A stretch of 27,004 nt of DNA from Alphaproteobacteria bacterium (GTDB lineage: Bacteria; Pseudomonadota; Alphaproteobacteria; Rickettsiales; UBA8987). The stretch is from the NCBI GenBank assembly GCA_003531345.1, contig DQGZ01000228.1, positions 1-27,004 on the forward strand, written 5' to 3'. Below the pieces are notes generated by a model. It was not told the origin of the DNA. It worked only from the letters and a program-made list of their open reading frames with translations, and searched no databases. Below, one piece after another: positions 1-27,004 of the stretch. The position numbers and the translations under genes were made by a program. Positions within the stretch are counted from its first letter, which is position 1; each line of letters starts with the position of its first letter.

Positions 1-2
1 AA

Positions 3-368
3 ATGATTTCATCAGGTATGGTTTTTTGGAAGATGCTGAAAGAAAAAAAATTTCTTGCTGAGGAAATATTGACCTGTTTAGGGGATATGAAATTTAATAT
101 GGAGCCTAAATCTTCAGCCTATCTTAACGATGATAAAAATATTGAAGATGCAATAGCCTGTGCAGAAGCCTTGGCTAGAATACCTCAGCAGGAGCTTAAA
201 TGGGGCAGGGGCATTGTAAAATATTTCTGTTTTGACCTGCAAAGATTTTATTACAAAAAAGTGGTGGCAGCAGAAATAAAAAGATATGAATATATAAATA
301 AAAAAAAGTTTGAACTGCCAAAAACAAAATATAAAAAACCTATTTTGGAAAAGATGCTGGAGAAATAA
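3..368 (+). CDS. Hypothetical protein, possibly 5'-truncated by the window edge
   Basis: 121-aa ORF whose TAA (366-368) directly abuts the ferredoxin ATG (369); no motif recognised. Confidence 0.55.
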   Translation: MISSGMVFWKMLKEKKFLAEEILTCLGDMKFNMEPKSSAYLNDDKNIEDAIACAEALARIPQQELKWGRGIVKYFCFDLQRFYYKKVVAAEIKRYEYINKKKFELPKTKYKKPILEKMLEK

Positions 369-692
369 ATGACAGACATAACCGTAAAAGTTAAAGACCC
401 AGAAGGTAAAATTCATGAACTTATAGCCCCAGAAGGATATAGGTTAATGGAGGTAATTCGTGACTATGAATTACCTATAAAAGCTGAATGTGGTGGCTCA
501 ATGGCTTGCGCGACCTGTCATGTTTATGTTGCTGAGAATTGGGTAGAAAAATTGGTGCCACCAACAGATGAAGAAACAAAAATGCTTGATGATGCGTTTT
601 TTGTGAAATCAAATAGCCGTCTTTCCTGCCAGGTTATAATCAAGCCAGAATTTAATGGGCTGGAAGTTGAGATAGCACCTAATAGTGATTAA
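369..692 (+). CDS. fdx: 2Fe-2S ferredoxin, adrenodoxin/ISC type
   Basis: CGGSMACATCHVYV ... SRLSCQ supplies the four Cys ligands in adrenodoxin-type spacing; 107 aa. Confidence 0.93.
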   Translation: MTDITVKVKDPEGKIHELIAPEGYRLMEVIRDYELPIKAECGGSMACATCHVYVAENWVEKLVPPTDEETKMLDDAFFVKSNSRLSCQVIIKPEFNGLEVEIAPNSD

Positions 693-701
693 TTTTTAGG
701 C

Positions 702-867
702 ATAATTAAAAAGTGTGATATTATTCTTAGTGACTAACGTAGCTTAGTCACTTTAGGTTGTACAGTTTGTTAGAATGTGGATTTTAGGGGATTTACCTAG
801 GTCAGCTCTAGAGAATACAAACCTTACAACAGTTCTCCTTTTTAAACTGCAAGTGTAACACCTTACT
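702..867. ncRNA. Candidate structured non-coding RNA (~160 nt; 6S-like or trans-acting sRNA), strand unresolved
   Basis: Hairpin 729-737/744-752 (9 bp perfect), long irregular stem 757-830, short hairpin 830-849, pairing of the ends 711-720/855-864; sigma70-like promoters on both sides. Confidence 0.45.
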
Positions 868-874
868 AAAAGTC

Positions 875-903
875 ATTATAAATTGTATAACAAGACCTTA
901 CAA
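875..903 (-). promoter_or_regulatory. sigma70-like promoter reading into the fdx/DUF3576 intergenic region
   Basis: Minus strand TTGTAA (898-903), 17 nt, TATAAT (875-880); predicted start near 867. Confidence 0.5.
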
Positions 904-1431
904 TCTGTTACCCTCTATCTTCAACTCTCTGGCTCTGGTTAATATTTTGTCTTCCAGCTTACGTTCTAATTCTGGGTTTCTCGGCACATCCTTACCATTT
1001 TTCTGACGGAAAAGCTTAACTTTCAAGGCATCTGCACGAAGTTCACTGGTAGAGATCAGGATGTTAGCTTTTATCCTTTCTCCCTTTGCCTGAGGGTCTT
1101 CATACCAATCAGTTATCACTACACCACCAACTGCATCAGCAGATTGAAGAGGCATGAAAGACATAATATCAAGCGTTGCACGCCACAGATAAGCGTTAAC
1201 ACCACCACCGCCACCAGCACCTATTTTGTCAGATTCCCTGCCCGCATCACCAAATATCCAGCTACCTGCCTGCAATAAACTTCCCCTTTCCTTCCTTCTT
1301 TTATATTTATTGCCTAGTGGGAAAGACTGGTCAACCTGTGGTTTATCACTTGATTCATCTGAACTGCATGAAGACGTGAATGAGGTAATAACTAAAGCAA
1401 TGGCAAAAAGCATCAAAGTTTTGTTTTTCAT
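898..1431 (-). CDS. DUF3576-like lipoprotein
   Basis: Signal peptide with lipobox-like TSSC; GVNAYLWRATLDIMSFMPLQSADAVGGVVITDWY matches the alphaproteobacterial DUF3576 family as recalled. ATG at 1431 preferred over GTG at 1467. Confidence 0.8.
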   Translation of the reverse strand: MKNKTLMLFAIALVITSFTSSCSSDESSDKPQVDQSFPLGNKYKRRKERGSLLQAGSWIFGDAGRESDKIGAGGGGGVNAYLWRATLDIMSFMPLQSADAVGGVVITDWYEDPQAKGERIKANILISTSELRADALKVKLFRQKNGKDVPRNPELERKLEDKILTRARELKIEGNRL

Positions 1432-1568
1432 AATATTTTTAGTTTTAATGTAATTTAAAAATTCCACTTTAATCTATTAAACCACATTTAATCTTTTTCA
1501 ATTCGGATTTAATATTTTTTCATAACATTTGCAGCAATAACAACAAATATTTAACTCTAATAACTAAC

Positions 1569-2996
1569 CTAAAAATGAATCGCCTGTTTATCGGCATCTA
1601 GCACCGCTTCGTGCATCATTTCTGATAAAGTTGGGTGAGCAAAAATTGTATGCATGAAGTCATAATTTGTAAGCTCGGCGGTTTTGCCAACCACATAGCC
1701 TTGAATCATTTCCGTAACTTCGCTACCGACCATATGCGCGCCTAAAAGCTCACCAGTTTGCGCGTCAAAAATTGTTTTGATGAAGCCTTCAGTCTCGCCC
1801 ATTGCTATTGCCTTGCCATTGCCAATATAAGGGAATCTGCCAACTTTAATGCTGTAGCCTTTTTCTTTTGCTTTATCTTCGGTTAAACCAACTGATGCAA
1901 CTTGCGGGTAACAATAAGTGCAACCCGGAATATTTTCTTTCACGATTGGGTGCGGCTGATGGTCAAACTTGCCTTCTAAATACGCAATATTTTCAACGCA
2001 GATAATCCCCTCGTGTGAGGCTTTATGCGCCAACCACGGAGCGGACACCACATCACCGATTGCATAAATTCCGTCTTCATCTGTTTTGCAAAATTCATCA
2101 ATTTGGATTTGGTTGCGCTCAATTTTTACTCTTGTGCCTTCTAATCCTAAATTCTCTGTATTGCCCATAACGCCAACCGCAACGATAACTTTCTCAACTT
2201 TTATTTTTTCTATAGTGCCGTCTTTTGCTTTAAGATTTACTGTTACTTCGTCTTTACCTTTTTCTATTGAAGCCTGAACATTTGTTTTAATTTTCAAACC
2301 TTGTTTCTCAAAAGTTTTTTGCATAAAGGCTGAAACTTCTTTGTCTTCAACTGGTAAAATTCTATCCATCGCTTCTACCAAAGTTACATCAACGCCCATA
2401 TTTTTATAGAAGGATGCAAACTCCGTCCCAATAGCGCCACTACCAATTACAACCAAAGTTTTTGGCATTGCATCTGGTGTCATTGCTTTTTTATAGCTCC
2501 ACACTTGTTGCTCGTCATGCTCAAGCCCAGGGAAGGTTTTTGCACGTGCGCCAGTTGCAAAAATTATGTGTCTGCTTTCAATATCTGCAATTCTTTTACT
2601 ATCTCTGTCACCAGATTCACGCACAGAAATTTTGCCTACTCCGTTTAGTTTTCCATAACCATTAAACACTTCAACTTTATTTTTCTTCATTAAATGCTTG
2701 ATACCTTCAGTCAGTTTTTTTGAAACATTGCGTGAGCGCTCAATAATTTTTTTGAAATCAAATTTGATATTTTCTGCTGATAAACCAAACTGGTCTAAAT
2801 TGTGCATTAAGTGATAAATTTCAGAACTACGAAGTAGCGCTTTAGTAGGGATACAGCCCCAGTTAAGGCATATACCACCCAAATGTTCGCGTTCAACCAA
2901 TGCCACTCTATAGCCCAGTTGTGATGCACGAATTGCCGCAACATAGCCACCAGGGCCACCACCAATTATTGCTATATCAAATTTATTTTCTGTCAT
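1569..2996 (-). CDS. lpdA: Dihydrolipoamide dehydrogenase (E3)
   Basis: GGGPGGYVAA FAD motif, redox-active GGICLNWGCIPTK, GSGAIG NAD motif, C-terminal HPTLSE. Confidence 0.97.
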   Translation of the reverse strand: MTENKFDIAIIGGGPGGYVAAIRASQLGYRVALVEREHLGGICLNWGCIPTKALLRSSEIYHLMHNLDQFGLSAENIKFDFKKIIERSRNVSKKLTEGIKHLMKKNKVEVFNGYGKLNGVGKISVRESGDRDSKRIADIESRHIIFATGARAKTFPGLEHDEQQVWSYKKAMTPDAMPKTLVVIGSGAIGTEFASFYKNMGVDVTLVEAMDRILPVEDKEVSAFMQKTFEKQGLKIKTNVQASIEKGKDEVTVNLKAKDGTIEKIKVEKVIVAVGVMGNTENLGLEGTRVKIERNQIQIDEFCKTDEDGIYAIGDVVSAPWLAHKASHEGIICVENIAYLEGKFDHQPHPIVKENIPGCTYCYPQVASVGLTEDKAKEKGYSIKVGRFPYIGNGKAIAMGETEGFIKTIFDAQTGELLGAHMVGSEVTEMIQGYVVGKTAELTNYDFMHTIFAHPTLSEMMHEAVLDADKQAIHF

Positions 2997-3052
2997 AATT
3001 TACTCCAATTTTTATTTGTATTACTTATTATTCAAATGCTTTTCCGCCTAAA

Positions 3053-3073
3053 CCCTTCCCGCTTGCGAGGGAG
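3053..3073. repeat. Degenerate short REP-like palindrome
   Basis: CCCTTCCCGCTTGCGAGGGAG, an imperfect CCCGC-TT-GCGGG-type hairpin resembling alphaproteobacterial intergenic palindromes. Confidence 0.35.
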
Positions 3074-3084
3074 TAGTTTTTTTC

Positions 3085-3174
3085 GTCATTGCGAGTAACA
3101 ATGTGACGAAGCAATCCATCCTCACGAGCGATAATACCACCCCGATGGATTGCTTAGCATTTGCTCGTAATGAC
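3085..3174. repeat. Rickettsia-palindromic-element (RPE)-like / MITE-like inverted repeat
   Basis: GTCATTGCGAG...GAAGCAATCC / GGATTGCTT...CTCGTAATGAC architecture; perfect 12-bp inner IR 3109-3120/3144-3155 and outer arms 3085-3096/3163-3174. Confidence 0.75.
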
Positions 3175-3263
3175 AATTTGTTCCTTCTACATTGGTAAAG
3201 TGTTAGGAATGATTGACCTCTGCTAAGCTTATACGCAACAGTACTATACCGCCCCTCACAAGC

Positions 3264-3289
3264 AAAAAACCCAGCAAAAGCTGGGTTTT
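3264..3289 (-). terminator. Rho-independent terminator of rplU-rpmA
   Basis: Minus strand CCCAGC-TTTT-GCTGGG followed by T6, about 27 nt after the rpmA stop. Confidence 0.8.
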
Positions 3290-3316
3290 AAATTCCTCAA
3301 AACTAAAAGTGCACAA

Positions 3317-3583
3317 CTATACAACTGCTGTAGTTGGAACAACAGAAACATAACTCCTGTCATTTGCTTTAGTTTCAAACTTAACTATGCCATCTACTAA
3401 TGAATAGATTGTATGGTCTTTACCTAAACCAACATTCTTACCTGGCTTCCATTTAGTTCCTCTTTGGCGAACCAATATACCACCTGCTAAAACTGACTGA
3501 CCACCAAATCTTTTGACACCTAACCGCCTGCCATCCGAGTCGCGTCCGTTACTACTACTACCACCTGCCTTCTTGGTTGCCAT
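3317..3583 (-). CDS. rpmA: 50S ribosomal protein L27
   Basis: [29 protein letters not shown] signature. Confidence 0.98.
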
Positions 3584-3620
3584 AAAATCTCCGTACTATT
3601 TGTATTAATAATTATTTTAA

Positions 3621-3932
3621 TTAAGCTTCTATTGCTGTTATTTTAACTTTAGTTACCAATTGCCTGTGACCGTTCTTCCTGCGGTAATTGTGCCTACGCT
3701 TCTTCTTGAAAACAAGAATCTTGTCGTCTTTGAACTGCTCAAGAACTTCTGCTGCAACAGCAGCATTAGCAACAGTAGGTTTACCTAAAGTAACCTGATT
3801 ATTGCTTTCAATAGCTATTACCTCATTGAAACGAACTGTTTCACCAACCTGTGCATTCAGTTTTTCAACTTCTAAAATATCATTTTGGCTTACTTTGTAC
3901 TGTTTGCCACCAGTTTTTATTACCGCAAACAT
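3621..3932 (-). CDS. rplU: 50S ribosomal protein L21
   Basis: MFAVIKTGGKQYKV...KKKRRHNYRRKNGHRQ; GGAG SD at 3939-3942 supports ATG at 3932. Confidence 0.98.
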   Translation of the reverse strand: MFAVIKTGGKQYKVSQNDILEVEKLNAQVGETVRFNEVIAIESNNQVTLGKPTVANAAVAAEVLEQFKDDKILVFKKKRRHNYRRKNGHRQLVTKVKITAIEA

Positions 3933-3962
3933 AAATATCTCCATAATTAAAAAGGGAACGCC

Positions 3963-3990
3963 TTTATACTTATGAAAACTTTACTGTCAA
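3963..3990 (-). promoter_or_regulatory. sigma70 promoter of rplU-rpmA
   Basis: TTGACA (3985-3990), 16 nt, TATAAA (3963-3968) on the minus strand. Confidence 0.6.
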
Positions 3991-4003
3991 CAATTAATAG
4001 CTA

Positions 4004-4031
4004 TTGCTTTGGTTATTTGTGCTGGTATAAG
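4004..4031 (+). promoter_or_regulatory. Probable sigma70 promoter of dnaN, divergent from rplU
   Basis: TTGCTT (4004-4009), 16 nt, TATAAG (4026-4031). Confidence 0.4.
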
Positions 4032-4074
4032 GAAAATCGCTATATATTTGTAACTAAAATCATCCTATACAATT

Positions 4075-5217
4075 ATGGAAAATGCAGCTAGAAAAATAGA
4101 GCCAAAATTGGCGCTTTCACTTACTATAGAGAAAAATGCCTTGCTCGGTTCGTTATCAAAATTACAGTCTTTTGTTGAAAAAAGAAATACCATACCAATT
4201 TTATCAAATGTTAAGCTGGACGCTGACCAGAACGGCTTGACCCTTACCGTAACCGATATGGATCTTGTAGTCTCTGAAACTGTTGAGGCGGCGGTCAGTG
4301 AGGAAGGATCTTTGACAGTTCCTGCAACAACCCTTTATGACATCATAAGGAAATTGCCTGAAGGTGCACAGGTTAAACTGGACCTTGATACCAAGTCATC
4401 ACGCGTCAATATAAAATCAGGCAACTCAAAATTCACTCTTTCCTACCTACCTTCTGATGATTTCCCTGTAATGTCTGAAGGAACTTTGACTCACCAATTC
4501 AGCTTAAAATCAAAAGATTTCCTGAAGCTTATCGAAAAAACTCGATTTGCAATGAGCACCGAAGAAACAAGATACTATTTGAATGGTGTTTATTTCCACA
4601 CTGTCGAGAATAGTTTAAAAACTGTATCTACTGATGGGCATAGGCTTGCAAAAGTTGAAATAGAAGCACCAGAAGGCACAAAAGGAATGCCAGGAGTTAT
4701 AATTCCTAGAAAAGCAGTTAATGAGATAAACAAAATCCTTGAAAATCAGGAGGAGGTTAAAATTTCACTATCTGACTCAAAAATTAAATTTAATGCAGGC
4801 AAAATTGAATTACTTTCAAAAGTAGTTGATGGTACATTTCCTGATTATGCACGTGTTATTCCAGAAAATAATGTTAAATTCCTGACAGTGAACAGCAACT
4901 TAGTAAGAGAGGCAATTGATCGTGTTGCAACAATTACCGCTGATAAAACTAGGGCAGTTAAGCTTAACTTAAGCAAAAACAACCTAAATATCAGCGCTCA
5001 GGGTATTGAGGGTATATCTGGTAATGAGAATGTTGAATGCACCTACCAGAGTGATGCTATTGAAGCAGGTTTCAATTCAAGATATTTGCTTGAAATGCTT
5101 TCTCTTGTTGAGGGGGTAGAAACTAATTTTGCATTTGATACTGCAAACTCTCCAGTAATAGTTACTGACTCAAAAGATACTTCAGCTTTATTCATCATAA
5201 TGCCGATGAGGGTATAA
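4075..5217 (+). CDS. dnaN: DNA polymerase III beta sliding clamp
   Basis: RNTIPILSNV, EETRYYLNGVYF, STDGHRLA, VDGTFPDY, C-terminal IIMPMRV. Confidence 0.98.
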   Translation: MENAARKIEPKLALSLTIEKNALLGSLSKLQSFVEKRNTIPILSNVKLDADQNGLTLTVTDMDLVVSETVEAAVSEEGSLTVPATTLYDIIRKLPEGAQVKLDLDTKSSRVNIKSGNSKFTLSYLPSDDFPVMSEGTLTHQFSLKSKDFLKLIEKTRFAMSTEETRYYLNGVYFHTVENSLKTVSTDGHRLAKVEIEAPEGTKGMPGVIIPRKAVNEINKILENQEEVKISLSDSKIKFNAGKIELLSKVVDGTFPDYARVIPENNVKFLTVNSNLVREAIDRVATITADKTRAVKLNLSKNNLNISAQGIEGISGNENVECTYQSDAIEAGFNSRYLLEMLSLVEGVETNFAFDTANSPVIVTDSKDTSALFIIMPMRV

Positions 5218-5222
5218 TTTAA

Positions 5223-5283
5223 GGGGCTAGAGACTAGTAAGTTTGAGCTAAAACATTTCTTTCTAGCCCCCAGTCTCTAGCCC
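5223..5283. repeat. Intergenic inverted repeat with duplicated CTAGCCC arm
   Basis: GGGCTAGAGACT (5224-5235) is the perfect complement of AGTCTCTAGCCC (5272-5283); GGGGCTAGA (5223-5231) can instead pair with TCTAGCCCC (5262-5270). Confidence 0.6.
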
Positions 5284-5292
5284 TTGACCTTT

Positions 5293-5718
5293 ATGAAAAT
5301 ACTTATAGCATCTGACCACGCAGGCTTTGAGTTAAAGGAATATATTAAATCTTCCTTGTCTGCCAAATTTGACTTCATTGACCTTGGAACCAACTCTGAT
5401 GAATCTGTTGACTACCCAGATTTTGGTAAAAAACTAGCAGCCGAAATTGAAAATAAAACCGCCGAATTTGGCATTGTTATTTGTGGCTCTGGTATTGGCA
5501 TTTCAATCGCAGCAAACCGCAATAAAGCCGTGCGGGCAGCCCTTTGCCTCACCGAAGAAATGGCATTACTCGCAAGGAAGCATAATGATGCAAATGTTTT
5601 AGCTCTTGGGGCACGCCTTACCCCTGTTCAAACCAACTTGAATATTATTGAAAAGTTTTTCTCAACCAGTTTTGACGGCGGCAGACACAGTGAGAGAGTA
5701 AATAAATTGGGGTGTTAA
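5293..5718 (+). CDS. rpiB: Ribose-5-phosphate isomerase B
   Basis: IASDHAGFELK, VDYPDF, CGSGIGISIAANR, HNDANVL, FDGGRH; ATG at 5293 preferred. Confidence 0.96.
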   Translation: MKILIASDHAGFELKEYIKSSLSAKFDFIDLGTNSDESVDYPDFGKKLAAEIENKTAEFGIVICGSGIGISIAANRNKAVRAALCLTEEMALLARKHNDANVLALGARLTPVQTNLNIIEKFFSTSFDGGRHSERVNKLGC

Positions 5719-5859
5719 AAGCCTTGCGGTTACTAGATTTTAATTACATATTAGCGCAAACCATTACAGTAAACACTTGTAAGTACAAATATTCCTTTAG
5801 CAATTGTAATGTAAATTATTAAAAAACCTTCACTCAAATCTGTCTGAAAAACTACAAAT

Positions 5860-6792
5860 CTACCTATCAAAAACACTTCCTATTCTTTTGAAAATGTTTT
5901 GTTTAGGTTTTTCAGGATCTTGTTTGGGCTTTTCTGAAAGATTTTTCATCATTTTTTGAACTTTACTATCTAAAGCATGTTCGTCAGTTAATTCCAAAAA
6001 TATAGGCCTTGATTCTATCGCTAATGGAGCTCCTAGTTTTACAGCTTCTTTTCTTGCATCGATTTCTACTCTCGTCACTTTATCAGTTGCAATTAAAAAT
6101 CTTTCAAAACTATTATATTTTTCCCGATCTCTTTCAACTTGAGGTAATTTATTAAGAGTTTCTTCAGGTGTTTGCGGAAATTTTTTTAACAAATTATCTA
6201 AAGATATTACATAAGAATCATTTGTTTCATCTGTACGAAATACCGATGGTTCAATATATAAATCTTTTATACTGTCTGGATCCATTATCTCAACACTGTT
6301 ATATGGATATTCAGCTGAGCGAAGAATTAAACTGCCATTTTTGCCCTTTTCTTGAGTATATTTTGCTTGTTGATCTAAACTTAGATATAAATCTTTTTTA
6401 GAGCCTATTAAAAGTTTTGTATCCCCAGAATCACGATAAAAACTCTTCCCTACACTTGGATTAAGTTCTTCATCTACTGCACCTGAATTACCTAAATTTG
6501 CAAATGCAATACCTGCTTTTTTGTCATCAAAGAATAGATTATCAAAATTTTTTGTAATTCCTGCTTTTAAATTTTCTATACTGAGTATAGTACTCTTGTG
6601 AACATATTGACCACTAGGTTCCTGCCAAGAATATCCAAAATTTACTTTTGTTGCCCCTTCAGGAATTACTACTTCATTTCCTGTAGGGTGTCTTGAATCA
6701 TCTAATTCTAGTAACTTTCTTGTCCCTCCTACTTCTACATATTTGAATTGTTCGGAGTTTCCATGAATATAAAATTCTTTATCTTTTGACAT
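5860..6792 (-). CDS. Hypothetical protein (orphan, hydrophilic, basic C-terminus)
   Basis: 310-aa ATG-initiated ORF filling the rpiB-glyA gap; no signal peptide, TM segment or recognised motif. Confidence 0.7.
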   Translation of the reverse strand: MSKDKEFYIHGNSEQFKYVEVGGTRKLLELDDSRHPTGNEVVIPEGATKVNFGYSWQEPSGQYVHKSTILSIENLKAGITKNFDNLFFDDKKAGIAFANLGNSGAVDEELNPSVGKSFYRDSGDTKLLIGSKKDLYLSLDQQAKYTQEKGKNGSLILRSAEYPYNSVEIMDPDSIKDLYIEPSVFRTDETNDSYVISLDNLLKKFPQTPEETLNKLPQVERDREKYNSFERFLIATDKVTRVEIDARKEAVKLGAPLAIESRPIFLELTDEHALDSKVQKMMKNLSEKPKQDPEKPKQNIFKRIGSVFDR

Positions 6793-6935
6793 ATTACGTC
6801 GAAATTATGTTTCGACCTGAGGATAACAGAAAATGGTTAACAAAACGTTAACACTTGCTTTTTTCTAGATTTTATTTTAGAAGCCCCAAAAATAAAGTAA
6901 TTATTATGCCACAAACTAAAACAAAATTAAACCAC

Positions 6936-8261
6936 ATGACTAATCAAAACCCATTTTTTACAGCAACATTTGAAGAAACCGATGCGGAGTTAAAAGCCGC
7001 AATAGATGGCGAGCTTAGCCGCCAGCAAAACCAAATTGAGCTTATCGCCTCTGAGAATATTGCGTCAAAAGCAGTTATGACAGCTCAAGGAAGTGTTTTC
7101 ACTAATAAATATGCCGAAGGTTATCCAGCTAAAAGATATTATGGTGGCTGTGAATTTGCTGACAAAGTAGAGCAACTGGCGATTGACAGAGTTTGCAAAT
7201 TATTTAATGCTAAATATGCCAATGTTCAGCCTAATTCTGGCTCTCAAGCCAACCAAGCAGTGTTTACAGCCTTAATAAAACCTAATGATACAATATTAGG
7301 GCAGTCTTTAGCGGCAGGCGGACATTTAACACACGGTGCCGCACCTAACCAGTCTGGCAAATGGTTTAACTCCATTCAGTATGGCGTTCATAAAGATACT
7401 GGGTTGTTGAATTATGAAGAAATTGAAGAGCTGGCACAAAAACATAAACCTAAATTATTAATTGGTGGTTTTTCGGCTTATCCAAGAGTAGTTGATTGGG
7501 CAAGATTACGCAAAATAGCTGATTCTGTTGGAGCATTCTTCCTTGTTGATATGGCGCATGTTGCAGGTTTAGTAGCGGCAGGTGAGTACCCTTCCCCACT
7601 TCCATATGCTGATGTGGTAACCTCAACTACACATAAAACTTTACGCGGTCCTCGTGGTGGCATTATCTTATCAAACTTCCCTGATAAAGTAGTGCGCAAA
7701 ACAGAAAAAGGCACTGAAATTACATTGGCTTCTGCAATTAACTCAGCAATTTTCCCTGGAATTCAGGGCGGGCCACTTGTTCATGTAATTGCTGGTAAAG
7801 CAACAGCTTTCAAAGAAAATTTAGACCCTTCATTTAAAGTTTACGCTAAGCAAGTAATTGAAAATGCTCGTGCATTAGCAGAAACATTAATTAAGCGCGG
7901 AGCTGATATTGTTTCTGGCGGAACTGATAACCACATAGTATTAGTTGACCTTCGCCCTAAAAATCTAACAGGCAAAGCAACAGAAGAGTCATTAGAGCGA
8001 GCAGGTTTAACTTGTAACAAAAATGCTATTCCTTTTGACCCACAACCGCCTTTTGTTACTTCTGGGATTCGTTTAGGCACACCTGCTGGAACAACTCGTG
8101 GTTTTGGTAAAGATGAATTTATTCAGATTGGTAATTTAATTGGCGATGTATTAGACGGGTTAGCTAAAAACCCTGAAAATAACAGTGAAGTTGAAGCGAA
8201 AGTTAAGAAACAGGTGGAAAGCCTTTGTGCCAAATTTCCTATCTACGAAAAGAGTTTTTAG
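6936..8261 (+). CDS. glyA: Serine hydroxymethyltransferase
   Basis: [25 protein letters not shown] motif [14 protein letters not shown]; start at 6936 (or 6906), not the TTG at 6855. Confidence 0.98.
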
Positions 8262-9105
8262 TCCTAATTTCTTCAACAATCTGTTCATAGGTTTTTGTTT
8301 CTGTTCTCCTTATTTTACAAAAGCTAAAACCCTTTTGAGATAATAACTCCTCAAAAACTTCCGATGTTGTAACATCTGTGTTGTTTGCTAAACTAATTAC
8401 CAGCATTTTTCTTAGAATGGTTTGCCCTCCAGGAAATTTCTTACTTTCTGCAAACCCTTTAGTAGCTAGATATCCACAATCTGAAAGACTTATTAACAAA
8501 CCCACAAAAGTCATTCCGCTAGCATTTTTATACTCGTTAACTTCTGCTCCCAAAGCATTATCTCCTGTTATAACAAAAAAGTTTGATTGCTGGTTCTGTG
8601 CTATAATTTCTATAATTTCCTCATCCCCCAGCCCTGACCCTTTCATTCTCCTCTTAAGTATTCTCGTAGCCTGATTTTTATCGTTATGCTTTGCATTTAT
8701 TTCATAAATACGCTCTAATCTTTCCCGAGGCATAATATTTTCTGCTAAAAAAATATTTTCAAAATTTTGCCTAATAATTTCTAATATGCCTTGATCAACT
8801 TTATTATTAACACCCCTTTTTTTACCAGCCCGATCAGCAGAACCAAGTAATTCACACGCAACAATTTTAGGAACTACTGCTTTCATCCCTAAATCAGATA
8901 AAACCTCATCAAAAATATTAAAAAAAGAAAGATCGTTAGATTCAGCATCAAATCTTTTATAAGGGTCACGTATATCTGTTTCAATTTTAATGTAATGTTT
9001 AAATGGTAATGTAAATTTTCTAAATGCCTCAGAATCTATAATTAGATAATTCTGTCCTGATAAATAATCAATATCTTGAACTTCTATATCTTCTATTGTT
9101 AGCAC
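8239..9105 (-). CDS. Putative PIN-like domain nuclease
   Basis: Acidic quartet in PIN order: [33 protein letters not shown]; GTG start; convergent 23-nt overlap with glyA. Confidence 0.55.
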
Positions 9106-9128
9106 AAATAAATATGTAGGTTAAATAT

Positions 9129-9441
9129 TTACCTTAAATTCGGTCTTAGTTGATATCTTACTGTATTTATTTCTCTTTTCCCTTTTTTAAAAGTAATGTT
9201 TAGAATCTCCCCTTCTTTCACAAAACTAAGGTTACCTAAAGCCTGCCAACCAAATTGAGACATAGTCTTGTTATAAAAATCATTTATAAATTCTTTATCT
9301 CAAAATAGTCTAACTCCTCCGATGTTTCAAGTACGAAAATCCTATCTACAAATAATCACCCAGAAGAACTTTTTGAAGAGCAAAAAAATAATCTTAAAAT
9401 TTACTAAAGAGTTACAACACGACAACCACACAAAATAGCAT
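9129..9441 (-). pseudogene. Probable decayed gene of a small alphaproteobacterial exported hypothetical protein
   Basis: Open 3' frame DKEFINDFYNKTMSQFGWQALGNLSFVKEGEILNITF...VRYQLRP; upstream pieces lie in two other frames with internal stops, including a hydrophobic MLFCVVVVL start at 9441. Confidence 0.4.
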
Positions 9442-9467
9442 CTTTCCTCTTAGTAATCCACAATCAG

Positions 9468-9737
9468 CTATTTTCCAGCTACTTTTTTAACCAGCCTGTT
9501 AAGCCTGCTTTTAAGCCTTGCAGCATTACCTGCTTTTATAATTCCTTTACCAACTGACTTGTCGAGCAATTTTTGTGCAGCAACATAAGCAGTTTTACTT
9601 TCATTTAATTTACTTGCAGCAGCATTAGTACGAACCTCTTTAACCGCTGACCTTAGCTTGTTACGAGCCGTAGTATTACGAGCATTTTTCTTAAGGCTCT
9701 GTCTGTATGCTTTCTCTGCTGATTTATGATTTGCCAT
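9468..9737 (-). CDS. rpsT: 30S ribosomal protein S20
   Basis: MANHKSAEKAYRQSLKKNARN...KGIIKAGNAARLKSRL. Confidence 0.96.
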   Translation of the reverse strand: MANHKSAEKAYRQSLKKNARNTTARNKLRSAVKEVRTNAAASKLNESKTAYVAAQKLLDKSVGKGIIKAGNAARLKSRLNRLVKKVAGK

Positions 9738-9774
9738 GGCAAACTCTCTATATAAATTTGTTAAAATGTGGCAC

Positions 9775-9803
9775 TTTCTATGATTATTTTTCCTCCCTGT
9801 CAA
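9775..9803 (-). promoter_or_regulatory. sigma70 promoter of rpsT
   Basis: TTGACA (9798-9803), 17 nt, TAGAAA (9775-9780). Confidence 0.55.
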
Positions 9804-9828
9804 GCTACTTCTGCTTAAGAAACGGATT

Positions 9829-12800
9829 TTATACCTCTTCTACTTCTTTTTCATACTTGGTTCCCCCATCTTTACCATGGCAGTTTTTGTACTTCTTGCC
9901 GCTTCCACAATAACAAGGTAGGTCATCTGCACTAGAATGAGCATTCTTCTTAAAGAAGTTCTTTTTTTCCTTTTTTGTTTCTTCCTCAGCAGAAGTCATA
10001 TCGCCTGTATTAGCTTTAGTTTCTGATTCTGCTGCTTTTTCCTTTGCTTCAGCAATCAAAGGCTCTTTTTCTGGATTTTTCGGAGATTTTTCAGGTTCGC
10101 CAACTGATTTTTTAGCGGTTAATTTATCTTTTGCGGTATTAATAACGGTTTTACTGAGGTCTACATTGCCATCAAATGGACCATTGACCATTTGCCTTGC
10201 CATGTCCCTATTTGCTGAGTAACTTCCTTCCTGCAATCCTGAATTATCTGCTTCATTGGCTTTTAAACTTATCATTTCAGGAATAGCAGATGAGGGTTCA
10301 TTTTGCTGCGTCTCTAACACTGAATTATTGGGAACTGGGTTATTAATAGAAACAGGGGAAGTTATATCATCAGACACAGCACTAGTATTACTAGCATCAG
10401 AACCAGCAAGCACTTTCTCTTTTATTTCATTAGGCAATACCTCAACAGAACTATTCACTGTTAATTGGGCAGAGTTAGGAGCAGTGTTATTTACCACATT
10501 TTCTGCCTCGTTATTAGAAATTTGTTGTGGTGTGGCAGGGGGGTTATTTTCAATAGGACCATTTTGCAAAGAGTTATTTATAAAAGATGTTTCTACTGGT
10601 GCTGGCGCTGCCATTGAGGTAAACCCTGATGACATACCTACAGAAACCCCTCTATTAATACCAGACTGGTAGTTTCCACTTGAGCTACTAGAGCCACCAC
10701 TTCCAGTATTTTTGAACGCATTTAGTCTTTCCATATATCTTTCTGCTTCTGTTGGAGCATCATCCTGTTTAACAAGCCCTGACAAGCTTACCCCCTGAGT
10801 TGGTGCTGCCTGTTGTTGCGGTGCTGGTACTGCTACCGCCGCCACACTTGCCTCAACTGTAGCTGCAGCAGTGAAAACTTCTGCTGGAACTGTCTCAAGC
10901 ACTGTTTCCTGATTTTGTAGTACGTTACTTGCATCCTGAATTGCAGGCTGGTATTGAACTTCCTGATTGTTAGGAACTTCTTCTGTCAATTGAGTTGGTG
11001 CTGCCACTAACACAGACTCTGACACTCTATTATCTGCATCTGTCTCAATATCAATATTTTGAATATATTGCTGCTCAGATTGATTTAAAACAGCACCTTC
11101 TTCCTGATCCTGAGCCGCTTTATCTGCTCCTATATCTACTTCACTAACTGATATTGTCTGACCAATAACAGGAATATCAGCGCCCTGCTCTATCTTTCCA
11201 TCCTCAAGTTTAATAGGCGTTTCGTCGCCTGCTAAATCTTCAGGGGCAATATTACCAACATTAGGAATGTTAATCTGATTTGTCCTTGAAACAGTGTTTT
11301 CATAGGTATCTGCTGGCTGACTTTTTTCCACTGAAACTTTAATATTATTATCTGGGGCTTCAGGCTTGCTACTAGGTTTAAATACAAGGTTATTTAGTTG
11401 GCTTGGGGGTTTTTGTGGCAACACAACGGAAAGCATTTTTTCTGGCTCTTTCTGCAAAGGCTCTGCCTGTGCTGAAAGGTCCTTTAATACCTCCTCTAGG
11501 TTTCCAATTTCAGGTATAGCTGGCACTTCTATATTTAACCCAGCCCTAGAAACTGTTTCTGGGGGCTTACTATTTGCTTCAGCTAAGATTTCAGGGTTAT
11601 TATCCTGAGGGTTTTTCTCATCTTTTTTGCCCTTATTTTTTGGTACAACATTTAAAGGCTTAACTGGCTGAGTTAATGGTTTAGCTACATTCTGAACAGG
11701 TGGAGCGCCACCACCTCTATTTTGAAGGTCTTTTGAATTGTGGGTCAGGCTTGGGGCATCTGTTTCACCAGAAGTTTCCCCTGTAGTTTTTTTGCCTTTT
11801 ACTTTTTTTAAAGCTGCTGCTGCATATTTCCCCCTTAAAGCTTCTTCTGTTGTTTTTGGAGTTTCTTCACCTTCTTTTGGCTTTGGCTTTTCATGCTTGA
11901 AGAAGATGCTTTTTTTCTCTTTCTCTTCTTTCTTTCCTTTTGCAGCGACTTTCTGAGGCACTGGGGCTGCAACAGCTAGAGCTTGTGGCAACACTTCTGG
12001 AGCAACATTATCGACTACCTCTTTTGGAGTTTCAACAACTGCGGTAACTTCACCGCCTGATGGTAGGGTTGCATCTTCAGGTTTTTTCTCTTCTGGTTGC
12101 GGCAAGGCACCTGCCAACACTTCTTTTTCCTTATTCTCCTGCTGTTCGCGCTGTTTTATAAGTGCTTCAACCGCCTCAGGCCCGCCTTCATTGAATGCCT
12201 CCATTAATTCTTTGTCTTTCAGCATTTGCTGCATAAGTAAAGCTGGCCCTGCTGCGGCAACAGACATATATGGGCTGCCACCACCACTTTGGAAGGCATT
12301 ATCAATTGGAGAATCATCAATGGTTGTAGCGCGATTTTGTCTGCCTGAAACATTACCTTTTGCGGCGTATGAATTCATACTTGGAGAGTCACCCCCCCCT
12401 AATGCAGGAACTTTTATCCTGTCACTTGCCCTTGAAGGAGCGGGCTCCATAAAAGTTTCAGCTCTTCTTACTGGCTCTGCTGAAGCATAACCCTCTTGAG
12501 GAGAATAATACTCTGATACAGACTGAATCTTAGGTGCTACCGAACTGTGGCCGTTATCCCCCACCCCTGCTCTTTTCCGCTCTTCTTCTGCTCTTTTCCG
12601 CTCTTCTTCTGCTCTCTTCCGCTCTTCTTTTTCTTTCAGGTTTGCGTCTATCTGTTTCAGAATATCCTGTGCTTTTGCATCATATTGTTTCTGACCTGCC
12701 TGTAGGCTATCCCAGGTTGGATTTTCTTTATATTGTTCATCCATTATCTGTTTTACAGATTTTTTATATTTGCTCTGAAGCTCGGACTCTTTCTTCTTAA

Positions 12801-15800
12801 GCTCGGCATAAACCCGTGCTTTTACGCTAAGTGCTGCAGTTGCTTCGCCCTGATTGAATGGCGAACCAAAAGAGGTTGCCAGCATCTCATCAAAAGTTCT
12901 GCGCTTCTCAGTTTTTATGCTGTACTCACCATTCTTATCAATACTCACTTTTTCCAATGTTGGGCTGCCTGCCCTTCTTATTTTATCTGCGGTGGCGATA
13001 AATGTTCCAGATTTTCCGCTTGTCAACCCAACATCAAATAATGTTCCCATACCATAGAAGCTGGTATTCTGCTCACCTGATGAATAACCAGAAAGCCCAC
13101 CACCGCCGCTGCCCATCCTGCCATCAATCTGCTGTGACTGACCAAATAATTTTGGTGGAGCAATACCCCTTGGATCAAATGGAGAGAGTTTTTGTGCCAA
13201 AACTGGAATCTTGGAAACAAATGCCCCTGTAAGTGTATTTAATACTATCCACACCAGAACAGCACCCATCAGATATGCAAACATCTCCTCCTTGTTTTCG
13301 TAGATATGCAGGCAGAATTTTGTGCAGGTTTCTGCTGTTGGGTTAAAATTATCAGGCGCACCAGCCACCCCTACACCATAAGGCGGGTCAAAGGCTGGAC
13401 AATGTTTTACACAACGTGGAAATTCCTGCTGCACAGGAAAACCACCTGTACCCGTGTCGCCATTTGTTTTCCGGGTAGAATCACATACTGGCGCAAGCGG
13501 AACTGGCGGGTCTTCACAAAATAGCCAGTTAGGTTGCTTGTAAAGCTGCTTGGTATTAGTGGCGTCTGTTGCTGCGGGGTCACCCTCGCCTATGAAAGCA
13601 TCACCATCTGGTATACCAATTTCATCACGATAAAGGTCTACAAAAGCCTGATGTGTACCCACCGCCTCAACTGCTTTAATACCTTTAACTACTTTTCCTG
13701 AATATGGTGGTGCTGCTACGTTTATTCCAACCCTCATAAGATCGCTTATTTCTGCTATTTCTGAGTCCTGTAGTGCGGTTTGCAAGTCCTGGTTATTTGG
13801 GCGGTTTAAAGCTTGGAAATCAGGTTTTTTATTGAAATCATTATTTGCCTTCATCAGTGCATAGGCGGTTACAAGCCTTTCTTCTTTTTTCTGTATATAT
13901 TCTTCCCTCTGTTTTTTTGTTATGTAACCACATTCTTCTATCACTGGGTTACAAAGTTCAGCACTTGTACTCATAGTTTCCCTGCCAGCTATGTTTGCAC
14001 CAAATACGCTTTTATAATCTGGTGGCACTTCATATAAAGGCTCCAAAAACCCTGGAGCGCGCATCTGGCTTTTTTCAGCGCCTGAGTTTGAGGTAAACTC
14101 ATACTTCTGATCACCCACTTCATACCTTGCCAGCATGGTCAGCCTGTCTAAAGTTGTGGCGGAAGATAATACCATCAGGAAGCCAAGAACCAGAACAGGC
14201 TGTAAAGCATAACTTATCAAATTTGATAACCAGCCACGGAACATTCTTTCTGTTGTTTTAAATAAGGCAAAGGAAATAAAGATAGGCGATAACATCATCA
14301 TGAAGCTTAATGCCATCAATGCGGTTACATAAGTCCACAATATCTGCATAAAGGCTATGAACATTGTGGTCACACCAAGCATCAAGAAAACCCCAAGTAT
14401 AGCACCACCACCAACGCCCCAAAGCATCAGCGCCATCATCACCGAACCTATTGATTTCACCCTGTCTGCACCTACTATGCTATTAAACAGCGCATCTATC
14501 TTGCCCAGAACACTCTGGAAAGGTTGCCTGCATTCCTCAGGCGGAGTATTTTCATCACAAAGTTCTTTTAAGCTACCCCTGCCATTGCCCAGCGGTTCAT
14601 TCTTAAATTTGGTTGGGTAGGTAGTTTTGTCAACCTGCATCGGTGGGTAAACTGGAATTGCACCAAAAGCGTATGAAACATATTCTCCATAAGGGGAAAT
14701 GCTAACTGTAGATTGCCAACCATCAGGCTGACATTTAGGAATAGAATATAGTTTTTTCTTCTCTGGAATATACCTGTAGTCATTAGGGCAATAAGTATAA
14801 ATTATACTAAACCCACCAAATCCCCCCCCGCCTGTATTTATAGCAAAAAAACCCTGACCTTCCTTGAAAACAGGATAAAGCTTATATTTTACCCCATTTA
14901 CAGCCCTTGGCTCAAGTGTCCATTGCATTGCTGGTATTCTGTATGGTTTGTATTTTATAGGGTCTACTACATCATAATCTGGTGGACCCTGCTTGGTTTT
15001 AAATGGTCCTCTTTCTGTACCATCTGGCATTTTAACATAATAATCCTGATCTGGTTTTATTGACTTCCAGACCTCCCCATCTTCTGCGAGTATTTTATAT
15101 TTCCCAGAAGAATCTTTTTCAGTTATACTATAAGCCAATTGCCCACTATCTGTATAATATGGCTGTATGTGGGTTAACATATCAGAAAATCCATCAAGAA
15201 AATTCTGAAAACCCTTATGTACAAAGTAAAAGGCACGCTCTGCATTAACAGCAAAGAATAAAATAAAAAATACTTTCAGAAATCTCTGTGGTGCTTGTCT
15301 TAAAGGCTCGTCTGTCAGGTCAAACATTATGGCAAGCCCATAGAACATTATGTATATCACCACAAACGCATACAATATCTGAAACACCCATAGTAATATG
15401 GTGCAATACACCCTGAACATTGAATCCAGAATTATACTTTGCACTACGCAAACTATACCGCTTAATAAAAACTGGCTTTGGATTTTTTTACTATAACCCT
15501 CAAGGGCATCACTTCCTGGAAGTGGACAATATTTAGGGTCTTCTATCCCCATCAATATATTATCTGTCTTGAAAAGGTTTTTATTTATATAAAGATATTT
15601 CTTACCACTTACTTCTTCATAATAGCATATCTTTCTTCCGCTATCGTCTCTGCTCTCCTGAATACTTATCCTATCATCTGCTATATTTATACCCGCCCCG
15701 TCCTTACCAGTAATATCTATGGGTTTAAAATCCTGTGCCGCAGATGAAAAGCTAAACATCACCACAAGCAGGACTGTAAAAAAAACTATGTATATATGTT

Positions 15801-15807
15801 TTAACAT
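9829..15807 (-). CDS. virB6: Giant VirB6/TrbL-family type IV secretion membrane protein with long low-complexity tail and C-terminal SEC-C motif
   Basis: N-terminal signal/TM segments; VirB6 core ...TALMALSFMMMLSPIFISFALFKTTERMFRGWLSNLISYALQPVL...; late TM followed by FVSKIPVLAQKL; C-terminal CYCGSGKKYKNCHG; 7 nt downstream of virB4. Confidence 0.85.
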   Translation of the reverse strand: MLKHIYIVFFTVLLVVMFSFSSAAQDFKPIDITGKDGAGINIADDRISIQESRDDSGRKICYYEEVSGKKYLYINKNLFKTDNILMGIEDPKYCPLPGSDALEGYSKKIQSQFLLSGIVCVVQSIILDSMFRVYCTILLWVFQILYAFVVIYIMFYGLAIMFDLTDEPLRQAPQRFLKVFFILFFAVNAERAFYFVHKGFQNFLDGFSDMLTHIQPYYTDSGQLAYSITEKDSSGKYKILAEDGEVWKSIKPDQDYYVKMPDGTERGPFKTKQGPPDYDVVDPIKYKPYRIPAMQWTLEPRAVNGVKYKLYPVFKEGQGFFAINTGGGGFGGFSIIYTYCPNDYRYIPEKKKLYSIPKCQPDGWQSTVSISPYGEYVSYAFGAIPVYPPMQVDKTTYPTKFKNEPLGNGRGSLKELCDENTPPEECRQPFQSVLGKIDALFNSIVGADRVKSIGSVMMALMLWGVGGGAILGVFLMLGVTTMFIAFMQILWTYVTALMALSFMMMLSPIFISFALFKTTERMFRGWLSNLISYALQPVLVLGFLMVLSSATTLDRLTMLARYEVGDQKYEFTSNSGAEKSQMRAPGFLEPLYEVPPDYKSVFGANIAGRETMSTSAELCNPVIEECGYITKKQREEYIQKKEERLVTAYALMKANNDFNKKPDFQALNRPNNQDLQTALQDSEIAEISDLMRVGINVAAPPYSGKVVKGIKAVEAVGTHQAFVDLYRDEIGIPDGDAFIGEGDPAATDATNTKQLYKQPNWLFCEDPPVPLAPVCDSTRKTNGDTGTGGFPVQQEFPRCVKHCPAFDPPYGVGVAGAPDNFNPTAETCTKFCLHIYENKEEMFAYLMGAVLVWIVLNTLTGAFVSKIPVLAQKLSPFDPRGIAPPKLFGQSQQIDGRMGSGGGGLSGYSSGEQNTSFYGMGTLFDVGLTSGKSGTFIATADKIRRAGSPTLEKVSIDKNGEYSIKTEKRRTFDEMLATSFGSPFNQGEATAALSVKARVYAELKKKESELQSKYKKSVKQIMDEQYKENPTWDSLQAGQKQYDAKAQDILKQIDANLKEKEERKRAEEERKRAEEERKRAGVGDNGHSSVAPKIQSVSEYYSPQEGYASAEPVRRAETFMEPAPSRASDRIKVPALGGGDSPSMNSYAAKGNVSGRQNRATTIDDSPIDNAFQSGGGSPYMSVAAAGPALLMQQMLKDKELMEAFNEGGPEAVEALIKQREQQENKEKEVLAGALPQPEEKKPEDATLPSGGEVTAVVETPKEVVDNVAPEVLPQALAVAAPVPQKVAAKGKKEEKEKKSIFFKHEKPKPKEGEETPKTTEEALRGKYAAAALKKVKGKKTTGETSGETDAPSLTHNSKDLQNRGGGAPPVQNVAKPLTQPVKPLNVVPKNKGKKDEKNPQDNNPEILAEANSKPPETVSRAGLNIEVPAIPEIGNLEEVLKDLSAQAEPLQKEPEKMLSVVLPQKPPSQLNNLVFKPSSKPEAPDNNIKVSVEKSQPADTYENTVSRTNQINIPNVGNIAPEDLAGDETPIKLEDGKIEQGADIPVIGQTISVSEVDIGADKAAQDQEEGAVLNQSEQQYIQNIDIETDADNRVSESVLVAAPTQLTEEVPNNQEVQYQPAIQDASNVLQNQETVLETVPAEVFTAAATVEASVAAVAVPAPQQQAAPTQGVSLSGLVKQDDAPTEAERYMERLNAFKNTGSGGSSSSSGNYQSGINRGVSVGMSSGFTSMAAPAPVETSFINNSLQNGPIENNPPATPQQISNNEAENVVNNTAPNSAQLTVNSSVEVLPNEIKEKVLAGSDASNTSAVSDDITSPVSINNPVPNNSVLETQQNEPSSAIPEMISLKANEADNSGLQEGSYSANRDMARQMVNGPFDGNVDLSKTVINTAKDKLTAKKSVGEPEKSPKNPEKEPLIAEAKEKAAESETKANTGDMTSAEEETKKEKKNFFKKNAHSSADDLPCYCGSGKKYKNCHGKDGGTKYEKEVEEV
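12568..12630 (-). repeat. 3 x 21-nt in-frame tandem repeat encoding EERKRAE units
   Basis: TGCTCTTTTCCGCTCTTCTTC twice exactly plus a third copy with 2 mismatches (plus strand). Confidence 0.9.
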
Positions 15808-15814
15808 TTATCTT

Positions 15815-18232
15815 TCAAACGCCTATTTTTTCAAAAAATAATGGCAGCCAGTCTTTTGGGTCTTGGGTAGTTTCATTTTTAGCATCATTCATCGCCTGAA
15901 CATTAACTGCAGTTGAGGAGAGCACAGAAAGCTCCTTATTAAGCCCTAATAGATTTAACTTACATATCACTGAATCAGTATTGTGCTTGAACAGGAATTG
16001 TCTGCTATTTTTGTTGAGACTACTAATTTTTGAATATTCTGCATTATTCAAACCGAAAATTTTCATATACCCTTCATCTGCCTGCGGGTTGGGAAGAAAA
16101 ATCTGGGTCTTAATGTTTTGGATCAAAGTGTTGGTTATCGAGCTTTTTTTTGCCTGCTCAAAAGACTCCGTAGCAAATATACATATGGAGTTCTTTTCTG
16201 TCAGCCTTTGCAGCCAAGATTCTATTCTGGGTAGGAACGCAGAGTTATCTATTAATTTCCATGCCTCATCTAAAACTATTATTGCTGGAGTTTCGCCATC
16301 TAAAGACATTTCAACAAGGTGAAGCAGATAAGACATTAACGGCATGGTAACCGCCCTGCTATCAATTATCCTAGATAAATCCATTGCCATTATTTTTTCA
16401 CTCCGCAACTGGCAATTATCTATATCATTGTCAAAACATGCGGCATAGGTTCCTTCACCATACCACTCACTTAAATTTCTTGCCGTTTCGCTTTCTTTAT
16501 TTGTCCATACTTGAGGAATTATGACCGAAAGTTTTCTCAACTCCTTTGGAAGCAAGTAGTTAAGTTTTATTGCCTCTGATATTTTCTGCCTATCTTCTTC
16601 TGAAAGTATATTGGTTATATGAGCATTCTCTTCCAGCTCATCCAATTCTATGAGATACTCAATCCACTGCTCAATAAATGCCCTGTTTTCAACTGTATCA
16701 TCTAACTGTAATGGGTTAAGTTTCAACCTGCCATCAGCTATCTCATCAAATGTATGGTAGTATTTGCCACCTATTGCATTTATGAAAATCTCTGACCCCT
16801 TATCTACTTCAAAATAATAGGTTTTAGGTCGGTATTTTTGCGCTTCAGAAACAAGAAAATTCATTAAAACCGTTTTACCAGCACCATAAGGGCCAATGAT
16901 TGTAGTGTGACCGTTTTTTTCATAATGGAAATTAAAGAAATATGGCGTGTTCTTTTCTGTATGAAATACCGTAACAGCGCTGCCCCATAAATTATCAGTC
17001 ATTTTTCCAGCAGGAAAATTGTATAGCGAAGCATATCCGCCTATTTTGTTGGTTACCAGATAGGTTTGCCTTCTTATAAAGTCAAAATTGGCTGGCATCT
17101 GGCTCCAGTAGCAATCTTCCATGAACAGGTCTTCCCTTATAAAAACTACTCCCAACTCCCTTAGGGCATCAACTGCCATTGACACGGCATTTTGCATTGC
17201 CCTTACGGTATTTTCCAGAACGGTAATTATTATCTGGTGCTGCCCATAGTCTGCAACACCTTTATTCTCTGCGTTGATTAACTCATTAAAGCCTGAAGCC
17301 TCTGGCAAACTCTTGGCGCCAGAAAGCTTGTATATATTTGCCTGATCAGAAAAAGCAGTTTCAATTTCTTTTCTACTCACAAAATCAAAACTTTCAGAAA
17401 TTATGAACTGTATAGGCAATTGCAGGAACCTGTCTATCTCCTTGGTTGAAACCTCCTGATATTCTTTCACACTAAGAACTGCGCCATAGTTTGCACCTCT
17501 TTTGCCATGAACCTGAATTGTGTTATATTGAAATATAACTGAGCGGGATGGAAGATCTTTTGACAGGTCAACAGGCTTTAGGGGAATATTTTCCTGCTTA
17601 AGATTCATTATTTTACTACAAAAACTCATAATCTGAGAGTAATAAACCCCTCGCTTCTTTATTATTGAAAGCTTCTCTGCACCATAGCTGGCAAGATCTG
17701 CTACTATTTTATTAGTAACCTCATCAAGTTTCTTCGCTGCCTGATTAAGCGCTTTTTTACGACGCCTGAATTCTGAATTTATAAATAAAGTTTCAAAAAA
17801 TAATTTAGGATTAACAATAGAAAGGCTTTCGCCAGAAATTATAACTGAAATATATAACTCATTTACAAACTGAGACTTTAAGTCATTCCTAATCGCCCAT
17901 GCCTCGTGCATCTGCTTGCAGAAACCCTCCGCATACAAACCGCCCGTTGAAATATCACGCTTGTTTCGCAAGGTGTGCAGCCAGATAGCATACTCCTCGC
18001 CGTTAAGATTTTTCTTTATCGACTCCCTTATTATCTGCCTAAGCGGCGAAGAATTGCTGTCCCCATCTTCCCTTATAGTTTCAAAATTAAATCCCGTAAT
18101 CTTGATAACCTGCATCAATTCACCATTTTTGGTTAGAATTGTCTCTTCATCAAAATGGCAGGCGTAGGGCAAATATTCCGCAACATCAGAATGATATTTT
18201 TTTTCACTTTTCTTAAGGTTGGAGAATGCCAT
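15815..18232 (-). CDS. virB4: VirB4-family type IV secretion ATPase, Rickettsiales paralog-II-like
   Basis: LPYACHFDEETILTKNGELMQVIKITGF N-terminus, WSQMPANF, Walker A GPYGAGKT (16871-16894), Walker B IIVLDEAW, TQIFLPNP. Confidence 0.93.
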   Translation of the reverse strand: MAFSNLKKSEKKYHSDVAEYLPYACHFDEETILTKNGELMQVIKITGFNFETIREDGDSNSSPLRQIIRESIKKNLNGEEYAIWLHTLRNKRDISTGGLYAEGFCKQMHEAWAIRNDLKSQFVNELYISVIISGESLSIVNPKLFFETLFINSEFRRRKKALNQAAKKLDEVTNKIVADLASYGAEKLSIIKKRGVYYSQIMSFCSKIMNLKQENIPLKPVDLSKDLPSRSVIFQYNTIQVHGKRGANYGAVLSVKEYQEVSTKEIDRFLQLPIQFIISESFDFVSRKEIETAFSDQANIYKLSGAKSLPEASGFNELINAENKGVADYGQHQIIITVLENTVRAMQNAVSMAVDALRELGVVFIREDLFMEDCYWSQMPANFDFIRRQTYLVTNKIGGYASLYNFPAGKMTDNLWGSAVTVFHTEKNTPYFFNFHYEKNGHTTIIGPYGAGKTVLMNFLVSEAQKYRPKTYYFEVDKGSEIFINAIGGKYYHTFDEIADGRLKLNPLQLDDTVENRAFIEQWIEYLIELDELEENAHITNILSEEDRQKISEAIKLNYLLPKELRKLSVIIPQVWTNKESETARNLSEWYGEGTYAACFDNDIDNCQLRSEKIMAMDLSRIIDSRAVTMPLMSYLLHLVEMSLDGETPAIIVLDEAWKLIDNSAFLPRIESWLQRLTEKNSICIFATESFEQAKKSSITNTLIQNIKTQIFLPNPQADEGYMKIFGLNNAEYSKISSLNKNSRQFLFKHNTDSVICKLNLLGLNKELSVLSSTAVNVQAMNDAKNETTQDPKDWLPLFFEKIGV

Positions 18233-18415
18233 AATTACTGTTCAAGTAGAATTTGTTTGAATTTTAACACAAAATTAACAAATTTTCCATAAAATCCAAA
18301 ATTTTCTTTTTGAATACTGACCTATGGCGTTTTCTTAAAAATTAATTGTTGCAAACTTGTTGAAAAACTCTCAAAAAACCTATAACTACCCACCCTGTTA
18401 TAATTACACTTTAAA

Positions 18416-20374
18416 ATGCCCCAAAATCTCCAAAACCTAGCTAATTGTATTCGTTTTTTATCTATTGATGCTGTTGAAAGAGCCAATTCTGGCCACCCTG
18501 GTATGCCAATGGGTATGGCTGATGTTGCTACAGTATTATTTGCTAACCATTTGAAATTTAACCCTAAAAACCCTAACTGGCTTGACAGGGATAGGTTTAT
18601 TTTATCTGCTGGGCACGGCTCAATGCTGTTATACTCTCTTCTTTATCTTACAGGTTATGAGGATATGAGCATTGAAGATATTAAAAATTTCCGCCAATTA
18701 CACTCTAAAACCTGTGGGCACCCTGAATTTGGGCATGCTGGCGGTATTGAAACTACTACTGGGCCACTTGGGCAAGGTATTGCAAATTCGGTTGGTTTTG
18801 CAATGGCTGAAAGGCTATTATCTGAAAAATTTGGTGCGGATATTTTTAACCATTACACTTATGTTATCGCAGGAGATGGTTGCTTAATGGAAGGTATATC
18901 TCAGGAAGCTATATCTCTGGCAGGGCATTTAAAATTAAATAAATTAATCGTTTTATTTGACGATAACAAAATAACTATTGATGGCGCAACATCACTTGCA
19001 ACATCTGAAGATCAACTTGCTAGGTTTCAAGCAAGCGGCTGGAACACAATAAAAATTGACGGGCATAATTATGAGCAAATTGACAACGCAATTTCTCAAG
19101 CAAAAAATTCTAATAAGCCAACTTTAATCGCCTGTGAAACTATAATTGCAAAAGGGGCACCAAAAAAAGCTGGCTCAAATGAAAGCCACGGCAGTCCACT
19201 TGGGGCTGAGGAAATCAAAGGCACTCGTGCTTTTTATAATTGGAATTATGAACCATTTATTATTCCTGAAAATTTACTTAATGAGTGGCAAGAAATCGGA
19301 AATAAAAGCGTAAAAGAGTTTTCAAAGTGGAATTCTTATTTTAATAAATCTTCAAATAAAACTGAGATAAAAAGGATATTTGAAAACAAGCTTCCAGTGG
19401 CATTTAATGATGCAATTAAAACTCTTAAACAGGAATTTGTTAACACTAAACCAAATTTCGCAACTAGAAAATCATCAGCAGTTTGTTTAGAAAAAATTAC
19501 TGAAGCTGTACCTGAATTAGTTGGTGGCTCTGCGGATTTAACAGGCTCAAATTTAACGAAAGCTAAGTTAAAGCCTATTACCCCTGATAATTTTAGCGGC
19601 GGTTATGTTTACTGGGGGGTTCGTGAGCACGGAATGAGTGCCGCTATGAATGGTATGGCACTTCACGGAGGAATTCGCCCTTATGGTGGAACATTCTTTG
19701 TATTTACGGATTATTGTAAACCAGCAATTCGCCTTTCTGCATTGATGAATCAACCAGTTATTTATGTGATGACTCACGATTCAATCGGGCTTGGAGAAGA
19801 TGGCCCAACCCACCAGCCAATTGAGCATTTAGCCTCAATGCGTGCGATACCTAATTTGCTCGTTCTGCGCCCTGCTGATGCCTATGAAACAGCAGAATGC
19901 TGGCAGATTGCGTTAGAAAATAAAACTGGCCCAACAATGCTGGTTTTAACCCGCCAGAACCTCCCTGCCCTGCGCACAGAATTTTCGGAAGAAAATAAAT
20001 CTGCAAAGGGTGCGTATATAATTTGTGATGTTCAAAACCCTGATGTAACCTTGCTTGCCAGTGGCAGTGAAGTTTCGCTTGCAGTTAAAGCAGCAGATGC
20101 ACTGGCTGCAAAAAACATCAAAGCAAAAGTTGTTTCTCTAGTTTCTTGGGAATTATTTGATAAACAGAAAAAGAAATACAAACGAGAAATTCTAGGCAAA
20201 TCCTCCCACCCGAAAATTGCCATTGAAGCTGCATCTGGTTTCGGCTGGGAAAAATATATCGGCACTAAAGGTAAATTTATCGGCATGAATTCCTTCGGTG
20301 CATCTGCCCCTGCTGAGAAATTATATGAATATTTTGGAATTACAGTAGAAAAAATTGTTGAGGAAATAATTTAG
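18416..20374 (+). CDS. tkt: Transketolase
   Basis: SGHPGMPMG, RDRFILSAGHGSMLLYS, TTGPLGQG, GDGCLMEG, THDSIGLGEDGPTHQP. Confidence 0.98.
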   Translation: MPQNLQNLANCIRFLSIDAVERANSGHPGMPMGMADVATVLFANHLKFNPKNPNWLDRDRFILSAGHGSMLLYSLLYLTGYEDMSIEDIKNFRQLHSKTCGHPEFGHAGGIETTTGPLGQGIANSVGFAMAERLLSEKFGADIFNHYTYVIAGDGCLMEGISQEAISLAGHLKLNKLIVLFDDNKITIDGATSLATSEDQLARFQASGWNTIKIDGHNYEQIDNAISQAKNSNKPTLIACETIIAKGAPKKAGSNESHGSPLGAEEIKGTRAFYNWNYEPFIIPENLLNEWQEIGNKSVKEFSKWNSYFNKSSNKTEIKRIFENKLPVAFNDAIKTLKQEFVNTKPNFATRKSSAVCLEKITEAVPELVGGSADLTGSNLTKAKLKPITPDNFSGGYVYWGVREHGMSAAMNGMALHGGIRPYGGTFFVFTDYCKPAIRLSALMNQPVIYVMTHDSIGLGEDGPTHQPIEHLASMRAIPNLLVLRPADAYETAECWQIALENKTGPTMLVLTRQNLPALRTEFSEENKSAKGAYIICDVQNPDVTLLASGSEVSLAVKAADALAAKNIKAKVVSLVSWELFDKQKKKYKREILGKSSHPKIAIEAASGFGWEKYIGTKGKFIGMNSFGASAPAEKLYEYFGITVEKIVEEII

Positions 20375-20649
20375 TTCCAAGTAAACTTTTCTTTTACATA
20401 TATTTTTTCAAGTTCTGTTGGTTCGCCTTTTCCTTCAAGTAAAACTTCGCCAAAGTTTTTGAATTCTATAGTTAAGCCTTGTTCTACTGCCCTATTATAA
20501 TCTTCAATTCCCTTTTTGTTAGCTTTAACAAATGCATAATAGTTCTCACCGCTATTGTTAGTGGCTTGAGATGTAAGCAACATAATAAAATCACTTTTTT
20601 CTAGTAAAATTTTATCAGTGTTTTTTATATTGAATTTAGTATTTTCCAT
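20371..20649 (-). CDS. Small hypothetical protein coupled to the upstream alpha-oxoamine synthase gene
   Basis: 92 aa; start overlaps the upstream stop by 14 nt; YYAFV...FGEVLLEGKGE resembles small Rickettsiales hypothetical proteins as recalled. Confidence 0.6.
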   Translation of the reverse strand: MENTKFNIKNTDKILLEKSDFIMLLTSQATNNSGENYYAFVKANKKGIEDYNRAVEQGLTIEFKNFGEVLLEGKGEPTELEKIYVKEKFTWN

Positions 20650-21950
20650 TTTGTTTTTCTAATGTTTGTTTTTCAGCACAGCAAAAAAATTCAGCAGATA
20701 CAGCTTTGCCTTCTCTTCTGCCTATTATATTATGTTTAGATAATACTTGCTCAAGAGCTTCTGCCAAGCCCTGTATATGTTCTTTTGTATGTGAGGCATT
20801 AACTATAATTCTTAATCTTGCTTCACCTATAGGCACAGAAGGATGGAAAACTGGTCTACACAAATAACCTTTTTCTAATAAATCTTGAGCTACCGCTTTA
20901 GCTTCTGTTGCATCATTAACCCCTTCTTTTTTATCACCAATCATTATTGGTATTATATGCCCTCCAAAATCTAAAAACGGCAATTTCTTTTCGGTGAATA
21001 CTTGTTTTGCAAAAGCAACATTTTCTCTATGCGAAACTCTTTCTTGGCAGTTTTCATCCATTAAATATTTTGATGTAAATAATGCTGTTGCTGTAATTAT
21101 TGGCGGCTCTGTTGATGTAAAAATGTAAGAAGGCGACATTTTCATAGCTGTTGTAAAAGCCTTGTTTGCAATTACAAACCCACCTTTTGAACCATGAGCC
21201 TTGCCAAAACCACCAACTACAATATCTATATCATCTCTTACCCGAGAGCTTTCACATATCCCCCCCCCCACGAGAACCATACAAGCCAACTGCGTGAACT
21301 TCATCATCTATAGTTAGTGCATCATATTTTTTAGCAAGTGCCACTACGTCTTTAATATTAGGCATTGCTCCATCCATTGAATATATGCCCTCAAAAACTA
21401 TTATAGGCTTTGAATTTGGATAAGTGGTTTTTACCTTTCTAAGTTCTCGCTCCAAATCTTCCATATCATTGTGAGCAAATATAGCTTTTGGAAGCCCTCT
21501 CATACCCTCAATAATTGACCTGTGATTTAACTGGTCGCTTACAAATACTAGCCTGTTATCATATACTTTTGCTAGCATCTTTAGCGTTTCCATATTTGCA
21601 TCATATCCTGACCCAAAAATGACAGAGCCTTCCCTCTCATACACGCTTGCAATTTGGTGTTCTAGCTCTGACAATTCTGGGTATCTGCCACCCAGATTAT
21701 GGCTTCCGCCTGAGCCTATACCCCTAGCTTTAACAACTTCTATTGCTTGATTTACAAATCTTTCATTGGTGGCTAAACCAAGATAGTCATTTGATGAGAA
21801 TGTAACAACTTCTCTGCCATCAAGAGTTCCTCTAGGAAAAATACCAACACCTGAGTTAAAATCCCAGAATTGTCTTTCTAAATCCCTGCTAGCATATTGC
21901 TCACCAAAATATGCTTGAGATAATTCTGCTAATGTTTTTGAATGAAGCAT
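20636..21950 (-). pseudogene. 5-aminolevulinate-synthase-like PLP alpha-oxoamine synthase, split by a +1 frameshift at a G10 tract (phase variation or sequencing error)
   Basis: 5' ORF has SNDYLGL, SDQLNHRSII, IYSMDG, DEVHAVGLYG; 3' ORF has FGKAHGSKGG (PLP Lys) and PSVPIGEARLRI. C10 at 21260-21269; removing one base gives RGGGICE and a 437-aa product. Confidence 0.85.
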
Positions 21951-22069
21951 AATATCTATAAATTCTACACCCGAATTTTAACATACAAACCTTAATTCTT
22001 CGTTAACGCTCTTGATTTTTTTGCTATTTTTACTAAAAACTAGCGACTGAAAACTAATAACTTACAAAA

Positions 22070-23074
22070 ATGGCAGTAAAAGTAGCACTTAATGGAATGG
22101 GAAGAATTGGTAGATGTATTTTAAGGCATTACCTTGAAAGCAACAGAAAGGATGTTGAAATTGTTGCCGTTAACGCCCCTGGCGACATTAAAAGGCACAT
22201 TCACCTACTTAAATATGACTCTATCCACGGGGTTTTGCCCGTTGCCGTTAATGGTGATGAGAAATCGTTTACCGCTGGTGATAAAAAAATGGTGCGCTTT
22301 GATGAGCGTGACCCAGCGAAAATTGACTGGGCATCAACTGGTGCAGAAATAGTTCTGGAATGCACTGGCCACTTCAAAACCAAAGATGAAGCATCAGCCT
22401 ATAGAAGCATCAGTGATGTTAAAGTTATGATATCTGCCCCCTCCCCCGATGCTGACGCAACAATAGTAATGGGTGTTAATGATGATATCTTAAAGAAGGA
22501 ACACAATATTATATCCATTGGCAGTTGTACAACTAACTGCCTTGCACCTGTTGCAAAAGTTTTAAATGACAAACTAGGCATTGAAAAAGCCTTTGTTACT
22601 ACTGTTCACGCATATACTTCTGACCAAAACTTAGTTGATGGCGCACATAATGATTTAAGGCGCGCAAGGGCGGCCAATTTAGCAATGATTCCTACCTCTA
22701 CTGGGGCGGCTAAGGCCATTGGGCAGGTTATCCCTGAGCTTAAAGGCAAGTTTGACGGCACTGCAATTCGCGTTCCAACCCCCAATGTTTCTATGATTGA
22801 TTTCTGCGCTAATGTTTCCCGTGAAACATCTGTTGATGAGATTAACAAATTAATGAGGGAGGCTTCAGAAGGAAAATTAAAGGGCATTTTGGGCTACACT
22901 GAAGAGCCTTTAGTTTCTATTGACTTCAACGGCACAACTGAAAGCTCATATTTTGATGCAACTGGCACCTATGTTCTGGGTAAAAACTTTATCCGTATAG
23001 TAAGCTGGTATGATAATGAGTTCGCCTTCTCCGTTCGTATGCTTGATGTTGCCGCTAAGTGGGGCAATTTATAG
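22070..23074 (+). CDS. gap: Glyceraldehyde-3-phosphate dehydrogenase, type I
   Basis: NGMGRIGR, catalytic SCTTNCLAP, PTSTGAAKA, RVPTPNVS, SWYDNE. Confidence 0.97.
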   Translation: MAVKVALNGMGRIGRCILRHYLESNRKDVEIVAVNAPGDIKRHIHLLKYDSIHGVLPVAVNGDEKSFTAGDKKMVRFDERDPAKIDWASTGAEIVLECTGHFKTKDEASAYRSISDVKVMISAPSPDADATIVMGVNDDILKKEHNIISIGSCTTNCLAPVAKVLNDKLGIEKAFVTTVHAYTSDQNLVDGAHNDLRRARAANLAMIPTSTGAAKAIGQVIPELKGKFDGTAIRVPTPNVSMIDFCANVSRETSVDEINKLMREASEGKLKGILGYTEEPLVSIDFNGTTESSYFDATGTYVLGKNFIRIVSWYDNEFAFSVRMLDVAAKWGNL

Positions 23075-23083
23075 TTTGATTTT

Positions 23084-23160
23084 GGGTGGTTAGCTCAGAT
23101 GGTTAGAGCGCTACGTTGACATCGTAGAGGTCGTTGGTTCGATCCCAATACCACCCACCA
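23084..23160 (+). tRNA. tRNA-Val(GAC)
   Basis: Acceptor GGGTGGT/ACCACCC plus encoded CCA, D-arm AGCTCAG...AGAGC, anticodon arm CTACG-TTGACAT-CGTAG, T-loop GGTTCGATCC; 77 nt. Confidence 0.97.
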
Positions 23161-23309
23161 TTTTGTAAAAACTTTGATTAGGTTTAAGCCTTAAATTGAT
23201 AATATTTGTATTAATAGTTAGTTTATTGAACTGAAATATAACTGACCTTCAATATCCAATTATGTCCGTTTCATATCCATTAAATTTGCCTGGATTATCT
23301 TAAATCACC

Positions 23310-23990
23310 CTAAAAACTTGCGAATATTGGCATATGGTCGCTATGTAGCAACCACTCTTCTGGCTTTCCTATTTCAATTTTTGCGTCTCTAGTTATCATT
23401 TCTTTTGGTACAAAAATATAGTCTATATGATAAGGTTTTAACTTATCTCTGTACATGTAAAGCGTTGCTTCACTTTCTTTTCCTTGATTCTCTCCTGTTA
23501 TTTCGTGATAAAGGCTTTTTATACCAATTTCGTCTAATATCTTAACCACCTCCGAGTGGTTCCATTCTCTTTTTGGCTTGTCCCAACAAGAATTACTATT
23601 AAAATCCCCACATAATATTGTTGGTTGGTTTGCAATTTCTTGTTTGTGTTTATTTAAATATTTCCATAGCTGACCTATGTAAGAAAATTTATCTCCCTGA
23701 TCTTGCTTTGTCCATACCGCAATTAAGTTTATACTATCATTTACTCTTACTGGAAGAAAGTGTTTTAGATCTTCTGAATCCCAATTTAGAGGCTCTAGCT
23801 TTTGGTTTTTATTGCATATTACAGCTAGTCCTCTTTTTTCTCCCTTCCAATAAAATTGCTGGTTTTGGTATATATCTTCTATTTCTTGCTTTCCGCACTC
23901 CTGCAAGACTAGTATATCTAAACCTAGTGGCTCTAGTAATTGAGCCTTTTTTCTATACGCACCGTTACAATTCCACGATACAATTTTCAC
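23310..23990 (-). CDS. Endonuclease/exonuclease/phosphatase (EEP) family protein
   Basis: SWNCNG, DILVLQEC, CGDFNS, HIDYIF, SDHMPI motifs; GTG start overlaps the upstream TAG (TAGTG). Confidence 0.9.
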   Translation of the reverse strand: MKIVSWNCNGAYRKKAQLLEPLGLDILVLQECGKQEIEDIYQNQQFYWKGEKRGLAVICNKNQKLEPLNWDSEDLKHFLPVRVNDSINLIAVWTKQDQGDKFSYIGQLWKYLNKHKQEIANQPTILCGDFNSNSCWDKPKREWNHSEVVKILDEIGIKSLYHEITGENQGKESEATLYMYRDKLKPYHIDYIFVPKEMITRDAKIEIGKPEEWLLHSDHMPIFASF

Positions 23991-24211
23991 TATTTACCCT
24001 TTCCGCACTTAATTTTGCCTTCTTTTCCTGCGTCTTTACCTTTGCAACAGCATTTCTCTTTACCGCATTTTTCGCATTTGCATTTTTCCTTGCAACAACA
24101 AGGTTTTTCCCTGCCTGATATGTCACACCCCCTGCCCTTCTGCATATTGCAACATGAGGCTAAAGCCGCAGTTGCGAAAGCAATTGTTATAATGTTCAAT
24201 AGTTTTTTCAT
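23990..24211 (-). CDS. Small Cys/Lys-rich, metallothionein-like predicted lipoprotein
   Basis: AAGGAG SD 5 nt before ATG; MKK plus hydrophobic core plus lipobox LASC; 13 Cys in 73 aa with CCC and CxCxxC clusters. Confidence 0.75.
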   Translation of the reverse strand: MKKLLNIITIAFATAALASCCNMQKGRGCDISGREKPCCCKEKCKCEKCGKEKCCCKGKDAGKEGKIKCGKGK

Positions 24212-24213
24212 AG

Positions 24214-25116
24214 TTACTCCTTTTTGGTTAATTTCCTTATCATCAGCCTTTTCAACCTTCTTGGGTCAGCTTCTAATATTTCAAACTCAATTTCATCATT
24301 CATTTTAATTATCTCACCTTTGACTGGTATTCTGGAGGTGAGGTTGAATATCAGCCCGCCTATTGTGTCATATTCGTTATTTTCTGCTAGTTTTATATCC
24401 AGTTCTGTTTTCTTTATGATATCTTCAATATACATTCTTGAAGATACTTCATATTCATTATCATTCAGTTTATTGAATATAAGGTTGGTATCTTCCCTGA
24501 CATGCTCGTCTTCAATATTACCAACTATTTCCTCAATAATATCTTCTAGGGTAACTATACCTTCTGTTCCACCATATTCATCAACTACTATTGCAATGTG
24601 AACATGGCTCTGTTGCATGCGGATAAGCAGATTGCCTATTTTCATTGAAGCAGGAACAAACAGACATTTCCTAATAATATCAGCTATTTTCAATTTTGTT
24701 TTGTTGAAAAAACTGCGTGCAACATCTTTGATATGTATAAAACCCAGAACCTCATCAAGGTCACCTTTATATACTGGAATTCTGGTATAGGTTTTTCCTA
24801 ACAATTTTTCCTGAAGATTTTCAAAATCTATATCGCTGGGAATTGAAAATATATCAGACCTAGGGATCATTATATCTTCCACATAAAGCTCATTGAATTC
24901 CAAAATATTTCTGATAATTGCCTTTTGTCCATCTGGAATATCTTCCTCTGTATGTTGATTTTCATCAAGAATTTCCTCCAGAGACTCTCTGAGGCTTTGT
25001 TTTTGCCTGAAGTTAAATATATTTGTAATTCTGCTTATTGTGTTTAGAAGCTTTTCTTTAACCTCTCCCTGGTATTCCTTATCGTGTTTTTCAAATGTAT
25101 CTTCTTTGGTATTCAT
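24214..25116 (-). CDS. HlyC/CorC-family CBS-domain protein (Mg/Co transport-associated, TlyC-like)
   Basis: VEDIMIPRSDI, YTRIPVY, HIAIVVDEYGGTEGIVTLEDIIEEIVGNIEDEH, C-terminal YDTIGGLI transporter-associated domain. Confidence 0.93.
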   Translation of the reverse strand: MNTKEDTFEKHDKEYQGEVKEKLLNTISRITNIFNFRQKQSLRESLEEILDENQHTEEDIPDGQKAIIRNILEFNELYVEDIMIPRSDIFSIPSDIDFENLQEKLLGKTYTRIPVYKGDLDEVLGFIHIKDVARSFFNKTKLKIADIIRKCLFVPASMKIGNLLIRMQQSHVHIAIVVDEYGGTEGIVTLEDIIEEIVGNIEDEHVREDTNLIFNKLNDNEYEVSSRMYIEDIIKKTELDIKLAENNEYDTIGGLIFNLTSRIPVKGEIIKMNDEIEFEILEADPRRLKRLMIRKLTKKE

Positions 25117-25209
25117 GAACTTAAATTTATACCCTAAAAGGTGGATTGTATTTGATATTTACGCAAAAATCTATATCTAATATCATTAATTTTAATTAGT
25201 AATATCTGG

Positions 25210-25581
25210 ATGGCAAGTATAGGTACAAAATTATTTACTTTATTTTTTGGTCAGAAAGTTGGGGAAGATGTATTCGGAAACATATATTACCAAACTAGAA
25301 AGCCGCAAAGTACCGTTGGAAGGTATAATAAGAACAGAAGATGGGTTATTTTTAATGGTAAAAATGAACCTTCTAAGGTTCCTGCTGAATGGCATGGCTG
25401 GCTTCATTTTTCCTTTGACGAAATTCCTGATATCAAGGTAAAAGGATATTATTGGCAAAAATCTCATACCCCAAACCTTACTGGAAGTGACCTCATGTAC
25501 TTACCTTATGGTCATAAAGAATCCATAGGTAAAAGGGAAAAAGCTACTGGTGATTATAAACCATGGAAACCAAATCAATAA
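25210..25581 (+). CDS. NADH:ubiquinone oxidoreductase subunit NDUFA12-family protein
   Basis: GQKVGEDVFGNIYY, RRWVIF, SKVPAEWHGWLH, HTPNLTGS, GDYKPWKP. Confidence 0.92.
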   Translation: MASIGTKLFTLFFGQKVGEDVFGNIYYQTRKPQSTVGRYNKNRRWVIFNGKNEPSKVPAEWHGWLHFSFDEIPDIKVKGYYWQKSHTPNLTGSDLMYLPYGHKESIGKREKATGDYKPWKPNQ

Positions 25582-25599
25582 CAACTAATAAAATATAAA

Positions 25600-26094
25600 A
25601 TGACTAAAAACTATTTTGAAACATTCGTGGGCTTTTCCGTAATATTCATAGCGATATATTTTATATTATTTGCAATGAATAATACTGGTACTAAAAATAA
25701 CTACGGTTATAGCCTTAATATAACTTTTGACAGGGTGGACGGACTTGCTGTAGGAAGTGATGTAAAAATAAGCGGTCTAAAAGTTGGAACTGTAACTGAA
25801 GCATCAATAGATGCTAAAACTTACTTAGCAAAAATAATCATTAATATTCGTGATGACGTGAAGATACCAGCAGACTCAACTGCTGAAATAATAAGTTCTG
25901 GTTTACTGGGTGATAAATATATAGCACTTGTACCTGGTGGCGATGATGAATATCTAAAAAATGGTGATAAAATATCTTTCTCACAAAGCTCTATTTCTAT
26001 TGAATCTTTAATAAGCAAGTTTATGTTCAGTTCAGATAATAAAGAAAAAAAATCTGAAAAAGATGAGCTAGAAACTGATGACATCTTCAAATAA
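25600..26094 (+). CDS. mlaD: Outer-membrane lipid asymmetry protein MlaD (MCE domain)
   Basis: ETFVGF TM anchor, VDGLAVGSDVKISGLKVGTV, SSGLLGDKYIALVPGG; conserved position after NDUFA12. Confidence 0.92.
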   Translation: MTKNYFETFVGFSVIFIAIYFILFAMNNTGTKNNYGYSLNITFDRVDGLAVGSDVKISGLKVGTVTEASIDAKTYLAKIIINIRDDVKIPADSTAEIISSGLLGDKYIALVPGGDDEYLKNGDKISFSQSSISIESLISKFMFSSDNKEKKSEKDELETDDIFK

Positions 26095-26998
26095 AAAAGA
26101 ATTATTTACCAGTATATTCTCAACTATTATCGGGCATAATAATATCAAAAATATACTGCTGGATTTTTACCTGAGAGATAGTATTCCTAGTTCTATTATA
26201 TTCTATGGAAATGAGGGAATAGGAAAGTTTAAAACGGCAGATACATTCTCTAAATTAATCTCAAGAAAAGAAGAAAAGGAAAATGACGAATTATCATTAT
26301 TTCAAATTGAGGATAGCCTCAATAAATATGATATTTCAACCCAAACTTATGAAGATATAAAGATAATTGAACCGAATGCTAACGGTATAATAACTTCTGA
26401 TAATATCAAGGATATAAAGAATATTACTAATTTTTCTTCATCCTATTCAAAATATAAAATAATTATCATCAACAAGGCAGAAAATTTAAACATACAGGCA
26501 GCTAATTCAATTTTAAAGATACTTGAGGAGCCAAGCAATAACACCCTGTTCATTTTGGTTTGTAATGACATTAACAAATTATATGAAACTATAAAATCAC
26601 GATGTATAAAAATAAGGTTCAATAATTTAAGTTTTAATGATTATAAGGCTATCCTGAAAGAGAATAATATAGAAGCAGATTATGACCTCTTTTCAAAAAC
26701 AAGTGGTTCTATAAGTAAAACAATTGATATATTAGAAAATAAAATATTGGAATCTGTAGATAGTTTTTTAGATATAATAAAAAGGGGAGATAATAATATT
26801 GGTTCATTAACTAAAATATCTGAAAAGTTCAAAGATCATAAAAAGAAAACAAACTACATACTTTTTTTAGATATTCTTACAAATGAGTTGTTAAAAAAAA
26901 ATAATAACAGGAAAATAATAGAGCTTATAGAAAAGCTAAATTATAAAAACACGGATATCTCAGATAATATAAAATCTATAAGATATAAGTGTTTATAA
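26078..26998 (+). CDS. holB: DNA polymerase III subunit delta'
   Basis: IIGH, GNEGIGK, KIIIINKAENLNIQAANSILKILEEP, TIKSRC sensor motif. Confidence 0.8.
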   Translation: MTSSNKKELFTSIFSTIIGHNNIKNILLDFYLRDSIPSSIIFYGNEGIGKFKTADTFSKLISRKEEKENDELSLFQIEDSLNKYDISTQTYEDIKIIEPNANGIITSDNIKDIKNITNFSSSYSKYKIIIINKAENLNIQAANSILKILEEPSNNTLFILVCNDINKLYETIKSRCIKIRFNNLSFNDYKAILKENNIEADYDLFSKTSGSISKTIDILENKILESVDSFLDIIKRGDNNIGSLTKISEKFKDHKKKTNYILFLDILTNELLKKNNNRKIIELIEKLNYKNTDISDNIKSIRYKCL

Positions 26999-27004
26999 TT
27001 AGTA

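What the first reader, a model, noticed from the sequence alone, without database searches (positions are those of the whole stretch)
9871..9927. VirB6 carries a SecA-type SEC-C metal-binding motif at its C-terminus: possible link between Sec chaperones and T4SS
Seen: the 1992-aa VirB6 ends DDLPCYCGSGKKYKNCHGKD, a complete C-x-C-G-S-G-K-K-Y-K-x-C-H motif, in frame 14 codons before the stop. Established: this motif forms the C-terminal metal-binding domain of SecA, which binds SecB (and is reported to contact ribosomes); VirB6 is the inner-membrane channel subunit and Rickettsiales VirB6 paralogs have large extensions. I know of no described VirB6-SEC-C fusion but could not search for one. Inference: a long flexible cytoplasmic tether tipped with SEC-C could capture SecB-bound or nascent unfolded substrates and deliver them to the T4SS, a chaperone-hijacking substrate-recruitment route. 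This is the best candidate for an undescribed system in the window.
Basis: partly seen in the sequence, partly recalled or inferred. Interest (0 to 1): 0.82.

Follow-up and report, generated by a model that had tools for sequence, protein, structure and literature searches.

The report
VirB6 tail ending in SecA-type knuckle
An uncultured Rickettsiales bacterium from bioreactor sludge has a giant type IV secretion protein (VirB6) whose long floppy tail ends in the small metal-binding knob that SecA uses to grip SecB and ribosomes; the fusion is real, but it occurs in this one lineage only and its role is unproven.

Summary
The 1992-aa ORF at 9829-15807 (-) is a Rickettsiales-type extended VirB6. 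It has a Pfam TrbL hit, a fold match to R388 TrwI/VirB6 (Z 15.6), and lies directly downstream of virB4. Residues 1965-1977 form a complete CxCGSGKKYKxCH SEC-C motif (PF02810, above its cut-off). The chance expectation is about 1e-12 per window.

It is not an assembly artefact. Contigs from four separate runs cover the stop codon and the motif without any difference. Ten of the 13 shared codons differ synonymously from the genome's own secA.

The genome also encodes an intact SecA with its own knuckle, and SecB.

The fusion is a singleton. None of eight orthologues has it, and neither do 40 related genomes, 150 VirB6 representatives from 1.84 billion proteins, or 18 further loci. The orthologue tails are hypervariable.

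The knuckle keeps every metal ligand and the KKYK face. It lacks the Arg-Asn, Pro and hydrophobic flank residues that are invariant in 25 related SecA knuckles.

The tail's location is unresolved. Reporter-fusion topologies of canonical VirB6 place the C-terminus in the cytoplasm. The R388 structure and Anaplasma surface shaving point outside it.

My reading is a lineage-specific gain of a known portable docking module. A SecB-to-T4SS route is possible but unsupported. This scan had already noted SEC-C fusions on other enzymes.

The parts
9829..15807 (-). Extended virB6-like gene, 1992 aa (P0001)
   Evidence: ORF. Pfam TrbL at 72.2 bits. Fold match to R388 TrwI/VirB6 with Z 15.6.
15736..15807 (-). 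Signal-peptide-like N-terminus (residues 1-24; Ala24 is invariant in the orthologues)
   Evidence: Hydrophobic helix 2-19. A24 is invariant.
15484..15735 (-). N-terminal domain (residues 25-108) with the conserved Cys pair 61/94; likely periplasmic
13165..15477 (-). VirB6 helical core (residues 111-881), which superposes on 265 of 272 TrwI residues; it is interrupted by two large insert domains
   Evidence: AF2 model with pLDDT 79 and pTM 0.74. VIA-align maps model 111-881 onto 8rt9_F 2-273. Foldseek probability 0.99.
14518..15165 (-). Insert domain 1 (about residues 215-430), beta-rich, with paired Cys 340/359 and 417/426
13294..14130 (-). Insert domain 2 (about residues 560-838), with paired Cys 619/626, 764/775, 799/803 and 828/832
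13186..13293 (-). Last hydrophobic helix (residues 839-874), equivalent to the last TrwI helix; it either acts as a stop-transfer segment or forms part of the stalk
12988..13185 (-). Gly-rich segment after the last helix (residues 875-940); the last stretch conserved among orthologues
   Evidence: Alignment A1; invariant G889 and G934.
9928..12987 (-). Low-complexity tail of about 1020 residues (941-1960). It has no Cys, 75% disorder-promoting residues, and is not conserved in the orthologues. It contains the EERKRA x3 repeat at 12568-12627.
9871..9927 (-). SEC-C / SecA-like metal-binding knuckle (residues 1961-1979). Presumed ligands are Cys1965, Cys1967, Cys1976 and His1977, with Ser1969 and Tyr1973 also conserved.
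9832..9870 (-). 13-residue mixed-charge, acid-ending extension after the knuckle (DGGTKYEKEVEEV). Related SecA proteins end 2-4 residues after the CHG.
15815..18232 (-). virB4 (805 aa), whose stop lies 7 nt upstream of the virB6 start. The virB4-virB6 pairing is conserved in related MAGs.
9468..9737 (-). rpsT (ribosomal protein S20), the downstream neighbour. It is context only; the relatives have nuoF here instead.

Best explanation
This is a genuine, lineage-specific domain gain. An extended Rickettsiales-type VirB6 has a VirB6 helical core with two Cys-paired insert domains, followed by a roughly 1,100-residue disordered, hypervariable C-terminal extension. The tip of that extension has acquired a minimal copy of the portable SecA-like metal-binding knuckle.

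Shown: the fusion, its integrity, its uniqueness, and conservation of all metal ligands, the Ser, the aromatic residue and the KKYK face.

Inferred: the knuckle folds around Zn or Fe and acts, as it does in SecA and AscA/YecA, as a small basic docking knob at the end of a flexible tether. If the tail stays on the cytoplasmic side, the knob would hold it against an acidic partner such as SecB, the ribosome surface or anionic membrane. Its likely effect is on localisation or regulation of this one VirB6 paralogue. It is not a conserved part of the secretion mechanism.
For: The motif scores above the Pfam cut-off. Its best PDB match is the SecB-bound SecA peptide 1OZB_I.

Cys1965, Cys1967, Cys1976 and His1977, plus Ser, Gly, Lys-Lys-Tyr-Lys and Gly, are identical to the invariant columns of 25 related SecA knuckles. 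They are the only Cys residues in about 1,100 residues of tail.

The assembly is confirmed in four runs with 0 differences. The codons are unrelated to the genome's own secA, with 31 of 45 nt identical.

SecA with its MBD and SecB are both present. The SecB positions matching E. coli D20, E24 and E77 are conserved.

In the literature, the AscA MBD is enough for SecB and ribosome binding, and MBDs have been proposed as an evolutionary 'toolkit' found on at least 18 kinds of protein (10.1101/2020.07.21.215244; 10.1101/613315).

The last helix follows a Cys-paired, presumably periplasmic domain and is followed by Lys/Arg residues. This fits a stop-transfer segment that leaves the tail in the cytoplasm. 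Canonical VirB6 has a cytoplasmic C-terminus (cited in PMC7648143).
Against: No orthologue or other VirB6 carries the motif, so there is no comparative evidence of selection.

Arg(-4) and Asn(-3), invariant in 25 of 25 related SecA knuckles, are both Asp here. The invariant Pro between the first two Cys is Tyr. The hydrophobic residue after CHGx is Asp. The conserved DPxxPxTWGKVG lead-in is absent. The partner specificity may therefore differ or be lost.

In the assembled R388 machine only VirB6 helices alpha1 and alpha2 are in the membrane. Anaplasma extended VirB6 tails are surface-exposed. The tip may therefore not be in the cytoplasm.

No binding or metal data exist.
Confidence: 0.4

Rival explanations
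1. The tail is exported. As proposed for Anaplasma VirB6-3 and VirB6-4, the C-terminal extension is threaded to the cell surface or cleaved and released into a eukaryotic host. The knuckle would then act outside the bacterial cytoplasm. It could fold on metal in the host cytosol and bind ribosomes or acidic targets there, or it could simply form part of a basic, unstructured C-terminal translocation signal.
For: The C-terminal repeat regions of Anaplasma VirB6-3 and VirB6-4 are trypsin-accessible on intact bacteria, and cleavage and release have been proposed (PMC7648143). In the R388 cryo-EM structure only alpha1 and alpha2 of VirB6 span the membrane, and the remaining helices, including the hydrophobic alpha5-alpha7, form the periplasmic stalk (PMC9259494). 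The core of P0001 superposes on that structure up to residue 881. The tail is Cys-free, disordered and hypervariable, as expected for host-facing, fast-evolving sequence.
Against: A 36-residue hydrophobic helix following a periplasmic domain should stop transfer and leave the tail in the cytoplasm at biogenesis. A Cys3His metal site is typical of the reducing cytoplasm. The host is unknown, because the sample is bioreactor sludge. There is no evidence of cleavage.
Confidence: 0.25
2. The knuckle is a neutral passenger. It is a recent or incidental acquisition in a rapidly turning-over, low-complexity tail and has no role in secretion. The motif is intact only because it is young or because it is harmless.
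For: It is a singleton among all VirB6 proteins examined. Orthologue tails range from about 20 to about 1,900 residues beyond the core and share no sequence. The flanks conserved in SecA are absent. The synteny break at the 3' end (rpsT here, nuoF in relatives) suggests a local rearrangement that could have created a new 3' end.
Against: A 13-residue motif with 11 fixed positions cannot arise by drift. It shows no residual DNA similarity to the genome's own secA, so it is not a fresh copy of that gene. Every residue known to matter for metal binding is retained.
Confidence: 0.2
3. The cytoplasmic tether tipped with SEC-C captures SecB-bound or ribosome-nascent unfolded proteins and feeds them to the T4SS as a substrate-recruitment route.
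For: The evidence is the same as for the best explanation. In addition, SecB and its SecA-binding acidic residues are present, and transplanted MBDs do bind SecB and ribosomes in AscA.
Against: All the points against the best explanation apply. No T4SS is known to take substrates from SecB. VirD4, the usual substrate receptor, is present. The feature is absent from every orthologue with the same virB4-virB6 unit, so it cannot be integral to this machine. Arg(-4) and Asn(-3) are both replaced by Asp.
Confidence: 0.12
4. The fusion is an assembly or frame artefact, such as a chimera with a secA fragment or an indel in the A-rich tract upstream.
For: The genome is a fragmented MAG with 246 contigs at 73.6% completeness. 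A6 and A7 runs lie about 30 codons upstream of the motif. One assembly-graph branch occurs at 11664-11693 in run X1.
Against: Per-run contigs from four samples cover 9650-10200 with 0 mismatches and 0 indels, at depth 20 in X1. X2 and X3 contigs bridge the 11664-11693 branch. The same protein sits on a 44-kb JGI contig. Only 31 of 45 core nucleotides match the genome's own secA.
Confidence: 0.03

Closest known systems
Extended VirB6 paralogues of Rickettsiales (RvhB6a-e of Rickettsia; VirB6-3 and VirB6-4 of Anaplasma and Ehrlichia)
   Same: All have a TrbL/VirB6 core with expanded loops, a large hydrophilic and variable C-terminal extension, multiple virB6 copies, duplicated virB4, and a virB4-virB6 linkage (PMC2653234, PMC8035066, PMC7648143).
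   Different: No described member ends in a SEC-C knuckle. Here a single giant virB6 follows virB4 with no virB3 upstream. The tail is not built of long tandem repeats, unlike Anaplasma VirB6-4.
SecA C-terminal metal-binding domain (SEC-C, PF02810; PDB 1OZB, 1SX0/1SX1, 1TM6)
   Same: Both have CxCx8CH with the conserved Ser, Gly, KK(Y/F)K and terminal Gly, sit at the end of a flexible linker, and lie at the C-terminus of the protein.
   Different: Arg-Asn before the first Cys is Asp-Asp here. Pro between the Cys residues is Tyr. The hydrophobic residue after CHGx is Asp. There is no DPxxPxTWGKVG lead-in. Thirteen extra residues follow. The Pfam score is 30 bits against 36-48 bits for SecA in relatives.
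Non-SecA MBD proteins: AscA/YecA, YchJ, MBD-bearing methionine aminopeptidases, and the SEC-C+TPR glycosyltransferase-like proteins
   Same: The same portable knuckle is appended to an unrelated protein. In AscA it is sufficient for SecB and ribosome binding, and the idea of a 'toolkit' has been published. Same-order genomes carry N-terminal SEC-C proteins of about 680 aa.
   Different: Those carriers are soluble cytoplasmic proteins and keep the Arg-Asn flank. Here the carrier is a polytopic secretion-machine subunit with a tether of about 1,100 residues.
R388 TrwI/VirB6 (PDB 7O3V, 8RT9, 8RTD)
   Same: The seven-helix fold is shared; 265 of 272 residues superpose at Z 15.6.
   Different: TrwI has no insert domains, no long tail and no knuckle. 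P0001 adds a signal peptide and an N-terminal domain.
F-type TraG (an extended VirB6-like protein)
   Same: It has a VirB6-like N-terminal part with a large hydrophilic C-terminal domain that acts outside the donor cytoplasm in entry exclusion (as summarised in PMC7648143).
   Different: No sequence relation of the tails was tested, and no SEC-C motif is reported there.

Membership tests
TrbL/VirB6 (PF04610) | Profile match above the curated cut-off | tested here: met
   72.2 bits against a cut-off of 25.9, in two stretches. Genome scan hits at 52.1 and 32.2 bits.
TrbL/VirB6 (PF04610) | VirB6 helical fold as in solved TrwI | tested here: met
   AF2 model with pLDDT 79. Foldseek probability 0.99. 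VIA-align Z 15.6 with 265 of 272 residues aligned; the next unrelated hit has Z 8.7.
TrbL/VirB6 (PF04610) | Conserved Trp in the loop between hydrophobic helices (essential in A. tumefaciens VirB6 according to PMC2653234) | tested here: met
   W526 is invariant in the 8 orthologues and at least 90% conserved in 45 family members.
TrbL/VirB6 (PF04610) | Encoded with other T4SS genes | tested here: met
   virB4 lies 7 nt upstream. The genome also has a second virB4, a virD4 and at least 3 more virB6 copies.
Rickettsiales vir homologue (rvh) extended VirB6 | Rvh hallmarks: multicopy VirB6, duplicated VirB4, large VirB6 extensions | tested here: met
   Relatives are titled 'uncultured Rickettsiales bacterium'. 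The absence of VirB5 was not tested.
SEC-C / SecA-like MBD (PF02810) | CxCx8C(H/C) with the conserved Ser and aromatic residue, scoring above the gathering cut-off | tested here: met
   22.9 bits against 20.4 and 30.3 bits in the genome scan. Ser1969 and Tyr1973 are present.
SEC-C / SecA-like MBD (PF02810) | Flank residues invariant in SecA-type knuckles of this clade (Arg-4, Asn-3, Pro+1, hydrophobic +15) | tested here: not met
   Each is conserved in 25 of 25 related SecA tails. VirB6 has Asp, Asp, Tyr and Asp at these positions. The Pfam alignment starts at profile position 4.
SEC-C / SecA-like MBD (PF02810) | Binds Zn or Fe | not testable with these tools
   It is inferred only from the conserved ligands. 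ICP-MS or NMR on the peptide is needed.
SEC-C / SecA-like MBD (PF02810) | Binds SecB and/or ribosomes | not testable with these tools
   No usable computational answer was obtained (see Tried and rejected). A pull-down, MST or cosedimentation assay is needed.

The most novel reading that the evidence does not exclude
A T4SS inner-membrane subunit uses a very long disordered cytoplasmic tether tipped with a SecA-like knuckle to dock SecB or translating ribosomes at the secretion machine. This would create a chaperone-coupled or co-translational route into a type IV system.
Probability: 0.1. Interest if true: 0.8.

Novelty: new variant of a known kind. Interest (0 to 1): 0.35.

Why it matters
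How Rickettsiales T4SSs use their many extended VirB6 paralogues is an open question, as is where the long tails sit. A tail tipped with a module of known biochemistry (metal, SecB and ribosome binding) offers a concrete handle. The knuckle can only do its known job in the cytoplasm, so testing its metal state and partners would also report on tail topology. If it does bind SecB or ribosomes, it would be the first link between Sec-pathway chaperoning and a type IV system. Because the fusion is confined to one uncultured lineage, its general importance is probably small. It mainly adds one more, unusual, carrier to the list of proteins that have captured the SecA knuckle.

Tried and rejected
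1. Complex prediction with the genome's own SecB tetramer, Zn and tail residues 1950-1992 gave no verdict: score 0.00, partner pLDDT about 40, controls not run. It is not evidence either way.

2. The search for homologous proteins restricted to tail residues 1945-1992 scored only the query itself among 16 candidates. A 16-residue motif cannot reach significance against 5.8 billion sequences.

3. The first genome-contig scan with the single protein found nothing. The alignment-based scan named six relatives.

4. The metagenome scan with tail residues 1600-1960 found no relative. The scan with the orthologue alignment found 12 distant virB6 arrays, none with SEC-C.

5. A sequence search of the core against the PDB found nothing. 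The relation to TrwI appeared only by fold.

7. I tested whether secA and rpsT are neighbours in relatives, which could have explained a 3'-end capture. No S20 gene lies near secA or virB6 in 37 loci.

8. Literature searches for 'VirB6' with 'SEC-C', and for 'SEC-C motif' with 'type IV secretion', returned 0 papers.

9. The extra SEC-C hits in same-order genomes are N-terminal SEC-C proteins of about 545-707 aa unrelated to the T4SS. I rejected them as a source of insight into VirB6.
Full report
**Observation.** The window holds a 1992-codon ORF on the minus strand at 9829-15807. Bases 9871-9927 encode residues 1961-1979, DDLPCYCGSGKKYKNCHGK, followed by 13 more residues and the stop codon. 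Pfam finds TrbL/VirB6 (72.2 bits) and SEC-C PF02810 (22.9 bits against a cut-off of 20.4; profile positions 4-19). The six-frame genome scan scores the same site at 30.3 bits. Using the protein's own composition, the 11 fixed positions are expected about 2e-12 times per window, so the motif is not chance. The best PDB match of the last 43 residues is the SecA peptide crystallised on SecB, 1OZB chain I.

**Is it an artefact?** No.
- The window is contig C209 of a 1.48-Mb, 246-contig MAG at 73.6% completeness.
- The same protein sits on a 44-kb JGI metagenome contig.
- Four bioreactor-sludge runs hold the region.
- Their per-run contigs cover the rpsT upstream region, the stop codon, the motif and the adjoining tail with no mismatch or indel: X1 9300-11693 at depth 20, X2 9696-9952, X3 9701-10200, X4 9650-9937.
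- The one graph branch, at 11664-11693, is bridged by X2 and X3 contigs.
- The genome has its own secA (911-aa frame) with a canonical knuckle.
- Over the 15 core codons, only 31 of 45 nucleotides match between secA and virB6. Ten of the 13 codons that encode the same residue use a different synonymous codon.
- The tip is therefore neither a chimeric join with secA nor a recent copy of it.

**What the protein is.** The upstream gene (15815-18232) is virB4 (TIGR00929 at 616 bits). The downstream gene is rpsT. The genome also has a second virB4, a virD4 and at least three more virB6 copies, which are hallmarks of the Rickettsiales rvh system (PMC11077975; PMC8035066). The nearest genomes are titled 'uncultured Rickettsiales bacterium'.

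An AlphaFold2 model of residues 1-950, built from 45 sequences, has pLDDT 79 and pTM 0.74. It hits R388 TrwI/VirB6 with Foldseek probability 0.99. VIA-align superposes 265 of 272 TrwI residues at Z 15.6, mapping model residues 111-881 onto chain residues 2-273.

The core is therefore a full VirB6 helical bundle with additions:
- a signal-peptide-like N-terminus and a small N-terminal domain;
- two large insert domains, at about 215-430 and 560-838;
- a tail of about 1,100 residues.

All Cys residues outside the hydrophobic helices come in close pairs within the N-terminal domain and the two inserts. The tail from residue 868 has no Cys at all until the three in the knuckle. The tail is 75% disorder-promoting residues.

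**Is the fusion conserved?** No.
- Orthologues of the virB4-adjacent giant VirB6 exist in eight related MAGs and one metagenomic protein, with core identity of 31-57%.
- Conservation stops near residue 940. The tails range from a few tens to about 1,900 residues and do not align. None ends in SEC-C.
- In 40 related genomes, every one of the 17 same-family genomes has exactly one SEC-C hit, its SecA.
- Among the 150 best VirB6 relatives drawn from 1.84 billion representative proteins, only P0001 contains a CxCx8-9C(H/C) motif.
- Eighteen further loci from genome and metagenome scans have none.
- No close relative of the tail exists in the JGI metagenomes scanned.
- No paper in the library joins VirB6 or type IV secretion with SEC-C.

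The fusion is thus new but a singleton.

**How SecA-like is the knuckle?** I compared it with 25 SecA tails from related genomes. It keeps every invariant core residue: Cys0, Cys2, Ser4, Gly5, Lys7, Lys9, Cys11, His12 and Gly13, plus Gly3, Lys6, Tyr8 and Lys14.

It departs at positions that are invariant in all 25 SecA proteins:
- Arg(-4) and Asn(-3) are Asp-Asp.
- Pro(+1) is Tyr.
- The hydrophobic residue at +15 is Asp.
- The conserved DPxxPxTWGKVG lead-in is missing.
- Thirteen residues follow, where SecA ends within 2-4.

The N-terminal SEC-C proteins of same-order genomes also keep Arg-Asn. The metal site and the basic KKYK face therefore look intact, but partner specificity cannot be assumed to match SecA's.

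The genome's SecB is present (181 bits). It aligns with E. coli SecB so that the positions of D20, E24 and E77 are conserved. The role of these positions in SecA binding is from my recollection of the SecB literature and was not tested here.

**What the knuckle is known to do.**
- In SecA it binds Zn or Fe, SecB and ribosomes (10.1101/613315; PMC6620043).
- In AscA/YecA the same module is required for SecB and ribosome binding.
- The authors of that work note that 92 of 156 representative species have non-SecA MBD proteins of at least 18 functional kinds, and they call the MBD an evolutionary toolkit (10.1101/2020.07.21.215244).
- Earlier notes of this scan list the knuckle on deformylase, anSME, halogenase, GT41-like and E2-like proteins (these are unchecked leads). 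I saw SEC-C+TPR proteins myself in same-order genomes.
- 'SEC-C appended to X' is therefore a known pattern. VirB6 is a new and unusual carrier because it is a polytopic machine subunit.

*For a cytoplasmic tip.* A. tumefaciens, Brucella and H. pylori VirB6 homologues are reported with a periplasmic N-terminus and a cytoplasmic C-terminus (as summarised in PMC7648143). The conserved Trp loop (KTTERMFRGW, W526) is basic. The last helix (839-874) is strongly hydrophobic, follows a Cys-paired domain and is followed by Lys/Arg residues, as expected of a stop-transfer segment. A Cys3His site also suits a reducing compartment.

*Against a cytoplasmic tip.* In the assembled R388 machine only alpha1 and alpha2 of VirB6 cross the membrane, and the other helices, including the hydrophobic alpha5-alpha7, build the periplasmic stalk (PMC9259494). 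The last helix of P0001 superposes on the last resolved TrwI helix. In Anaplasma the C-terminal extensions of VirB6-3 and VirB6-4 are trypsin-accessible on intact bacteria, and release into the host has been proposed.

**Verdict.**
- Best explanation (0.40): a real, lineage-specific capture of the portable metal-binding docking knob onto the tip of a hypervariable VirB6 tail. If cytoplasmic, it acts as a tethered basic knob for SecB, ribosomes or membrane. It affects this paralogue only and is not an integral part of the T4SS.
- Rival (0.25): the tail is exported, and the knuckle works, or merely travels, outside the bacterial cytoplasm.
- Rival (0.20): the knuckle is a neutral passenger.
- Rival (0.03): an assembly or frame artefact.

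**Novelty and interest.** I rate it a new variant of a known kind (extended VirB6 plus a known portable module). Interest is moderate to low (0.35). The combination is undescribed and gives a testable handle on tail topology, but it is confined to one uncultured lineage and no functional evidence could be obtained.

Noticed in passing
L038:819-7019 (G022 contig C233); also L039, L041, L042: Same-order genomes carry proteins of about 545-700 aa that begin with a canonical SEC-C knuckle (GRNDPCPCGSGKKYKKC...). In G022 three of them lie in tandem. They look like the SEC-C+TPR glycosyltransferase-type proteins already noted elsewhere in this scan, and they are unrelated to the T4SS.
   Followed up: partly
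window 9468-9803 versus L023-L030: The virB4-giant virB6 pair is conserved in related MAGs, but the downstream neighbour differs. Here it is rpsT; in at least five relatives it is a convergent nuoF-like gene. A rearrangement breakpoint therefore sits right at the 3' end of virB6, where the new tip lies.
   Followed up: partly
window 12568-12627: A 21-nt unit is repeated three times (97% matches) and encodes EERKRA x3 (residues 1061-1080), a short charged repeat inside the tail.
   Followed up: no
window 11664-11693: In run X1 three unitigs meet at a shared 30-mer, and one 1973-bp contig ends here and continues into unrelated sequence. This is a branch in the assembly graph within the tail-coding region. 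Contigs from runs X2 and X3 bridge it cleanly.
   Followed up: partly
window 14518-15165 and 13294-14130: Two large insert domains are spliced into the VirB6 helical bundle. One is beta-rich (about residues 215-430) and one is mixed (about residues 560-838). Each has conserved Cys pairs and is confidently modelled. I did not search for their folds separately.
   Followed up: no
L001 and L043-L070 (secA 3' ends of relatives): SecA knuckles of this clade are preceded by a strongly conserved DPxxPxTWGKVGRN lead-in, with Trp and Gly at least 90% conserved. This is longer than the 19-position Pfam SEC-C model.
   Followed up: partly
window 8239-9105 (-): A 288-aa ORF downstream of rpsT has no Pfam hit at E <= 0.01.
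   Followed up: no
G000:C164:9539-9565: A weak third SEC-C-like hit (16.3 bits, E 0.027) lies in a 51-aa open frame of the same genome. It is probably noise.
   Followed up: no

Follow-up and report, generated by a model that had tools for sequence, protein, structure and literature searches.

A cysteine- and lysine-rich lipoprotein precursor encoded between corC and gap in an uncultured Rickettsiales: a plausible metallothionein-like protein and its rival readings

The stretch of 27,004 nucleotides analyzed here, referred to below as the window, carries on its minus strand a short gene (positions 23990-24211, stop codon included) whose 73-residue product, P0001, is predicted to be a Cys/Lys-rich lipoprotein precursor. 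The main result of our analysis is that, as judged by comparison with the one homologue found, this gene is real, coding and under purifying selection, and that it is, on the evidence of the searches reported below, a genus-level orphan that was inserted, or arose, between corC and gap. Its host is an uncultured Rickettsiales from bioreactor sludge. A metallothionein-like function of P0001 is plausible and seriously rivalled by a role as a disulfide cross-linker: sequence and structural model together depict a tethered, presumably disordered, polycationic chain with thiols as its conserved feature, and these two mechanisms fit such a chain.

The gene and the case for its translation

The translation of positions 23990-24211, taken from the list of open reading frames, agrees exactly with the original prediction of a 73-residue product with 13 Cys residues and a lipobox. 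On the basis of the lipobox pattern and hydropathy, residues 1-19 (24155-24211, minus strand) are predicted to form the signal peptide; the codon of Cys20 (24152-24154, minus strand), located by the same lipobox pattern, would specify the lipid-modified first residue of the mature protein, and the 53 residues that follow (21-73; 23993-24151, minus strand) make up the putatively tethered part, which is rich in Cys, Lys and Gly. Counted from Cys20, the mature protein comprises 54 residues, among them 13 Cys (24%), 15 Lys (28%) and 9 Gly, and it carries a net charge of +10. The absence of Phe, Trp, Tyr and His from this part, as well as the arrangement of two CCC triplets around a CxCxxC segment (CKCEKC), had been pointed out before and both hold for P0001. 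With overlaps counted, the mature part contains five CC motifs, one CxC and one CxxC, and a conserved KIKCGKGK lies near its C-terminus. Lipidation of Cys20 would leave 12 free Cys residues.

A Cys content of this order is not attributable to chance, since the probability of encountering at least 13 Cys in 73 residues is 1e-13 at the 0.9% Cys content of the genome and 4e-7 for random codons of the same base composition, and since P0001 is the most Cys-rich ORF among those of at least 40 residues in the whole 1.48-Mb assembly. The remaining Cys-rich short ORFs of the assembly are out-of-frame noise, aromatic and hydrophobic. Tandem Repeats Finder reported no array within the P0001 ORF.

The gene is tightly packed between its neighbors. 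Upstream lies a co-oriented corC of the soluble CorC/YbeX type (24214-25116, minus strand; 300 residues, identified by its Pfam CBS and CorC_HlyC domains), whose TAA stop ends 2 nt ahead of the P0001 ATG and whose last codons harbor, as the original prediction had it, an AAGGAG Shine-Dalgarno sequence (24217-24222, minus strand); its spacing from that ATG is 5 nt. Downstream, a gene for a 226-residue protein of the endonuclease/exonuclease/phosphatase (EEP) fold (23310-23990, minus strand; Pfam Exo_endo_phos, 5e-10) overlaps the P0001 gene, for the TAG stop of the latter and the GTG start of the former have the G at 23990 in common; this overlap, too, had been correctly read from the sequence. 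In a consensus scan, the best sigma-70-like match is TTGCCA-16-TAAAAT (10/12), at 25189-25216 of the minus strand and upstream of corC. It may be put forward as a candidate promoter that would serve corC, the P0001 gene and the EEP gene alike, but only as a suggestion, because the number of candidate sites in the region is not above that in shuffled sequences. For the same reason an internal promoter for the P0001 gene was rejected: promoter-like sites are no commoner than in shuffles.

The evidence for coding comes from P0002, the sole homologue of P0001, a protein of 68 residues encoded on a 598-bp ENA metagenome contig (locus L009). The check proposed with the original prediction, a search for homologues adjoining corC-like genes, is answered by this locus, in which P0002 occupies the same slot, directly 3' of the C-terminus of a corC orthologue with 81% amino-acid identity to that of the window over the last 70 residues. 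The AAGGAG and its 5-nt spacer are kept, and the corC stop overlaps the P0002 start as ATGA. Between the two small genes pN is 0.14 and pS 0.87, figures that derive, like all conservation statistics given here, from one pairwise comparison with saturated synonymous sites, because the family has only two members. In the signal peptide, 9 synonymous changes are found versus 1 non-synonymous change (pN 0.018, pS 0.61), and each of the five indels between the genes (1, 3, 7, 4 and 4 codons) keeps the frame. At this divergence, omega is ~0.03 in the flanking fragments of corC and gap, and the window's long antisense ORFs have no conserved counterpart in L009. Hence, a homologue in the same slot, a pN well below pS, in-frame indels and a conserved Shine-Dalgarno sequence combine to argue that the P0001 gene is real, and they lend support to the genuine translation that had been assumed from its ribosome-binding site and overlaps. 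Neither of the two run searches listed RNA runs carrying the sequence; the DNA runs are bioreactor and activated-sludge metagenomes.

The same alignment reveals what is conserved in the mature region. Cys is kept in 10 of the 11 aligned Cys columns, compared with 19 of 31 columns (61%) at non-Cys positions. On the other hand, Cys totals differ (13 in P0001 vs 10 in P0002, or 12 vs 9 once the lipidated residue is set aside), the 3-, 7- and 4-residue indels fall within the Cys core, and three Cys residues of P0001 are lost or gapped in P0002. The mature part of P0002 contains 20% Cys, one Tyr and one His, has a net charge of +8 and lacks both CCC triplets and CxxC. The C-termini differ as well, with GKGK in P0001 and an added EESK in P0002, both ending in Lys.

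A two-member family and its genomic context

The distribution of this family is extremely narrow. When 1.84 billion cluster representatives were searched exhaustively with an HMMER profile, P0002 was the only match. A word-indexed search of 5.8 billion proteins likewise returned P0002 alone when queried with full-length P0001, and just P0001 itself when queried with the mature part. Scanning genome and metagenome contig collections with the two-sequence alignment yielded no relatives, 60 related genomes gave chance-level matches only (E > 0.01), and no paralogue of P0001 was found in its own genome. The best entries of the ESM Atlas, clusters without a name, scored 0.87-0.88, which is under the threshold of usefulness. 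Five other metagenome contigs do bear the P0001 gene, and they are 99.99-100% identical to the window, corresponding to the same strain; they therefore add no information on population variation. The protein itself has been deposited by gene callers, unnamed, in NCBI nr, IMG, ENA and Logan, which contradicts the earlier expectation that annotation would miss it.

Searches against described families point in the same direction. A Pfam-A hmmscan with E-values up to 10 assigned no family to P0001, to its mature part or to P0002 beyond a lipobox match, the matches in Pfam and NCBIfam taken together being restricted to the level of the signal peptide (PG1828_fam_lipo, LPAM_1), and no PDB sequence matched P0001 at E-values up to 10. 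Among the profiles of particular interest, P0001 matched neither that of SmtA/BmtA (PF02069) nor Chlam_OMP3, the OmcA profile (Pfam-A, E up to 10 in both cases), nor that of DUF2282. Judged by sequence, P0001 and P0002 thus constitute an undescribed family that lies outside the metallothionein and OmcA families, and the claim of novelty made in the original prediction is borne out by the lack of any Pfam, NCBIfam or PDB match beyond the leader and by the finding of two members in 1.84 billion representatives. AlphaFold2, run on the two-sequence alignment, gave a mean pLDDT of 42.8 and no confident fold, with neither helix nor coiled coil in the model beyond the signal peptide. Such low values are consistent with a chain that would fold around ligands alone.

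Inspection of the corC neighborhood in each of the 17 remaining genomes of the family helps to place the origin of the gene. In the nearest genera (L016-L020), whose corC products are 54-58% identical to that of the window, corC is directly convergent with gap and no small gene lies between them. Four genera at a greater distance (L024, L027, L029, L031) have, after corC, an ORF of ~480-490 residues, which we take to be lnt on account of its length, a hydrophobic N-terminal region and the synteny known for ybeX and lnt. The corC-lnt order is arguably the older arrangement. The genus-level novelty of the P0001 gene follows from the recovery of P0002 alone, from the absence of the gene in 60 related genomes and from the fact that corC abuts gap in the nearest genera.

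The neighboring genes are of little help in assigning a function. The corC product, which adjoins the small gene in both known instances, contains a CBS pair and a CorC_HlyC domain (Pfam, 6e-17 and 3e-15, respectively) without a membrane domain, and it has partial matches to CorC and GldE in NCBIfam. No metal-resistance, metal-sensor or metal-transport gene is adjacent to the P0001 gene. The adjacency of corC is accordingly little evidence for a role in metal handling, because its product is of the soluble CBS plus CorC_HlyC type, its partner in the distant genera is the presumed lnt and no metal-resistance gene lies nearby. As compared with L009, the window has an extra downstream segment that contains the EEP gene and a tRNA-Val, the latter being the only Rfam match nearby. 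The EEP gene, which is found in 5 of the 60 related genomes, was rejected as a functional partner, since it is absent from L009 and does not adjoin a small Cys-rich gene in any of the three relatives' loci inspected (L078-L080).

Predicted export to the envelope and candidate functions

The N-terminal region of P0001 has the features of a lipoprotein leader of the Sec/SPII type. An MKK n-region precedes a 16-residue hydrophobic core (mean Kyte-Doolittle 1.9) and the lipobox L-A-S-C20; the PROSITE-type lipoprotein pattern and its n- and h-regions are matched by both P0001 and P0002; the leader resembles other lipoprotein leaders of the same genome, and NCBIfam PG1828_fam_lipo matches residues 1-25 only (E 0.002). 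The genome encodes the maturation enzymes Lgt (PF01790, 1e-59), LspA (PF01252, 3.5e-35) and Lnt (TIGR00546, 3e-91), as well as LolA (1.6e-16). The pattern and this enzymatic complement support the lipobox assignment of the original prediction, and P0001 is predicted to be a lipoprotein. In Escherichia coli, lipoproteins without Asp at position +2 are directed to the outer membrane. The +2 residue of mature P0001 is Cys, and an outer-membrane localization is thus probable, as Asp is lacking at that position.

The genome also gives an outline of the compartment that P0001 would enter. Three DsbA-like thioredoxin domains, of which a pair stands in tandem within a single frame, are encoded together with DsbB, and this compartment is hence expected to be oxidizing. 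Peptidoglycan is probably present, given that penicillin-binding transpeptidases are encoded, and a gene for an L,D-transpeptidase of the YkuD type lies near lolA. Several Cys-rich orphans that appear to be exported and belong to no Pfam family are found as well, on contigs C40, C45 and C63 (837 residues with 69 Cys, 317 with 22 Cys and 449 with 24 Cys). Away from the P0001 gene, on contig C204, a DUF2282 precursor adjoins an enzyme of the MbnB/TglH/ChrH type, a pair that we take for a bufferin-type periplasmic copper-peptide locus, and an HMA domain is also encoded. P0001 itself, lacking DUF2282 and residing elsewhere, differs from bufferin-type RiPP precursors, in which DUF2282 stands next to an MNIO enzyme.

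We tentatively favor, as a reading with a fair way to go before it commands confidence, the notion that P0001 acts as a tethered metal-thiolate buffer. P0001 would be exported via Sec and lipidated at Cys20 through the action of Lgt, LspA and Lnt, and LolA would then pass it to the outer membrane, where a 53-residue, unstructured and strongly cationic chain of Cys, Lys and Gly would stay tethered in the envelope. With some 9-12 thiols as its working part, the chain would wrap soft metal ions, either Cu(I) or Zn(II)/Cd(II), in thiolate clusters, and the flanking Lys residues would offset the charge of these clusters, as they do in eukaryote-type metallothioneins. The outcome would be a small membrane-bound periplasmic metal buffer in a bacterium living inside protists, the phagosomes of which use Cu and Zn against bacteria. 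The localization of P0001, its thiol state and any binding of metal are here what we infer from its sequence and from the genes around it.

The composition of P0001 is the first argument for this buffer, and the likeness to metallothioneins noted at the outset is supported in this respect. Both members of the family resemble metallothioneins in being small, with 20-24% Cys, Lys beside Cys and few or no aromatic residues or His, and P0001 shares with them the CC, CxC and CxxC motifs and the lack of a stable predicted fold of its own (pLDDT 42.8); in P0001 in particular, a Cys content of 24% and a Lys content of 28% go together with a complete lack of aromatic residues and His. The preferential conservation of Cys (10/11 vs 61% elsewhere) argues for a metal-thiolate function as well, and so does the variable number and spacing of Cys (13 vs 10), which cluster-forming thioneins tolerate, unlike fixed disulfide folds. 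Finally, the DUF2282/MbnB-like pair and the HMA domain suggest that envelope copper matters to this host.

Other observations weigh against a metal buffer. The closely spaced Cys residues of an unfolded chain exported via Sec would tend to be oxidized by DsbA/DsbB; no metal gene is adjacent, corC being of the soluble YbeX type with lnt as its partner in distant genera; neither SmtA/BmtA nor any metal-binding family is matched; and P0002 has Tyr and His and is devoid of CCC and CxxC. To our knowledge, SmtA and MymT are cytosolic proteins with no signal for export; P0001 differs from them in its Sec/SPII-type signal, which would lead into the DsbA/DsbB compartment, and from SmtA also in lacking its zinc-finger core and Pfam match. 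As far as searched, the literature on exported or lipoprotein bacterial metallothioneins yielded engineered surface displays and reviews only. Bacterial metallothioneins, SmtA and MymT being those described in a review of the field, fold upon metal binding, and the same review describes Csp1, a Tat-exported, pre-folded, tetrameric, Cys-lined four-helix bundle that stores copper (PMC7558416). Csp1 resembles P0001 in combining export with many Cys residues, and it demonstrates that metals can be stored on thiolates beyond the cytosol. On the other hand, P0001 has a Sec-type lipoprotein signal without a twin-Arg motif and no predicted helix in its mature part, and the Tat route and rigid helical architecture of this characterized exported copper store count against the metal reading of P0001.

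The serious rival to a metal buffer is a disulfide cross-linker resembling chlamydial OmcA, the closest architectural analogue; the original prediction had taken neither OmcA nor the oxidizing compartment into account. In this scenario, which we consider rather unlikely and nevertheless weighty, P0001 would be oxidized by DsbA/DsbB and would form intermolecular disulfides with Cys-rich envelope proteins, thereby stiffening or sealing the outer membrane in a hypothetical extracellular or infectious stage, an effect that reduction would reverse once the host is contacted. OmcA, a Cys-rich lipoprotein of 9 kDa, acts jointly with OmcB and MOMP to make the outer membrane of elementary bodies rigid through disulfides (PMC2811131, PMC3561449). 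The architecture of P0001 is that of OmcA, a Cys-rich lipoprotein of ~9 kDa in an obligate intracellular bacterium, very small, with its Cys residues behind a lipobox and its thiols expected to act at the outer membrane or in the periplasm. In Anaplasma, surface disulfides have to be reduced by host PDI for entry, the disulfide-bonded proteins being unidentified (PMC6989111), and this precedent from the Anaplasmataceae also speaks for cross-linking in a Rickettsiales host. The three DsbA-like domains and DsbB would supply the oxidizing power, and the orphan exported proteins with 69, 22 and 24 Cys might serve as partners. The nine free Cys of P0002 are an odd number and therefore entail at least one unpaired or intermolecular Cys, and rapid evolution by indels fits a surface or structural protein of low complexity.

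Other points speak against a cross-linker. P0001 has no detectable sequence similarity to OmcA (Pfam, E up to 10), is far more Lys-rich and lacks aromatic residues; any partners of the OmcB/MOMP type would be hypothetical; and the host appears to make peptidoglycan, which would render a substitute corset less needed. Moreover, almost every Cys in P0001 is flanked by Lys. Lys on both sides of Cys is a hallmark of metallothioneins and is not known as a feature of OmcA.

A different possibility, which we regard as improbable, is that Lys and not Cys does the work. P0001 would then be a cationic surface or periplasmic tether, either an outer-membrane lipoprotein linked via a Lys to peptidoglycan in the manner of Lpp by an L,D-transpeptidase, or a polycationic adhesin for anionic host glycans or LPS. 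The net charges of +10 and +8, the Lys at the C-terminus of both proteins, the proximity of the YkuD-type gene to lolA and the small size of a lipoprotein without Asp at +2 are all in keeping with this view. Yet with Lys at 28%, chance would place this residue at the end of both proteins ~8% of the time, their C-termini are otherwise unlike (GKGK vs the added EESK), no coiled coil or helix is predicted past the signal peptide, and preferential conservation falls on Cys rather than on Lys.

The original prediction had also offered a disulfide-knotted mini-protein as an alternative, that is to say, a fixed module akin to toxins, inhibitors or defensins, held by six intramolecular disulfides on a lipid anchor. 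The even number of free Cys in P0001 (twelve) and the oxidizing destination would suit it. This fixed knot is nonetheless a poor fit and very improbable, because the free Cys number 12 in one protein and 9, an odd figure, in the other: Cys totals change from 13 to 10, with three Cys of P0001 lost or gapped and indels of 3, 7 and 4 residues inside the Cys core. Vicinal CCC triplets are unfavorable for defined intramolecular pairing, hydrophobic or aromatic core residues are lacking, and there is neither a confident model nor a sequence relative in the PDB.

Least credible of all is the view that the frame is functionless, be it an ORF due to chance, one in decay or a newly formed gene that has acquired no role, derived from AAA/TGC-rich low-complexity DNA between corC and gap: its confinement to one genus-level lineage and the direct contact of corC and gap in the nearest genera would allow for it, but it hardly withstands a pN far below a saturated pS, a frame kept through five indels, a signal peptide whose protein sequence hardly varies although 9 synonymous changes are found, a conserved Shine-Dalgarno sequence and antisense ORFs that are not conserved in L009.

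Implications for envelope biology in the Rickettsiales

The metal-thiolate buffer can be cast in evolutionary terms, with somewhat greater reserve than the function itself, as a lipid-anchored, Sec-exported metallothionein, a thiolate metal sponge of the envelope, that might have arisen de novo in one protist-associated genus of Rickettsiales. Characterized bacterial metallothioneins are rare and cytosolic, and Csp1, known as an exported store of copper on thiolates, is a rigid bundle that leaves the cytosol via Tat. If P0001 does buffer metals, a disordered, lipid-anchored chain of the metallothionein type in an oxidizing periplasm would represent a new answer to envelope metal stress, and one of relevance to bacteria that face Cu or Zn poisoning inside protists. 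If it acts instead as a cross-linker, it would provide a non-homologous analogue of OmcA in the Rickettsiales, an order in which surface disulfides matter for infection. The weight of the finding is bounded by two sequences, one lineage and an uninformative gene context. Under either reading, the P0001 gene neatly exemplifies a low-complexity gene of recent birth that selection has maintained.

Apparent gene turnover downstream of corC

The 3' flank of corC seems to be a hot spot of gene turnover in this family. In four more distant genera (loci L024, L027, L029 and L031), corC is followed by an open reading frame read as lnt. This linkage is broken in the lineage of the window, whose corC occupies positions 24214-25116: here lnt resides on a different contig (C246:3423-4646 of the source assembly, G000), and the old lnt position after corC is now taken by the lipoprotein gene. 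At the corC locus of one relative (L021, on contig C120 of G004), the gene just 3' of corC is neither gap, the gene adjoining corC in the nearest genera, nor lnt; it encodes a 249-aa pilin-like protein with a GFTLVE N-terminus and eight Cys.

A second element of this region comprises tRNA-Val(GAC), on the forward strand (23084-23160), and a gene of the endonuclease/exonuclease/phosphatase (EEP) fold, on the reverse strand (23310-23990). The EEP gene is patchily distributed (5 of 60 relatives, at 46-54% identity), which suggests that the tRNA-Val/EEP segment is an accessory insertion. The whole segment (23084-23990) is missing from the metagenome contig carrying the sole homologue of the small lipoprotein (L009), and there gap directly adjoins the small gene.

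A possible bufferin-type locus elsewhere in the genome

Contig C204 of the same assembly encodes, on its reverse strand, an exported DUF2282 protein of 152 aa (2713-3171) and, directly downstream, an MNIO enzyme of the MbnB/TglH/ChrH family (1721-2551; E 7e-104). The pair is preceded by a LysR regulator and followed by argG, and no DUF2063 partner was found at this locus. It looks like a bufferin-type RiPP locus, for a putative periplasmic copper-binding peptide, in a Rickettsiales MAG.

Cysteine-rich and envelope-related proteins

Three further Cys-rich orphans of this genome belong to no Pfam family. The largest, a pseudopilin-like giant (C40:8657-11167; >837 aa, 69 Cys, 8.2%), is open at the contig end and has a type IV pilin-like N-terminus with a GFTLIE motif. 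The other two, of 317 aa with 22 Cys (C45:2533-3486) and 449 aa with 24 Cys (C63:10066-11415), have signal-peptide-like N-termini and are possible disulfide-rich envelope components.

On contig C206, two tandem DsbA-like Thioredoxin_4 domains lie in one 414-aa open frame (3194-4261), possibly a fused double DsbA. After it comes an esterase-like protein that is exported and contains 15 Cys (6278-7282). Finally, a YkuD L,D-transpeptidase gene (C120:4015-4419 of G000, reverse strand) and lolA (5810-6277, forward strand) are found about 1.4 kb apart, a proximity that may be relevant to outer-membrane-peptidoglycan tethering in the source organism.
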